41,145 nucleotides of DNA from Gammaproteobacteria bacterium. Lineage in GTDB: Bacteria > Pseudomonadota > Gammaproteobacteria > SZUA-152. The first letter of the stretch is position 1; the number at the start of each line of letters is the position of its first letter. This document shows, piece after piece, positions 1-41,145 of this stretch. The stretch lies in contig JAADIL010000277.1 in NCBI GenBank assembly GCA_013151355.1, forward strand, positions 1-41,145, in the 5' to 3' direction. Below the pieces are notes generated by a model. The model saw nothing but the letters and a program-made list of their open reading frames with translations, did no database searches and was not told where the DNA came from. A program made the position numbers and the translations under genes.

Positions 1-1
1 C

Positions 2-319
2 AGCTGTTTTGGCAAGGTCGGCAATATTGCTAAAGCCTTTGCGCAGAACAACCTGTAATAAAAAATCAGAATTGCATTCATATTCACGACATACTTTCGG
101 TCGTTTTTCCCAGTTGGTACAGCGGCCACTATCACGGTCAAAGTGGATGCAATAACCTTCAGGGTCTTTGTCGACAAAACCTTTTGCCGGGGTCGTGCCT
201 TTAGCTGGCTCCATTTCATCAGGTTGCAGGCGCACCAGCTTGCGGCAACAAAAAGTAGCACAGCCCATACGGCGTCCTTCATCACAATCTACAAATTGTG
301 TTTTTATACAGTTATCCAT
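2..319 (-). CDS. YkgJ-family Cys-cluster (putative zinc/iron-chelating) protein; C-terminus runs off the window edge
   Basis: Absent from the ORF track because it is open at the window edge. ATG at 319-317 is preceded by GGAGGT. My translation is MDNCIKTQFVDCDEGRRMGCATFCCRKLVRLQPDEM...GYCIHFDRDSGRCTNWEKRPKVCREYEC. It shows spaced Cys clusters and the C..W.E.RP..CR.Y.C-type tail typical of that family. Confidence 0.6.
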   Translation of the reverse strand, partial: MDNCIKTQFVDCDEGRRMGCATFCCRKLVRLQPDEMEPAKGTTPAKGFVDKDPEGYCIHFDRDSGRCTNWEKRPKVCREYECNSDFLLQVVLRKGFSNIADLAKTA

Positions 320-436
320 TTTACCTCCATAATTCTTCGGGATAACTACTCAATTCACAAATAAGTTATTTAATTTCCATTCCTTACGGTATGTTTTATT
401 GCTTGTTACTATCCGCTGGAAGAAGTCCAGAATAAA

Positions 437-480
437 ATGTCAGTGAGCTTGTTACGTAACAGGAACAAACCCACTGACAT
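437..480 (-). terminator. Rho-independent terminator candidate downstream of the Roadblock gene
   Basis: On the minus strand: ATGTCAGTGGG - ~22-nt loop - CTCACTGACAT, followed by TTTTATTC. The stem is about 11 bp with one G-U pair. It lies 27 nt after the stop at 507. Confidence 0.45.
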
Positions 481-506
481 ATGATATCTATGTTTTCAGA
501 TTTTGT

Positions 507-911
507 TTAAATAGCGGCTTCGATGGAAGGCATGGATGAACGCGACTTGGTCAGAACCATGCCAAGGTTGGCAGATTTGCGACAAACAAAAGTTGCTACA
601 TGTTCTTCATTGCTTTTGGAGCGCAAAAATACGTGTAACAAATTATCACTGTTAATAATGATTTCCTGAAAATAATGGTGGTTATCATCTTCCACGCCAC
701 GGGCCTTTTTAAACATGCTCTCAATCAGAGACACATTGGTTCCCTGAAAAAGGTCTGCGGTTGCAGCGGCAACAACCTCCAGCACTTCAGCCGGGTGTGA
801 ATCCACAGTCTTGGCACTCAGTAGCATACCTGTGCTGAGGTCTACGAAACCTGCGGCGACACATTCCGGAATGGATGCGATGGCTGTTTGTAGGGCTTTA
901 TCTAATGACAT
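507..911 (-). CDS. Roadblock/LC7 (MglB / CvnB-like) domain protein
   Basis: 134 aa. The pattern ...IPECVAAGFVDLSTGMLL...AAATADLF...EIIINSDNLLHVFLRS...FVCRKSANLGMV matches the Roadblock/LC7 alpha-beta-alpha layout. It is the last gene of an operon with a small GTPase. Confidence 0.75.
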   Translation of the reverse strand: MSLDKALQTAIASIPECVAAGFVDLSTGMLLSAKTVDSHPAEVLEVVAAATADLFQGTNVSLIESMFKKARGVEDDNHHYFQEIIINSDNLLHVFLRSKSNEEHVATFVCRKSANLGMVLTKSRSSMPSIEAAI

Positions 912-944
912 TTTATTTCTCCTTGACAGTAAATGATTTGCGGT

Positions 945-2306
945 TTATGACGACGCAATATGCCGTCCGTTGCTCATGCCGGAATTTGCTACCGCCAACG
1001 CAAATTCCTCCAGAAATTTCACCTGAACATCTGATTGCACCCAGCGTGGCTCAATGCTGCGCGCGGTTTCCAGAGCATCCAGGGCGGTTTCACCTTCCCA
1101 GATTAATTGCGCAACCAGCATGGTACCGGTGCGCCCCATACCTGCCTTGCAATGCATGGCAATGGCCTCACCCTGTTCAGTCAATCCCCCCATCTGTTCG
1201 CAAAACTGCAAGGCAGCTTCAATGGTGGGCACGCCCATATCCTTGATTGGAAATGCAATTCCCCTGATGTTGTATTCAGTCAGTATGGTCGGATCAATTG
1301 GCCGGGTTGTCAGGGAAACCAGTACGCTGATACCTACTCGCTGTAACGCAGCGAGGTCGTAATCCAGTTCGATTAATAATCCGGGACGTGGCGTACCGGC
1401 CAGATCACCTTTTCTGAGCCAAAGAAAATTGCGTGGCCCAAAGGCATCACTTTTGTATTTCCGGGCCTCTTCGGGTACTTTGGGGCGAACCGTTTCAAGC
1501 GGTGTATCCGGCGTATTGACGACTTCTGTTACCGGATCATTCAGATGTTCATCGGGTGTGTCCGGTGAAGAAACACAACAGGAACCACTGCGAACAAAGT
1601 CTCTGGCAGCTTGTGATTGTGGTGCAGCAAAAAAATCGGCAGTGGGTCGTGCTTCATGAATCCAGCCACCGGCCAATAATGCTGTTTGCCCACCGAGCCT
1701 GATTGCCTGCTTCTGGTTGTGCACAACCACCACCACAGCACGGCGTTCAGCCTCCATAAGCAGATAATCCAGCAGGCGATGTGTTTCTTCCTCACTCAGC
1801 CCGGCGGTGGGTTCGTCCACAAAAATTAATCTGGGGTTGGCTGCTACGGTGCGGGCAATTGCCAGATGGCGCTGCACCGCCAGTGGAAAATCCACGGCAT
1901 TATCGTTCAGCCGGTCGACCAGTTCAGTCAGGCCTGCCTTGCCCAACAGGCGTCGTGCCACATCTCGTTGCTGGGAGATATCCAGTGTATGGCGTTCGGG
2001 CATATCATTAACAATATTTTCACGAATACTGGCCATGATGAGTCTGGTTTTCTGCGCAACAAGTGCAGGCGATTCAGACTCTCTCAAAGGCATGCCGACA
2101 TATTCGACATTGCCCCAGGTGCGCAAGGAAGGGTTGGCATTGTTAAGACCGGAAAGCGTCCGCAACAAGGTCGATTTTCCGGTGCCAGCAGGGCCCAGCA
2201 ACACGGTCATTCCTCGCTCGGGAATGTCCAGGTCGATACCGTTAAGAATAATTTTGTCACCAAAAGCGACACCGTACTCTCGCAGGCACAGAAGCGATTC
2301 GCTCAC
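945..2306 (-). CDS. Fusion protein: N-terminal PstB-like ABC-type ATPase (no permease partner) and C-terminal Cys-based dual-specificity/tyrosine protein phosphatase
   Basis: 453 aa with a GTG start. Walker A is GPAGTGKST, Walker B is LIFVDEPTAGL, H-loop is VVVVHN. The tail QKQAIRLGGQTALLAGGWIHE...FF..P.S..ARDFV parallels PstB. The LSGGQ signature position reads FPLAVQ. A Pro/Thr-rich linker follows, then the PTP loop HCKAGMGRTG (HCx5R[ST]). Confidence 0.85.
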   Translation of the reverse strand: MSESLLCLREYGVAFGDKIILNGIDLDIPERGMTVLLGPAGTGKSTLLRTLSGLNNANPSLRTWGNVEYVGMPLRESESPALVAQKTRLIMASIRENIVNDMPERHTLDISQQRDVARRLLGKAGLTELVDRLNDNAVDFPLAVQRHLAIARTVAANPRLIFVDEPTAGLSEEETHRLLDYLLMEAERRAVVVVVHNQKQAIRLGGQTALLAGGWIHEARPTADFFAAPQSQAARDFVRSGSCCVSSPDTPDEHLNDPVTEVVNTPDTPLETVRPKVPEEARKYKSDAFGPRNFLWLRKGDLAGTPRPGLLIELDYDLAALQRVGISVLVSLTTRPIDPTILTEYNIRGIAFPIKDMGVPTIEAALQFCEQMGGLTEQGEAIAMHCKAGMGRTGTMLVAQLIWEGETALDALETARSIEPRWVQSDVQVKFLEEFALAVANSGMSNGRHIASS

Positions 2307-2851
2307 GCAGCTTCTCCGCTCAGCCCCGGGTCCAGAGAATAAAGCAACGCCTGAACCAGCATCATGACATCATCATGCTGACGGGCATCTACCTCAAACA
2401 CCGGAACATTCATATCCAGCTTGGTCAGGGTTGCCTGATAATCTTCCAGTTTTAATCCCTTGCGTAACTCCATTCTCGTAATGCCGATAGCCACCGCATT
2501 ATTTTGAATAAACTCTTTGAACGAATCGACAAAGGCCTGCAAATCTTCCAGCGGAGCCGGGTTGGCATCATCCAGCATAATAATGACGCCAAGACTGCCG
2601 TCGGTCAGTAAATCCCACATAAAGTTGAAACGTTCCTGTCCTGGTGTGCCATAAAGGTGGAGTGTTTCCCCGTTATCCAGGCGCATGCTGCCGTAATCCA
2701 TTGCTACGGTGGTTAACTCTTTTTTATCTTTTGTTTCATCTGTTGCGGCCTGTTCCGTGGAGAATGGAGCAACATCACTGATGGCGGTAATGGCGGTTGT
2801 TTTACCTGCACCCACTGGTCCGGTAAAAATAATTTTGTGCTGACCGATCAT
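2303..2851 (-). CDS. Small P-loop GTPase of the MglA / CvnD (COG2229) type
   Basis: 182 aa. G1 is GPVGAGKTT. Switch II is LHLYGTPGQERFNFMWD followed by GVIIMLD, as I recall for conservon/MglA-like GTPases. Its stop overlaps the next gene's start (GTGA). Confidence 0.85.
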   Translation of the reverse strand: MIGQHKIIFTGPVGAGKTTAITAISDVAPFSTEQAATDETKDKKELTTVAMDYGSMRLDNGETLHLYGTPGQERFNFMWDLLTDGSLGVIIMLDDANPAPLEDLQAFVDSFKEFIQNNAVAIGITRMELRKGLKLEDYQATLTKLDMNVPVFEVDARQHDDVMMLVQALLYSLDPGLSGEAA

Positions 2852-2889
2852 AATTGGTTCCTGTTTTTCTGGTTGTTATCTAATTGTTG

Positions 2890-4071
2890 TTATTTGCTGA
2901 TGTGGCGCAAAATGGAAGCCAGCAACCCGCGTGTCGGAGACCCGTTTGCCCCTTTGGGTGCGATCAGAGAATCTACCCGGCGTATTGCGGGACCTGTTAG
3001 ACCTGTCGCGACTGTCGCACTGTAAAATGAATACACATCGGCCTGATCAATACCCAGACTCTGAGCGATATCATCCAGTGTGCGCGGGTTTCCCGCCCAT
3101 AAAGAAGCAATACGCATGCCATGCGGTGTATGTGGAAGGCGAGGAAAATTTGGCCAGGATTGCAAATAAAATGACATGGATAAATCGGTACCTTCCGGCA
3201 CACGGCCACGGGCCGTACGCAGGGTCAGATCCCATATCAGGTGATTGATGGATATGGATCTCAGGCCATCAGTTTCACTCGTGGATAAGCCTTTTTTACC
3301 TGTGTTGCGAACACGTTTGATTTCTATTGTAAATTCGTCACTCAGTGTTGCCACTCCCAGGTTCTTCAACTGACTGTCTGTCAAGTCGGTATAGACACGA
3401 TCCTGGTCGGGAAGCAGAATAAGTTGGCGGTTTCTCCAGCACTGCACATGGATGATGCACTGTTGCCCGGCGCCCTTTTTAAGGCCAGAGAGAATGCGCC
3501 CCAGGAGATAATCATCCGGGTTGTAATAAAGCTCAGGTTCTTCCCGCATACTGGTCTGTTGTACTGATTTCAGGCTGATGCTCGTGGTCTTGAATCGGGT
3601 ATTCAGTGCGTGGGCAGCTGCATTAACTCCTGATGTATTTAAATCCATTTTTGTTGATGCTCCCGGGTTGTTGTTGGAGGTCGAGGGTTTGGAGGTCAAG
3701 GGTTCTGTGGAGTCAATTTTCCCGGTGGTCTCGGCCACTGGTGGTAGCCCTGTTACCAGGTCGAAAATGGATTCCCACAATAAATCCAGTTTGGCGGGTT
3801 TGGCGACATAAATAGCCCCTTCAAGTTTTACTGAATTCTCTGACATGACAATGGCAGGCAGATCAGGGTGTTGTCGTTGATATTTTTCCCAGGCATTGGC
3901 TTCGCCATCCAGATCAACAATGCCCAGATGTGCGTCCTCATTCTGCGCAAATTTGCAGCGTCCCTTGAAGATAATTTTAAAAATGGTGTCCATCCTGGAA
4001 ATAGATCGCTCATCCATGCTGGCTAAAATAACTTTTATAGGTGAGTGTACTTCTGTTTTCACGGACTTCAT
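2890..4071 (-). CDS. Response-regulator receiver domain protein with an uncharacterised ~270-aa C-terminal region (possible terminal wHTH)
   Basis: 393 aa. The N-terminus has REC landmarks: ILASMDE (acidic pair), LGIVDLDG (acceptor Asp), AIVMSEN (Ser/Thr position), YVAKPAKL (Lys-Pro). A Ser/Thr/Asn-rich linker follows. The C-terminal ...NPRTLDDIAQSLGIDQADVYSFYSATVATGL looks HTH-like. Confidence 0.7.
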   Translation of the reverse strand: MKSVKTEVHSPIKVILASMDERSISRMDTIFKIIFKGRCKFAQNEDAHLGIVDLDGEANAWEKYQRQHPDLPAIVMSENSVKLEGAIYVAKPAKLDLLWESIFDLVTGLPPVAETTGKIDSTEPLTSKPSTSNNNPGASTKMDLNTSGVNAAAHALNTRFKTTSISLKSVQQTSMREEPELYYNPDDYLLGRILSGLKKGAGQQCIIHVQCWRNRQLILLPDQDRVYTDLTDSQLKNLGVATLSDEFTIEIKRVRNTGKKGLSTSETDGLRSISINHLIWDLTLRTARGRVPEGTDLSMSFYLQSWPNFPRLPHTPHGMRIASLWAGNPRTLDDIAQSLGIDQADVYSFYSATVATGLTGPAIRRVDSLIAPKGANGSPTRGLLASILRHISK

Positions 4072-4290
4072 TACTCGCTGTTTGTTATTCGTTATGTCGC
4101 TGAATGTAATTTATAAAACAGGATATGTGAGGCACTGTTTTCTGTGGCTCTACACAGATATCACGCCCGGCACTCATATAAGTGCAATACCCACCATTTC
4201 CTTCAGAGACGGCATCGGGTAAAAATATGAAAACTTTAACAATGGCTTGCAATTCATAATAAAAAAACAGGCAATAAAAAAAGACAAGGA

Positions 4291-4484
4291 ACGTGTATGA
4301 AATAACTTCCCTGTTTGGCGTCCGGGTTTAGTGCGTATTCGTTCGTTCTGATTGAACAAAAGTGCAGGAATAGTTGCCCTGTTTCGAGCTTTTGTGATTG
4401 GAGAACGGGCGCCAACAGTCGGTGCTTCAGGCAAAGAGGGGCTGAAGCCGGGATGCAAAACAGGGAAGTTATTACGTGCGCGTT
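4291..4484. mobile_element. MITE-like long imperfect palindrome (family B, full copy)
   Basis: Perfect 16-nt inverted arms AATAACTTCCCTGTTT (4301-4316) and AAACAGGGAAGTTATT (4458-4473), with further imperfect pairing inward. It shares an exact 31-mer (4341-4371) with 18475-18505. Confidence 0.6.
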
Positions 4485-4615
4485 CCTGAGAGTAACTGGA
4501 AGGTGCAATTGCCCGGGAGGTGAGCAAATAACGATTTGTCCGGGTTCCCCCTGCCCGGAACAAGAATTAAAGGGGAGACAAGATAAAGCCTTTTCAACAG
4601 GCTGAAAGTATTCAG

Positions 4616-5542
4616 TCAGTCGGCATTGAGTGCGGCGCGCAATGTTGCCTGGCTCAGGTGTGGTGCAAACAGCTCAACAAACTCAAAAATAAACCGGCGC
4701 AGGTAGCTGCCGCGACGGATGCCCACCCAGGTGGTGCTGGCCGGAAACAGGTGGATGATGTCGATACGACGCAGCCCGCTGTCACGCTGTGCTTCGAAAG
4801 CCACATCGGCCAGCAGCCCGATGCCCAGACCCAGTTCCACGTAGGTTTTGATGACGTCGGCGTCCAGCGCAGTGAGTACAATGTTTGGTTGTAGTCCGGC
4901 GGATTGAAAGGCGTCGTTGAGCTGGCTGCGTCCGGCGAAGGCAAAATCATAGGTGACGATGGGATGTTCAGCCAGGTCTTGCAAAGTCAACGGTGCCGTT
5001 TTTTCCAGCAGGGGGTGATCTGGTGGCACCACCACACAGTGATGCCAGGGGTAACAGGGCAGAGTAATGAGCCCGTCGGCGGAGGACACGGCTTCGGTAG
5101 CGATAACGATATCGGCCTCTCCGCGCAGGGTTCGGTCACAAATCTGCGTCGGGTTTCCCTGCCGTAATTGCAGGGTAACCTCGGGAAAACGTTGGCGGAA
5201 TTGTTGAATCACCGGCGGCAACACGTAACGCGCCTGGGTGTGGGTGGTGGCCAGGGTCAGGGTGCCACGTGATTGATCGCTGTAGTCTGCGCCGATACGG
5301 CTGATATTTTCTGTTTCGCGCAGTATACGTCTCGCGGCACGGATGATTTCGTTGCCAGGTTCGGTAATGGCGGTAAGGCGTTTGCCCTCGCGGGCGAAAA
5401 CAGGCACACCGAGTTCTGATTCGAGCAGACGTATCTGCTTGCTTACGCCGGGCTGCGAAGTGTACATGGCCGCTGCTGCTTCGGTGATATTGAGATGGTG
5501 ATCTACGACTTCGCAGATGCAGCGCAATTGGTGCAATTTCAT
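4616..5542 (-). CDS. cysB: LysR-family transcriptional regulator CysB (sulfur assimilation)
   Basis: 308 aa. MKLHQLRCICEVVDHHLNITEAAAAMYTSQPGVSKQIRLLESELG...ATTHTQARYVLPPVI...GNPTQI is near-collinear with E. coli CysB as I remember it. It is divergent from a sulfite reductase operon. Confidence 0.9.
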   Translation of the reverse strand: MKLHQLRCICEVVDHHLNITEAAAAMYTSQPGVSKQIRLLESELGVPVFAREGKRLTAITEPGNEIIRAARRILRETENISRIGADYSDQSRGTLTLATTHTQARYVLPPVIQQFRQRFPEVTLQLRQGNPTQICDRTLRGEADIVIATEAVSSADGLITLPCYPWHHCVVVPPDHPLLEKTAPLTLQDLAEHPIVTYDFAFAGRSQLNDAFQSAGLQPNIVLTALDADVIKTYVELGLGIGLLADVAFEAQRDSGLRRIDIIHLFPASTTWVGIRRGSYLRRFIFEFVELFAPHLSQATLRAALNAD

Positions 5543-5673
5543 GGAGGTTTCCGTTGTTTCTTCGAGTTGGCTTCGCCAGCAGGTACCGCAGTGATTTTGT
5601 TGCTGGCGGTGTGGGTGGTCGTGCCCGAATTTTGTTTGTAATCGTCTGATTAGCCGCTATTTATAACCTAAAT

Positions 5674-5687
5674 GTCTTTATAAAGAC
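5674..5687. promoter_or_regulatory. Perfect 14-bp palindrome in the cysB/tauE-cysI divergent promoter region (candidate LysR/CysB site)
   Basis: GTCTTTATAAAGAC lies in an AT-rich stretch about 70 bp upstream of the tauE-like start and about 130 bp upstream of cysB. Confidence 0.3.
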
Positions 5688-5756
5688 ACTTTTATTCTTT
5701 TTCAACCTATTGATGGATTGTTATTGTCTGCGCACATTCGAAAGGAATGCGCGTTC

Positions 5757-6533
5757 ATGGATGCTTTTCTCATTATTTCAGGCTTTGGCGTAGGCGTTCT
5801 GGTCGGACTTACCGGAGTGGGAGGCGGTGCGTTGATGACGCCGCTGCTGATTTTTGGCTTTGGTATCGCGCCTGCCGTGGCGGTGGGTACGGATCTGATG
5901 TTTGCTGCTATTACCAAGGCCAATGGCGTCTGGGTACATGCTCGCCAGAGTTCGGTGGAATGGTGTGTTGTGCGATGGCTGTTACTGGGCAGTTTGCCTG
6001 CATCCCTGCTGACGTTGCTGCTATTGGGGCAGGTAGATACACACACCGACGCGACGCAGGACCTGATGACCACCACTTTGGGTCTGGCACTGATTGCCAG
6101 CGCTGGCGCGTTGATATTTCGACGCCGTCTGGCGCAAAGCGATACCGGTTTGGTGCATGACGAGACGGGACGCAAAACCCAAATCGCCACAGTGTTAACC
6201 GGTGTAGTGCTTGGAGCGTTGGTGACACTGACCTCGGTGGGTGCTGGCGCGCTGGGAGCAGCGGTATTGTTTTGGCTCTATCCGCGCATGAAGGCAGTGC
6301 GGGTGGTGGGCACCGATCTCGCGCATGCAGTGCCGCTGGCGACGGTTGCCGGTCTTGGTCACTGGCAGCTGGGTACGGTGGACTGGGTGTTGCTGGGTAG
6401 CCTGCTGATTGGTTCGTTGCCGGGCATATACATTGGCAGCCGACTCAGCGCCCATGTGCCGGAAGTCTGGTTGCGTTTGGTGTTGGCCAGTTTGTTATCG
6501 GTGATTGGTGTGCGGTTGGTGTTGTTCGCTTGA
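5757..6533 (+). CDS. TauE/SafE (DUF81) family anion permease, sulfite/sulfate-related by context
   Basis: Polytopic membrane protein. The start MDAFLIISGFGVGVLVGLTGVGGGALMTPLL has the typical family N-terminus, and a second G-rich repeat is in the C-terminal half. The ATG at 5757 is preferred over the ORF-track start at 5718. It lies directly upstream of sulfite reductase. Confidence 0.85.
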   Translation: MDAFLIISGFGVGVLVGLTGVGGGALMTPLLIFGFGIAPAVAVGTDLMFAAITKANGVWVHARQSSVEWCVVRWLLLGSLPASLLTLLLLGQVDTHTDATQDLMTTTLGLALIASAGALIFRRRLAQSDTGLVHDETGRKTQIATVLTGVVLGALVTLTSVGAGALGAAVLFWLYPRMKAVRVVGTDLAHAVPLATVAGLGHWQLGTVDWVLLGSLLIGSLPGIYIGSRLSAHVPEVWLRLVLASLLSVIGVRLVLFA

Positions 6534-6583
6534 GTGTCGCGGGTGCGGGCGCAGGAATCAGGACTTACATTGGAGAAAGAAAA

Positions 6584-8692
6584 ATGACGACGACAAAAAA
6601 CGAGCACTGGATAGAGACTGCGGAGCTGACGCAATACCGTCAGGCGGTGCAGGATGTTTTGGCGGGTGAGCTTGACGAAACCCGTTTTCAGGCCCTGCGT
6701 TTGCAACAGGGTGTCTATGGCCAGCGCCAGGAAGGCGTCAATATGGTGCGTATTAAATTGCCAGGCGGCGTAGTGTCACCGGGTCAGCTGGGTGCCGTCG
6801 CCGATGTGCTGGACAACTATTCCGAGCTGGATATTGCCAGTGTCACCACGCGACAGGATCTCCAGTTGCACAGTATTTCACTGAGTGACACTCCCGCTGC
6901 GCTGGAAAAACTGGCCGAACAAGGCCTGACTTCACGGGAAGCCTGTGGCAACACCGTGCGTAATATCACTGCCTGCCCGCTGGCGGGTGTCTGCCCCTGT
7001 GAGCACAGCGATGTGCAGCCTGTGGTGGATGCAGTGGCACAACGTTTTTTGCGACACCCGTTGACCCAGCATTTACCCCGCAAATTCAAAATGAGTTTTT
7101 CCGGTTGCGAAGCGGATTGCGCGCAGGGGTTGTTTCATGATCTGGCTGTTATCGCCGTAAAGCGTGATGGTGTATTTGGTTACAAAGTGTTGGCAGCAGG
7201 CGGTCTTGGTCACAAGCCTCGTCCGGCCATTACGCTGGAAGAATTTGTTGAAGAGTCAGATTTGTTGCCGGTCATTGAAGCGGTACTGGCCTTGCACCAT
7301 CGTTATTCGGATCGTAAGCGTCGTGCCCGGGCACGCATGAAGTTTTTGCTGGAACGGTTGGGCGAGGCCGAATTTGTGCAGAAGTATCAAGTGGAATTAC
7401 AACGCACCCGGCAGGTGTATGCCAGCGATGCCTTGCCTGAGGCAAACTGGGTCGCGGCGGATGAGACCGTGAAGTCCAAAATCTCTGCTACAGGTGCACC
7501 GCGTGGTGCATTGCAACAACGACAGGCAGAACTGTATGTATACCCGGTGAGCTTGCCCCTGGGGGATTTGAGTTCAGCACAAATGCACGGTCTGGTGGCA
7601 TTGTCCGAACAATATGAAGCTGTGGAAATGCGTGTCACCCAGGATCAAAATCTGATGCTGTTGAATATTCCGCAAGACGGACTACAGGCTGTAAAAGACG
7701 GTATACGTTTGCTGGATCTGGCTGCGCCCGCTGCCGGTGATGATGTGGTGGCCTGTCCCGGTACCTGGACATGCCGTCTGGGTATTACCGCCTCGCGGTT
7801 GGTGTGCCAGGAGTTGAGTGGTGGTGAAAGTGATCTGCGTATTCGGGTCAGTGGCTGTCACAACGGTTGTGCGCAACCTTACGTGGGTGATATCGGTATG
7901 CATGGCGAAGGTCGTCGCATCAATGGAAAGTTGATTCCGCATTACCGCCTGCATTTTGGTGGCGATGGCCGTAACGGTGGCAAGATTGCCGTGCGTGGTC
8001 CTGAAGTTCCTGTACGCATGGCACCTGCGGCGGTAAAACGTGTTAATCGTGAATATGAACGTACACGTCAGGCTGAAGAAAGTTTTCATGTCTGGGCACA
8101 ACGCCAGGAAGAAGGCTATTTCACCCAGCTGTTACAGGATCTAACGGTGATTAGTGGCCCGAATAGTGAGTGGTTGTCAAAAGATTTTGGTGAAACAGAA
8201 GACTTCCGCGTGTTGGCATTGGGTGGTGGCGAATGCATGGGTGCAAAACATGATGTGGTGTCGGCAAGTTTCTCCGAGGCAGCACATGAGCGGGAATATC
8301 GTCAGGTGTTTCAACTGGCGAAAAAAGAAGATCAGGCGCTGGACTGCGCCGAAGCTATTGCACGCCTGGTAGCACAGGCGTTATTGCATGCCGGAGGCGA
8401 AAATGTTTTGCCGGATGATCTGACCGAGCTTGCCGGGAAAATCGCGAAACAGACAGACGCAGCGCAGCATCTTGCAGAATCACTCACGGTCTTTATTGAG
8501 GAAATGCAGAAATTGCGTGCAGATTTTGATGATGCCCGTTTTGAAAAACTGGCAAATGCGCAAGACTTGTGGACCGTGTTAGTGGCAAAAGCCTGTGAAT
8601 CAGTAGATGTGCAACTGGATGTGCAAGCGTCATTACCGGAAGTTGCGCAGCTGGTGGCCGTGGGCGAAAAGAAATTGCAGGTGTCTGCCTAG
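6584..8692 (+). CDS. cysI: Assimilatory ferredoxin-type (NirA/CysI-like) sulfite reductase hemoprotein with a ~180-aa C-terminal extension
   Basis: ATG at 6584 follows GGAGAAAG. The siroheme/[4Fe-4S] Cys motifs are ACPGTWTCRLG (C-x5-C) and SGCHNGCAQ (C-x3-C). Two nitrite/sulfite-reductase repeats are present. It is flanked by cysB and cysH. Confidence 0.85.
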   Translation: MTTTKNEHWIETAELTQYRQAVQDVLAGELDETRFQALRLQQGVYGQRQEGVNMVRIKLPGGVVSPGQLGAVADVLDNYSELDIASVTTRQDLQLHSISLSDTPAALEKLAEQGLTSREACGNTVRNITACPLAGVCPCEHSDVQPVVDAVAQRFLRHPLTQHLPRKFKMSFSGCEADCAQGLFHDLAVIAVKRDGVFGYKVLAAGGLGHKPRPAITLEEFVEESDLLPVIEAVLALHHRYSDRKRRARARMKFLLERLGEAEFVQKYQVELQRTRQVYASDALPEANWVAADETVKSKISATGAPRGALQQRQAELYVYPVSLPLGDLSSAQMHGLVALSEQYEAVEMRVTQDQNLMLLNIPQDGLQAVKDGIRLLDLAAPAAGDDVVACPGTWTCRLGITASRLVCQELSGGESDLRIRVSGCHNGCAQPYVGDIGMHGEGRRINGKLIPHYRLHFGGDGRNGGKIAVRGPEVPVRMAPAAVKRVNREYERTRQAEESFHVWAQRQEEGYFTQLLQDLTVISGPNSEWLSKDFGETEDFRVLALGGGECMGAKHDVVSASFSEAAHEREYRQVFQLAKKEDQALDCAEAIARLVAQALLHAGGENVLPDDLTELAGKIAKQTDAAQHLAESLTVFIEEMQKLRADFDDARFEKLANAQDLWTVLVAKACESVDVQLDVQASLPEVAQLVAVGEKKLQVSA

Positions 8693-8856
8693 GAGGAGCC
8701 TGTCGGACTCAGGATGAATCTACTGCGGAAAATTCATTTTGAATCCATTTTTTTGATCCTTTTTGTTGAATATGTCCAATATTCGCCTCAAACGATCAAA
8801 ATAATGGACTCAAAATAACTTTCCCTCACTACGATTCTCTAAGTCCGACAGCCTCC
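8693..8856. mobile_element. MITE-like element, family A, copy 1
   Basis: It starts at the base after the cysI stop. The terminal inverted repeats are GGAGCCTGTCGGACTCAG and (reverse complement) GGAGGCTGTCGGACTTAG. The interior is also hairpin-forming. It is homologous over its whole length to 23221-23389. Confidence 0.7.
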
Positions 8857-8902
8857 TGGTACATCGTTTACACAGGTAATATTTGATATAAGGAGAAAGG
8901 AA

Positions 8903-9589
8903 ATGTTGGTGGATAAAAAGGTAAAATCAGTTATCTCTTTGTTGAATAATATTCAACGAGACTACGCACCGGCCGCGCTGGCCAGCAGCTTCAGTATTGA
9001 AGACATGCTGTTGCTGGACATCATCAGCAAACACGCGCCGGAAATAAATGTGTTCACCCTGGACACCGGGCGCTTGCCAGCGGAAACTTATGACCTGATG
9101 CAAAAAACCCACGAGCGGTATGGCTCTGTGGTGGAAGTTTATGCACCAGATTGCTCCGTGCTTGCGGAATATGTGCAGGTGCAAGGCCCCAATGCTTTTT
9201 ACGATAGTGTCGAACAACGCAAGCAATGCTGCTCTATACGAAAACTGGCACCATTGAAACGGGCCTTGTCTACACGCGAAGCCTGGATCACCGGGTTACG
9301 CAAAGAGCAATCGGTAACCCGTACTGACCTGCAACGTATGGAGTGGGATGAAGCGCATGGTATTCCCAAGTTCAATCCCCTGCTGGATTGGAGTGAAGAG
9401 GAGGCCTGGGCCTATATCCGTGAACATGACGTGCCCTTTAATGAATTACATACCAAGGGGTATCCGAGCATCGGTTGCGCTCCGTGTACACGGGCAATTG
9501 CCGAAAAAGAGGATGTTCGTGCCGGACGCTGGTGGTGGGAAAACCCGGAAAGCAAGGAGTGTGGTTTGCACGTACGGGCAAACACATAA
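8903..9589 (+). CDS. cysH: Thioredoxin-dependent APS/PAPS reductase, Fe-S (APS-reductase) type
   Basis: 228 aa with RBS AAGGAGAAAGG. It has a PAPS-reductase fold N-terminus, the Cys pair QCCSIRK, the motif GCAPCT and the C-terminal ECGLH. These are the cluster cysteines of the bacterial APS-reductase subclass. Confidence 0.9.
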   Translation: MLVDKKVKSVISLLNNIQRDYAPAALASSFSIEDMLLLDIISKHAPEINVFTLDTGRLPAETYDLMQKTHERYGSVVEVYAPDCSVLAEYVQVQGPNAFYDSVEQRKQCCSIRKLAPLKRALSTREAWITGLRKEQSVTRTDLQRMEWDEAHGIPKFNPLLDWSEEEAWAYIREHDVPFNELHTKGYPSIGCAPCTRAIAEKEDVRAGRWWWENPESKECGLHVRANT

Positions 9590-9601
9590 GGCAGCAAATG
9601 C

Positions 9602-9637
9602 AGTACGTCGCTTCATGTTTTTTTGAAGCGACGTACT
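9602..9637. terminator. Perfect 13-bp hairpin between convergent cysH and peroxiredoxin genes (bidirectional terminator candidate)
   Basis: AGTACGTCGCTTC - ATGTTTTTTT - GAAGCGACGTACT. The U-rich tract is in the loop rather than a classical tail. Confidence 0.45.
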
Positions 9638-9670
9638 ACTGATGTACTAACTACAGAATCAACATTCTGT

Positions 9671-10276
9671 TTACAGCTTGTCGGCATTCTCCGCCAGGTA
9701 TTCGGCCACACCGTCCGGGGTGTCCTTCATGCCTTTTTCGCCTTCCTTCCAGTTAGCAGGACAGACTTCGCCGTGCTCTTCGTGGAATTGCAGGGCATCA
9801 ATCATGCGCAACATCTCGTCGATATTGCGGCCCAGCGGCAAATCGTTAACCACCTGATGACGTACCACACCTTCTTTGTCGATGAGGAAAGAACCCCGGA
9901 AGGCCACTGCTCCATCAGGGGTTTCTACGTCATAGGCCTTGCAGATGCCGTGAGTCATGTCGGCAACCAGCGCGTAACCTACAGGACCAATGCCACCCTT
10001 GTTGATCGGGGTGTTACGCCAGGCGTTATGCGTGAAGTGAGAATCGATGGAAACACCAATCACTTCCACGCCGCGTTTTTTGAACTCACCGAGACGGTGA
10101 TCAAAGGCGATCAGTTCGGAGGGACAAACAAAAGTAAAATCCAGTGGATAGAAAAATATGACTGCCGGTTTGCCAGCAGTCGTGCTGGAAAAATTAAACT
10201 CATCAACAATTGAGCCATCGCCGAGTACGGCGGGGGCAGTAAAATCTGGTGCCTTGCGGCCTACGAGAACTCCCAT
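9671..10276 (-). CDS. Typical 2-Cys peroxiredoxin (AhpC/Tsa family)
   Basis: The peroxidatic Cys is in FFYPLDFTFVCPSE and the resolving Cys in HGEVCPANW. The ATG at 10276 has a GAGGG RBS and is preferred over the ORF-track start at 10318. Confidence 0.9.
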   Translation of the reverse strand: MGVLVGRKAPDFTAPAVLGDGSIVDEFNFSSTTAGKPAVIFFYPLDFTFVCPSELIAFDHRLGEFKKRGVEVIGVSIDSHFTHNAWRNTPINKGGIGPVGYALVADMTHGICKAYDVETPDGAVAFRGSFLIDKEGVVRHQVVNDLPLGRNIDEMLRMIDALQFHEEHGEVCPANWKEGEKGMKDTPDGVAEYLAENADKL

Positions 10277-10455
10277 GTATACACCCTCAATTTTTTGTCT
10301 TTGCTTTTTTGATATCAACCAAAGACGTTGTTAGAAATAATGTGTGGAATCGCTGGTAAAATCACTGTGTAAAATACGTGTATTTCACGGCCAGTGTGTC
10401 GAAGTCTACCATCTGCACCCAGATTTGGAAAAGATCTAATTGTTCTTTGTGGCCA

Positions 10456-12639
10456 TCACTTTGGCGTCCGTTTGATTTTCCAGCAGCGGTGAATTTTGGT
10501 ATTGCGCTCAAAATCTTTCGGAAGAGTATTGGCACTGATATCTTCCACGTTCAGTCCGGCCAGCCCTTGCATATCCATTTTAAAACGCCGGAAATTATTG
10601 GAAAAAATCAGTACTCCGTCCGGTTCCAGCAGTGCTGCGGTTTTTTGAATCAGCTCCACATGGTCACGCTGGATGTCAAAATTCTCTTCCATGCGTCTGG
10701 AATTGGAAAAGGTGGGCGGGTCGAGAAAAATCACTCCGAAACGCAGACCACGCAACAGGGCCTTGTCGATCCACAACAGGCAATCTTCCTGTATCACTTC
10801 GTGTGCTTCGCCACGAATACCGTTAAGCGCCATGTTGCGCGCTGCCCAGTCAAGATAGGTACGCGACATGTCTACCGTAGTGGTGGAACCTGCGCCTCCA
10901 AGGGCTGCATGCACGGTAGCGGTGCCTGTGTAGGCAAACAGATTCAGAAACGAGCGATCTACCGCCAGTTTGCCCAATAAATTGCGAGTAATGCGGTGAT
11001 CCAAAAACAAACCCGTGTCCAGGTAGTCTTCAAAATTCACCCATAGCCGACACGGCTCTTCCCGCACCTCATGAAAACGGCGTGTCTCGTTCTGTTTTTC
11101 ATATTGATTGTTGCCACGTTGGCGCTCGCGGGTTTTTAATATCACCTGTGCTTCGGGCACGTCAAACACCTGTGGCAGCACTGCCAGCACCTGTTCGCGA
11201 CGCGCACGTACCTTGCGTACATCAATAGACGCAGGTGCAGCGTATTCCTGCACAATAATCCAGCGCCCCGCCTCCTGCGTGTTTTGTGCCGAGGCTACCG
11301 TTTCGTAGACATCAATGGCGAAGGCATATTCCGGCATGTCGGCATCGTAGGCTCGATAACAACCGATGGATTGTTGTTTGCGCCAACGCGACAATTGTTT
11401 GAGATTTTTGCGCAACCGGTTGGCAAACATCTGCGCGCCCGGCTCGGCGGCGCGATCACCGCGTTCCTTCATGAACCAGCGCTCGTCCAGCTCAAAGCGC
11501 AGCAGTTTGCATTCCAGCGCACCGTTGTAGAGCGTATTGATGTGTCGCGCGCGAATGCCGACACACTTGCCCAGCTCTGCATCGCTGGTAATCAGCGTCG
11601 CACGCCAACCAACGTATTGTGCTTTCAGGCAGTCTCCCAGTACCTTGTACAATGGTTTGAGTTCTTCGTGTTCACCCAGTCGCTCACCGTAGGGCGGGTT
11701 GACCGCTACCAGTCCCGCCGGACCTTCCGGCGCAGGAGCACAATCCTTGATGGCACGTTGGGAAAATTCGATGTAGTCGGCAAGCCCGGCGTGGGCGGCA
11801 TTGTCCTGTGCGGCTTCGATGGCCTGACTACTGGCATCAAAACCACGAATCACCGGTAGTTTGGTCAGGCCTTTGTCGCGACGCTTGCGAGCGTCGGCCA
11901 ATAGCGCGGCCCAAAGATCCGCATCGTGCCCTTTCCAGCCGGAAAAACCCCAGTAAGGCCGGTCAATGCCTGGTGCAATATCTGCGGCAATCATCGCCGC
12001 CTCTATGGGCAGGGTGCCGGAGCCGCACATGGGGTCCACCAGTCCGCCACCCTGCCGGGCGATCTCTGCCCAACCGGCACGCTGCAAAATACCGGCAGCC
12101 AGATTTTCTTTCAGCGGTGCTACCGCACCTTCGAGACGATAGCCGCGACGATGCAGGCTGTCACCGGAAAGATCGATATTCACCGTGGCCTGATCACGAA
12201 ACAGGAACAGATTAACACGCAGATCCGGCGTATCGCGATCCACCGAAGGACGCTCGCCGGTCTCGTGACGAAAGTGATCCACAATGGCATCTTTGACTTT
12301 TTGTGCGCCGAATCGGGTGTGGGTGATTTCTGAACGCACGCTGCTGAAATCCACCACCAGACTGCCATCCACCGCCAGGTGCCTGGCCCAGTCGATGGCC
12401 ATTACACCTTCGTAGAGCTGTTCGGGATCGGCGGCGGAGAAACTCGTCAGTGGCATCAACACCCGGTTGGCAATGCGTGACCACAGACAAATCCGGTACG
12501 CCTGACCGAGGTCACCCTGAAAACCCGCACCAGCGCGGGTTTCACCCACATTGGCTGCACCCAGTTGGCGTAACTCGTCGGCCAGCAGGCTTTCCATACC
12601 CTTGGGTGCCGTGGCAAAAAATTGGTATTGTGAACTCAT
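10456..12639 (-). CDS. rlmL: Bifunctional 23S rRNA m2G2445 / m7G2069 methyltransferase RlmKL
   Basis: 727 aa with an N-terminal THUMP region. It has two SAM-methyltransferase modules (DPMCGSGT..., NPPYGERL; ...LNLFAYTG..., FLDPPTFS). Confidence 0.9.
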   Translation of the reverse strand: MSSQYQFFATAPKGMESLLADELRQLGAANVGETRAGAGFQGDLGQAYRICLWSRIANRVLMPLTSFSAADPEQLYEGVMAIDWARHLAVDGSLVVDFSSVRSEITHTRFGAQKVKDAIVDHFRHETGERPSVDRDTPDLRVNLFLFRDQATVNIDLSGDSLHRRGYRLEGAVAPLKENLAAGILQRAGWAEIARQGGGLVDPMCGSGTLPIEAAMIAADIAPGIDRPYWGFSGWKGHDADLWAALLADARKRRDKGLTKLPVIRGFDASSQAIEAAQDNAAHAGLADYIEFSQRAIKDCAPAPEGPAGLVAVNPPYGERLGEHEELKPLYKVLGDCLKAQYVGWRATLITSDAELGKCVGIRARHINTLYNGALECKLLRFELDERWFMKERGDRAAEPGAQMFANRLRKNLKQLSRWRKQQSIGCYRAYDADMPEYAFAIDVYETVASAQNTQEAGRWIIVQEYAAPASIDVRKVRARREQVLAVLPQVFDVPEAQVILKTRERQRGNNQYEKQNETRRFHEVREEPCRLWVNFEDYLDTGLFLDHRITRNLLGKLAVDRSFLNLFAYTGTATVHAALGGAGSTTTVDMSRTYLDWAARNMALNGIRGEAHEVIQEDCLLWIDKALLRGLRFGVIFLDPPTFSNSRRMEENFDIQRDHVELIQKTAALLEPDGVLIFSNNFRRFKMDMQGLAGLNVEDISANTLPKDFERNTKIHRCWKIKRTPK

Positions 12640-12684
12640 AAATTGCCCAACGGTTTTTAAATCCGATGTACCAGGCGGCTGGTA

Positions 12685-13104
12685 CTACCGAAAATTTATC
12701 TGTAAACGCTGCATTGCCACCAGTTCATCATCGGTATATAAATCGGCCCGAACTTCGTTTGACACTCCTTTCACGGGCAATAGCAGCAATTCTACCAAAT
12801 CACGCTGTTCCTGATTGCTGCTATCAGCAGCAGATTGTCCCATCGCGATCAGCGTTGCCGAATAATGGTAACCGGCCAGGGTAAATACCTTGTCCACAAA
12901 TTCCTTGCGTCCCCCGGGTGGCATAGCCTGCGGTTGTACGGGATATTTTTCGCCGACATTGCGGTAAGCTTCCGCCAACTGCTCCAGTACGGCATGATCC
13001 CCTGCGGGCGCTACCAGCCGGTTTTTGTCGTCACAGGCTGCCAGGCTCAGGATTGCCAGCAATACTATCCACAAGCAGACTGCTTTTTTAATTGAATTTT
13101 GCAT
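12685..13104 (-). CDS. Hypothetical lipoprotein
   Basis: Start at MQNSIKKAVCLWIVLLAILSLAACDD (lipobox LAAC). An alternative start MRHS lies at 13116. The longer ORF-track N-terminus (to 13377) would overlap zapE. I recognise no family. Confidence 0.55.
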   Translation of the reverse strand: MQNSIKKAVCLWIVLLAILSLAACDDKNRLVAPAGDHAVLEQLAEAYRNVGEKYPVQPQAMPPGGRKEFVDKVFTLAGYHYSATLIAMGQSAADSSNQEQRDLVELLLLPVKGVSNEVRADLYTDDELVAMQRLQINFR

Positions 13105-13202
13105 AGAATGTCGCATAGCGCGGCATGATACCGAACACAACGCCAATAAAGCCAGCGGGAACGCGGTCGTTACTTTCAGGGAGCCTTCACGAATTACCCC
13201 GC

Positions 13203-14291
13203 ATGGATCTTGACGCACACTATCAACACGCCCTGATCGACGGGCACTTCGAGCCTGACCCGGCCCAGCTTGCGGCATTGAAATATTTTCAGGCCCTGTC
13301 TTCGCGCCTGCAACAACCGGTACAAAAGGGCCGGATTGCACGGTTGCGCAAAAAATTGGGTAAACACGAGACGACACAGCGCGGGTTGTATTTATGGGGC
13401 GGCGTTGGTCGTGGCAAAACCTGGCTCATGGACATGTTTTTCGATGCCCTGCCTTTTGATAAAAAATTGCGTTTGCACTTTCGTCACTTCATGCGGGAGA
13501 TTCACGACGAACTTACACAACTGGCAGGGCAACGCGACCCGCTACTCATCGTCGCCAAACACTTTGCCCGGCGCACGCGCGTTTTGTGTCTCGATGAACT
13601 TTATGTGGAAGATATTACCGACGCGATGATTCTTTATCGTTTGCTCGACGCACTCAACACCCAGGGAATCGCGCTGGTATTCACCTCCAACCTTGCACCG
13701 GCAGAGCTGTACCAAAATGGTCTGCAACGCGAACATTTTTTACCCGCGATCAAACTCATTGAAACGGGCACCGAGGTCATCCAGTTAAATGGTGATACAG
13801 ACCATCGCCTGCGTAAACTCAAACAGGCCCACACCTGGTTTTCACCGCTCAACACCGCCAGTGAACGCGCTATCGAACAACGTTTTAATGAACTTGCTCC
13901 CGGTACAACACTGATTGACACCCCGTTGCAAATCAATCATCGCCAGATTGGCTGTCGGCGTCGCGTTGACGACGTTGCCTGGTTTGATTTTTATCAACTT
14001 TGCCACGGTCCTCGCGCCAGCGCTGACTATATTGAGTTAGCCCGGCAGTTTCATACGGTATTTGTTTCTGGTGTACCCGGCATGGGCGAAAACGAAGAAG
14101 AATGGGCACACCGGTTTATCAATATGGTGGACGAATTTTATGACCGCCGCGTCAAACTGCTGATCACCGCTGATAACGAACCTGCACACCTGTATCATGG
14201 TCGTCGGCATACCTTTGATTTTCAACGCACGGTGAGTCGTTTGATGGAAATGCGCAGCGATGATTATCTGGCGCAGGCACATCGATCATAA
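13203..14291 (+). CDS. zapE: Cell division protein ZapE (AFG1-like ATPase)
   Basis: Start at MDLDAHYQHALIDGHFEPDPAQ... Walker A is GGVGRGKTWLMD and Walker B is VLCLDELYV, with AFG1 family layout. The ORF-track start at 13125 is probably an upstream extension. Confidence 0.88.
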   Translation: MDLDAHYQHALIDGHFEPDPAQLAALKYFQALSSRLQQPVQKGRIARLRKKLGKHETTQRGLYLWGGVGRGKTWLMDMFFDALPFDKKLRLHFRHFMREIHDELTQLAGQRDPLLIVAKHFARRTRVLCLDELYVEDITDAMILYRLLDALNTQGIALVFTSNLAPAELYQNGLQREHFLPAIKLIETGTEVIQLNGDTDHRLRKLKQAHTWFSPLNTASERAIEQRFNELAPGTTLIDTPLQINHRQIGCRRRVDDVAWFDFYQLCHGPRASADYIELARQFHTVFVSGVPGMGENEEEWAHRFINMVDEFYDRRVKLLITADNEPAHLYHGRRHTFDFQRTVSRLMEMRSDDYLAQAHRS

Positions 14292-14416
14292 TTCAGGCTA
14301 ATTTTTGTTCGTTGGCGAGTATTCACTAACCCACCATAACCAGGTAAAGCCACCAATGCCTGCCAGCAAAGAAGCAAACAAAACTCCGGTCTTTGCCATT
14401 AACAAATATTCCGGTT
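14260..14416. repeat. Direct repeat copy A (zapE 3-prime end plus duplicated nhaA 3-prime end)
   Basis: It aligns with 15172-15327. From 14273/15184 onward I count 8 mismatches in 144 nt by eye, including an ~85-nt identical core. One 1-nt indel lies in the first ~12 nt. Confidence 0.85.
14298..14416 (-). pseudogene. Detached 3-prime fragment of an nhaA allele (last ~39 codons)
   Basis: It translates to ...PEYLLMAKTGVLFASLLAGIGGFTWLWWVSEYSPTNKN*. The real NhaA C-terminus is ...PEYLLMAKTGVLFASLLAGIGGFTWLWWVSEHSPTNKN*. There is no upstream coding continuity. Confidence 0.8.
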
Positions 14417-14464
14417 TATTAATCAGGGTCAGAGACCATTAACAAAATGGGTACGCACTAAAAA

Positions 14465-14680
14465 TCACACGATTTCATCAAGTGATATGCCAATTTCAGA
14501 TTCAAGCTTTTTATATTGAGATTTAATTTCAGCGTAAAATTGGCTCACTTCAACCAAATACTCTTCATATTCTGATCTGTTTCTGAGGGTTTCGCTTTTT
14601 AACAGCTCTTCGTTGTGTCGAACAGCATCTCTTAATGCTTGTACTAAAAGAGGAGCAGCAGCGTTAGAAATCTCTATCAT
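14465..14680 (-). CDS. Tsi2-like immunity protein (small all-helical)
   Basis: 71 aa, predicted helical, with heptad-like Leu/Glu/Lys content. It lies immediately downstream of the Tse2-like gene with a 4-nt overlap. Its size and layout (LLVQALRDAVRHNEELL ... EYEEYLVEVSQFYAEIKSQYKKL) resemble my recollection of P. aeruginosa Tsi2. Confidence 0.6.
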   Translation of the reverse strand: MIEISNAAAPLLVQALRDAVRHNEELLKSETLRNRSEYEEYLVEVSQFYAEIKSQYKKLESEIGISLDEIV

Positions 14681-15129
14681 TTTGCCAGCCTCTCTATTTC
14701 CGCTGCGAAATTTTCAAGAAGATGTCTAAACGTGGCAATTGGCATATCATGTGCCGGGGCTATTGTATAATGGGTAGCCGTGAAAGATTCGTTGTAAGAA
14801 TCTTGAACTATTGCCAACCCGACAGGAAGGCGGGTTCCAGCGGGGATTTTACAGTGAACCCAGTCTTTACCCTTCGGAGTCCCGGGCTTGTCAAATGTGG
14901 AAATACCTCTTGGCCAGTGCTTAACCTTAACCCATCCGTTTTCAATCGTTAAATCTGGCTTGCGTACTTTTCCACTTGACATTTTGAAAGGCTTTTCGAT
15001 CAAGTCAAACAGACCAACGTTTCTCTTTATATTCAAACCTCTCCAAAGGTTAACGGGAACGACGCCTTCAAAATAGCGCTCCAGCACACCCATAGAAATG
15101 AATACATCCTTTAAAGTGGTTGATTCCAT
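14677..15129 (-). CDS. Tse2-like toxin (Tse2 ADP-ribosyltransferase-fold family)
   Basis: 150 aa with RBS AAGGAG. The blocks RGISTFD, IPAGT, VQDSYNESFTATHYTIAPAHDMP and LENF match the blocks GGTSVFD, IPDGT, KQDSYNKRLQATHYTIMPAKPM and LDNF that I recall from P. aeruginosa Tse2. Confidence 0.7.
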   Translation of the reverse strand: MESTTLKDVFISMGVLERYFEGVVPVNLWRGLNIKRNVGLFDLIEKPFKMSSGKVRKPDLTIENGWVKVKHWPRGISTFDKPGTPKGKDWVHCKIPAGTRLPVGLAIVQDSYNESFTATHYTIAPAHDMPIATFRHLLENFAAEIERLAK

Positions 15130-15171
15130 TTGGATCTCCTTCTTGATTTAGTTGATCAGCATATCAAAAAA

Positions 15172-15327
15172 ATGATTATCCGGGCAGGCACACCGATCAT
15201 AATTCAGACTAATTCTTATTCGTTGGCGAATGCTCACTAACCCACCATAACCAGGTAAAGCCACCAATGCCTGCCAGCAAAGAAGCAAACAAAACTCCGG
15301 TCTTTGCCATTAACAAATATTCTGGTT
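15172..15327. repeat. Direct repeat copy B (zapE 3-prime remnant plus the genuine nhaA 3-prime end)
   Basis: See copy A. It contains a dead ...CAC CGA TCA TAA remnant of the zapE end at 15191-15202. That remnant is followed by the real nhaA stop at 15209. Confidence 0.85.
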
Positions 15328-16600
15328 GGTTCGCAAACCCCAGTTCGGCAATGAATATCGCCATGGTGAAACCGATACCCGCCAGCAGTGCTACACCGGC
15401 AATCTGGCTAAAGCAGGTTTGTGCAGGGAGTTGAGCGATACCCAATCTGAGCGCAAGCCAGCTGGCCCCGGCAATACCGATAAATTTCCCCAGCACCAGC
15501 CCGAACACGACTCCCATCGTCACCGGGTGTGTCAGCGTATCACCCAGGCTCGCCAGTTCCATGGGAATACCCGCATTAATGAACGCAAATACAGGGATTA
15601 CCAGGAAAGCCACGGGCATGTGCATTCCGCGTTCCAGTCGCTGCAAAGGTGTTTCTACCTTGTGCACGCTGTTTTCAAGTGTGTGCACCACAGTGCGTAA
15701 ATCATCATTGGTCATGATGCTTTTACCTGGCTGATGACTGGCGTCAAAACGAACCATCAAACTTTTCATATGTTCGCTAAAGCGAACCGGGTCATATTTT
15801 GGACGCGCCGGAATCATAAAGGCTGTCAATACGCCGGCCAGCGTGGCGTGAACACCGGACTCAAGCAGGGCAAACCACAGCAGCACACCGAGCAAAAAAT
15901 AGGGCAGGGGCTGGCGGACACCGGCCCGGTTAAATACGAGCAACACACCCAGTATTATCGCAGCAATGAGTAATGCCTCCCATACCAGCTGCTCGGTATA
16001 AAAAAGCGCGATGATTATTACTGCACCCAGATCATCCACAATTGCCAACGCTACCAAAAAGGTGATCAACGCTCTGGGCACGCGACGGGCCAGCAACACC
16101 AGTGCACCGATAGCGAAGGCAATATCCGTGGCCATGGGAATTCCCCAGCCACGGGCAGCATCGCCACCGTGGTTGAAGGAAAAATAGATCAATGCTGGCA
16201 CCACCATGCCACCAATTGCAGCGATAACAGGCAGCGCAGCCTGACGTGGAATCGCCAATTCACCCACCAGTATTTCGCGTTTGAGTTCCAGTCCTACCAC
16301 AAAGAAAAACAAGGTCATCAAACCATCATTAACCCAGTGTTGCAGTGTTTTTTCCAATACCCAACCACCAACATTGATCCCGATCGGCAGATGCACCCAC
16401 TGCTGATAAAGTCCGGACAAGCCGCTGTTGGCCAGCACCAGTGCCAGAATAGCCATCCCCATCAACAACAGACCACTCGTCGTCTGGCGATGGATAAACT
16501 CCTCGAAAGGAGTGAGTATTTTATTAAAAGACTTTTCCCACGGGGCGTGAAAAACACCTTTTTTTGCAGTGTGCCCGGGCACCTTGTCTTGTTTGCTCAT
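15209..16600 (-). CDS. nhaA: Na+/H+ antiporter NhaA
   Basis: 463 aa polytopic protein. It has NhaA hallmarks including ...VALAIVDDLGAVIIIALFY... (the DD motif helix). Confidence 0.9.
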   Translation of the reverse strand: MSKQDKVPGHTAKKGVFHAPWEKSFNKILTPFEEFIHRQTTSGLLLMGMAILALVLANSGLSGLYQQWVHLPIGINVGGWVLEKTLQHWVNDGLMTLFFFVVGLELKREILVGELAIPRQAALPVIAAIGGMVVPALIYFSFNHGGDAARGWGIPMATDIAFAIGALVLLARRVPRALITFLVALAIVDDLGAVIIIALFYTEQLVWEALLIAAIILGVLLVFNRAGVRQPLPYFLLGVLLWFALLESGVHATLAGVLTAFMIPARPKYDPVRFSEHMKSLMVRFDASHQPGKSIMTNDDLRTVVHTLENSVHKVETPLQRLERGMHMPVAFLVIPVFAFINAGIPMELASLGDTLTHPVTMGVVFGLVLGKFIGIAGASWLALRLGIAQLPAQTCFSQIAGVALLAGIGFTMAIFIAELGFANQPEYLLMAKTGVLFASLLAGIGGFTWLWWVSEHSPTNKN

Positions 16601-16937
16601 ACGTTATACCTGCATTTTTTGTTCGCGCTGCCATAAAACATTTCTTGAATGGCTATTTTTGCGCTGTCGTCATAATCGCAACCACGACAAGAGGAATATT
16701 TTACATTCTGCGGAAATTGCGTAAAAAAGGTGGTTGCGCAACCCTCTGGACTCTGGACAGTGCAATTAAAATACTCAAATCGATTTTACACGGACATCGT
16801 CCGGGCAGCCTGAAACAAATGATGTTATTGCATACACGTTCTTCAGTTGATTGAATGCAAGGCCCGGAAGGTGTTGCAGGACGAGAAATGTCGGGATAGA
16901 GCAGATTTGTATAATGGTGTGCAGGGGTATGCAGGCG

Positions 16938-17402
16938 TTAACTCGCCCCCACAAACCCCAACTGCCGCCAGGCTTCATAAACAATAATTGCTGTCGCATT
17001 GGACAGGTTCAAACTGCGATTGTCGGGTAACATGGGAATACGCAGCAATTGCTCATCTGGTAGCGAGTCCAGAATATTCGCAGGTAGTCCTCGCGTCTCC
17101 GGCCCGAATAAAAATGCATCCCCCGCTACGTAGTCAGACCGGGTATAATTCTGTTGCCCCCTGGTGGAGCAGGCGAACAGTCGTGTGGGTTTGGTTGTCT
17201 GCACAAAGGCGTCGAGAGTGTCATGAATCTGTACCTTGGCAAATTCATGATAATCCAGTCCGGCGCGACGCAGTTGTTTATGCGACATATCAAAACCCAG
17301 CGGGCGAATCAGGTGCAGTTGCGCACCGCAATTGGCGCAAAGACGGATAATATTGCCCGTATTGGGCGGGATTTCTGGTTGAAAAAGAACGATGTGGAAC
17401 AC
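16938..17402 (-). CDS. trmL: tRNA (cytidine/uridine34-2'-O)-methyltransferase TrmL (SpoU/TrmH family)
   Basis: (M)FHIVLFQPEIPPNTGNIIRLCANCGAQLHLIRPLGF is nearly identical in pattern to the E. coli TrmL N-terminus. The GTG at 17402 is preferred over the TTG at 17423 used by the ORF track. Confidence 0.88.
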   Translation of the reverse strand: MFHIVLFQPEIPPNTGNIIRLCANCGAQLHLIRPLGFDMSHKQLRRAGLDYHEFAKVQIHDTLDAFVQTTKPTRLFACSTRGQQNYTRSDYVAGDAFLFGPETRGLPANILDSLPDEQLLRIPMLPDNRSLNLSNATAIIVYEAWRQLGFVGAS

Positions 17403-17451
17403 AGGCTGGCAAACACACTCCAAAAACAGGAATTAACAAGGTAAAAAATTA

Positions 17452-18399
17452 ATGGTGCATAAATCACAAAAAACCATGCTGGTATCCGGGTTTTGCGGCA
17501 TGCGCTTCGACACCCCCGTTGTTCTGCTATCCGGTTGTGTTGGCTTTGGTGAAGAATACACACGAGTCAAGGGCTTTACCAATCGTGATGTGGGTGCCGT
17601 GTGCCTCAAAGGCACCACGCTGGAGCCACGCCTCGGCAATGCGCCGCACCGGGTGATCGAAACACCGGCAGGAATGATCAATGCCATTGGCTTGCAAAAT
17701 CCCGGTGCCAAACATGTGATCAATGAAATCCTGCCTGGACTGGATTTTGAAGAAACCCGCTTTATTGCCAATATCGCCGGTTCCACTGTGGAAGACTACG
17801 CAGAAGTGACGCGTCTGTTTAACGACTCCGATATCGACGCCATGGAAATCAATATTTCCTGTCCCAACGTCAAGGAAGGCGGCGTCGCTTTCGGCAATGA
17901 TCCGGACATGTCCGCGCGAGTGGTGGAAGCCTGTCGCAAGGAAACCGACAAACCGTTAATCACCAAGCTCTCGCCCAATCAGACGGACATCGCTGAAAAT
18001 GCCCAACGTTGTATCGACGCTGGTACTGATGGCTTTGCGGTTATCAACACGCTTATGGGTATGGCTATCGACGTGGAATCGCGAACGCCTGTTATTGGTA
18101 ACAATCAGGGTGGTTTGTCTGGTCCCGCCATCAAGCCTGTTGCCCTGTTAAAAACGCACCAGGTGTATCAGGTGTGCAAGGGCCATGGTATTCCGATTAT
18201 CGGCCAGGGAGGTATTTGTACTGCCAACGATGCCATTGAATTTATGATTGCCGGTGCTTCTGCCGTGGGTGTGGGTACAGCACTGTTTTATGATCCGTTG
18301 GTCTGCAAAAAGATAAACGATGGTATTGTGAGTTATATGGAACGGCATGAATTGACGGAAGTGTCACAATTGGTGGGAACGTTGGTGTTGAACGGATAA
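17452..18399 (+). CDS. Class 1 (PyrD-B-like) dihydroorotate dehydrogenase catalytic subunit homologue
   Basis: Collinear with my recollection of B. subtilis PyrD: SGCVGFGEEY, GMINAIGLQNPG, EINISCPNVKEGG, GGLSGPAIKPVAL, IIGQGGI. The start may be the internal ATG at 17476 (MLVSGF...). No pyrK-like gene is adjacent. Confidence 0.8.
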   Translation: MVHKSQKTMLVSGFCGMRFDTPVVLLSGCVGFGEEYTRVKGFTNRDVGAVCLKGTTLEPRLGNAPHRVIETPAGMINAIGLQNPGAKHVINEILPGLDFEETRFIANIAGSTVEDYAEVTRLFNDSDIDAMEINISCPNVKEGGVAFGNDPDMSARVVEACRKETDKPLITKLSPNQTDIAENAQRCIDAGTDGFAVINTLMGMAIDVESRTPVIGNNQGGLSGPAIKPVALLKTHQVYQVCKGHGIPIIGQGGICTANDAIEFMIAGASAVGVGTALFYDPLVCKKINDGIVSYMERHELTEVSQLVGTLVLNG

Positions 18400-18406
18400 G
18401 GGACGT

Positions 18407-18505
18407 GCACGTAATAACATCCCGATCTGGCGCTCATATTTGGTCTGTATTCGCCTAAAGCGCCTACTGTTGGTGTTCGTTCTGATTGAACAAAAGTGCA
18501 GGAAT
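18407..18505. mobile_element. MITE family B, half copy
   Basis: It begins with GCACGTAATAAC, which equals the reverse complement of the right end of the 4291-4484 element. It ends with the exact 31-mer GTTCGTTCTGATTGAACAAAAGTGCAGGAAT shared with 4341-4371. It lies just upstream of the yceK-like start. Confidence 0.55.
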
Positions 18506-18525
18506 GGGCTGAGTGAGGTTGCGAC

Positions 18526-18804
18526 ATGAAACGATCAAAATACACAAAAATCATTTTGTCTTTTATTTTTGTTTTTGCCGTTAGTGGTTGTTCTACCATT
18601 GTGGCACATTCTGAAAGAGAGGCATCCATGCCCTATGCAGGAACAAAGTCCGCCATAAAAAACATGAAAAAATCATGGTATCAGTACGATATTTATGGAC
18701 AGGTTTATCTGTATGTGATCGATATGCCTTTCAGTTTTATTGCAGATACATTGCTGTATCCGCTGGATGTGTATCGGGTCGGGCAAGCGAAGCCGGTGCG
18801 ATAA
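18526..18804 (+). CDS. YceK/YidQ-family small lipoprotein
   Basis: 92 aa with lipobox VSGC. The C-terminal motif VIDMPFSFIADTLLYPLDVY matches the YceK motif ILDLPFSLVFDTLLLPIDI. Confidence 0.75.
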   Translation: MKRSKYTKIILSFIFVFAVSGCSTIVAHSEREASMPYAGTKSAIKNMKKSWYQYDIYGQVYLYVIDMPFSFIADTLLYPLDVYRVGQAKPVR

Positions 18805-19748
18805 ACGTGTGTTGGGTGCGACTCGGGCAGAGGATCAGGGTTGTTTTTGTGATCACGCAAATGCCATGCTGTTTTGCTATCCAGGGCAACAAGCTTTCCT
18901 TCCGTGGTCTTCACTGCTGATTGCGTTTTCACGAAAACCTGTTGGTGATATCCTTGAGGAGCATGGGCAATACAGTTATGGAACATCGCCTTAAGGGTAA
19001 TGTGCTGATCCGACCACCCCGTTTTTCCTTGCCAAAATTCGTTGTCATTTCCCCGCCATTAGCTCTATTGAAAAACTGTTGGTTACGGTGAGTCAATGAT
19101 GTTGATCAGGCCAGGCAGCCTGCCAAAAAAGTTGCGTTGTCGGTATCTGGCGCCACACGCAAAAAATAAATGTAAATCTGTTCATCAAGCGCACCATAAG
19201 CCACCTGCCCAAACACAACATGCTGTTGTATTCGGTTCAGGTTGACCATGGGAGCCTGGTGATCTATATGTTTAGCGAATGATTGAAGGTTTTGTTTTCA
19301 AAGAGAAACCGCTTGTACGGTGGTCGTCCGGGTTATGTGCAGAGACGGAAAACACAATATATTGTGCGTCAGGTGTGCTGTTTGCGTGCAACGTGTTGTG
19401 TTTCCGGCTCTTTCATCCTGTTTCGTCGCAGTGTTTGGAGCACGGGCAGCGGGCAGGGCTGGACGGCGCCGGGTCTTCGTGGTAGGTTAGCGCGACGCTG
19501 GTATCTCAAAACGTTTGCTTCGCGCCGTGTCCTGGCCTTCTTTCCGTGTAAAACAAGTCAAATTTAAGCAAACGAACTGATTTTCTGGTAAGCCCTTAAA
19601 ATAAAACCCCTTAATAATTCCTTTTTGAGCACTCTGTTACCACTATCCATTTTTTTGCACAGAATTTCTGATTCTGAACACGCCAGACTATGGCACTGGT
19701 GAGTCCTCCAAATTTTATCTTTTAAACTATTCCGGTGATCCTACGCCT

Positions 19749-21005
19749 ATGAACCTGACCGAACTGAAACAAAAAACTGCCCTTGAACTTACCGAACTTG
19801 CCCGGGATACCGGTGTGGAAGGTATGGCTCGGGCTCGCAAACAAGACATCATTTTTGCTTTGCTCAAAGCACATGCCAAAAATGGTGAAGATATTTACGG
19901 TGATGGTGTGCTGGAAATATTGCAGGATGGATTCGGTTTTTTAAGGTCGGCGGACAGTTCATATTTGGCCGGGCCGGATGATATTTATGTGTCACCCAGC
20001 CAGATTCGACGTTTCAGTTTGCGCACGGGTGATACCATTTCCGGCAAGATTCGCCCGCCGAAAGATGGTGAACGGTATTTTGCACTGCTCAAGGTGGGTG
20101 AAATCAATTTTGATCGACCGGAAAATGCCAAAAATAAAGTACCGTTTGAAAATCTCACCCCGCTGTTTGCCAATGAGCGCCTGACCCTGGAAATAGGCAA
20201 TGGTAGTACCGAGGATTTGACGGCGCGCGTGATCGACATGGCGGCACCCGTGGGCAAGGGCCAGCGCGGGCTGATTGTTTCTCCACCCAAGTCGGGTAAA
20301 ACAATGATGTTGCAGTACATCGCACAAAGCATTGCCGCCAATCATCCCGAGTGTATTCTTATTGTATTGCTCATTGACGAGCGCCCGGAAGAAGTGACGG
20401 AAATGGCGCGTTCGGTGCGTGGTGAAGTGGTATCCAGTACCTTCGATGAGCCAGCCAGTCGTCATGTACAAGTAGCGGAAATGGTCATTGAAAAAGCCAA
20501 GCGTCTGGTGGAACACAAAAAGGATGTGGTCATCCTGCTGGATTCGATTACACGTCTGGCACGTGCTTATAACACGGTGATTCCTTCTTCCGGCAAGGTG
20601 CTGACAGGTGGTGTGGATGCCAATGCGTTGCATCGTCCCAAACGCTTTTTTGGTGCGGCACGAAACATTGAAGAAGGCGGCAGCCTCACTATTCTGGCCA
20701 CTGCCCTTGTGGATACCGGGTCGCGCATGGACGATGTGATTTATGAAGAATTCAAAGGCACCGGTAACATGGAGGTGCATCTGGACAGGCGTATCGCCGA
20801 AAAGCGTATTTATCCTGCTATCGATATTAATCGTTCTGGCACGCGCCGCGAAGAGCGTCTCACCAAGCCTGACGAGTTGCAGAAAATCTGGATTTTGCGC
20901 AAGCTGTTGCATCCCATGGATGAATTGGCGGCCATTGAGTTTTTGTTGGATCGCCTGAAAGATACCAAGGTGAACACCGAGTTTTATGCGTCAATGAGGC
21001 GCTAA
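19749..21005 (+). CDS. rho: Transcription termination factor Rho
   Basis: 418 aa, collinear with E. coli Rho throughout: MNLTELK..., the [19 protein letters not shown]-binding domain, Walker A PPKSGKT, and RFFGAARN... Confidence 0.97.
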
Positions 21006-21061
21006 AAAATAATAATAAATCTGTTTTGTATTTCTGGTTACTGTTTCTGAAGGTCTGGTCA

Positions 21062-21820
21062 ATGAATAAGCAGTGGGTAAAGCGTGCAGCATTGTGCGCT
21101 GTGGCATTAAGTATTGTATTGCTTGGCGCCTGTTCGCGTGAATATACCTCCGAGATGATGAATGCTGCCAAAGATGGCAATTTAAAATTTGTGCAGGCGA
21201 CTGTGCAACGCGGAGCCGATGTCAACGAACGTAGCAATAAAGGTAAAAATGCTTTGATGTTTGCCGCTTCTGAAAATCATCAAGAGGTGGTGCAGTGGTT
21301 GATCGAGCAAGGTGCCGATGTGAATACAGCGGACAATTATGGCACGACGGCGTTAATCGTTGCGGCAACGGCCGGGCATTATGCAGTAGTGGAGTTATTG
21401 TTGGAAAACGGTGCCAATGCGCAAGTGCGTGATGAAAGCGGCGGTGCACCGTTGGTTAATGCGGTTTATTTTGGCCATTCAGAGACTGTACAATTACTGT
21501 TAGATAATTTGCTGAAAGACAAAGCGTCCGGGCTGGACAAGCGTGATGGCGAAGAGTTGCTGATGCTGGGCGCCGGGCTGGGACATACCGATATCGTCAG
21601 TCTTATGGTGAAAGCAGGCATTGATGTCAATGGCCGTGGATTAAAGCAGCGTACCCCGTTAATGGCGGCCGCAGCCTTTGACCGGCCTGAAGTGGCCAAA
21701 GTGTTATTGGCGCAAGGCGCTGATCCGGCAGCGCGTGACGAGGATGGTCAGACTGCGCTCAGTGTGGCAAGGGATAAAGGCAGTGACCAGGTGGCTGCAT
21801 TGCTGGCTGAGGTGCGCTAG
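21062..21820 (+). CDS. Ankyrin-repeat lipoprotein
   Basis: Signal peptide plus lipobox (VALSIVLLGAC). About 6 ANK repeats follow (G.TALM.AA..GH..VV..LL..GADVN). The ATG at 21062 is preferred over 21026. Confidence 0.8.
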   Translation: MNKQWVKRAALCAVALSIVLLGACSREYTSEMMNAAKDGNLKFVQATVQRGADVNERSNKGKNALMFAASENHQEVVQWLIEQGADVNTADNYGTTALIVAATAGHYAVVELLLENGANAQVRDESGGAPLVNAVYFGHSETVQLLLDNLLKDKASGLDKRDGEELLMLGAGLGHTDIVSLMVKAGIDVNGRGLKQRTPLMAAAAFDRPEVAKVLLAQGADPAARDEDGQTALSVARDKGSDQVAALLAEVR

Positions 21821-21926
21821 TCGAAATGGCCTTGACGATGTACTGGTGACGTTGCTGTTTGTCTGGCCTCACTTTTGTCATAAACAAACAGCGTTGCCAT
21901 GAAGTTATGATTGAAGCCATGATTTT

Positions 21927-22577
21927 TTATTTGGGCCGCACACCCATGAATTTATTCCAGTTTTCCGGGGTGCCTTCGTGGGAGACGCTGTGGCAGCGTT
22001 CACAGGTCCATAGTGAAAAGGCAACCTTGTCATGGCAGCGACCGCAGTGTTCGCCAGCGAGAATGCCATCCATGGAAAGTTTGTTGGCCCCCTTTTTTTC
22101 GATGAAAATCGCGGGGTGGCAATTAGAGCAGGCCAGCCATTGGGTGTGCGCAGCGTGCGGGAATTTCACCCAGGGCATCTGGCCGGTGTTTTTGAACATA
22201 ATATCCATGTCCAGCACGGTCATCCGGGCTTGCCCCGTCAAATCAGCCCGGGGTTCGATAATGCCCAAATCCAGGGCCTTGACCCAGTCAACGTCACCTC
22301 TGCGGCCTAGAGGGAAGGCACTGAGTGCTTCTGCGGGCTCTTGCAAAGCGTTGATGGCATCGTTGTCAGGGTCATGAATGCCGTCGGTTGCCAGTGCTTC
22401 GGTTTCCACTGTATTGGCAAAGTAGCGATTGTCACGCCAACGCTTGCCTTCGCTTATGCCACTGTCTACCTCGTACTGGGCGCCACGCGTGGTGGAGTTT
22501 GAGGCGGATGTGCAGGCAGTAAGAAAGTGCAGTGATACCCCGGATACAAAAATTAGTATGATCAATCCACGAAACAT
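21927..22577 (-). CDS. Triheme c7/c3-type cytochrome, lipoprotein
   Basis: Three CxxCH motifs (CSNCH, CGRCH, CERCH) lie in the context VKFPHAAHTQWLACSNCHP...GEHCGRCHDKVAF...CERCH. An N-terminal lipobox LTAC is present. The start could be the ATG at 22577 or the TTG at 22601. Confidence 0.8.
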   Translation of the reverse strand: MFRGLIILIFVSGVSLHFLTACTSASNSTTRGAQYEVDSGISEGKRWRDNRYFANTVETEALATDGIHDPDNDAINALQEPAEALSAFPLGRRGDVDWVKALDLGIIEPRADLTGQARMTVLDMDIMFKNTGQMPWVKFPHAAHTQWLACSNCHPAIFIEKKGANKLSMDGILAGEHCGRCHDKVAFSLWTCERCHSVSHEGTPENWNKFMGVRPK

Positions 22578-22612
22578 CGTACCGCGACCTCTTCCACTCA
22601 AATGATGAGCTG

Positions 22613-23176
22613 TTATTGTTTAACTCCGGCTTTTTGTAATATATCCAGAATGTTGTTGTGTCCTTCGTTGCGTGCGAGATAAAGTGCCGTGCGCCCATTC
22701 CTGCTTTTCACGTTAATGTTGGCACCGCTGGCAAGCAACAGTTCGAGTATGTCGCTGTAACCACGATTACTCGCCCATAACAGTGGCGTCCAGCCATTTT
22801 TATCAGCCAGTTCGGTGTTGGCTTTGCGCTGCAACAGCAATTGTACGGCGGCAACATTACCCTTGGTGGTGGCGCGCATCAGCGGCGTCCAGCCATCGTC
22901 GTCCTGGGTGTTGATGTCGGCACCGGCATCAATGAGCACCGCCATGGTGGCTGTCTGGTCTTGCCGGGCGGCATGCATGAGCGCCGTCCAGCCAAAATTG
23001 TTGCGTTCATCAACCCGCGCGCCATTGGCCAGATCGGTTTGTACTACAGAGGGGTCACCGTCCAGGGTGTGCTTCATTAATTCTGTATTACCATCGCAGG
23101 CAATCAGCAGGCTGCCCACTGTGGCAAGCAACAGGAGTCGCGTGTACAGGGCGGCGAGGTGAGCGGGTTTTCTCAT
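22613..23176 (-). CDS. Ankyrin-repeat lipoprotein
   Basis: Start at MRKPAHLAALYTRLLLLATVGSLLIAC (lipobox), then about 4-5 ANK repeats. The ORF-track extension to 23308 runs into a MITE. The gene ends 11 nt upstream of the cytochrome ORF (22601), or 35 nt before the preferred ATG at 22577. Confidence 0.8.
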   Translation of the reverse strand: MRKPAHLAALYTRLLLLATVGSLLIACDGNTELMKHTLDGDPSVVQTDLANGARVDERNNFGWTALMHAARQDQTATMAVLIDAGADINTQDDDGWTPLMRATTKGNVAAVQLLLQRKANTELADKNGWTPLLWASNRGYSDILELLLASGANINVKSRNGRTALYLARNEGHNNILDILQKAGVKQ

Positions 23177-23220
23177 GGTGAGTATACATGTCCTGTATGA
23201 GCGGCAGTACAAAGACAGGC

Positions 23221-23389
23221 TCCCGGAGCCTGTCGGACTCAGGATGAACCCGCTGCGAAAAAACCGTTTTGACCCGTTTTTTCGATCACTTTCGTTAAAT
23301 ATACTCAATGTTCACCTCAAATAACCGAAAAAATGGGTTTAAAGTGCTCTTTTCTCGCTACGATCACCCGGATTCGACAGGTTCCCGGG
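23221..23389. mobile_element. MITE-like element, family A, copy 2
   Basis: CCCGGAGCCTGTCGGACTCAGGATGAAC... to ...GATTCGACAGGTTCCCGGG. It has imperfect terminal inverted repeats and an interior homologous to 8693-8856. Confidence 0.7.
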
Positions 23390-23457
23390 AATATTAAAGT
23401 GTATCAAGCTGGTTGGCGCGAGCATAGAGCCCGAAACGCATGGCAAGGTGTACGTTC

Positions 23458-24732
23458 CTAATAAACGGATTCGTCGCTTTGCCAAATAACGGTTTCCAGC
23501 ACTAATGTGCGTGTATCGGCGATGCGTGTCCTGTCCGGCAAGTTGTTTCGCAACATGCGCACAACCTTTTCTGCTGTCGCCCTGTAAGCTGTCAGCTTGC
23601 CACCATAAATCGTCAGCAGCCGGGGGGCGTCCGGGTTATCGGTTTGCAATACGGTTTCGCGCTGACGTGCTGCATACTGCCTGCTGCTCTGGTTTTCACT
23701 ATTTTGGTTTTTACCCATCGGGCTTCCGGCAACAGGCAATACCCTCAAGCCCGCAAATGCTCCGCGAATGTTGGCGGGTGTTGAAAAATAATATTGATAC
23801 GTCTCCAATAAATATTCCTGCTCCGTTGGCAGTAGACGCACTTCTTCGGGATTTCCTGTGAACCGGGTTTCCGTGGTGCCCAGCAGAATGGCGCTGTCTG
23901 CCGCCTGGCCGTCAAGCTGCCAGGGCATCACAAATACCGGGCGTTGATCCCGGGGAGATTCCAGATAATAGCTGCCGTGTTCCAGTTTTCCGTCCAGCAC
24001 CAGGTGTGCGCCCTGCACCAGTTCCACATCTACCGGTTTTACTGGTGAGTCAATGCGGGTCAGCACGTCATTGGCCCAGGGACCGGCAGCATTTACAATT
24101 GCTGTCGTAGTGCAGGTGTGTTCCTGTTCATGCTGTCGATAACGTATTTCCCAGTGTTTTTGCTGTGCATTTTTAATGTCGGATGCTGCGATAAATATGG
24201 CCTGTGTTTTGAGCTGCGCACCCAGTGTTTGTGCCGAGGCCATTACTGCACGAGTCAGTGCTGCATCATCGGTTTGCGCGTCCTGGTACTGGAATACAGC
24301 CTGTAGTCCGGTTGTATTTAACCCGTCCAGCTCTGACCATTCACTGCGTGGTACACGGCGGAATCGCGTATCGCGGCCACCACCGGCTAATAGCGAATAA
24401 AGAGTAAGGCCTGTGCTGATCAACCAGCGGCTACGGACTGAATTTTTATAAACCGGAATAAAAAAAGGCCGCAAGCGTACCAGCCCCGGGGCATTTTTCA
24501 GCAGTAATGTGCGTTCACGCAGACATTCCCGTACCAGTGAAAACTGACCCTGTTCAAGATAACGCAGTCCGCCATGAATCAGCTTGCTGGAACGGCTTGA
24601 TGTGCCACAGGCCAGCTTGCCCTGCTCCAGCACCAGAACACGATAACCGGCTGCTGTTGCTGCCTGTGCAACACCGACACCGTGGATACCTCCGCCAATG
24701 ACCAGTAAGTCATACTGTTCACTGCCCATCAT
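23458..24732 (-). CDS. glpD: FAD-dependent glycerol-3-phosphate dehydrogenase/oxidase family protein
   Basis: Start MMGSEQYDLLVIGGGIHGVG (dinucleotide fold) with RBS AAGGAA. The motif GTSSRSSKLIHGGLRYLE is diagnostic of GlpD/GlpO. At ~424 aa it is shorter than E. coli GlpD. Confidence 0.8.
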   Translation of the reverse strand: MMGSEQYDLLVIGGGIHGVGVAQAATAAGYRVLVLEQGKLACGTSSRSSKLIHGGLRYLEQGQFSLVRECLRERTLLLKNAPGLVRLRPFFIPVYKNSVRSRWLISTGLTLYSLLAGGGRDTRFRRVPRSEWSELDGLNTTGLQAVFQYQDAQTDDAALTRAVMASAQTLGAQLKTQAIFIAASDIKNAQQKHWEIRYRQHEQEHTCTTTAIVNAAGPWANDVLTRIDSPVKPVDVELVQGAHLVLDGKLEHGSYYLESPRDQRPVFVMPWQLDGQAADSAILLGTTETRFTGNPEEVRLLPTEQEYLLETYQYYFSTPANIRGAFAGLRVLPVAGSPMGKNQNSENQSSRQYAARQRETVLQTDNPDAPRLLTIYGGKLTAYRATAEKVVRMLRNNLPDRTRIADTRTLVLETVIWQSDESVY

Positions 24733-25552
24733 TTTTCCTTGCGGGTTTTTGTGCAGCGGGTTGTACAGAGAGTTGTGCAGCAACATCCATCACCTGCAAG
24801 CGGGGATCACGTAACATTGCACCAATATCCCAGGTTTCGATCAACTGTGCACCACGCGAAAACCAATGCAATGCCACAGCCGGGTCTGTCACGTCATAAA
24901 GTGCCCATGACCAGACGCCCGGCCACAACACATCGTTTTTTGGTATCTTTTTGTAGTTACAAAACAGGATATCGGGGGACAGCTGTTCGGCCTGTTGACG
25001 GGCAGCATCGTTCCATTTTGTCAACACCCAGGCAATACGCTGCATCCCGGCATCCCGTGCAGCCTGTAACACCGGCGCATGAAAAGAAATCAATATGCAG
25101 TTATGTTGATGTGCTGCCAGTGCGGTCATCATGTCTTGTGCTACTGCCTTTACGCCAAACTGCATTACCGTGCTGTGTTTGATTTCCACAAACGCCGTCA
25201 CCTCCGGCCACGACGACAACAGTTGTAACACATCGGCCAGCGTTGGCACGGGTTCATCACCAAATTGCTCACCAAATCGTTTCGCCTCACTGGCCCGAAA
25301 TGCGGTCAGCTGTGCCGCTGTCAGTTGATGAATGTTACCGCTGATACCTGTGATACGTTTCAGTTTTTCGTCGTGAAATACCATGGGCACCCGATCAACC
25401 GTAAATTGCACATCAAATTCCACATAACGTGCGCCGACACGCAGTGCTGCCCGCAAGGCGCTCAGGGTGTTTTCGGGATAACACTGGCTATAACCACGAT
25501 GGGCAACCAGACGATGGGCCAGGGTTTGTGTTGGAATTGTGGGTGTTTTCAT
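24719..25552 (-). CDS. Glycerophosphodiester phosphodiesterase (GDPD family)
   Basis: The motif HRGYSQCYPENTLSALRAAL..GARYVEFDVQFT.DRVPMVFHD is present. The ATG at 25552 has a GGAGGA RBS and is preferred over the GTG at 25573. Confidence 0.85.
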   Translation of the reverse strand: MKTPTIPTQTLAHRLVAHRGYSQCYPENTLSALRAALRVGARYVEFDVQFTVDRVPMVFHDEKLKRITGISGNIHQLTAAQLTAFRASEAKRFGEQFGDEPVPTLADVLQLLSSWPEVTAFVEIKHSTVMQFGVKAVAQDMMTALAAHQHNCILISFHAPVLQAARDAGMQRIAWVLTKWNDAARQQAEQLSPDILFCNYKKIPKNDVLWPGVWSWALYDVTDPAVALHWFSRGAQLIETWDIGAMLRDPRLQVMDVAAQLSVQPAAQKPARKNDGQ

Positions 25553-25569
25553 GACTCGTTGTCCTCCAT

Positions 25570-27117
25570 TCACTTTGCCTGCAACTGTTTTGTTAACGTT
25601 ACAGCGGTATGCAGTGCACTGTGCCAGTGCTGGTAACGTTCACCCAGAGCCTGATTATTTTGTGGCACAAAATGTGGGGTTTCGCCCTCATTGCCCCATG
25701 TTTGTTCGGGTGTAGCCAGCAGGTATGCCAGCCCTTTTGCTGTTGCTTCGGTTTGTAACGCACGCTCCACCGGTAATTGGCAGATGTCAGCCAGCCGCTG
25801 ACACAGACCATCCAGTACCGATAAGCCGCCACTGATCATGATGCGATGCAGTGGCACACCGGCCAGACGCATTTCTTCCAGATTAAGGCACAATAAAAAC
25901 ACGATGCTTTCCAGTACGGCCACCATTTTTTCTGATGGCCGTGCATCGCTGGCGTAAGGCCCGACAAATTGCGAGGCAAATTGCGGCAACCAAAATGGAG
26001 AACCCAGGCCGGAAATGCCATTGAGGTACAGCGGAATATTTTTTGCGGTTGCCAGCCAATGGGCATATTGGGTTTGTGCATCTTCCGTTGGTATACCCAG
26101 CTCGCCTGCTACGGCCAGTAGTGCGCTGCCTGCGCCATTTACGGTGGCTTCCAGAACCTGAATGGAACGATCTCCATTATCCCAGACCACGCTGTGTAAC
26201 AAATTTGTTTGTCCCGGATGCTCTGCTGTGATTTTTTCCGGCCCGGTAATACATTGTAAAAAAGCGCCGGTGCCGATGTTGATGTAAGCGATGCCCGCTT
26301 CGGGTTTTCCGGCCGCAAACAATGCAGCTGACTGGTCTCCTGTGCATACCATCAGGGGAATGCTCAGAGGAACAGAGGCATCCGCGATTTCCAGTTTGCC
26401 AAACGGGTAATGGTTGGCAACGCACTGTGGCAGGTATTCATCCGCCAACACAAACATGTGCAACAGATCGGTGGACCAGTCGCGTCGTCGCCAATCCCAC
26501 AACAGGGTACGTGAGGCATTGACAGAATCCACCACAAAGGGATTGGCCTTCAACAGGCGAAACAGCAAAAAACTCGCGAGTGGACCGCAGGCAAGGGTAC
26601 CCCTGTTGCGCGCGGCTTTTACTTCGGCCAGTTGTTCGAGACACCAGTGTATTTTACTGACACCATAATGCGCACTGGGCAACAGACCGGTGATGCTGCG
26701 AATTTGCGCCCGCTGCGATGCAAATTGCTGCATCCAGTCCTGCGCGCGCCGATCCTGCCAGCTGATGGCCGGGGATAGCGCGGCTCCGGTCTCGCGATCC
26801 CAGCACACCACGTTGGAGCGCTGTGTTGCCAGCCCTGCGACACGGATATGACGACAGTGTGCGCCGAGTTGTCCGGTTACATCGGCCAGGGCCTGTCGTA
26901 CCGATTGTTCGATTTCATCGGCATCCTGCTCTACCCAGTCCGGCTGCGGCTGGCACATGCCCACCTCCTGTGTGGCGCTGGCTCGCTGTGTACCGAGAAC
27001 ATCAAACACAGCCACCCGGCTGGCGTGCCCGCCCTGATCTATCACCAGAAACAGCTCATCATTAGTACCTGTTTTGATAAAACGCTCCTTTTCAATCCCA
27101 AACCTTGCGCCAGACAA
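25570..27117 (-). CDS. FGGY-family carbohydrate kinase (glycerol-kinase-like)
   Basis: 515 aa. The N-terminal phosphate-1 motif is LVIDQGGHASRVAVFD, and two actin-like ATPase halves are present. It is the first gene of an operon with GDPD and GlpD. The start codon (TTG at 27117) is uncertain. Confidence 0.75.
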   Translation of the reverse strand: MSGARFGIEKERFIKTGTNDELFLVIDQGGHASRVAVFDVLGTQRASATQEVGMCQPQPDWVEQDADEIEQSVRQALADVTGQLGAHCRHIRVAGLATQRSNVVCWDRETGAALSPAISWQDRRAQDWMQQFASQRAQIRSITGLLPSAHYGVSKIHWCLEQLAEVKAARNRGTLACGPLASFLLFRLLKANPFVVDSVNASRTLLWDWRRRDWSTDLLHMFVLADEYLPQCVANHYPFGKLEIADASVPLSIPLMVCTGDQSAALFAAGKPEAGIAYINIGTGAFLQCITGPEKITAEHPGQTNLLHSVVWDNGDRSIQVLEATVNGAGSALLAVAGELGIPTEDAQTQYAHWLATAKNIPLYLNGISGLGSPFWLPQFASQFVGPYASDARPSEKMVAVLESIVFLLCLNLEEMRLAGVPLHRIMISGGLSVLDGLCQRLADICQLPVERALQTEATAKGLAYLLATPEQTWGNEGETPHFVPQNNQALGERYQHWHSALHTAVTLTKQLQAK

Positions 27118-27313
27118 GCATCAGGCCCGGCCCATAATATTAGTTTGCATTAATATTAGAACCAGACTAAACTTGCCTCCAGGTTCTACTGATCCCCTAT
27201 GTAGAACGTATTTTCGCCCTGCACACCACTGCTCCTCCCTCCTTTGAGCATTCGCAGGGCTTTTTTTTACCCTCGGCCTGCACGGCTGTAGCCCGATAAA
27301 CAATATCATTTTG

Positions 27314-27991
27314 CTAAAAGGGTGCTTCGCTGATAAACCGCAACGGCCTGGCCGACACGGGATGCATAAATGTCAGCGACATTGCATGCAGTAACAGGCG
27401 TGGAGATTTGGCCCGTGCCTGCTCATCGGCATAAAAGCGATCCCCTAATACGGGATGTCCCAGCGACTGCATGTGTACCCGCAATTGATGCGAGCGTCCC
27501 GTTTCCGGTATCAGCTCCACTCGCGTGCTGTACGCATCAATACCTGCTCCCAGCACCGTGAACAGGGTGCGGGACGGTTTGCCTTGCTGGTGATCCACCT
27601 TTTGCCTTGGCCGGTTCGGCCAATCACAAATCAGTGGCAAATCAATACTGCCTGTTGTATTCCGCAGCACACCACTGACCACCGCGATGTAACGCTTTTG
27701 CACCGCACGCTGCTGAAACAGACCACTTAATTGGCGATGAGTTGTTTTGTCCCGGGCCAGGACCAGCAAGCCTGAGGTTTCCATATCCAGGCGATGTACG
27801 ATCAGGGCGTCGGGAAACTCCACTTGCACACGTGAAACAAGACAGTCCTGTTTATCATTACCCCGCCCCGGTACTGACAACAGGCCGTTGGGTTTATTCA
27901 CTACCAGCAGCGCATCATCGCTATACACAACATCCAGCCCGTTGTTAGCCGGGGGTTGGTAATCAAACCCTGTATCGTTCGTATTCGTCAT
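27314..27991 (-). CDS. rluA: RluA-family pseudouridine synthase
   Basis: 225 aa. The catalytic motif is HRLDMETSGLLVLAR. Size and layout match RluA, with no S4 domain. Confidence 0.85.
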   Translation of the reverse strand: MTNTNDTGFDYQPPANNGLDVVYSDDALLVVNKPNGLLSVPGRGNDKQDCLVSRVQVEFPDALIVHRLDMETSGLLVLARDKTTHRQLSGLFQQRAVQKRYIAVVSGVLRNTTGSIDLPLICDWPNRPRQKVDHQQGKPSRTLFTVLGAGIDAYSTRVELIPETGRSHQLRVHMQSLGHPVLGDRFYADEQARAKSPRLLLHAMSLTFMHPVSARPLRFISEAPF

Positions 27992-28032
27992 AGTGTCTCA
28001 AGTTCAAAATGTGAAGGTCTCCCGGCCTGTAA

Positions 28033-28217
28033 CCTGGATCCTGCAAGTGGTCGTGCTTGCGCAGTGCAAGATATTGATTCGTAGAGTGAATGACAACTTT
28101 GAGCGTAATCCTTATTGTGATTGCCGAAAAGTTTCATCTCGTTATACGGATCAAGAGCTCGCCTGAAGCGCCTGGTGTTGGTGTGCTGAGTGAGTGCGAC
28201 CACTTGCAGGATCCAGG
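28033..28217. mobile_element. MITE-like element with perfect 21-bp terminal inverted repeats
   Basis: CCTGGATCCTGCAAGTGGTCG (28033-28053) is the exact reverse complement of CGACCACTTGCAGGATCCAGG (28197-28217). The interior carries the GCCTGAAGCGCCTGGTGTTGGTG module related to family B. Confidence 0.7.
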
Positions 28218-28486
28218 TGTTGTACCAGTAAAGTAAAATGGCGCGGAGACGAGGGGTAGAGTGGTTACGGCTCTCGGGAATACCCTGGTTTCTCACCGGT
28301 CTTAATTACGGTACAATTGAGCTATAACATGCACAACATCTGATTGTGCGTCCATTTTTGGGGGGCCGCCATGTCGGCCCCTCGTTCGTTGTTTCAGATG
28401 CCGCATAACACCGTTATCGTGGCGGGGTAACCGCGAGGCGACTTTGAATAATCATTTTACAAGTAACTATATGAGGAGCAAAACCA

Positions 28487-29035
28487 ATGAATCTTGATCG
28501 AGTCAGCTCAGGTGCTGATGTACCCAATGACATCAATGTCATTATTGAAATCCCCGCGCACAGCGACCCTGTGAAATATGAGGTGGATAAAGACACGGGC
28601 GCCATGTTCGTGGACCGCTTCATGAATACCGCCATGTATTACCCCTGCAACTATGGTTACATCCCGCGCACACTGTCCGAAGATGGTGATGCAACCGACG
28701 TGCTGGTCGTCACACCAACACCACTGATCAGTGGGTCGGTGATTCGTTGTCGCCCTGTCGGCATGCTGCAAATGACCGATGAATCCGGCGTTGATGCCAA
28801 AATTCTTGCTGTGCCTGTGGACAAACTTGCCGTGCAGTATCGAGGTGTGAAAACACTGGATGACCTGCCGCCCTTGTTGCTGGAGCAGGTCGCCCATTTC
28901 TTTGAGCATTACAAAGACCTTGAAAGTAACAAGTGGGTGAAAATCGACGGCTGGATTGGTCTGGATGAAGCCAAAGCAGAAATCATGGCCTCGGTGGAAC
29001 GCTACAATGCCGCGCCGGAAAAACCCGCTTTCTGA
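28487..29035 (+). CDS. ppa: Inorganic pyrophosphatase
   Basis: 182 aa, collinear with E. coli Ppa ([35 protein letters not shown]...DGD..DVLV). Confidence 0.95.
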
Positions 29036-29046
29036 AATTGAGTCCT

Positions 29047-29083
29047 CCGATTGCAGGGTGGGCACTGCCCACCCTGCAATCGG
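29047..29083 (+). terminator. REP-like 17-bp hairpin 11 nt after the ppa stop
   Basis: CCGATTGCAGGGTGGGC-ACT-GCCCACCCTGCAATCGG. There is no U tail. Its core 21-mer recurs at 30927-30947. Confidence 0.5.
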
Positions 29084-29137
29084 ATGTTACTGCAAGTCAT
29101 TGATTCATTATTCGAGTACGTAACATCAGTGAATAAT

Positions 29138-29270
29138 GAAAATCCAACGCAAAGGTGCGAAGACGCAGAGCGCGCAAAGAGTGAGAGGATAACGAGCAAA
29201 AGAGATAAAAAATTTCAAATGCTGTGAATCTCTGCATTCCCTGCCGCTTCGCGTCTTTGCGTTGGATTTT
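29138..29270. mobile_element. MITE-like element, family C, copy 1
   Basis: The inverted arms are GAAAATCCAACGCAAAGGTGCGAAGACGCAGAG and (reverse complement) TAAAATCCAACGCAAAGACGCGAAGCGGCAG. The terminal 17 nt are identical. Confidence 0.65.
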
Positions 29271-29394
29271 ATGACGCGGTGATTCGGGGTCGAGGAACAG
29301 CCTGTTCCACCGAATGTAAACCGATAATTTTATTCCGCTGGCAGACTGAAGTTTGCTACTCCCCCCGGTCTCTCGAACCACGTACAATCCACAA

Positions 29395-29895
29395 ATGCGT
29401 TACTTGTTGCTATTCACACTATTGTTATCGCTCACCGCCTGCGGTTTCCATCTGCGCGGCTCGGTGCAGTTGCCCCCGGAACTGGCTGAAATGGCCTTGC
29501 GCGATGCGAGCCCGGCGACCGACATTCTGCCCGAGCTGCGTCGTGCCCTGAAAAATGAAAATATCCGTCTCAATGAGACCGCACCGCTGGTATTGCAATT
29601 AAAGGCAGAGCAATACGGCAAGCGGGTGCTCTCGGTGGACTCATCCGGCCGGGCACAGGAATATGGTTTGAGCTACACGGTACGTTTTTCCATGCAGGGT
29701 AACGATGGCGCGGTGTGGTTGACCGAACAGGCGGTAACCGAAAACCGTGATCTGCGTTTTGACGCCAATGCTGTGTTGGGTACGGCCAGTGAAGAAAGGC
29801 TGTTAAAAACGGAAATGCGCCGTGATGCCGTGTTACAAATCCTGCGCCGATTGCAGAAAGCTAAAATGCACACGCCAGCGTCGGAGTTGAAATGA
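29395..29895 (+). CDS. lptE: LPS-assembly lipoprotein LptE
   Basis: The start is MRYLLLFTLLLSLTACGFHLRG (lipobox followed by the conserved GFHLRG). It lies immediately upstream of holA with a 4-nt overlap, the classical arrangement. Confidence 0.85.
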   Translation: MRYLLLFTLLLSLTACGFHLRGSVQLPPELAEMALRDASPATDILPELRRALKNENIRLNETAPLVLQLKAEQYGKRVLSVDSSGRAQEYGLSYTVRFSMQGNDGAVWLTEQAVTENRDLRFDANAVLGTASEERLLKTEMRRDAVLQILRRLQKAKMHTPASELK

Positions 29896-30911
29896 AGATT
29901 TTCCCGGACAAACTCGATGCACAGCTAAAAAATACCCTGCTACCCATTTATTTTTTCAGCGGTGACGAACCTCTGCAACTGAACGAAGCCGCTGATGCCG
30001 TGCGTCGCCATGCCCGCGAGCAGGGTTTTACCGAGCGGGAAGTCATGCACGTCGAAAAGGGTTTCGACTGGAATGAACTGCTGATGGCCAGCAATGCCCT
30101 GTCGCTGTTTGCTGAAAAACGCGTGATTGATTTACGTCTGCCCTCGGGCAAACCAGGCAAGGATGGTGGCGCGGCGTTGACGGAATATGCCGAACGCCCG
30201 CCGGAGGACACGGTGCTGCTTATCAGCAGTGGCAAGGTAGACAAGCGTTCGCAATCGGCGAAATGGTACAAGGCGCTGGACAAGGTGGGAGCAACACTGC
30301 AAGTGTGGCCAGTGGAAGCAGCGGAGATGCCGCGATGGCTGGATCAGCGTTTGCGCTCTCGTGGCCTGCAACCGGATTGGGATGCCGTGCGCATTATTGC
30401 CGAACGGGTGGAAGGCAATCTGCTGGCAGCAGCACAGGAAGTGGACAAGCTGGTATTGCTTAACGGCACAGGCTCGTTGTCTGCCGGGCAAGCGGAAGCA
30501 GCAGTGGCGAATAGTGCCCGTTTCGACGTGTTCGGGCTGGTGGATGCGGCCTTGATCGGTGATGTGCCGCGGTTGACACGCATGCTGGATGGCCTGCGTG
30601 GCGAGGGCGTAGAGCCCATATTGGTGTTATGGGCGCTGACCCGCGAGTTGCGTAATCTTGCCGATATGGCGGCGCAAATTGAGAGTGGCAAAGGTATGGA
30701 CGGTGTGCTGACGCGTGTTTGGGGTAAGCGAAAAGGGCCGGTAAAAGCCGGGTTGCAACGCCATAATTGTATGCGCTGGCAGCAGATGCTGCGTCGTGCC
30801 GCGCGGCTGGACCGTGTGATAAAAGGTGCAGCATCGGGTAATGCCTGGGATGAGTTGTTACAATTGACCCTGTTGATGGCCGGGGTACAGCTGTTTCGCG
30901 CGGCAGGGTGA
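29892..30911 (+). CDS. holA: DNA polymerase III delta subunit
   Basis: 339 aa. The N-terminus ...[37 protein letters not shown] parallels E. coli HolA. Confidence 0.9.
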
Positions 30912-30926
30912 ATTGCAGGTGGAATC

Positions 30927-30947
30927 GCAGGGTGGGCACTGCCCACC
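30927..30947. repeat. REP-like palindromic 21-mer (second copy)
   Basis: GCAGGGTGGGCACTGCCCACC is identical to 29053-29073. A degenerate third GGTGGGC..GTGCCCAC unit lies at about 30972-30993. Confidence 0.6.
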
Positions 30948-31017
30948 AGCATGGTTCGAAAAGGCGCAATTGGTGGGCGGTGTGGTGCCCACTCTACGGG
31001 TAAAGAGAATCGAAACG

Positions 31018-32274
31018 ATGGATATTAAGCAATACATGACTGAGACGGGCCAACAGGCCCGCAGCGCTTCGCGTGCCATGGCGCGTGCCGACACAGGGGC
31101 GAAGAATGCCGCGTTGCTGCATATTGCCGATGCGATTATGGCTGCGCAAACCGTGCTCATTGCCGAAAATGCCCGGGATCTGGAGCAGGGCAAACAGGAC
31201 GGGCTTGATGCTGCGTTGCTGGACCGGCTGGAACTCAATGCCGAGCGCATTGCGGGTATGGCGGAAGGGTTGCGCCAGATTGCAGCACTGCCTGATCCCG
31301 TGGGTGAAATCAGTGATCTCAACTATCGTCCCTCCGGTATTCAGGTGGGCAAGATGCGCGTGCCGCTGGGTGTCATCGGCATTATCTACGAATCACGTCC
31401 CAATGTGACAGCGGATGCGGCGGCATTGTGTCTGAAGTCTGGCAATGCCGCGATTTTGCGCGGTGGTTCCGAAGCCAGACATTCCAATCAGGCCATCGCC
31501 ACGGTGATTCACACCGGACTGGAAAAGGCCGGGTTACCACAGAATGCCGTGCAGGTCATTGCAACCACGGACCGTGCTGCGGTAGGTGAGTTGATCACCA
31601 TGCCACAGTTCGTGGATGTCATCGTGCCGCGTGGTGGCAAGGGACTCATTGAGCGCATCAGTGCTGAAGCCAGAGTGCCGGTGATCAAACATTTGCACGG
31701 TGTGTGTCATGTATACATCGATGGCGAAGCTGATCTCGACAAGGCTGTGGCTATCGCCTTCAATGCCAAATGTCATCGTTATGGTGTGTGTAATGCGATG
31801 GAGACTTTGTTGGTGGATACATCGGTGGCCGCCGAAGTATTGCCGCGTCTGGCCATCGAGTATGCTAAAGAAAATGTTGAGCTGCGCGGTTGCGTACACA
31901 CTCGGGATATTTTATCCGGCATCAATGCCGCGAGCGACGAAGACTGGGACGAGGAATATCTCGCTCCGGTTTTATCGATTCGTGTGGTAGAGGGGCTGGA
32001 TGGAGCTATCACTCATATACACCAACACAGTTCCGGGCATACCGAATCCATCGTCACTGAAAATTACACCCGTGCGCGGCGTTTTCTTGCTGAAGTGGAT
32101 TCTTCATCAGTAATGGTTAATGCTTCCACGCGTTTTGCCGATGGGTTTGAATATGGGCTGGGTGCCGAAATCGGTATCAGCACCGACAAAATTCATGTAC
32201 GCGGGCCGGTGGGGCTCGAAGGGCTCACGTCGCAAAAATACATTGTGTTGGGCGATGGGCACATCAGAGGTTAA
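31018..32274 (+). CDS. proA: Gamma-glutamyl phosphate reductase
   Basis: It starts at MDIKQYM... and is collinear with E. coli ProA ([40 protein letters not shown]). The ORF-track start at 30913 reads through the REP units. Confidence 0.93.
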
Positions 32275-32335
32275 TTGAATCAGAATGTGTCATCTTGAAA
32301 TTTAGCGATTCTACTGCTGCAACCCGGTACCGTTT

Positions 32336-33085
32336 ATGATCGGTATCTTCGGTGGCACCTTCGACCCCGTGCATTTCGGTCATCTGCGTCCGGCGCTGGA
32401 TGTGAAGCAGGCGCTGGGACTGGATGAGATGCGCATGATTCCTGCTTTTCAACCGCCGCACCGGGCGCAACCTGTAGCCAACCCCGGACAACGTCTGACC
32501 ATGCTGCGTGCTGCCGTGGGTGGTGAGCCGGATCTACAGGTCGACAATCGTGAAATGTTGCGTGAAGGGGAGTCCTTTATGGTGGACACCCTGGCTTCTC
32601 TGCGCAATGAATCTGGCGATGAGCCACTGTGCCTGATATTAGGGGCAGATGCCTTTTTGAAGTTAGACGAATGGCATCATTGGCAGGAAATTCCTGAGTT
32701 GGCGCACATTGTGGTTACCCATCGTCCTGGCTGGCAACTGGATATGAATGTGGCAAGCCCGGAATTACAGGCGTTATGGCGTGAACGACAGGTGACGGAC
32801 GGCGCCCGACTTGCTGCCAGCCAGGCAGGCAGAATTATTTTGCAGGCAGTGACACCACTGGAAATTTCCGCAACGCAGGTTCGCGCTCTGGTAGCAGCGG
32901 GTAAAAGCCCGCGCTATTTATTGCCTGATGCGGTGTGGAATTTGATTCGCATGCATGGCTTGTATGGCTTCTCTGCAATCAATGATGCGAAAAACAATCC
33001 GGTAAAAACCAAAATGGGCAATAACAGGGTTCTCAGGGTCAATACCGGAACCAATATTCAGGATAAACAAAATGAAGGTAGATGA
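32336..33085 (+). CDS. nadD: Nicotinate-nucleotide adenylyltransferase
   Basis: The motif [17 protein letters not shown] is present. The ~35-aa low-complexity C-terminal tail overlaps the rsfS start by 14 nt. Confidence 0.9.
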
Positions 33086-33425
33086 ATTAACTCAACTCGC
33101 TTTTGATGCGCTGGATGATTTGAAGGCGGTGGATGTACGAGTGCTGGATGTACGTGGAAAAACCAGTGTTACCGATATGATGGTGATTGCGACCGGCACG
33201 TCGGCCCGACATGTAAAATCATTGGCAAACAATGTGATCGTCAAAGTTAAACAGAGTGGTGAAACACCCATAGGTATCGAGGGTGAAGATACGGGTGAAT
33301 GGGTGCTGGTGGACCTGGGAGATGTAGTGGTGCATGTTTTGCAGGCGGAGACTCGTGACTTTTACCAGTTAGAAAAATTATGGGACACGGAGCCGATGAG
33401 TCGCTCCGAATCATCTAACGGTTAG
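33072..33425 (+). CDS. rsfS: Ribosomal silencing factor RsfS
   Basis: 117 aa. It has the motifs ...[33 protein letters not shown]... and W.LVD.GDVVVH. Confidence 0.9.
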
Positions 33426-33451
33426 TTACCTGTTTTGTGATTATCTGACCC

Positions 33452-33919
33452 GTGCGTATTGTACTGATCGCTGTTGGTAACAAAATGCCTGCCTGGGTGG
33501 AGCAGGGTTACCAGGAATACGCACGCAGATTACCTGCGGACTGTACATTACAGCTGGTGGGAATTCCCGCAGGCAAACGTGGCAAGGGCGCGGACATTGC
33601 TCGCATCACCCGGCAGGAAGGTGAAAAAATGCTGGCCGCAGTGCCCAAAGGCGCGCATATCGTCACCCTGGAAGTTACCGGCCGTGCCTGGACCACCGAA
33701 AATTTATCGACCGAGCTGGATAGCTGGTTGCACGATGGCTGCGATGTAGCACTGTTAGTGGGTGGCCCCGAAGGTTTGGCACCAGAGTGCGTAGCGCGGG
33801 CCGGGCAGCGCTGGTCGTTATCCAGCCTCACTTTGCCACATCCGCTGGTGCGCATTGTGGTGGCTGAACAGCTTTATCGAGCCTGGAGTATTTTACAGAA
33901 TCATCCTTATCATCGATGA
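33452..33919 (+). CDS. rlmH: 23S rRNA (pseudouridine1915-N3)-methyltransferase RlmH
   Basis: GTG start, 155 aa. ...[11 protein letters not shown]...[35 protein letters not shown] is almost as in E. coli RlmH. Confidence 0.93.
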
Positions 33920-33940
33920 TTTCCTGCCGGTACGGGAAGT

Positions 33941-34085
33941 GAAAATCCAGCGCAAAAACGCAAAGTGTTTTGTGGACATAGCGAATATGTATTGTTACAA
34001 CGAATATTCCGAAACAGCCGGTTATTTAAACATAAAATATTTTCTCTGCGATCTTTGCGTCTCCGCGCCTTTGCGTTAGATTTTT
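33941..34085. mobile_element. MITE-like element, family C, copy 2
   Basis: The left arm is GAAAATCCAGCGCAAAAACGCAAAG. The reverse complement of the right arm is GAAAAATCTAACGCAAAGGCGCGGAGACGCAAAG. It lies between rlmH and the DUF1272 gene. Confidence 0.6.
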
Positions 34086-34116
34086 CTTGAGTCACAAATC
34101 CCTAAAGGAAGAATGT

Positions 34117-34305
34117 ATGCTGGAACCTGGACCGAATTGTGAGTGCTGTGACAAGGATCTTCTACCAGGTTCAGAAGGTGCTGTTATTTGCACTTTTTGT
34201 AACGAATGTGCAGAAATAATGTTAAAGAGTAAGTGTCCTGATTGTGGAGGCAATTTTGTTCCCCGGCCTCCACTAAAAAAATCAGGGTGTGCAACCAATG
34301 CATAA
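34117..34305 (+). CDS. DUF1272-like small Cys-rich (zinc-ribbon) protein
   Basis: MLEPGPNCECCDKDLLPGSEGAVICTFCNECAEIMLKSKCPDCGGNFVPRP follows the pattern MLE.RPNCE.CD.DL.P.S..A.IC.....C..CA.....CPNCGG..V.RP. The RBS is AAGGAAG. It looks AT-richer than its neighbours. Confidence 0.65.
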   Translation: MLEPGPNCECCDKDLLPGSEGAVICTFCNECAEIMLKSKCPDCGGNFVPRPPLKKSGCATNA

Positions 34306-34319
34306 CCTGAAATAGTCCC

Positions 34320-34937
34320 GTGTCTCTGCCAGACCTCTACCTTGCTTCTGCTTCACCCCGTCGTCGCGAACTGTTGGCGCAAATCAGCTTAAACATTGAA
34401 GTTGTTTCACAGTCAGTGGCGGAACACTTGCTCGATAATGAATCCCCCGAAAGCTACGTGCAACGTCTGGCTCAGGAAAAGGCGCATGCAGGATTGGCCG
34501 CACTCACTGCTGACCGGCAGCGTCCCGTGTTGGGAGCCGATACTGCGGTGGTAGTGGATGACTGTATCCTGGGTAAACCCGCAGACGAGGTTGCGGCCCT
34601 GGCGATGCTGCGACAATTGTCGGGACGCACTCACCGGGTTTTATCGGCAGTGGCCGTGGTGGGGAAAGACAATCTCGGGCAAGATAGGGTCGAGGTATGC
34701 ATGAGCCAAAGCCGGGTGCGTTTTCGGCGCATTGAAGAGCAGGAGTGTCAGGCTTACTGGCGTACGGGTGAACCCGCAGACAAGGCCGGAGCCTATGGAA
34801 TTCAGGGGCTGGCAGCGGTATTTATCGAGCATCTCGAAGGCAGTTATTCCGGGGTGATGGGATTGCCGCTATTTGAAACCAGCGAACTCTTGTGCCGGTT
34901 TGGCATCAAAGTATTGCGTGAAAATAATAAGGATTAA
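34320..34937 (+). CDS. maf: Maf-like nucleoside triphosphate pyrophosphatase
   Basis: GTG start. The motifs are [24 protein letters not shown] and GAYGIQG. Confidence 0.9.
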
Positions 34938-34948
34938 CAGAAAGTATC

Positions 34949-36436
34949 ATGAATGAAGAAATTCTGATTAATGTTACGCCTCGGGAAACCCGGGTGGCGG
35001 TGGTGGAAAACGGGGTGTTGCAGGAGTTGTTTATTGAGCGCACCAGCCGTCGCGGCCTGGTAGGCAATATTTATCGCGGCAAGGTTGTGCGGGTGCTGCC
35101 GGGCATGCAGGCAGCCTTTATTGATATTGGTCGTGAGCGTACGGCATTTTTGCATGCTTCGGACATTATTGGTCGCACCAAAAGCGGTAACGGCTCTGCT
35201 AATGGCAATGCGGAAAACGGCAAACCTGGCGATAACATTGTTGATCTTTTGCATCAGGGCCAGGAATTACTGGTACAGGTAGTGAAAGACCCTTTGGGTA
35301 GCAAAGGTGCACGATTGACCACACATCTTTCTGTTGCGGCGCGTTTTTTGGTGTACATGCCGGGTGAAGACCATATCGGTATTTCGCAAAAAATTGAAGA
35401 TGAAATCGAACGTCAACGCTTGCGTGATTTGCTGGCGGCACTGTCTGAAGAACTGGGCACGGGGGGTTACATTGTGCGCACCGTGGCGGAAGGTGTCAGC
35501 GAACAGGAGCTGCGAGCTGATGTAGAGTTCTTGCGCAAGCTGTGGGAAGAAATCCAGGAACGTGAAAAAACCTGTGCCCCCGGTACTCTGGTACACGGTG
35601 ATTTGTCTCTGGTGATGCGCACCATGCGTGACCAGGTGGATATTGATATTGAAAAAGTGCGTATTGACTCGCGTGAAAATTATGAACGGGCGAGAAAATT
35701 TGCCGGTAAATTTATCCCGGCCATGGCAGATCGCATTGAATATTATCCGGGTGAACGGCCCATCTTTGATCTTTATGGTATCGAGGATGAAATACAAAAG
35801 GCCTTGAGTCGCAAGGTGCAATTGAAGTCAGGTGGTTATCTCGTTGTGGACCAAACCGAAGCGCTGACCACGATTGATGTGAATACCGGAGCCTTTGTAG
35901 GCCACCGCAATCTTGAAGAAACCATTTTTAAAACCAACCTGGAAGCGACGCTGGCCATTGCCCGACAACTGCGACTGCGTAACCTGGGTGGCATTATCAT
36001 TCTCGATTTTATAGACATGACGGATGCCAGTCATCGTGAGCAGGTGATGCGTGCGCTGGAAAAAAATCTGGAGCGAGACAAGGCCAAGAGCCATATTTGT
36101 GAAGTGTCTGGTCTGGGGCTGGTGGAAATGACGCGCAAACGGACTCGCGAAAGTCTTGAGCATGTGTTGTGTGAGCCTTGCCCCTGTTGTGAAGGCCGAG
36201 GATCGGTGCGCACGGCAGAAACCGTGTGTTACGAAGTGTTTCGCGAATTAATTCGTGAGTCACGCCAGTATGAAACCGAACAATTTCTGGTATTGGCTTC
36301 ACAAGAAGTCGTTGATTTAATGTTAGACGAGGAGTCGGCAGGCGTGGCGGAGCTGGAAGAATTTATTGGTCGTCCGATCCGTTTTCAGGTGGAAAGTCTT
36401 TATACCCAGGAACAGTTTGACGTGGTGTTAATGTGA
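34949..36436 (+). CDS. rng: Ribonuclease G
   Basis: 495 aa. It has an S1 domain (GNIYRGKVVRVLPGMQAAFIDIG) and the RNase E/G catalytic core (IDVNTG...). It sits in the classical position after maf. Confidence 0.93.
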   Translation: MNEEILINVTPRETRVAVVENGVLQELFIERTSRRGLVGNIYRGKVVRVLPGMQAAFIDIGRERTAFLHASDIIGRTKSGNGSANGNAENGKPGDNIVDLLHQGQELLVQVVKDPLGSKGARLTTHLSVAARFLVYMPGEDHIGISQKIEDEIERQRLRDLLAALSEELGTGGYIVRTVAEGVSEQELRADVEFLRKLWEEIQEREKTCAPGTLVHGDLSLVMRTMRDQVDIDIEKVRIDSRENYERARKFAGKFIPAMADRIEYYPGERPIFDLYGIEDEIQKALSRKVQLKSGGYLVVDQTEALTTIDVNTGAFVGHRNLEETIFKTNLEATLAIARQLRLRNLGGIIILDFIDMTDASHREQVMRALEKNLERDKAKSHICEVSGLGLVEMTRKRTRESLEHVLCEPCPCCEGRGSVRTAETVCYEVFRELIRESRQYETEQFLVLASQEVVDLMLDEESAGVAELEEFIGRPIRFQVESLYTQEQFDVVLM

Positions 36437-36482
36437 CTTTTCTTCGCCAGTATTTGCGCACCGGTGTTATGGACTGACAATT

Positions 36483-39400
36483 TTGGCGAACCTCTTGACA
36501 AACCTTCAGGCAAATAAGGGAAGTACGATTTATCGATTCGTTTGGGTAAGTGCCTGGTATGCATTTGCCGCTGTTGTGGTGTTGGTGGCTACGTTGTTTG
36601 CCGCTGCCCGTCTTTTATTACCTTATGCTGATCAATATAGCGTCGAAATAGGCGAACGTCTCAGTAACTATCTTGAGCAACCCGTGCTGGTACGTGCCCT
36701 GGATGCAGAATGGGATGGCTGGGGGCCGTCGCTGGTGTTGCGTGATGCGGCGTTGCTGGACGCCATGGGTGAGCATCCGGTGTTGCGACTGGAAAAAATT
36801 CGCCTGGGTTTTGACCTGTTCGACTCGGTGCGTCAGTGGCAGCCGATATTTTCCCATATCACTCTGGTGGGTGTTGATCTGGTACTGACACGCAGCGAGC
36901 TCGGCGAGTTTTCTGTGGAGGGGGTATCAGCCGGGAACAGCGAGGTTGAGCGAAAACCGGAAGATACAGCACGGGTGATGGCGTGGTTGTTTTCCCAGGG
37001 CCGACTTGGTTTGGAAAATAGCAATATTACCTGGCGCGATGAAATGGGCGCAGGTCGAGTGATGCATTTTTCTGCGGTCAACGTCAGCCTGCGTAATGAT
37101 GATGATCGACACCAGCTGGATGCCTCACTTGCCTTGCCGCGTAACCTTGGCAAGTCGCTGGTGTTGCGTGTTGACATGTACGGTAATCCCTTGCAGGCAA
37201 CCGGACGACGCACACAATTGTATTTGGCCGGTGAACATGTGCATTTAACAGAATTGTTTGAAACACAATCGTTGGCAGGTGTGGGTGTTTCAGCAAAAAG
37301 TGCCAGCTTCCAGGTATGGGCAGGGTGGAAAGATGGACAGCTTCAACAACTAAAAGGTAATGCCGATGCGGGCGGTGTGGCATTGATGCCCGCTGAATCT
37401 GCAACAGATAATGCTCTGGATAAAAAGACATTATTGCTTGACCGGGTAGCCGCTGATTTTGATTGGCAGAAAATGGATAAGGGTTGGCAATTTGAGGCAA
37501 ACGATTTATTGCTTGCGCGGCAATCTCGTCAGTGGCAGCCATCACGTGTTTCACTGACGTTTATGGAGACGGCGGAAGCTGACGCAGAATTTAATGTTTA
37601 TGCCAGTTTTTTACAGTTAGAAGATGTTACCCGGCTGTTATCATTATTTTCTGTTGGTGGCGAAGCTGTACAGAAAGCATTATTGACGATCAAGCCGCGT
37701 GGCGAAATTCGTGATGCTGAAATTATCTGGCAAGCAGGTGATATTCCCCGCTATCGCGCCTATGCCCGATTACAAACTGCCTCTGTCAATGCCTGGCGCG
37801 CCGTTCCCGCAGCGCAAAAAATTGATGGACAATTATGGGTAGACTCTGACGGTGGGCAAGTTGCCTTACAACGTGCTGCAATGACGCTGGATTTTCCCAA
37901 TTTGTTTCGTTGGCCAATCACAGTGAACGAGTTGCGAGGAAATGTTGCCTGGCAGCAGAAGGGGAAAAGCTGGCGTGTTATCGGCCGCAAGCTGGAAGCC
38001 AGTAATAAAGACATCAGTGCTTCCGCAACTCTGGATGTTGTGCAGGATGATGCAAAAAAATCTCCTTTTATGTCCCTGCTGGTTGATTTCCGTGATGGTG
38101 ATGGCAGTCAGGTGGCGCGGTATTTACCGACGGGTATGATGTCCCCGAATGCCGTTTCCTGGCTGGATGAGGCCATCGTTGGCGCACATATTATTTCAGG
38201 TGGCACACTTTTTCACGGACGGCTGGATGACTTTCCCTTTGATCAGGGGAACGGGCGATTTGAAGTCAGTTTTGCCGCAGAAAATGCCAGCCTGAATTAT
38301 GCGGAAAACTGGCCACCGATCACGGATATTACGGCAAACGTGCATTTTCTTGGTCGGTCCATGTCGATCGTGGCGAAAAAAGGCAAAATATTTTCTAATA
38401 ATATTCAGTGGGCAAAAGTAAGCATTGCTGATATGACAGCAACACCCATCCAGTTGAACATTGAAGGTGAAGTGCAGGGGTCAACACAGGAAAAGCTTGA
38501 TTACCTGGTGGCCAGTCCACCGCTTTACACAGCCTTCGCAGAACATCTGAAAGACATGGAGGCCAAAGGTAGCAGTTTGCTGAATCTGAATTTGTCACTA
38601 CCCATTGGTAATGATGAACCCGTACAGGTGAATGGCTGGTTGACGATGAAAGAAAACACCCTGTCAATTCCACCACTGGGCCAGGTGTTAAGTGATGTTG
38701 GTGGTCGGCTGGATTTTTCCCGGAAAGGTTTGCGCGCCGACAATATACAGGCTGATTTATTTGGACAGACAACACAAATAAATATCACAACGGATGAAAC
38801 TCGCCTTAATCCCAAAGTGCGAATTCGTGCGCGAGGTATGTTTGATGCGCCGAATTTAGCGGCACGCTATTTGCCTCCCGCCAAAAAATTATTGGCGGGG
38901 AAGGGTGACTGGAATATCTCTTTTGATATTCCGCTTGGCGGGGAGGACACGGATACCCGGCGTGTTGCCGTTTTACAGATGCGCACCAATCTCAAAGGTG
39001 TCGAGGCGCGCCTGCCGCCGCCTTTTGACAAGACTGCGGAGGACGCTGGCAGCCTGGAGTTGCGTGTGGATTTTCCACCGAAACAATTGCCCGTGTTGCG
39101 TGTTAATTATGACGGTTTCGTGGATGGCATTTTTGCGTTGGGTGATGTTTCAACGGGTAAAGCACCGTTGGACAAAGTCGCCGCTGCAAACAGTTTTCGC
39201 GGTGAAGTGCGCCTCAATGGGGGGGCTGCGAAAATGCCGACAGTCCCCGGATTACGTTTGAGTGGTTGGCTGGACACCGTATCACTGGATGACTGGCGTA
39301 ATTTACAGTTGGCAGAGCCAGCAACAAACGATGCGAGTGTGCCGTTGTTCAATTCTGCGGATATCGCCGTGCGCAAGCTGGAACTCTACGGGCAGCAGTT

Positions 39401-40424
39401 GCACAATGTTCGATTTAAACTTGCAGCCGTGAAAGATGCTTTGCAAGCCGATATTGACAGCAAAGAACTAAAGGGTCGTATTTTATTGCCACACAAAGGG
39501 CAGGACAATCCCATTCGTGCCGATCTGGATTATTGTTATCTCTCTGAAGTGAGTGAAGTCGGTGGTGCGATGGACCCACGGGCTATTCCCGCGCTGGATT
39601 TTCATATTGCTGACTTCCGTTATAAAAACAGCAAATTTGGTTCGATGCGCCTGGAAACTGCCAGAGTGGCGGATGGTGTGCGCATCGAGCAATTGGTGTT
39701 GAAGCCGCGTTCCACCACGATCACGGCCCGTGGTGGTTGGTATGTGCGAGGCAAACAGCAGTATTCCAATCTGCAAATGCATGTTGAGAGCCGTAATATT
39801 GGTCATACGCTCAAGGCACTGGACTATGTAGGTGGCATCAACAAAGGCAAAGGAAGTGCGGATCTCGAATTGAAGTGGCCAGGTTCTTTTACCGATGTGG
39901 ATGCCAGTAACATTCAGGGCAAGATGAATTTGTCACTAAAGGACGGTTACTTGCTGGATGTTGATCCTGGTGCCGGGCGCATGTTTGGCATGCTCAGTAT
40001 TCAAGCATTGCCGAGGCGCTTGTTGCTGGACTTTTCCGATGTGTTTAAAAAAGGATTTGGCTTTGATCGCATCAGGGGCAGCTTTACCATCGAAGATGGT
40101 GATGCCTACACGAATAACTTATATATGGATGGCCCTGCTGCACGCGTCGAAATTGCCGGGCGTACAGGTCTTGCCGAGCAGGACTATGATCAACTGGTGA
40201 CCGTTACGCCTCATGTGGCAGACAGTTTGCCCATGCTGGGTATTCTGGCGGCGACGCCGCAGGTGGGTGCTGCCATCCTGGCGTTCCAGAAAATATTTCA
40301 GCCGCAAATTGATGACGCCACTAAAAACCAGTACACCATTACTGGCAGCTGGAATGAGCCAGTGATCAAAAAAGTTAAATCCTCCGGGGCGACAACCGAT
40401 AATTTTGATGAAGACGAATCGTAG
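36483..40424 (+). CDS. yhdP: YhdP-family (AsmA-like) large envelope protein
   Basis: 1313 aa with a single N-terminal TM helix. It lies in the conserved position downstream of rng. The C-terminal ...GSWNEPVI motif is typical of the family. The TTG start is uncertain. Confidence 0.85.
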   Translation: MANLLTNLQANKGSTIYRFVWVSAWYAFAAVVVLVATLFAAARLLLPYADQYSVEIGERLSNYLEQPVLVRALDAEWDGWGPSLVLRDAALLDAMGEHPVLRLEKIRLGFDLFDSVRQWQPIFSHITLVGVDLVLTRSELGEFSVEGVSAGNSEVERKPEDTARVMAWLFSQGRLGLENSNITWRDEMGAGRVMHFSAVNVSLRNDDDRHQLDASLALPRNLGKSLVLRVDMYGNPLQATGRRTQLYLAGEHVHLTELFETQSLAGVGVSAKSASFQVWAGWKDGQLQQLKGNADAGGVALMPAESATDNALDKKTLLLDRVAADFDWQKMDKGWQFEANDLLLARQSRQWQPSRVSLTFMETAEADAEFNVYASFLQLEDVTRLLSLFSVGGEAVQKALLTIKPRGEIRDAEIIWQAGDIPRYRAYARLQTASVNAWRAVPAAQKIDGQLWVDSDGGQVALQRAAMTLDFPNLFRWPITVNELRGNVAWQQKGKSWRVIGRKLEASNKDISASATLDVVQDDAKKSPFMSLLVDFRDGDGSQVARYLPTGMMSPNAVSWLDEAIVGAHIISGGTLFHGRLDDFPFDQGNGRFEVSFAAENASLNYAENWPPITDITANVHFLGRSMSIVAKKGKIFSNNIQWAKVSIADMTATPIQLNIEGEVQGSTQEKLDYLVASPPLYTAFAEHLKDMEAKGSSLLNLNLSLPIGNDEPVQVNGWLTMKENTLSIPPLGQVLSDVGGRLDFSRKGLRADNIQADLFGQTTQINITTDETRLNPKVRIRARGMFDAPNLAARYLPPAKKLLAGKGDWNISFDIPLGGEDTDTRRVAVLQMRTNLKGVEARLPPPFDKTAEDAGSLELRVDFPPKQLPVLRVNYDGFVDGIFALGDVSTGKAPLDKVAAANSFRGEVRLNGGAAKMPTVPGLRLSGWLDTVSLDDWRNLQLAEPATNDASVPLFNSADIAVRKLELYGQQLHNVRFKLAAVKDALQADIDSKELKGRILLPHKGQDNPIRADLDYCYLSEVSEVGGAMDPRAIPALDFHIADFRYKNSKFGSMRLETARVADGVRIEQLVLKPRSTTITARGGWYVRGKQQYSNLQMHVESRNIGHTLKALDYVGGINKGKGSADLELKWPGSFTDVDASNIQGKMNLSLKDGYLLDVDPGAGRMFGMLSIQALPRRLLLDFSDVFKKGFGFDRIRGSFTIEDGDAYTNNLYMDGPAARVEIAGRTGLAEQDYDQLVTVTPHVADSLPMLGILAATPQVGAAILAFQKIFQPQIDDATKNQYTITGSWNEPVIKKVKSSGATTDNFDEDES

Positions 40425-40513
40425 CCATTGAGAGGATAATCTGTTGGGAAATAGATTGTGATGCTATGATTTCCCGTGAATAATTCAAACAAAAAGCAGT
40501 AGCAAGGAATCAC

Positions 40514-41143
40514 ATGACAAAAATCGCAGCAGTGCAAATGGCCTCCGGGCCCAATGTGAACGCAAATCTCATTGAAGCCGGGCGCTTGATCGCCAGGGCC
40601 GCCGAGGCGGGCGCCGGACTTGTCGTATTACCCGAAAATTTTGCCATTATGGGCATGACAGAAACCGACAAGGTTGACGTGCGTGAAGCTGATGGTCAGG
40701 GCCCTATTCAGGACTTTCTCGCCGAGCAAGCCAAAAAGCATGGACTGTGGCTGGTGGGCGGCACCATTCCCCTGATTGCAGATGCCGCCAATAAAGTGCG
40801 TAGCGCCTGCCTGTTGTATGACGATCAGGGGCAGCGTGTTGTTCGTTACGACAAGGTGCATTTGTTTGATGTGCATCTGCCTGACAATGATGAAAACTAT
40901 GTGGAATCGGAAACCATTGAACATGGTGAACATGTCATTGTTGCCGACACCCCGTTCGGTCGCCTTGGTTTGGGCGTGTGTTATGATCTGCGTTTCCCGG
41001 GCATCTTTCGTCGCATGCTGGACGAAGGGGTGGAAATTATTGCCTTGCCATCGGCGTTTACCGCGATTACCGGCAAAGCGCACTGGGAAGTACTGGTACG
41101 TGCCAGGGCCATAGAAAACTTGTGTTATGTGATTGCCGCTGCG
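40514..41143 (+). CDS. Carbon-nitrogen hydrolase (nitrilase superfamily), 3-prime end outside the window
   Basis: Absent from the ORF track because it is open-ended. My translation is MTKIAAVQMASGPNVNANL...LVVLPENF...YDKVHLFD...GLGVCYDLRFP... It contains the catalytic Glu, Lys and Cys (E-K-C triad) contexts. Confidence 0.85.
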   Translation, partial: MTKIAAVQMASGPNVNANLIEAGRLIARAAEAGAGLVVLPENFAIMGMTETDKVDVREADGQGPIQDFLAEQAKKHGLWLVGGTIPLIADAANKVRSACLLYDDQGQRVVRYDKVHLFDVHLPDNDENYVESETIEHGEHVIVADTPFGRLGLGVCYDLRFPGIFRRMLDEGVEIIALPSAFTAITGKAHWEVLVRARAIENLCYVIAAA

Positions 41144-41145
41144 CA

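Follow-up and report, generated by a model that had tools for sequence, protein, structure and literature searches.

An expanded Group 3 MglA gene cluster with a divergent Roadblock-fold protein and an ABC ATPase-phosphatase fusion

Genes and features of the locus

We analyzed a 41,145-nucleotide stretch of gammaproteobacterial DNA (contig JAADIL010000277.1 of assembly GCA_013151355.1; hereafter the window), in which four minus-strand open reading frames follow one another in the order A, B, C, D (Table 1). An initial annotation had described these four co-directional genes at the same coordinates, and the open reading frames, a reading of the junction, and RNA folding bore out its gaps, overlap, and hairpin. 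Computed from the ORF coordinates, 38 nt separate A from B and 33 nt separate C from D. B and C have GTGA in common as stop and start, at a junction that reads GCTGCGTGAGCGAA, which suggests translational coupling of these two genes in the window. The hairpin 3' of D folds at -26.1 kcal/mol (z = -4.8 against shuffles, with 0/200 shuffles folding equally well); a simple terminator scan did not pick it up. The surroundings are ordinary chromosome, with genes for a CysB-like LysR protein, TauE, sulfite reductase, RlmL, NhaA, RNase G, and YhdP. There are no permease genes in the window near C, nor PstA, PstC, or PstS genes nearby; the ORF list and Pfam revealed no kinase gene in the operon, and the window encodes no kinase that would make the phosphatase's substrate.

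Table 1. Features of the cluster, with positions in the window
Feature	Position	Strand	Basis
Gene A, 393 aa, "DUF" partner of Group 3 MglA	2890..4071	-	ORF and profiles
Receiver-like (CheY-fold) domain of A, residues ~9-110	3742..4047	-	AF2, Foldseek, hhalign
C-terminal module of A, residues ~179-393	2893..3537	-	AF2 secondary structure, A-CTD HMM
Gene B, 182 aa, Group 3 MglA-family small GTPase	2303..2851	-	Pfam, PDB matches, motif alignment
Gene C, 453 aa, GTG start, PstB-like ABC ATPase::DUSP23-like Cys phosphatase	945..2306	-	Pfam
ABC ATPase half of C, residues 1-250	1557..2306	-	Conservation over 121 sequences, PDB match
Phosphatase half of C, residues ~285-440	987..1454	-	Motif conservation, PDB matches
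Gene D, 134 aa, divergent, extremely conserved Roadblock-fold protein (D-type)	507..911	-	AF2, Foldseek
Terminator-like hairpin 3' of D	437..480	-	17-bp stem, then UUUUAUU
Gene G, 5' part (cut at window end), CxxCxxCC/YkgJ-family Cys-cluster protein	2..319	-	Translation

Two of the four proteins were evident from profiles, as the initial annotation had proposed. B is a P-loop small GTPase with YGTPGQERF (Pfam ATP_bind_1, Ras, and Roc; PDB sequence matches to Sec4, Rab, and MglA), its motifs comprising G1 (G11-T19), switch I (T47/T48), G3 (G68-T-P-G-Q72), a G4 equivalent (T125-R-M-E128), and G5 (D155-A-R157). The non-NKxD G4 and the DAR G5 are hallmarks of Group 3 MglA GTPases, and B is 53% identical to a Neisseria gonorrhoeae homolog versus 33-39% to Streptomyces CvnD-type proteins. 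On Pfam, PDB matches, and motifs, it is an MglA-type switch and not a G3E metallochaperone GTPase.

C is a PstB-like ATPase fused to a CX5R phosphatase, with ABC_tran at residues 21-168 and Tc-R-P/PTP-SAK/DSPc, including HCKAGMGRTG, at residues 291-417; more than 120 full-length homologs are at least 54% identical. The ATPase half retains an intact Walker A (G38-T46), Q-loop (Q85), Walker B (D164-E165), and H-loop (H196), and its LSGGQ signature is replaced by F140-P-L-A-V144, consistently degenerate among homologs as FPLAV or LPLGV. Residues 8-239 match PstB best, both by sequence and in the PDB, with the PstB-type C-terminal region taking part in the match; among solved structures that of PstB is the closest (E 9e-22), its LSGGQ aligning opposite FPLAV. 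C is nonetheless unlike PstB in scoring 136.6 bits against a TIGR00972 cutoff of 343.2, in its replaced signature, in its fusion to a phosphatase, and in having none of the Pst partner genes near it. The phosphatase half has its general acid at D356, in KDMGVP, and its catalytic loop at H385-C386-KAGMG-R392-T; N-terminal to it lies an invariant inter-domain motif, S240-G-S-C-C244, and all three motifs are 90-100% conserved over 121 sequences. Among solved structures, this half comes nearest to a DSP family protein (E 1.5e-19) and to DUSP23 (E 2e-11).

The other two assignments held at the level of structure and not in family databases. A had been called a receiver-domain protein; Response_reg has no match in it in Pfam or NCBIfam, and none of its only 97 homologs carries a Pfam domain, but fold and profile-profile comparison both recover the relationship. 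In the AF2 model (mean pLDDT 80.6) the N-terminal domain is receiver-like; a disordered linker rich in Ser/Thr (residues 115-177) joins it to a conserved alpha/beta module at the C-terminus, the last part of which resembles a winged helix. The N-terminal domain has a (beta-alpha)5 topology (pLDDT >90), matches receiver and pseudo-receiver domains in Foldseek (E ~1e-2, TM ~0.5-0.6), and aligns with bona fide REC domains in hhalign (probability 78.7%, E 1.7e-5, 97 columns) with matching positions for the phospho-acceptor Asp, the Ser, and the Lys-Pro. The candidate phospho-acceptor site consists of D20/E21, D53, S77, and K91-P92; D53, K91, and P92 are invariant in alignment A2 of the family, as are W280, G289, and W306-P307-N308.

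In the C-terminal module of A, three helices and a strand (~318-361) added to the alpha/beta domain form the winged-helix-like part, and eight family members have weak wHTH matches. The module's HMM finds, in Rhodocyclaceae, a protein of 269 aa encoded ahead of the GTPase (E 1e-38) and, in Sulfurifustis, the C-terminal end of a GAF-HisKA_2 protein (E 6.5e-25). We read the module as a partner of the GTPase because it is encoded directly upstream of a GTPase in every case, with N-terminal input domains that are interchangeable between genomes.

D had been called a Roadblock/LC7 protein, and Robl_LC7 has no match in it in Pfam or NCBIfam, nor does any other family there. The AF2 model (pLDDT 83) has alpha-beta-beta-alpha-beta-beta-beta-alpha topology, and its top 50 Foldseek matches are all Roadblock, MglB, MglC, or LAMTOR proteins. 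D is related to CvnB by neither sequence nor profile (hhalign probability 3%), and to the cluster's canonical Roadblock, E, over the last 34 columns only (probability 70%), so it is by analogy of fold only that D may be expected to behave like a GAP. Its homologs number 3,487 at 90% clustering and form 584 clusters at 50%, and Cys17 and Cys110 are highly conserved. In related genome loci D is 77-99% identical to the window protein where C is 59-91% identical, and in Ralstonia D is at 67% versus 37-38% for C and B. We conclude that D represents a divergent Roadblock subfamily, undescribed in the Group 3 paper cited below or in the literature searched.

D-type domains also occur in fusions: with C-type phosphatase domains in four independent clusters (phosphatase half of the C profile, E 1e-36 to 1e-53), with Hanks kinases in three clusters, with REC-PATAN in one, and with MglA-like GTPases in two (E 8e-15 to M. 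xanthus MglA). Some D fusion proteins, for example P0340, are possibly gene-calling read-throughs.

Conservation of the cluster and its redox-type neighbors

A survey of orthologue neighborhoods found the quartet's genes together elsewhere. B-C-D is colinear in 12/12 related genome loci, and of the 54 metagenome loci that could be assessed for it, 43 have C immediately upstream of D; where each could be assessed, B is present in 40/50 metagenome loci, A or K in 27/35, and H (below) in 29/40. The same gene set occurs in Sulfurifustis, Exilibacterium, Rhodocyclaceae, and Ralstonia, and it is kept with shuffled order in L030, L042, L048, L078, and L093. This arrangement of A, B, C, and D is far beyond chance, and the cluster is a real, widely conserved bacterial signaling gene set. 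The evidence supports the four proteins as one conserved functional unit with an MglA-type GTPase and a Roadblock protein at its center. Some 11% of D genes (L051, L058, L061, L065, L071, L094) lack A, B, and C alike within 7 kb, and two loci (L092, L095) have C-C-D without a GTPase; the cluster's partners are thus not obligatorily linked.

Conservation extends beyond D. The initial annotation treated the YkgJ-type gene G as a probably separate unit: its Cys-cluster family stands (a full-length ortholog in L002 matches PF03692, E 4.6e-7), as does the hairpin in between, from which G and H may be transcribed separately, but G is co-conserved and not an unrelated neighbor. It follows D or E in L001, L002, L004, L007, L009-L012, L017, L021, and many metagenome loci. 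Usually next after G is H, a 2Fe-2S/FAD/NAD/truncated-globin protein (Fer2/FNR/Bac_globin), whose copy here should sit just past the left end of the window. We place G and H in one functional set with the cluster; judging from the identity of these neighbors, they probably supply a redox, O2, or NO input or form the regulated output.

Relation to Group 3 MglA systems

Group 3 MglA systems of beta- and gamma-Proteobacteria were defined computationally (Wuichet and Sogaard-Andersen, 2014; PMC4316618). Their layout is DUF>MglA>MglB(>MglB), the DUF protein having a REC-like N-terminus, a variable linker, and a wHTH C-terminus, and their GTPases have a deviant G4 and a DAR G5; examples include the Neisseria NMB0476 region, Acidithiobacillus, and Methylomonas (PMC4316618). 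The literature searched contained no experimental characterization of Group 3. The locus resembles these systems in having a receiver-like/linker/wHTH protein immediately before the GTPase and one or two Roadblocks after it, in taxonomic range, in both GTPase motifs, and in the closeness of B to the Neisseria GTPase; the profiles of A also match the Neisseria Group 3 DUF protein (NTD E 1.6e-12, CTD E 1.4e-8). By these sequence features, the core of A, B, and Roadblock is a Group 3 MglA system, here expanded.

The expansion sets it apart. Published Group 3 neighborhoods have no gene between MglA and MglB, and a phosphatase is nowhere mentioned in the paper (PMC4316618), whereas here an ABC::DSP fusion sits between GTPase and Roadblock, the Roadblock is of the divergent D type and not the canonical MglB/CvnB type, and the cluster extends to CxxCxxCC and Fer2/FNR/globin genes. 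Neither C nor D was found in Neisseria. Both the ABC::DSP fusion and the co-conservation with G and H are undescribed in the Group 3 paper or the literature searched. The proposal that the architecture was undescribed is not supported, its core being Group 3. Our searches turned up no characterized system with the same four-protein composition.

Two other systems offer partial parallels. Like the cluster, MglA/MglB of M. xanthus and T. thermophilus pairs a Ras-like GTPase without the G3 Asp with a Roadblock-fold regulator, on which the D model superposes (1j3w, 3t12; TM ~0.65-0.70), and ties a receiver-domain protein to the switch (RomR there, A here). Unlike MglA, however, B lacks a canonical NKxD; D and MglB have fold but not sequence in common, motility genes are absent near the cluster, and nothing in MglA/MglB corresponds to the phosphatase, the ATPase, or the redox partners. 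Reminiscent too is eukaryotic Ragulator/LAMTOR-Rag and Ras-effector kinase coupling, in which Roadblock platforms join small GTPases to kinase or phosphatase signaling: in Foldseek, D fits LAMTOR2/3 (MP1/p14) no less well than MglB, and Hanks kinases and DSP phosphatases both occur fused to D-type domains. This is analogy only; there is no sign of direct descent, no membrane anchor is present, and the GTPase is of another family.

A working model and its alternatives

We lean towards a model in which the cluster is an expanded Group 3 module whose Roadblock protein couples GTPase state to the phosphatase, with G and H in the same set. B would be the module's GTP/GDP switch, and A its dedicated upstream partner, the receiver-like domain (Asp53 pocket) taking a phosphoryl or other input and the C-terminal module acting on B, or carrying output via its winged helix. 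D would bind B in an MglB-like manner, setting GTP hydrolysis or serving as a platform, and would also dock the phosphatase half of C, such that the nucleotide state of B would control a Cys-based protein phosphatase via D. The PstB-like half of C is most likely a slow, ATP-gated dimerization clamp on the phosphatase and not a transporter motor, and G and H may provide a redox, O2, or NO input or be a regulated output. The analysis shows which genes are present, their folds and motifs, their co-conservation, and the domain fusions, while the physical contacts, the direction of signaling, the phosphatase substrate, and any redox role are inferred. As a working model, D is the adaptor linking GTPase state to protein (de)phosphorylation, because it has a Roadblock fold, is fused elsewhere to phosphatases, kinases, REC-PATAN, and GTPases, and is conserved far above B and C. 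With the fusion protein and D added, the module appears to tie its G-protein switch to the dephosphorylation of proteins.

The same linkage data could be read as two units, with C and D a phospho-signaling pair of their own and A-B a frequent but separable neighbor, the G protein not controlling the phosphatase. C-D adjacency is the tightest linkage in the cluster, C-C-D loci do without a GTPase, A-B lies apart from or divergent to C-D in L042, L048, L078, and L093, and D is fused to DSP and kinase domains in proteins without any GTPase domain. We consider this unlikely, though the most credible of the alternatives: B and C overlap in the window, B is present at most assessable loci, MglA::D fusions exist, and the structurally characterized prokaryotic Roadblocks among the fold matches (MglB, MglC) all work with an MglA GTPase.

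The initial annotation instead saw a rewired conservon, descended from or equal to CvnA-D, with the kinase exchanged for a response regulator and a phosphatase added. Conservons (Mfp in mycobacteria) are likewise compact operons in which an MglA-family GTPase is joined by Roadblock proteins and an accessory protein with a wHTH; B matches the "ATP/GTP-binding" conservon GTPases of actinobacteria, the C-terminal module of A is fused to a kinase-like protein in Sulfurifustis, and a P450 heme enzyme follows one conservon (L110), paralleling the globin partner here. The parts that define a conservon are nevertheless absent: the window operon has no sensor kinase, hhalign finds no relationship between DUF742 and the C-terminal module of A (probability 7%) and DUF742 occurs in 0/72 A-family members, D is not of CvnB type, and gene order differs. 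B is nearer to Neisseria Group 3 MglA and has Group 3 motifs, and the published classification keeps Group 2, the conservons, apart from Group 3 (PMC4316618). Conservon origin is therefore improbable, and A does not fill a kinase slot but is the ancestral Group 3 partner.

Nor do we give much credence to a cluster that serves the enzyme H in an accessory, maturation, or regulatory capacity, with the GTPase and Roadblock delivering a cofactor or partner and no signaling involved. The frequency of H and of the Cys-cluster gene G would fit, as would the conserved cysteines of D and the invariant SGSCC of C. B is, however, an MglA-type switch and not a G3E GTPase, Exilibacterium and Ralstonia have A/B/C/D/E without H nearby, and the fusions of D to kinases and REC-PATAN point to signaling.

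A conflict, defense, or toxin-related system is very improbable: the best Pfam phosphatase models bear "polymorphic toxin" and "Swiss Army Knife" names (Tc-R-P, PTP-SAK), the ABC half of C weakly matches mad3, mad8, AriA, and PtuA in PADLOC, and IS and transposase genes flank the Ralstonia copy, but those PADLOC matches are generic P-loop ones, A, B, and D match nothing there, the window's context is ordinary chromosome with redox and signaling neighbors, and D, conserved at 67-99% from order to order, shows the reverse of the fast diversification usually seen in conflict systems.

Operon layout and surroundings

The four minus-strand genes A-D, which encode a receiver-like 'DUF' protein, an MglA-family GTPase, an ABC-ATPase::phosphatase and a divergent Roadblock protein, were recovered in an ORF check with the coordinates and strand given in the initial annotation (listed below). 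The spacing it described also holds, with gaps of 38 nt between A and B and 33 nt between C and D, and direct reading of the sequence confirmed a GTGA tetranucleotide common to the stop of B and the start of C; this overlap points to translational coupling and to B and C being made in stoichiometric amounts. The proposed terminator-like hairpin at 437-480 was borne out by folding, which we used because a simple terminator scan did not report it: a 17-bp stem of -26.1 kcal/mol (z = -4.8 from 200 shuffles, 0/200 of which fold as well) is followed by UUUUAUU. The adjoining partial gene is of the CxxCxxCC/YkgJ type, as previously called.

Genes of the A-D operon and the adjoining partial gene
Gene	Position	Strand	Description
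A	2890-4071	minus	ORF, 393 aa
B	2303-2851	minus	ORF, 182 aa
C	945-2306	minus	ORF, 453 aa, GTG start
D	507-911	minus	ORF, 134 aa
G	2-319	minus	partial ORF, CxxCxxCC/YkgJ-type protein (translation)

The remainder of the window is ordinary gammaproteobacterial chromosome, with genes for a CysB-like LysR regulator, TauE, sulfite reductase, RlmL, NhaA, RNase G and YhdP; neither the Rfam nor the tRNA scan of the window gave a match, and its closest relatives are uncultured Chromatiales and Gammaproteobacteria MAGs. The gap of ~540 nt between A and the LysR gene (4072-4615) holds only short implausible ORFs, has no Rfam match, and presumably contains the promoter and regulatory region of the operon. 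Beyond it, a plus-strand sulfite/nitrite reductase-like ORF of 720 aa (6530-8692) shares 4 nt with the upstream TauE gene and adjoins the divergent CysB-like LysR regulator (4616-5542); its listed Pfam matches are N-terminal (best stretches residues 63-291), with none listed C-terminally.

A core shared with Group 3 MglA systems

The domain calls of the initial annotation were right for all four proteins, although for the receiver domain of A and the Roadblock domain of D at the level of remote homology only. Pfam recognised the GTPase in B and the ABC_tran and DSP domains in C; of the other profiles that the initial annotation had named, Response_reg, Robl_LC7 and DUF742 were unmatched.

Protein A gave no Response_reg match in Pfam or NCBIfam at E up to 1 and nothing significant in a PDB sequence search, and its 72 relatives had no usable Pfam match, with weak TadZ-like_ARD and FleQ matches in a few. 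The AF2 model of A (pLDDT 80.6) divides into a confidently predicted (beta-alpha)5 N-terminal domain (A-NTD), a disordered, Ser/Thr-rich linker (~115-177), and an equally confident alpha/beta C-terminal module (A-CTD) ending in a three-helix-plus-strand unit. Foldseek matched A-NTD to receiver and pseudo-receiver domains (E about 1e-2), and matches to full-length A were confined to this domain. In a 97-column hhalign alignment with genuine REC domains (probability 79%, E 1.7e-5), A-NTD places D53 as the phospho-acceptor Asp, S77 as the conserved Ser/Thr and K91-P92 as Lys-Pro; D53, K91 and P92 are invariant, and D20 nearly so, in 72 A homologs, and the model puts the acidic-pocket residues of the CheY fold at canonical strand ends. 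A-NTD is predicted to be a receiver-like CheY-fold domain with an intact acidic pocket and a putative phosphorylation site. In every case A-CTD is encoded just upstream of the GTPase, and what precedes it within the protein is interchangeable: the receiver-like domain in A, a region resembling a GAF-HisKA_2 kinase in Sulfurifustis (E 6.5e-25), and a short stretch in protein K of Rhodocyclaceae (E 1e-38). A has been lost from the clade of loci L009, L010 and L011, and is reduced in L009 to a 54-aa remnant (5288-5452).

Pfam matches to ATP_bind_1, Ras and Roc identify B as a small Ras-like GTPase, and its PDB sequence matches are Sec4, Rab and MglA, that to Thermus thermophilus MglA (3t12) reaching E 2.4e-4 only. 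Its G4 motif reads T125-R-M-E128 and its G5 motif D155-A-R157 (VDAR); among 13 homologs G4 is variable (TRMD, THMT, NFIS, THCD, TKMD) and DAR nearly invariant. B is 53% identical to a Neisseria gonorrhoeae homolog and 33-39% identical to Streptomyces and Deinococcus 'ATP/GTP-binding' proteins, among them actinobacterial conservon GTPases, and by these sequence measures its affinity appears greater for known members of Group 3 than for the remaining MglA groups.

Group 3 MglA systems are almost exclusive to β/γ-Proteobacteria and are arranged DUF>MglA>MglB(>MglB); in the DUF protein, which has no Pfam match, a variable linker joins an N-terminus that Phyre2 predicts to be receiver-like to a wHTH-like C-terminus, and the GTPase departs from [NT]KxD at G4 by lacking the Lys and has an unusual G5, DAR (Wuichet and Sogaard-Andersen, 2014; PMC4316618). 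A shares the layout of the DUF protein in each of these respects, B shares the Lys-less G4 (TRME) and the DAR G5, and A-NTD and A-CTD HMMs match the protein upstream of Neisseria mglA. From the motifs of B, its identity to the Neisseria homolog and these profile matches, we conclude that A and B, probably together with the Roadblock protein, represent the described Group 3 system, known computationally. The view that the four-gene architecture was undescribed must therefore be narrowed to the C fusion and the D subfamily. Group 3 systems have one or two MglB genes downstream; D has the Roadblock fold but no Pfam Robl_LC7 match. The Neisseria Group 3 locus has neither C nor D, and the survey never mentions a phosphatase; in all Group 3 entries of its table MglB follows MglA with nothing in between (PMC4316618). 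Literature searches on the fusion, on Group 3 follow-up and on a DSP-PTPase/Roadblock link returned only this 2014 survey as relevant, and the searched literature does not describe the ABC::DSP fusion, the D-type Roadblock subfamily or the C-D linkage.

The Neisseria locus examined (L023, NZ_CP119140.1, 3885-5530) is a gonococcal chromosome filed as 'plasmid' in PLSDB, and is unannotated over this stretch in its record. Its 'DUF' gene is split into ORFs at 3885-4514, 4465-4659 (overlapping) and 4666-4983, and its mglA-like GTPase gene into 4995-5237 and 5162-5530; from their sequence, both appear to be frameshifted pseudogenes.

The initial annotation had instead read the locus as conservon-like, a rewired form of the actinobacterial CvnA-D system. 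We compared it with real conservons from actinobacterial plasmids, in which the first gene encodes a 'nitrate- and nitrite sensing domain' kinase. A-D have no kinase domain in Pfam and the operon no kinase gene, and neither A nor any of its 72 relatives matches DUF742. An hhalign comparison of A-CTD with five DUF742 proteins gave a probability of 7%, in the HTH region only, which rules out A-CTD as a CvnC/DUF742 homolog; D against CvnB reached 3%, which rules out D as a CvnB/MglB family member by sequence. On these values we reject a rewired conservon, and conservons are a sister system (Group 2). One of them, on a Streptomyces sp. BB1-1-1 plasmid (L110, 939-5833), runs kinase, roadblock, DUF742 and ATP/GTP-binding protein and then a cytochrome P450, a heme-enzyme neighbour that parallels H, the globin-reductase partner of the window cluster. 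Membership of an anti-phage defence system is ruled out, as no PADLOC model fits: A, B and D had no match, and C had generic ABC and AAA matches only.

The ATPase::phosphatase fusion and the D subfamily

In Pfam, C comprises an ABC ATPase domain (~1-250) and a Cys-based dual-specificity phosphatase domain (~285-440). The ATPase half is nearest to PstB (NCBIfam E 9e-40, PDB E 9e-22), and four motifs are kept across 121 C homologs: Walker A, the Q-loop, Walker B including the catalytic Glu, and the His of the H-loop. A PstB transporter role is nevertheless ruled out by score (136.6 bits against TIGR00972, the PstB family, with a cutoff of 343.2), by the signature motif (LSGGQ is replaced by FPLAV in the window protein and LPLGV in the family consensus), and by context, the window containing neither pstSCA nor any other permease gene.

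The phosphatase half matches Tc-R-P (61.8 bits, cutoff 27) and PTP-SAK (45.6) in Pfam, and its closest PDB entries are a 'dual specificity protein phosphatase family protein' (E 1.5e-19) and DUSP23 (E 2e-11). The H385-C-KAGMG-R-T393 loop and D356 are 90-100% conserved, and KDMGVP, HCKAGMGRTG and the inter-domain SGSCC are essentially invariant across the 121 homologs. This half is akin, by sequence, to small atypical DSPs, and its catalytic site is predicted to be intact; candidate substrates are protein B, protein D, the Ser/Thr-rich linker of A, or an unlinked target. A search with C returned at least 1,536 matches, and the 120 best listed were all full-length fusions.

D has no Pfam (including Robl_LC7) or NCBIfam match, the members of its alignment have no usable one, and PDB sequence searches with D and its profile returned nothing significant. 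The AF2 model of D (pLDDT 83) has the order alpha-beta-beta-alpha-beta-beta-beta-alpha, and its top 50 Foldseek matches in the PDB are all Roadblock-fold proteins: a Streptomyces Roadblock/LC7 protein, MglB, MglC, LAMTOR/MP1-p14 and Asgard Roadblocks. Against its cluster paralog E, D gave a 34-column C-terminal match only. The likeness of D to CvnB is predicted at the level of the fold only.

D is much more conserved than its partner proteins, at 77-99% identity among related genome loci versus 59-91% for C and 57-96% for B, and at 67% in Ralstonia versus 37-38% for C and B. Cys17 and Cys110 are conserved in 81% and 67%, respectively, of family representatives having a residue there; these cysteines and the SGSCC of C may, speculatively, be redox-sensitive. 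The family numbers 3,487 proteins at 90% clustering, and an exhaustive profile search placed D-type sequences in 584 clusters at 50% identity, of which 340 have E <= 1e-10.

Within this family the D domain is fused to four kinds of partner. Four clusters carry a C-type phosphatase (P0340, P0449 and P0478 by Pfam, P0432 by the C profile, which matches these fusions at E 1e-36 to 1e-53), three a Hanks Ser/Thr kinase (P0389, P0408, P0484), one a REC-PATAN region (P0480), and two an MglA-type GTPase (P0345, P0351). The B HMM missed both GTPase halves and PDB phmmer found them, the N-terminus of P0345 matching M. xanthus MglA at E 8e-15 and P0351 matching Arf and MglA at about 1e-5. On inspection of the sequences, most fusion proteins have continuous low-complexity linkers; P0340 could be a read-through.

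Recurrence of the gene set and a proposed mechanism

The grouping of these genes in other genomes, which the initial annotation had proposed as a check, is well supported: B-C-D is colinear in 12/12 related genome loci, with A detected in 9/12, and the same set recurs in the distant genomes of Sulfurifustis variabilis, Exilibacterium tricleocarpae and a Rhodocyclaceae MAG, on a 556-kb JGI contig and on a Ralstonia solanacearum megaplasmid. The recurrent order is [A or other A-CTD protein]-B-C-D-E-(F)-G-H, where E is a canonical Robl_LC7 protein (hhalign against CvnB, 99.2%), F a peptide of 47-53 aa, G the CxxCxxCC protein, and H a protein of ~530 aa with Fer2, FAD_binding_6, NAD_binding_1 and Bac_globin domains. 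E follows D in most relatives, but neither the window nor its close clade has it; the window and its nearest relatives (L001, L002, L004, L012, L025-L029) have the order A-B-C-D-G-H, and H is therefore expected just left of window position 1.

A D-seeded metagenome scan covered 80 loci of >472 relatives. Among assessable loci, C lies directly upstream of D in 43/54 and E directly downstream in 46/65; B is present in 40/50, A or K in 27/35, and H in 29/40. In several lineages the set is kept and its order shuffled (C-A-B-D-E-H, E-C-D-H-A-B, C-D-D-A-B-E, and C-D-E with divergent A-B). Genes that stay together through such reordering are classically taken to be functionally coupled. We conclude that the locus is a real, coherent G-protein-centred unit with new additions, and that this variant is large and phylogenetically broad, its putative adaptor subfamily and ATPase::phosphatase fusion being undescribed. 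In about 11% of cases D is solitary, with TPR/DUF2076 and NHL-repeat genes nearby; a sensitive HMM search of these loci found no hidden A, B or C. Two loci have C-C-D without a GTPase.

To our knowledge, what is understood of bacterial Ras-like GTPases comes almost entirely from Myxococcus polarity and, to a smaller degree, from the conservons of Streptomyces and Mycobacterium; the β/γ-proteobacterial Group 3 is large, and we know of no function for it. The C and D partners suggest an output for Group 3, a predicted ABC-gated Cys phosphatase that would be joined to the GTPase by D, a putative adaptor of 67-99% identity across orders. In the mechanism we propose, D would bind B as MglB binds MglA, as a homodimer in the window cluster and probably paired with E elsewhere. 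D would also bind the phosphatase half of C, so that the GTP/GDP state of B would gate or localise the phosphatase, and ATP binding would drive dimerisation of a slow-hydrolysing C as a clamp or timer, not for transport. A would take phosphoryl or other input at D53 and act on B via A-CTD, whose role may be GEF-like or that of an effector or DNA-binding output; G and H would provide redox, O2 or NO input, or be a regulated output. It is possible, though on balance doubtful, that D-type Roadblocks are dedicated, widespread adaptors relaying the nucleotide state of MglA-family GTPases to phosphatases and Hanks-type kinases, a counterpart of Ras/Ragulator-type signalling tied here to a globin/Fe-S redox sensor. 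If the model holds, the control targets of non-motility bacterial small GTPases become directly testable, and bacteria would have a link from G-protein to protein phosphorylation, possibly controlled by O2, NO or redox state.

The gene family is also present in Ralstonia solanacearum, a genetically tractable plant pathogen. In that copy (L024, AP024102.1, 5201-11637), genes for proteins of 379 aa and 124 aa precede the GTPase, C, D and E, and genes for a 188-aa (weak HTH) and a 126-aa protein come last. A gene annotated hrpG_3, for a regulator of the OmpR family, follows directly downstream, and the cluster has IS and transposase genes at its flanks. The cluster may be linked to virulence regulation; a literature search on Ralstonia hrpG-adjacent genes found nothing relevant.

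Several loci depart from the common arrangement. In L009 (8472-10547), L010 and L011, a REC-PAS-GGDEF-EAL protein (691 aa) sits between E and G, an insertion that hints at a c-di-GMP connection of the module. Tandem D-D, usually followed by E, occurs in L046, L059, L062, L068, L070, L085 and L093. Stand-alone D genes in the high-GC contigs L051 (6137-9136) and L071 (6050-8939) are flanked by a conserved small Cys-containing protein (6137-6523, ~128 aa, and 6050-6538, 162 aa as called, respectively), which has the motif ...PCIE.GGK.IHEI... and no Pfam match; genes for a TPR/DUF2076 protein and a large protein with NHL repeats come next, a second context for D. Sulfurifustis (L017, 12449-13491) and the Rhodocyclaceae MAG (L019, 2794-5286) have a second Roadblock pair downstream of H: I, of 211-217 aa, has a weak Robl_LC7 match and shares 28% identity with the first Neisseria 'MglB', and J is a Robl_LC7 protein. 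The Rhodocyclaceae loci L019 and L020 encode an identical D protein; L020 has no GTPase before C, and the sole GTPase seen in L019 lies at the far end, after the A-CTD-only protein K.

Follow-up and report, generated by a model that had tools for sequence, protein, structure and literature searches.

The stretch of gammaproteobacterial DNA analysed here (41,145 nucleotides, contig JAADIL010000277.1; hereafter the window) encodes a protein, ABC-PTP, in which a PstB-like ABC domain is joined within a single gene, through a variable linker, to a DUSP23-like Cys phosphatase (Table 1). The gene belongs to an operon shared by related loci, and its place next to genes for an MglA-like GTPase and a Roadblock protein provides the main clue to its function. 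The best overall explanation is that ABC-PTP is probably the signalling phosphatase of a "Group 3 MglA" GTPase switch and is itself regulated by nucleotide.

Domain architecture and spread of the fusion

Table 1. Features of the ABC-PTP locus, with positions in the window; fractions are counts among 197 sequences of the ABC-PTP family
Feature	Position	Strand	Basis or conservation
ABC-PTP fusion gene	945..2306	minus	453 aa, GTG start
PstB-like ABC nucleotide-binding domain, residues 1-240	1587..2306	minus	Pfam ABC_tran, TIGR00972, Foldseek
Walker A GPAGTGKST, residues 38-46	2169..2195	minus	K44 in 194/197
Q-loop Gln Q85	2052..2054	minus	193/197; spacing to S-I-x-(D/E)-N-I as in PstB
Degenerate signature (C-loop) FPLAVQRH for LSGGQQQR, residues 140-147	1866..1889	minus	HMMER alignment to PstB
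Walker B and catalytic Glu LIFVDE, residues 160-165	1812..1829	minus	D164 196/197, E165 195/197
H-loop His H196	1719..1721	minus	192/197
Inter-domain linker, residues 241-287	1446..1586	minus	Conserved start GSCxVPxP, then variable Pro/Thr/Asp-rich part
DUSP23/VHZ-like Cys-dependent phosphatase domain, residues 288-445	972..1445	minus	Pfam and PDB sequence matches
General-acid Asp D356 in WPD-like loop PIxDMG[AV]P	1239..1241	minus	195/197; aligns with DUSP23 IPDF Asp
PTP P-loop HCKAGMGRT, residues 385-393	1128..1154	minus	C386 195/197, R392 197/197
Q-loop-like motif QSDVQVKF (QSxxQxxF), residues 424-431	1014..1037	minus	Q424 194/197, Q428 197/197, F431 194/197
MglA-like small GTPase, 182 aa	2303..2851	minus	Pfam ATP_bind_1 and Ras
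393-aa protein: receiver-like N-terminus, variable linker, conserved C-terminal domain of ~210 aa	2890..4071	minus	REC-like MD..R / DLD / KP pattern
Divergent Roadblock/MglB-like protein (predicted), 134 aa	507..911	minus	AF2 and Foldseek
Partial CxxCxxCC (PF03692) gene	1..319	minus	Pfam 8.2e-08

The N-terminal half is recovered by the Pfam ABC_tran model (PF00005; 1.3e-15, 58.6 bits against a cutoff of 25), and among NCBIfam models the PstB family TIGR00972 leads clearly (8.7e-40), the next non-PstB family standing at about 1e-21. As the TIGR00972 score of 136.6 bits falls far under the curated cutoff of 343.2, the domain is PstB-like rather than a PstB proper. In both sequence and fold the closest relative of this region is PstB of the E. 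coli PstSCAB phosphate importer (9k3s/9k3x), on which the ABC half of the AF2 model is superimposed by Foldseek with a TM-score of 0.86-0.88 normalised to PstB (0.88 for 9k3x), at 28% sequence identity. The two have in common the A-loop, with its Phe intact, the Walker A, the Q-loop, the Walker B with its Glu, the H-loop and the C-terminal tail motif (F..P....DY/F...G). The HMMER alignment to PstB opens a gap of 7 residues at the Q-loop; when positions are counted backwards from the conserved S-I-x-(D/E)-N-I, Q85 coincides exactly with the Q-loop Gln of PstB, and hence this loop is intact. The comparison shows that the domain keeps, on its own P-loop side, all of the residues expected to serve ATP binding and hydrolysis.

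The signature is the element in which the domain departs from PstB. In the HMMER alignment to the E. coli protein (9k3x) the segment LSGGQQQRLCIAR stands opposite FPLAVQRHLAIAR, and the consensus of this segment in the 197 family sequences is L-[PS]-L-[GA]-x-Q-R-H; where the first Gly of LSGGQ would stand, Gly is not one of the six most frequent residues. Unlike PstB, the fusion presents L-[PS]-L-[GA]-x in place of LSGGQ and a score below the family cutoff, lacks pstSCA/phoU neighbours, joins its ABC domain to a phosphatase, and belongs to a GTPase operon.

The two domains are separated by a linker in which the conserved start, including C243 (1578-1580; 183 of the 197 family members), gives way to a Pro/Thr/Asp-rich part (residues ~246-284), with residues 257-271 modelled at a pLDDT below 50. 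Pairwise identity within the family is 0.39 in the linker against 0.53-0.59 in the domains. The full-length AF2 model has a pLDDT of 84.9 and a pTM of only 0.65. The N-terminus, MSES(L/I)L, is conserved among homologues, and the start of the gene overlaps the stop of the upstream GTPase gene by 4 nt (GTGA).

The C-terminal half is matched above cutoff by two Pfam models, PF22785 (1e-16, 61.8 bits) and PF22784 (1e-11, 45.6 bits, cutoff 27), and Y_phosphatase also matches residues 356-434. The bacterial DSP structure 25xa_A aligns with it end-to-end over 145 residues (1.4e-19), as does human DUSP23 (2img; 2e-11), and archaeal PTPs are matched too. The fold of this half was judged by these sequence searches, Foldseek of the full-length model being dominated by the ABC half; in the AF2 model the domain displays a beta-alpha secondary-structure pattern with a pLDDT of 80-94. 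It shares with DUSP23/VHZ (2img/4erc), SsoPTP, Tk-PTP and 25xa the same minimal DSP fold of ~150 aa, the HCxAGxGRTG loop and an I-P-D-type Asp, which lies here about 30 residues upstream of the catalytic Cys. Unlike in these proteins, the phosphatase of the fusion forms the C-terminal part of a protein with two domains. The primary acid of DUSP23 is Glu134 (review PMC13577060), and the equivalent position in the ABC-PTP family is taken by the invariant Gln of QSxxQxxF. With the P-loop, the acid Asp and the QSxxQxxF motif all in place, the phosphatase is shown to be complete in its predicted catalytic residues.

These results bear out much of the first-pass annotation of this DNA, which had assigned no strand to the gene. 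The motifs that it had quoted were all found in place (GPAGTGKST, 38-46; FPLAVQ, 140-145; FVDEPTAGL, 162-170; VVHN, 194-197; HCKAGMGRTG, 385-394), and it had correctly recognized the PstB likeness, including the C-terminal stretch, the FPLAV signature, now seen to be degenerate family-wide, the Pro/Thr/Asp-rich linker, and a true PTP/DSP fold, which is upheld by whole-domain HMM and PDB sequence matches with all catalytic residues.

At least 120 full-length homologues share 54-91% identity with ABC-PTP, and others extend down to 47-54% identity across many genera. Relatives are encoded by 470 of 185,579 species genomes and form 171 clusters at 50% identity (E<=1e-30). The operon is found in hundreds of beta- and gammaproteobacteria, culturable hosts including Marinobacter, Microbulbifer, Halospina and Ralstonia solanacearum. 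The presence of short, stand-alone or truncated proteins among the phosphatase-domain representatives (17 of 150) might be taken to mean that two separate genes were joined artificially by an assembly error or a frameshift, but the ABC domain is present in 133 of the best 150 representatives, the linker start is conserved, and single ORFs of 434-469 aa run without a break in independent isolates and MAGs from many genera, among them Exilibacterium, Marinobacter, Microbulbifer, Halospina, Thiohalophilus and the complete genome of Sulfurifustis variabilis. The full-length homologues, the ABC-bearing representatives and the spread over species genomes together exclude such an artefact, and the fusion is a genuine single gene, as had been proposed. 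The accompanying view of it as unusual stands in part: no description of an ABC-phosphatase or MglA-phosphatase combination was found in the literature searched, whereas its distribution is not that of a rare protein.

The family also includes long relatives of 750-1900 aa, in which phmmer and HMM searches detected no GTPase, REC-like or Roadblock domains. In one of these (P0149) the ABC-PTP module is fused to a Ser/Thr/Tyr-type protein kinase domain, a combination which points to protein phosphorylation. A long relative from Haliangium bears the UniRef label "phosphatase domain-containing putative toxin".

The GTPase-Roadblock operon

A comparison of 82 related loci recovered co-inherited genes in a fixed order, REC/wHTH-like > MglA-like GTPase > ABC-PTP > divergent Roadblock (> canonical Roadblock), with flanks that vary between genomes. 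The first-pass annotation mentioned the GTPase only in passing and missed this operon. The GTPase gene is near the ABC-PTP gene in 78 of the 82 loci, and directly upstream in nearly all. Its product has the motifs GPVGAGKTT, TTVAMDYG, YGTPGQERF and EVDAR; in 75 orthologues EVDAR (G5) and viGvtrmD (G4) are conserved and the G3 motif is GTPGQ. A Pfam search with the 393-aa protein encoded further upstream returned no match, and its C-terminal domain, which gives faint wHTH matches, occurs elsewhere as a stand-alone protein or fused to GAF-HWE_HK.

The 134-aa protein is the most conserved partner of ABC-PTP and is encoded directly downstream of it in nearly all of the 82 loci. Identification at the sequence level failed against both Pfam and PDB profiles, and it was recognized by structure prediction and Foldseek alone: its AF2 model (pLDDT 81) has exclusively Roadblock, MglB or Ragulator structures as top matches (TM 0.65-0.78), and hhalign against canonical Robl gives 89.8%. 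The model thus suggests that this partner adopts the Roadblock fold. Of 74 related loci, 63 continue with a canonical Robl_LC7 gene, which the window lacks; the CxxCxxCC gene is a further recurrent downstream neighbour, with a homologue within the flank in 22 of the 82. Across loci, the ABC-PTP, GTPase and Roadblock genes diverge in step with one another (r 0.67-0.81), a correlation that shared species phylogeny also predicts. Promoter and terminator scans showed no excess of sites over shuffled sequence.

The Group 3 MglA systems of beta- and gammaproteobacteria are organized as DUF > MglA > MglB (> MglB) (Wuichet & Sogaard-Andersen 2014, PMC4316618). The present operon agrees with them in taxa and in gene order, with one or two Roadblock proteins downstream. 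By the motif criteria published there, its GTPase resembles Group 3 MglA in the DAR version of the G5 motif and in a G4 motif without NKxD, and the 393-aa protein, with its REC-like motif pattern and faint wHTH matches, may correspond to the Group 3 "DUF", which has a receiver-like N-terminus and a wHTH-like C-terminus (PMC4316618). Unlike the published systems, the operon has the ABC-PTP gene located between those of the GTPase and the Roadblock proteins; this gene is absent from all 44 Group 3 neighbourhoods in Table S2 of PMC4316618, and a phosphatase is never mentioned there. By gene order and motifs, then, the operon matches a "Group 3 MglA" system with one added component, for which no description was found in the literature searched.

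The actinobacterial conservons (CvnA-D; MfpB-D) likewise bring together a sensor, a Roadblock/MglB protein, an MglA-family GTPase (Pfam ATP_bind_1) and an accessory regulator (PMC13343842, PMC13621833). The ABC-PTP operon resembles them in grouping a Roadblock/MglB protein with a small MglA-family GTPase; unlike them, it has neither DUF742/CvnC nor a CvnA-type kinase, and a GAF-HWE kinase joined to the upstream domain occurs in Sulfurifustis alone among the related loci. We know of no ABC-PTP component in conservons.

This genomic setting bears on whether ABC-PTP might be a working transporter ATPase, that is, a PstB paralogue which serves a distant permease and whose additional phosphatase domain has a regulatory task, perhaps in the uptake or signalling of phosphate. 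By TIGR00972 and Foldseek no ABC family is as close as PstB, and both the PstB tail motif and the ATP-site residues are retained; yet the PstB score is well below its cutoff, LSGGQ is replaced in each of the 197 members examined, and the gene is translationally coupled to that of the GTPase instead. The first ~12 kb of the window contain no permease or binding-protein gene, and the operon conserved among the 82 loci, with their differing flanks, contains none either, in agreement with the earlier annotation. Given the family-wide degeneracy of the signature, the absence of a linked permease from the 82 loci and the signalling character of the operon, a transporter ATPase is very unlikely, and on these sequence-based grounds the earlier reading of ABC-PTP as "not a transporter" is well supported. 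Zero transmembrane segments are predicted in ABC-PTP, consistent with the solubility ascribed to it at first, or in the other operon proteins, and it is most likely a soluble, cytoplasmic signalling enzyme and no transporter subunit. The "phosphate-sensing" role suggested alongside was not borne out: its sole link to phosphate is PstB as the nearest ABC relative, neither pst nor pho genes occur in the two loci whose genes were called and annotated with Pfam, and the five genes that are conserved among the 82 loci do not include any.

Transporter-type nucleotide-binding domains without a membrane partner are known likewise in PhnK/PhnL of the C-P lyase system, which are among the Foldseek matches of the ABC-PTP model, and in SufC. 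These proteins possess a canonical LSGGQ and act as ATP-sandwich dimers, and, unlike ABC-PTP, neither PhnK/PhnL nor SufC is joined to a phosphatase.

The names of PF22785 and PF22784, which refer to polymorphic toxins and "Swiss Army Knife" conflict proteins, together with the label of the Haliangium relative, could suggest a role for ABC-PTP in a system of anti-phage defence or inter-bacterial conflict. Against this, PADLOC returned only generic ABC P-loop matches for the fusion and none for its three partners (GTPase, 393-aa protein and Roadblock protein), genes for immunity, secretion or nuclease functions are not linked to the operon, and the locus has the form of a compact signalling module whose genes diverge in a correlated manner. 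We consider a role in conflict highly improbable.

Possible nucleotide control and substrate of the phosphatase

As the signalling phosphatase of a Group 3 MglA GTPase switch, ABC-PTP would act as an effector or feedback regulator, and the gene order suggests that the Roadblock proteins might serve as a GAP or as a platform for the GTPase. The state of the GTPase, together with ATP on the altered ABC domain, would then control the activity, the oligomeric state or the location of the phosphatase. Since every copy bears the altered signature, the ABC domain is unlikely to form a canonical ATP-sandwich homodimer that turns over normally, and it more probably functions as a slow ATP switch or clamp, or presents a different partner surface. 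The near-invariant catalytic Glu and H-loop His suggest that hydrolysis matters, which fits poorly with a signature-less homodimer. The near-invariance of the ATP-site residues also renders plausible the earlier reading of ABC-PTP as an ATP-gated phosphatase.

The family-wide loss of the signature motif is also compatible with a scaffold that does not cycle, in which the ABC domain, as a pseudo-ATPase or constitutive ATP binder, only docks the phosphatase on the GTPase-Roadblock complex, with regulation residing solely in GTP/GDP and no gating by ATP. Degenerate ABC sites of heterodimeric transporters do bind ATP without turnover. Nevertheless, strong purifying selection on E165, H196, Q85 and K44, at the frequencies given in Table 1, would be unexpected of a pure scaffold, and we regard a scaffold of this kind as distinctly unlikely. 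A further, speculative version of the signalling phosphatase is that the altered ABC domain may engage the GTPase or the Roadblock dimer instead of itself, the interacting parts being the conserved L-P-L-G-x-QRH surface and the intact P-loop side, and that ATP and GTP may form a two-nucleotide gate which switches a tyrosine phosphatase; we offer this only as a doubtful possibility.

As to the substrate, the phosphatase would dephosphorylate a protein, phosphotyrosine being most likely in view of the WPD-like and Q-loop-like motifs. Cys phosphatases of the DSP fold can also act on lipids, nucleotides and RNA ends, and many atypical DSPs have substrates of this type. The enzyme might instead hydrolyse phosphoesters other than those of proteins, for instance in a phosphoinositide-like lipid, in inositol or inorganic polyphosphate, in a nucleotide alarmone or at the 5' end of an RNA, and the operon would then control a metabolite or second messenger. 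The P-loop of the family, HCKAG[ML]GRTG, differs by one residue from HCKAGKGRTG of PTEN, PTEN and the voltage-sensor phosphatases are among the sequence matches (3e-8 to 5e-6), and the conserved operon contains no kinase gene. On the other hand, protein phosphatases (25xa, DUSP23 and archaeal PTPs) rank highest among the matches, WPD-like and QSxxQxxF motifs of the kind seen here characterize PTPs directed at phosphotyrosine, and P0149 combines the module with a protein kinase domain. A non-protein substrate is thus rather unlikely.

An MglA-type GTPase has been tied to tyrosine-type phosphorylation before: the M. xanthus kinase MasK binds MglA and reacts with an anti-phosphotyrosine antibody (PMC3546991), and this provides a precedent for a link between a kinase and MglA. 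Unlike the ABC-PTP operon, the MasK case involves a kinase, encoded in a separate operon and without an ABC domain, and a Group 1 MglA.

Implications for bacterial GTPase signalling

Small Ras-like GTPases accompanied by Roadblock partners occur widely among bacteria. To our knowledge, outputs have been established for very few such systems, namely Myxococcus polarity and the actinobacterial conservons, and for the Group 3 systems of beta- and gammaproteobacteria no defined output was found in the literature searched. A large subgroup, of about 470 species, carries a built-in candidate for the output enzyme, a Cys phosphatase attached to an ATP-binding module, and ABC-PTP offers a directly testable handle on the GTPase pathway. 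A 2025 review of bacterial DUSPs counts only TpbA as identified (PMC13577060), and ABC-PTP would add a large cytoplasmic family to them. The family also presents a natural case of a transporter nucleotide-binding domain with a conserved non-canonical signature that has been reused in signalling. The two-nucleotide gate, if true, would connect a bacterial G protein to a protein phosphatase through a transporter nucleotide-binding domain that serves as the coupling device, and it could be the missing output of those Group 3 MglA systems that bear the ABC-PTP gene.

Domain structure of ABC-PTP

The fusion gene, here termed ABC-PTP, encodes a PstB-like ABC domain followed by a DUSP23-like Cys phosphatase, and direct reading of the sequence and its alignments recovered every motif quoted in the first-pass annotation (see table). 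The N-terminal half matches ABC_tran in Pfam (residues 21-168, 1.3e-15), and its top NCBIfam model is PstB (TIGR00972, 8.7e-40), which leads by about 18 orders of magnitude. As the best model is PstB but the score (136.6 bits) falls well below the model's cutoff (343), the domain is best described as PstB-derived, but not PstB.

Conservation was assessed across 197 family members, comprising 90%-cluster homologues and 50%-cluster representatives of 410-500 aa. Near-invariant positions include the Walker A K44 (194/197), the Q-loop Q85 (193/197), the Walker B D164 (196/197) with the catalytic E165 (195/197), and the H-loop H196 (192/197); the A-loop F15 is kept in at least 90% of a 60-sequence alignment. 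The HMMER alignment to PstB had a 7-residue gap at the Q-loop, and Q85 was placed by counting back from the common S-I-x-(D/E)-N-I, which puts it at the exact position of the PstB Q-loop Gln. An AF2 model built with 60 homologues as input has a mean pLDDT of 84.9, and superposition of its ABC half with PstB gives a TM of 0.86-0.88 (normalised to PstB). The conserved A-loop, Walker, Q-loop and H-loop residues show that selection acts strongly on the P-loop side of the ATP site.

The signature region reads LSGGQQQRLCIAR opposite FPLAVQRHLAIAR in the HMMER alignment with E. coli PstB (PDB: 9k3x). It is non-canonical throughout the family and yet conserved, as L-[PS]-L-[GA]-x-Q-R-H in the 197-sequence alignment; the first-Gly position of LSGGQ is Leu in 132/197, with Gly outside the six commonest residues there. 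The signature face of an ABC domain normally closes over the ATP of the partner subunit, and this partner-facing surface has been remodelled family-wide.

Residues 291-434 match three DSP-PTPase families, DSPc and Y_phosphatase in Pfam, the best model being PF22785 (1e-16, above cutoff). Residues 288-445 align end-to-end with a bacterial "dual specificity protein phosphatase family protein" of solved structure (25xa_A, 1.4e-19), and also with human DUSP23/VHZ (2e-11) and archaeal PTPs. The catalytic C386 (195/197) and R392 (197/197) are almost universal, as is the acid D356 (195/197), which forms part of a WPD-like loop, PIxDMG[AV]P. This loop and a QSxxQxxF motif (Q424, Q428, F431) resembling the classical-PTP Q-loop account for the matches to Y_phosphatase and to receptor PTPs. 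The proposed C-terminal PTP/DSP fold is thus upheld by whole-domain matches and catalytic-residue conservation, which rule out a fortuitous HCx5R string outside such a fold. The linker (residues 241-287) is variable in sequence and modelled with low confidence; it starts, directly after the PstB-like C-terminal tail, with a conserved GSCxVPxP, whose C243 is kept in 183/197.

Features of ABC-PTP and of the neighbouring genes (nt, window position; res, ABC-PTP residue)
Feature	Position	Strand	Remark
ABC-PTP ORF	nt 945..2306	-	GTG start, 453 aa, one long ORF
Walker A GPAGTGKST	res 38-46
FPLAVQ	res 140-145		signature position
Walker B FVDEPTAGL	res 162-170
VVHN	res 194-197		H-loop
C243 codon	nt 1578-1580	-
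Pro/Thr/Asp-rich stretch	res ~246-284
HCKAGMGRTG	res 385-394
CxxCxxCC gene, partial	nt 1-319	-	PF03692, putative Zn/Fe-chelating; downstream of 134-aa gene
134-aa protein	nt 507-911	-	Roadblock/MglB fold by predicted structure
Sulfur-assimilation cluster	nt 4616-9589		adjoins operon
LysR-type regulator	nt 4616-5542	-
TauE sulfite exporter	nt 5718-6533	+
NIR_SIR sulfite/nitrite reductase	nt 6530-8692	+	720 aa, long C-terminal extension
PAPS reductase	nt 8903-9589	+

Phyletic spread of the fusion

Both domains are present at full length in 120/120 of the homologues listed (54-91% identity). With the phosphatase half as query, 171 clusters were recovered at E<=1e-30 from 1.84 billion representatives; an N-terminal ABC-like domain occurs in 133 of the best 150 representatives, and the remaining 17 are short, being stand-alone DSPs or fragments. 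The two domains are accordingly encoded by one genuine gene, as first proposed, and full-length homologues in many genomes rule out a sequencing frameshift. The same annotation had regarded the fusion as unusual: it is indeed undescribed in the searchable literature, but it is common, with relatives in 470 species when a single genome is scanned for each species.

The best 80 loci derive nearly all from Gamma- or Betaproteobacteria, including Marinobacter, Microbulbifer, Halospina, Thiohalophilus, Thiobacillus, Methylotenera, Kangiella, Sulfurifustis and Exilibacterium; the window shows 90-91% identity to Chromatiales/Gammaproteobacteria MAGs. A relative annotated "ABC transporter-like protein" on the Ralstonia solanacearum megaplasmid shares 37.7% identity over the phosphatase half. 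There (L083; CP015851, 4583-6923) this 436-aa protein forms a compact trio with hypothetical proteins of 197 and 135 aa, suggesting that the GTPase/ABC-PTP/Roadblock core extends to this genetically tractable plant pathogen.

Long myxobacterial forms also exist. Five relatives (P0149, P0155, P0156, P0190, P0201) span 1100-1900 aa; in them the N-terminal region is large, and inserts of 300 aa separate ABC from PTP. The only one with a named source is P0155, from the myxobacterium Haliangium. P0149 (1456 aa) carries a protein kinase domain (Pkinase) N-terminal to ABC and PTP, and the N-terminal regions of the other four match nothing in Pfam at E<=1e-4.

The MglA/Roadblock operon

Called genes in Sulfurifustis and Exilibacterium follow the order [sensor-like protein] > ATP_bind_1 GTPase > ABC-PTP > ~135-aa protein without a Pfam match > Robl_LC7. 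Searching ORFs of 82 loci with the window proteins recovered this order almost everywhere. The GTPase occurs in 78/82 loci and the 134-aa protein in almost every one, and 63/74 complete operons have a canonical Roadblock; the flanks vary from genome to genome. In the window the GTPase stop overlaps the ABC-PTP start (GTGA), and pairwise divergences of the ABC-PTP, GTPase and 134-aa genes are correlated (r 0.67-0.81). ABC-PTP is a fixed member of this operon. TM segments are absent from all four operon proteins, and neither the window's first 12 kb nor the conserved operon of the 82 loci holds a permease, binding-protein or pho gene. This bears out the earlier remark that transporter genes are lacking nearby, and leaves the phosphate-sensing role suggested with it unsupported. 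PADLOC found no defence system.

The 134-aa protein lacks a sequence match in Pfam or PDB, and its AF2 model (pLDDT 81) retrieves exclusively Roadblock, MglB and Ragulator structures (TM 0.65-0.78). It is better conserved than ABC-PTP (mean pairwise identity 0.69 versus 0.53) and matches 3487 clusters (90% identity) at E<=0.001. Canonical Robl_LC7, in contrast to those 63 operons, is absent from the window and its closest relatives (L003-L008); it has been lost in this clade, which retains the divergent version alone. Second copies of the small Roadblock gene occur in L011, L050, L055 and L056, and the Marinobacter loci L046, L072 and L076 carry two tandem sets of ABC-PTP and small Roadblock (plus Robl) within 6 kb. 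The CxxCxxCC gene comes next in the window and in close relatives whose contigs extend there (L003, L004, L006), and a homologue lies within 6 kb in 22/82 loci. A redox input may be hinted at by this neighbour, by the conservation of C243 and by the redox sensitivity of the catalytic Cys. In Sulfurifustis variabilis (L001, 4850-7447), the conserved ~210-aa domain preceding the GTPase is joined to a GAF-HWE histidine-kinase-like protein (796 aa) that replaces the receiver-like domain, suggesting that input modules are interchangeable.

The GTPase motifs in the window (G3 GTPGQ, no NKxD, G5 EVDAR) are those given by Wuichet and Sogaard-Andersen for Group 3 MglA of beta/gammaproteobacteria (PMC4316618). 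Group 3 operons run DUF > MglA > one or two MglB, the DUF having a receiver-like N-terminus and wHTH-like C-terminus (PMC4316618), a description that the 393-aa upstream protein of the window, with its REC-like motif pattern and faint wHTH hits, appears to fit. Unlike the window operon, however, all 44 Group 3 neighbourhoods in Table S2 of PMC4316618 lack ABC and phosphatase genes, and that paper nowhere uses the term "phosphatase".

Proposed role and significance

Sequence comparisons directly establish that the Cys phosphatase is intact and that the ABC domain combines an intact P-loop half-site with a remodelled signature; the key clue to their role is the operon context. All functional proposals are what we infer: ABC-PTP would be the effector or a feedback regulator of the GTPase switch, and ATP binding by the ABC domain, probably in concert with the state of the GTPase, would set phosphatase activity, assembly or location. 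The ABC domain, which lacks the canonical signature yet conserves the catalytic Glu and His, may act as a slow ATP clamp, or may use its remodelled face to contact another partner. A phosphoprotein is the probable substrate, as suggested by the WPD-like and Q-loop-like motifs, by relatives fused to a kinase and by a precedent in M. xanthus, where the MasK kinase binds MglA (PMC3546991).

Each domain on its own is of a known kind, and databases name the family "ATP-binding cassette domain-containing protein" or "atypical dual specificity phosphatase". A search of the accessible literature yielded no account of an ABC-phosphatase fusion, or of MglA operons that include a phosphatase gene. What is new is the addition of an ABC-ATPase-phosphatase component to an MglA/Roadblock system of Group 3 type. 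The fusion architecture and the conserved odd signature would surprise a specialist, and ABC-PTP offers a testable output candidate for an unstudied class of bacterial G-protein systems.

Follow-up and report, generated by a model that had tools for sequence, protein, structure and literature searches.

[quoted passage not shown] The archetypal tse2/tsi2 genes of P. aeruginosa (PA2702/PA2703; PDB 5AKO, 3RQ9) lie far from the H1-T6SS and from Hcp1 (PA0085) (PMC4899435). The Tse2 mutant T79A/S80A is non-toxic (PMC3325213). A second system worth considering is the toxin-antitoxin (TA) cassette of sedentary chromosomal integrons, such as the parDE, higBA and ccdAB cassettes of Vibrio. In chromosomal integrons such cassettes form a recognised class that is enriched, and the classical ones have their own promoter and often encode the antitoxin first (bioRxiv 10.1101/2022.08.03.502626). 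Classical type II TA toxins do not include the Tse2 family. A third precedent is the integron cassette inserted at a secondary (non-attI/attC) site, as reportedly described by Recchia and Hall. Such a cassette can no longer move, as its insertion does not regenerate a recombination site. The canonical insertion is conservative, with most of attC kept and no duplication of the target.

The window (the whole 41-kb stretch of DNA that was analysed) carries two adjoining genes on the minus strand. One is a Tse2-family toxin gene (14677..15129; 150 aa, pI 9.4). The other encodes an acidic two-helix partner, presumed to be its immunity protein or antitoxin (14465..14680; 71 aa, pI 4.66). Their reading frames overlap by 4 nt (ATGA), and the initial annotation had placed both ORFs and their overlap correctly. 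A Shine-Dalgarno-like AAGGAG precedes the ATG of the 150-aa gene and GAGAGG precedes that of the 71-aa gene. The 150-aa protein matches Pfam PF18648 at 85.2 bits (cutoff 26.6; E=8.7e-24) over profile positions 13-134/137. Tse2 itself (5AKO_C) is matched by the single sequence at E=5e-9 and by the family profile at E=1.7e-13, at 26% identity and with an N-terminal half that is not alignable by sequence. The AF2 model has a pLDDT of 92 and matches Tse2 over its full length. Foldseek against the PDB returns 5AKO_C as its sole match at E<0.001 (TM 0.72/0.70, 148 columns, rmsd 2.9). Homology to Tse2 had been proposed from five shared sequence blocks. All 5 are present in the HMMER alignment with 5AKO_C (rGiStFD/GGTSVFD, IPaGT/IPDGT, QDSYN/QDSYN, ATHYTIaPA/ATHYTIMPA, ENF/DNF), and the Pfam check, the sequence and profile matches and the predicted fold all agree with the proposal. 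Judged by profile, sequence and predicted fold, the 150-aa protein is confirmed as a firm member of the Tse2 family. The motifs GxSxFD, IPxGT, QDSYN and ATHYTIxPA are common to both proteins, including the serine altered in the detoxified mutant: T79/S80 of Tse2 align with I76/S77, and S77 is invariant among 38 homologues. We read R30, S77 and D110 as a putative 'R-S-acid' set, a reading that is ours alone. PF18648 is named in the literature only by an unrelated methods paper.

The 71-aa protein had been called Tsi2-like, and this is weakly supported. NCBIfam Tsi2_fam (NF052667) matches it colinearly (1-63/73) at E=6e-5 and 23.4 bits, below the cutoff of 70; genuine Tsi2 scores 98.4 bits. Among wider-family partner representatives 8/31 match the same model (best E=1.4e-9). 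An hhalign comparison of partner family profile A4 with genuine Tsi2 gives E=5.7e-4, with a probability of 29.5% over 64 colinear columns. The 71-aa protein has no Pfam match and no PDB match by single sequence, partner family profiles A1 and A4 find no Tsi2 chain in the PDB at E<=10, and Foldseek finds no match for its AF2 model. A direct relationship to Tsi2 finds no support in the Pfam, PDB and Foldseek searches; the signals from NCBIfam and hhalign are weak. At best the protein would be a remote Tsi2 relative that falls below curated thresholds. It fits the pattern of Tsi2 all the same, being small, acidic, all-helical (AF2 helices 7-26 and 34-62) and encoded directly after the toxin. The 71-aa gene is always downstream of the toxin gene in homologous loci, and both the synteny and the 4-nt overlap are kept in four of them (L001, L007, L008, L061). 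The two proteins have opposite charges. The window pair is like Tse2-Tsi2 in Pfam family and full-length toxin fold, and like it has a basic toxin first, an acidic all-helical partner second and a bicistron unlinked to T6SS genes. It differs in the low toxin identity and in a partner that is sub-threshold to the Tsi2 family.

Composition and selection were examined for both genes. GC is 0.44 in the 150-aa gene and 0.36 in the 71-aa gene compared with about 0.51 in zapE, nhaA, trmL, pyrD and rho, and GC3 is 0.43 and 0.28 compared with 0.53-0.56 in the same genes. The impression that the pair is AT-richer than the flanking genes is borne out by these figures, and the GC3 contrast with the neighbours supports a foreign origin of the pair. 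Homologues number 154 for the toxin and 92 for the partner. Against homologous pairs pN is 0.02-0.19 for the two genes (0.02-0.17 for the 71-aa gene) and pS is 0.75-0.99, with synonymous sites saturated. Purifying selection acts on both ORFs, which are real genes.

The same pair occurs in Methylocaldum, Gynuella and metagenomic genomes at 70-94% amino acid identity, where it is a promoterless cassette inside attC arrays. The complete genomes that have it include Methylocaldum marinum (AP017928) and Gynuella sunshinyii (CP007142). The pairs in L001, L008 and L060 have their own attC and sit within attC arrays. No integrase is found in the examined flanks of these three arrays, so they are either CALIN-like or have a distant integrase. 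An attC site has the form R''-L''...L'-R' (RYYYAAC...GTTRRRY). The 19 sites delimited by hand measure 59-117 nt; at the start of each is an R'' box ending in AAC (mostly TAAC), and at the end an R' box beginning with GTT (mostly GTTAG, GTTAT or GTTGG). A home-made finder combining a regex with a stem search lacked both sensitivity and specificity, giving array counts near those of shuffled controls. It was replaced by a covariance model built from the 19 sites. This model recovers further untrained sites. All of its matches at E<0.5 are on the coding strand, and the only one on the minus strand has E=0.79. The attC of L005 folds with z=-8.

The integron copies have leaders of ~30-36 nt from G|TT to the ATG. 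In the window, the 5' leader (15130..15161, minus) is also short, with the RBS AAGGAG and no sigma-70-like promoter upstream. By blastn its homology to the 5' ends of the integron cassettes stops at ~15156, and the window reads GCTGATCAAC..AAGGAGATCCAAATG where L001, L005 and L008 read G|TTAGCGAYCAAT..AAGGAGATCAACAATG. Like the classical TA cassettes, the Tse2-type cassette is an attC-bounded unit of toxin and neutraliser in large arrays, near-absent from plasmids and absent from phages, and its expected effect is stabilisation against loss. Unlike them, it has a leader of ~35 nt with an RBS only and it encodes the toxin first. The one match on plasmids is on a chromid; the phage genome collection holds no homologues of the pair, and neither protein matches PHROGs. 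Other contexts exist as well. The Pseudoalteromonas chromid has a solitary pair between housekeeping genes, the Hahella pair is in a non-T6SS context, and L062 has the pair in a defence-island-like locus among reverse transcriptase, ParE and helicase genes. The toxin gene is broken and the partner intact in L009, L060 and L062. We take the module to be horizontally mobile. The initial annotation's phrase "stand-alone cassette" proved more literally true than intended, since in other genomes the pair does occur as a gene cassette of integrons. No paper in the literature searched links Tse2/Tsi2 to integron cassettes.

It must be noted that the copy in the window is not itself a cassette. The attC model has 0 matches at E<=1 in the 41-kb window, and with filters off it gives at most 4.3 bits, which is noise only. 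The 48-nt tail at the 3' end of the insert (14417..14464, minus) has no attC, no terminator and no hairpin, with fold z-scores of -0.7 and -1.1. An attC remnant was sought there by folding and by the covariance model, and none was detected. The neighbours are housekeeping genes, not a same-strand cassette array. Because there is no attC here, while the pairs in L001, L008 and L060 have their own, we regard the window copy as an ex-cassette or an attC-less derivative.

The insertion site has a structure of its own. On one side is zapE, encoding an AFG1-like ATPase (13125..14291, plus; PF03969, E=1e-126), an intact convergent neighbour. On the other is nhaA, encoding a Na+/H+ antiporter (15209..16600, minus; PF06965, E=2e-146), directly upstream of the pair and on the same strand. 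The pair is bracketed by a 144-nt direct repeat of 94% identity (14273-14416 / 15184-15327) that reaches ~156 nt if one indel is allowed. The initial annotation did not mention this repeat. In the left copy (14260..14416) the zapE part is the real 3' end of the gene (to 14291); a 6-nt spacer separates it from a pseudo-nhaA tail (14298-14416), which corresponds to the final 119 nt of nhaA with its stop codon. In the right copy (15172..15327) the zapE part is a pseudo-tail (15172-15202) that has lost 1 nt, and after a 6-nt spacer comes the real 3' end of nhaA (from 15209). The stop codons of the two convergent genes are 6 nt apart, and the repeat is a direct duplication (~150 nt) of their junction. 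Both genes stay intact because the junction is duplicated. An independent contig from an assembly of another run (L144) has the nhaA-cassette junction, the one junction it covers, at 99.6% identity, and the arrangement beside nhaA is real.

A simple recent tandem duplication was considered as the complete explanation and rejected. The copies differ at 0-1 positions of the inner 90 nt and at ~9 of the outer 53 nt. This divergence is strongly non-uniform, so a simple recent duplication is insufficient. The left copy also has the clade-consensus sequence of the nhaA-tail remnants found in the relatives L012, L014 and L015. We searched for an unoccupied site as well. The exact NhaA sequence is without a record elsewhere, nhaA does not adjoin zapE in the closest ZapE relatives (72-85% identical), and metagenomic NhaA relatives (<=80% identical) are not syntenic. 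One contig that is 98% identical (L108) spans trmL and the 5' half of nhaA only. Compared with secondary-site cassettes, the window pair is alike in lying outside any integron and in being oriented so that transcription can enter from a host gene upstream. It differs in having no detectable attC and a duplicated target of ~150 nt. The module is of an already known kind, the Tse2/Tsi2 type, and the unusual part is the insertion architecture. What is new here is the pair as an integron cassette elsewhere and an attC-less copy between duplicated zapE/nhaA junctions. These duplicated convergent-gene ends, together with the missing attC, may offer a checkable example of cassette fixation outside integrons.

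We argue that the most likely role for the pair is TA-like addiction, which we rank above cargo for a T6SS. Our preferred reading, taken with moderate confidence, treats the two genes as a toxin-immunity module of the Tse2/Tsi2 superfamily that came out of an integron and has a stabilising role. The basic 150-aa protein, as a toxin with the ADP-ribosyltransferase-like fold of Tse2, would act in the cytoplasm and arrest growth. The acidic 71-aa hairpin, translationally coupled through the ATGA overlap, would bind it 1:1 and neutralise it. The module would move between gammaproteobacteria as a promoterless cassette with its own attC, and the copy of foreign composition found here would have lost its attC or never had one. 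The toxin gene has the same orientation as nhaA and starts 80 nt beyond its end, which is why the pair is probably transcribed by read-through from nhaA; within the 80-nt gap no promoter or terminator is predicted. By recombining the flanking repeats, RecA would excise the module cleanly, and the toxin would then penalise its loss. This reading is not without difficulties. A leader of ~35 nt with no predicted promoter is more what one would expect of a silent cargo cassette than of a TA system that regulates itself. Among the marks of a type II TA system, a promoter-like site is absent upstream, and searches with the 71-aa protein gave no match to HTH, RHH or AbrB. The toxin-first order and the intact partners beside broken toxins are at least as effector-immunity-like.

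One can imagine instead that the pair is an effector-immunity pair for a T6SS encoded elsewhere. The 150-aa protein would be loaded on Hcp and injected, the 71-aa protein would protect self and kin, and the integron arrays would serve as reservoirs for shuffling the arsenal. Family and fold are those of Tse2, the founding H1-T6SS substrate, and the toxin-first order with coupled immunity is as in tse2-tsi2. The cassette lacks a promoter, and the intact partners beside disrupted toxins resemble orphan immunity genes retained for defence. The initial annotation stressed that there was no T6SS context, and indeed no VgrG, Hcp, PAAR or T6SS core gene lies in the 41-kb window. A Pfam scan covered 30 further long ORFs of the window (rlmL left out), and those with matches belong to housekeeping families. 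Nor are T6SS genes found within 6-12 kb either side in eight other loci, which counts against cargo. The emphasis was overstated, however, since Tse2 is small, Hcp1-dependent and remote from T6SS genes (PMC4899435), so missing linkage is normal. A T6SS-free window does not separate the hypotheses, because the archetype is itself unlinked. Further points against cargo are that the toxin homologues, 148-167 aa long, have one domain each and are not fused to PAAR, VgrG or Rhs, and that an identity to Tse2 as low as this, with half the protein unalignable, means recognition by Hcp need not be kept. We consider T6SS cargo possible but unlikely.

A bolder form of the addiction reading can be offered, and we put it forward as speculation that is rather doubtful. 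Modules of the Tse2/Tsi2 type could have their main home in the integrons of marine gammaproteobacteria, acting there as T6SS-independent cassettes for addiction or 'abortive excision'; the P. aeruginosa effector would then be a later co-option. The window copy would mark an integrase-independent way for a cassette to quit its integron and become fixed at a core-genome site with a ~150-nt target duplication. If so, recombination between the repeats could reverse the structure in the window, and the toxin would keep it there. A compact and well-conserved Tse2 subfamily on integron cassettes and in solitary two-gene inserts, with no T6SS gene in the flanks examined, offers T6SS-free material for studying the function of the Tse2 fold. 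It also invites one to ask whether effector-immunity pairs and TA modules could be one currency traded through integrons.

An abortive-infection module against phage, in which infection titrates or degrades the immunity protein and frees the toxin, seems improbable to us. One preprint describes chromosomal integrons as a reservoir of compact defence systems, but it mentions neither Tse2 nor T6SS nor ADP-ribosylation (bioRxiv 10.1101/2024.07.02.601686). The surroundings of the L062 copy are suggestive of defence, but neither protein matches PADLOC-DB, the homologues are not phage-borne and a sensor component is absent. We give practically no credence to an artefact, whether sequences wrongly joined into a chimera or ORFs arising by chance where the spacer is AT-rich, since a long flanking repeat could in principle mislead an assembler but the L144 junction and the strong purifying selection across 154 toxin and 92 partner homologues refute it. 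As for the insertion junction itself, it coincides with an AAC triplet (CCAAC|CAG in the native sequence, TAAAC|CGG at the junction), and the 48-nt tail and nhaA have TTTGTTAATGG in common. Both could be chance microhomology.

The 150-aa ORF (14677-15129, minus strand) is an additional member of an already known toxin family, Tse2. Its single Pfam match is PF18648 (ADPRTs_Tse2), at E=8.7e-24 with a score of 85 bits (gathering score 26.6), and the match spans profile positions 13-134 of 137. The initial annotation had proposed this family from five sequence blocks, and all five are found in the HMMER alignment to the Tse2 chain in the PDB. That chain, 5AKO_C, is the sole PDB match to the toxin sequence (E=5e-9), and the match improves to E=1.7e-13 with a profile of 38 homologues. 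In both searches the sequence alignment is limited to the C-terminal half of the toxin. An AlphaFold2 model (pLDDT 92, pTM 0.86) aligns to 5AKO_C over 148 columns (TM 0.72/0.70), so the entire protein is predicted to have the Tse2 fold. No other PDB structure matched the model at E<0.001. Tse2 with the T79A/S80A substitutions is non-toxic, yet stable and secreted (Li et al. 2012, PMC3325213). These residues align with I76 and S77 of the present toxin, and S77 is invariant across the toxin family. Reviews citing Robb et al. 2016 call Tse2 NAD-dependent and ADP-ribosyltransferase-like (PMC6099711; PMC4899435), and the toxin's homologues are already auto-annotated in NCBI/UniRef as 'Tse2 family ADP-ribosyltransferase toxin'.

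The 71-aa partner ORF (14465-14680, minus strand) shares 4 bases, ATGA, with the toxin ORF, and each has a Shine-Dalgarno-like sequence upstream. The partner is acidic (pI 4.7; the toxin has 9.4) and is predicted to form two long helices, 7-26 and 34-62 (pLDDT 85). Its homologues are annotated as hypothetical only. It had been called Tsi2-like, a likeness that Pfam, the PDB (by single sequence or by two family profiles) and Foldseek with the partner model do not return. Weak signals do remain. NCBIfam NF052667 ('Tsi2 family anti-toxin') spans the partner end to end at E=6e-5, with 23 bits, under the curated cutoff of 70; genuine Tsi2, taken from the PDB (100% match to 5AKO_A), scores 98 bits. 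A partner-family profile finds 52 clusters among 1.84 billion representative proteins, and NF052667 is matched by 8 of the 31 aligned representatives (best E=1.4e-9). Aligning the partner family to Tsi2 with hhalign gives 64 colinear columns at E=5.7e-4, with a probability of just 29.5%. Taken together, these comparisons make a distant homology with Tsi2 probable without establishing the partner as a member of the Tsi2 family. Both ORFs differ from the pairs at six other loci (L001, L007, L008, L009, L060 and L061) by non-synonymous divergences of 0.02-0.19, and synonymous sites are saturated. Judged by this pattern, they are real, constrained genes.

In other genomes this Tse2-fold toxin and its co-conserved small acidic partner are mobile as an integron cassette. 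The databases hold 154 relatives of the toxin and 92 of the partner. The two co-occur at 70-94% identity in Methylocaldum marinum (sS8_0031/0030), Hahella sp. CCB-MM4, Sessilibacter, Gynuella sunshinyii, Rheinheimera, Teredinibacter, a Cellvibrionaceae MAG and many metagenomic contigs. At three loci, M. marinum (L001), a 4.6-Mb metagenomic chromosome (L008) and G. sunshinyii (L060), the pair lies within a series of small ORFs on one strand that includes acetyltransferases, a glyoxalase, Imm33, TIR, BrnT/BrnA and many hypotheticals. The spacers between genes in the arrays are attC sites, 19 of which were delimited by hand (59-117 nt). Each opens with an R'' box whose last letters are AAC (mostly TAAC), often taking in the stop codon of the gene before it, and closes with an R' box that starts with GTT (mostly GTTAG/GTTAT/GTTGG). 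The site upstream of the pair in L005 has a folding z of -8. A covariance model trained on these 19 finds further sites, outside its training set, in L001, L006, L060 and L061. Its matches with E<0.5 are all on the coding strand, and the single minus-strand match, in L062, has E=0.79. Array copies of the pair start 30-36 nt past the G|TT crossover point with an RBS alone between, and have their own attC. In these arrays the pair is therefore a promoterless integron gene cassette. The array flanks examined contain no integrase gene, so the arrays are either distant from intI or CALIN-type clusters. The long non-coding head of the L008 array (L008:2195-3031) has two copies of a ~60-nt repeat (TTATCAGAYATYGATAGATGTACTAAGCTAAACAAGAGA...), and no integrase gene is nearby.

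Homologous pairs also occur outside integrons. In Hahella (L007) a terminator hairpin lies 3' of the partner gene. L062 resembles a defence island: the region contains a reverse-transcriptase protein of 1226 aa, ParE, two helicases and an HTH protein, and 1.5 kb from the first pair it has another, more distantly related one of the Tse2 family (160 aa + 75 aa; L062:11768-12464, minus strand). A Pseudoalteromonas chromid carries a 52%-identical pair, solitary between housekeeping genes. No homologue of the pair was found in phage genomes.

The copy in the window lacks attC, has foreign composition and is flanked on both sides by long direct repeats. The 41 kb are ordinary chromosome (sulfite reductase, PAPS reductase, rlmL, zapE, nhaA, trmL, pyrD, rho, ppa, lptE, holA, rlmH, maf, rng and yhdP) without tRNA genes; rlmL was named from its closest-relative match, not from Pfam. 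GC is 0.44 in the toxin gene and 0.36 in the partner gene (GC3 0.43 and 0.28), below the flanking zapE, nhaA, trmL, pyrD and rho (about 0.51; GC3 0.53-0.56), which bears out an AT-richness earlier judged by eye. The attC model has zero matches across the whole window and, with filters off around the pair, returns noise alone (<=4.3 bits). The 48 nt 3' of the partner gene have no fold. DNA similarity to the cassettes elsewhere is confined to 15156 -> 14472, which covers the coding sequence and the leader with its RBS. The nhaA stop codon is 80 nt upstream on the same strand, and prediction finds nothing resembling a promoter or terminator in this gap, so read-through from nhaA would be the simplest source of expression. 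Between ppa and lptE lies a 126-nt element (29142-29267) whose 7-nt ends are perfect complements of each other (ATCCAAC...GTTGGAT), with a further stem inside. Only a crude attC finder picked it as attC, the covariance model does not match it, and it is probably an unrelated hairpin.

The insert is bracketed by a 144-nt direct repeat of 94% identity (~156 nt when one indel is allowed). On the left, the true zapE end is followed by a spacer of 6 nt and a pseudo-nhaA tail (the final 119 nt of the gene). On the right, a pseudo-zapE tail (the final ~31 nt, 1 nt of it deleted) is followed by the spacer and the true nhaA end. In the uninterrupted junction the convergent stop codons are just 6 nt apart, so an insertion there could spare both genes only if their ends were copied as well, as is observed. 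This structure is not an assembly artefact, since an independent contig (L144), assembled from a different run (SRR25425417), agrees at 99.6% identity with the stretch that leads from nhaA across the pseudo-zapE tail into the toxin gene. The copies diverge unevenly, with 0-1 differences in the inner ~90 nt and about 9 in the outer ~53 nt. The final 12 codons of nhaA show 5 differences, 4 of them at third positions, and both versions encode ...VSE[H/Y]SPTNKN-stop. The non-functional left nhaA tail carries the relatives' sequence, and it is the functional right copy that departs from it. Either of two histories could produce this. In one, an old duplication later underwent gene conversion across its inner part. 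In the other, foreign DNA, circular or linear, that included a homologous stretch from a diverged relative was integrated by Campbell-type or homology-facilitated illegitimate recombination. The cassette meets pseudo-nhaA at an AAC triplet, and 11 nt (TTTGTTAATGG) are common to the cassette tail and nhaA. Microhomology could account for this, but so could chance.

The closest relatives found are uncultured gammaproteobacterial MAGs (ZapE 72-85% identical), in which nhaA is not beside zapE. Four of them (L012, L014, L015, L016) have nested nhaA 3'-tail remnants of 17-80 nt directly after the zapE stop, and that of L014 has lost its stop codon. These remnants argue that the zapE/nhaA junction is an old rearrangement point. 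What lies beside zapE in the relatives is a conserved three-gene operon (L012:6674-9791, L014:7424-10532) that is inverted at 945-4071 (minus strand) in the window, and one breakpoint of this inversion is the cassette-bearing junction. The operon encodes a ~390-aa protein that Pfam does not match, a Ras/Roc-like GTPase of 182 aa and a 453-aa ABC-ATPase + DSP-PTPase fusion ('polymorphic toxin system', Tc-R-P type). L012 also has a MITE-like insert (6173-6330) with terminal inverted repeats of ~27 nt (GGGGGGGTGTTAACAATCATTTTGACAG ... CTGTCAAAAAATTGTTAACGCCCCC), missing from the otherwise colinear L014.

By analogy with Tse2-Tsi2, the partner would bind the toxin and occlude its active cleft, and free toxin would halt growth from the cytoplasm. 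The ATGA overlap points to coupled translation of toxin and partner. If the repeats recombined, the module would be lost and the ancestral junction regained, but a toxin persisting longer than its partner would make such a loss costly, and this would explain persistence at the zapE/nhaA site. Toxin-antitoxin cassettes are enriched in chromosomal integrons and known to penalise loss (bioRxiv 10.1101/2022.08.03.502626). However, classical ones have their own promoters, whereas this pair's cassette has none, which counts against a classical reading.

It is quite possible, if less probable, that the pair is effector-immunity cargo of a T6SS. Tse2 itself is a small protein that depends on Hcp1, and its gene lies thousands of genes away from its T6SS (PA2702 vs PA0085; PMC4899435). 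The pair had been described as lacking T6SS context, and the 41 kb indeed hold no T6SS genes; since Tse2 itself is unlinked, this absence is uninformative. VgrG, Hcp, PAAR and Tss genes are absent from the flanks of the integron and non-integron loci examined too, which does count against cargo. In its favor, intact partners next to dead toxins resemble orphan immunity genes. The 71-aa partner is intact and conserved beside a toxin gene disrupted by an in-frame TAA in L009 (1001-1453) and beside split or truncated calls in L060 (9553-10004) and L062 (9555-10000), of 42+101 aa and 88 aa. An anti-phage module is an unsupported and still fainter prospect, as PADLOC does not match the pair and the integron-defence preprint makes no mention of Tse2, T6SS or ADP-ribosylation.

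In the literature searched, a Tse2/Tsi2-type subfamily circulating as integron cassettes appears to be undescribed, as do the partner's remote relation to Tsi2 and a non-integron copy with a ~150-nt duplication and no attC. These points are useful but incremental.

Two other features of the window deserve mention. Among otherwise housekeeping surroundings are two ankyrin-repeat proteins at 21026-21820 (plus strand) and 22613-23308 (minus strand), matching Ank_2 at E=4e-45 and 5e-36. Such proteins are unusual in free-living gammaproteobacteria, and they hint at a host-associated lifestyle. A 230-aa ORF at 12685-13377 (minus strand) overlaps the start of zapE by ~250 nt, has no match in Pfam and is conserved beside zapE in all relatives. 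Its relatives align from about residue 73 only, so the real gene is probably shorter.
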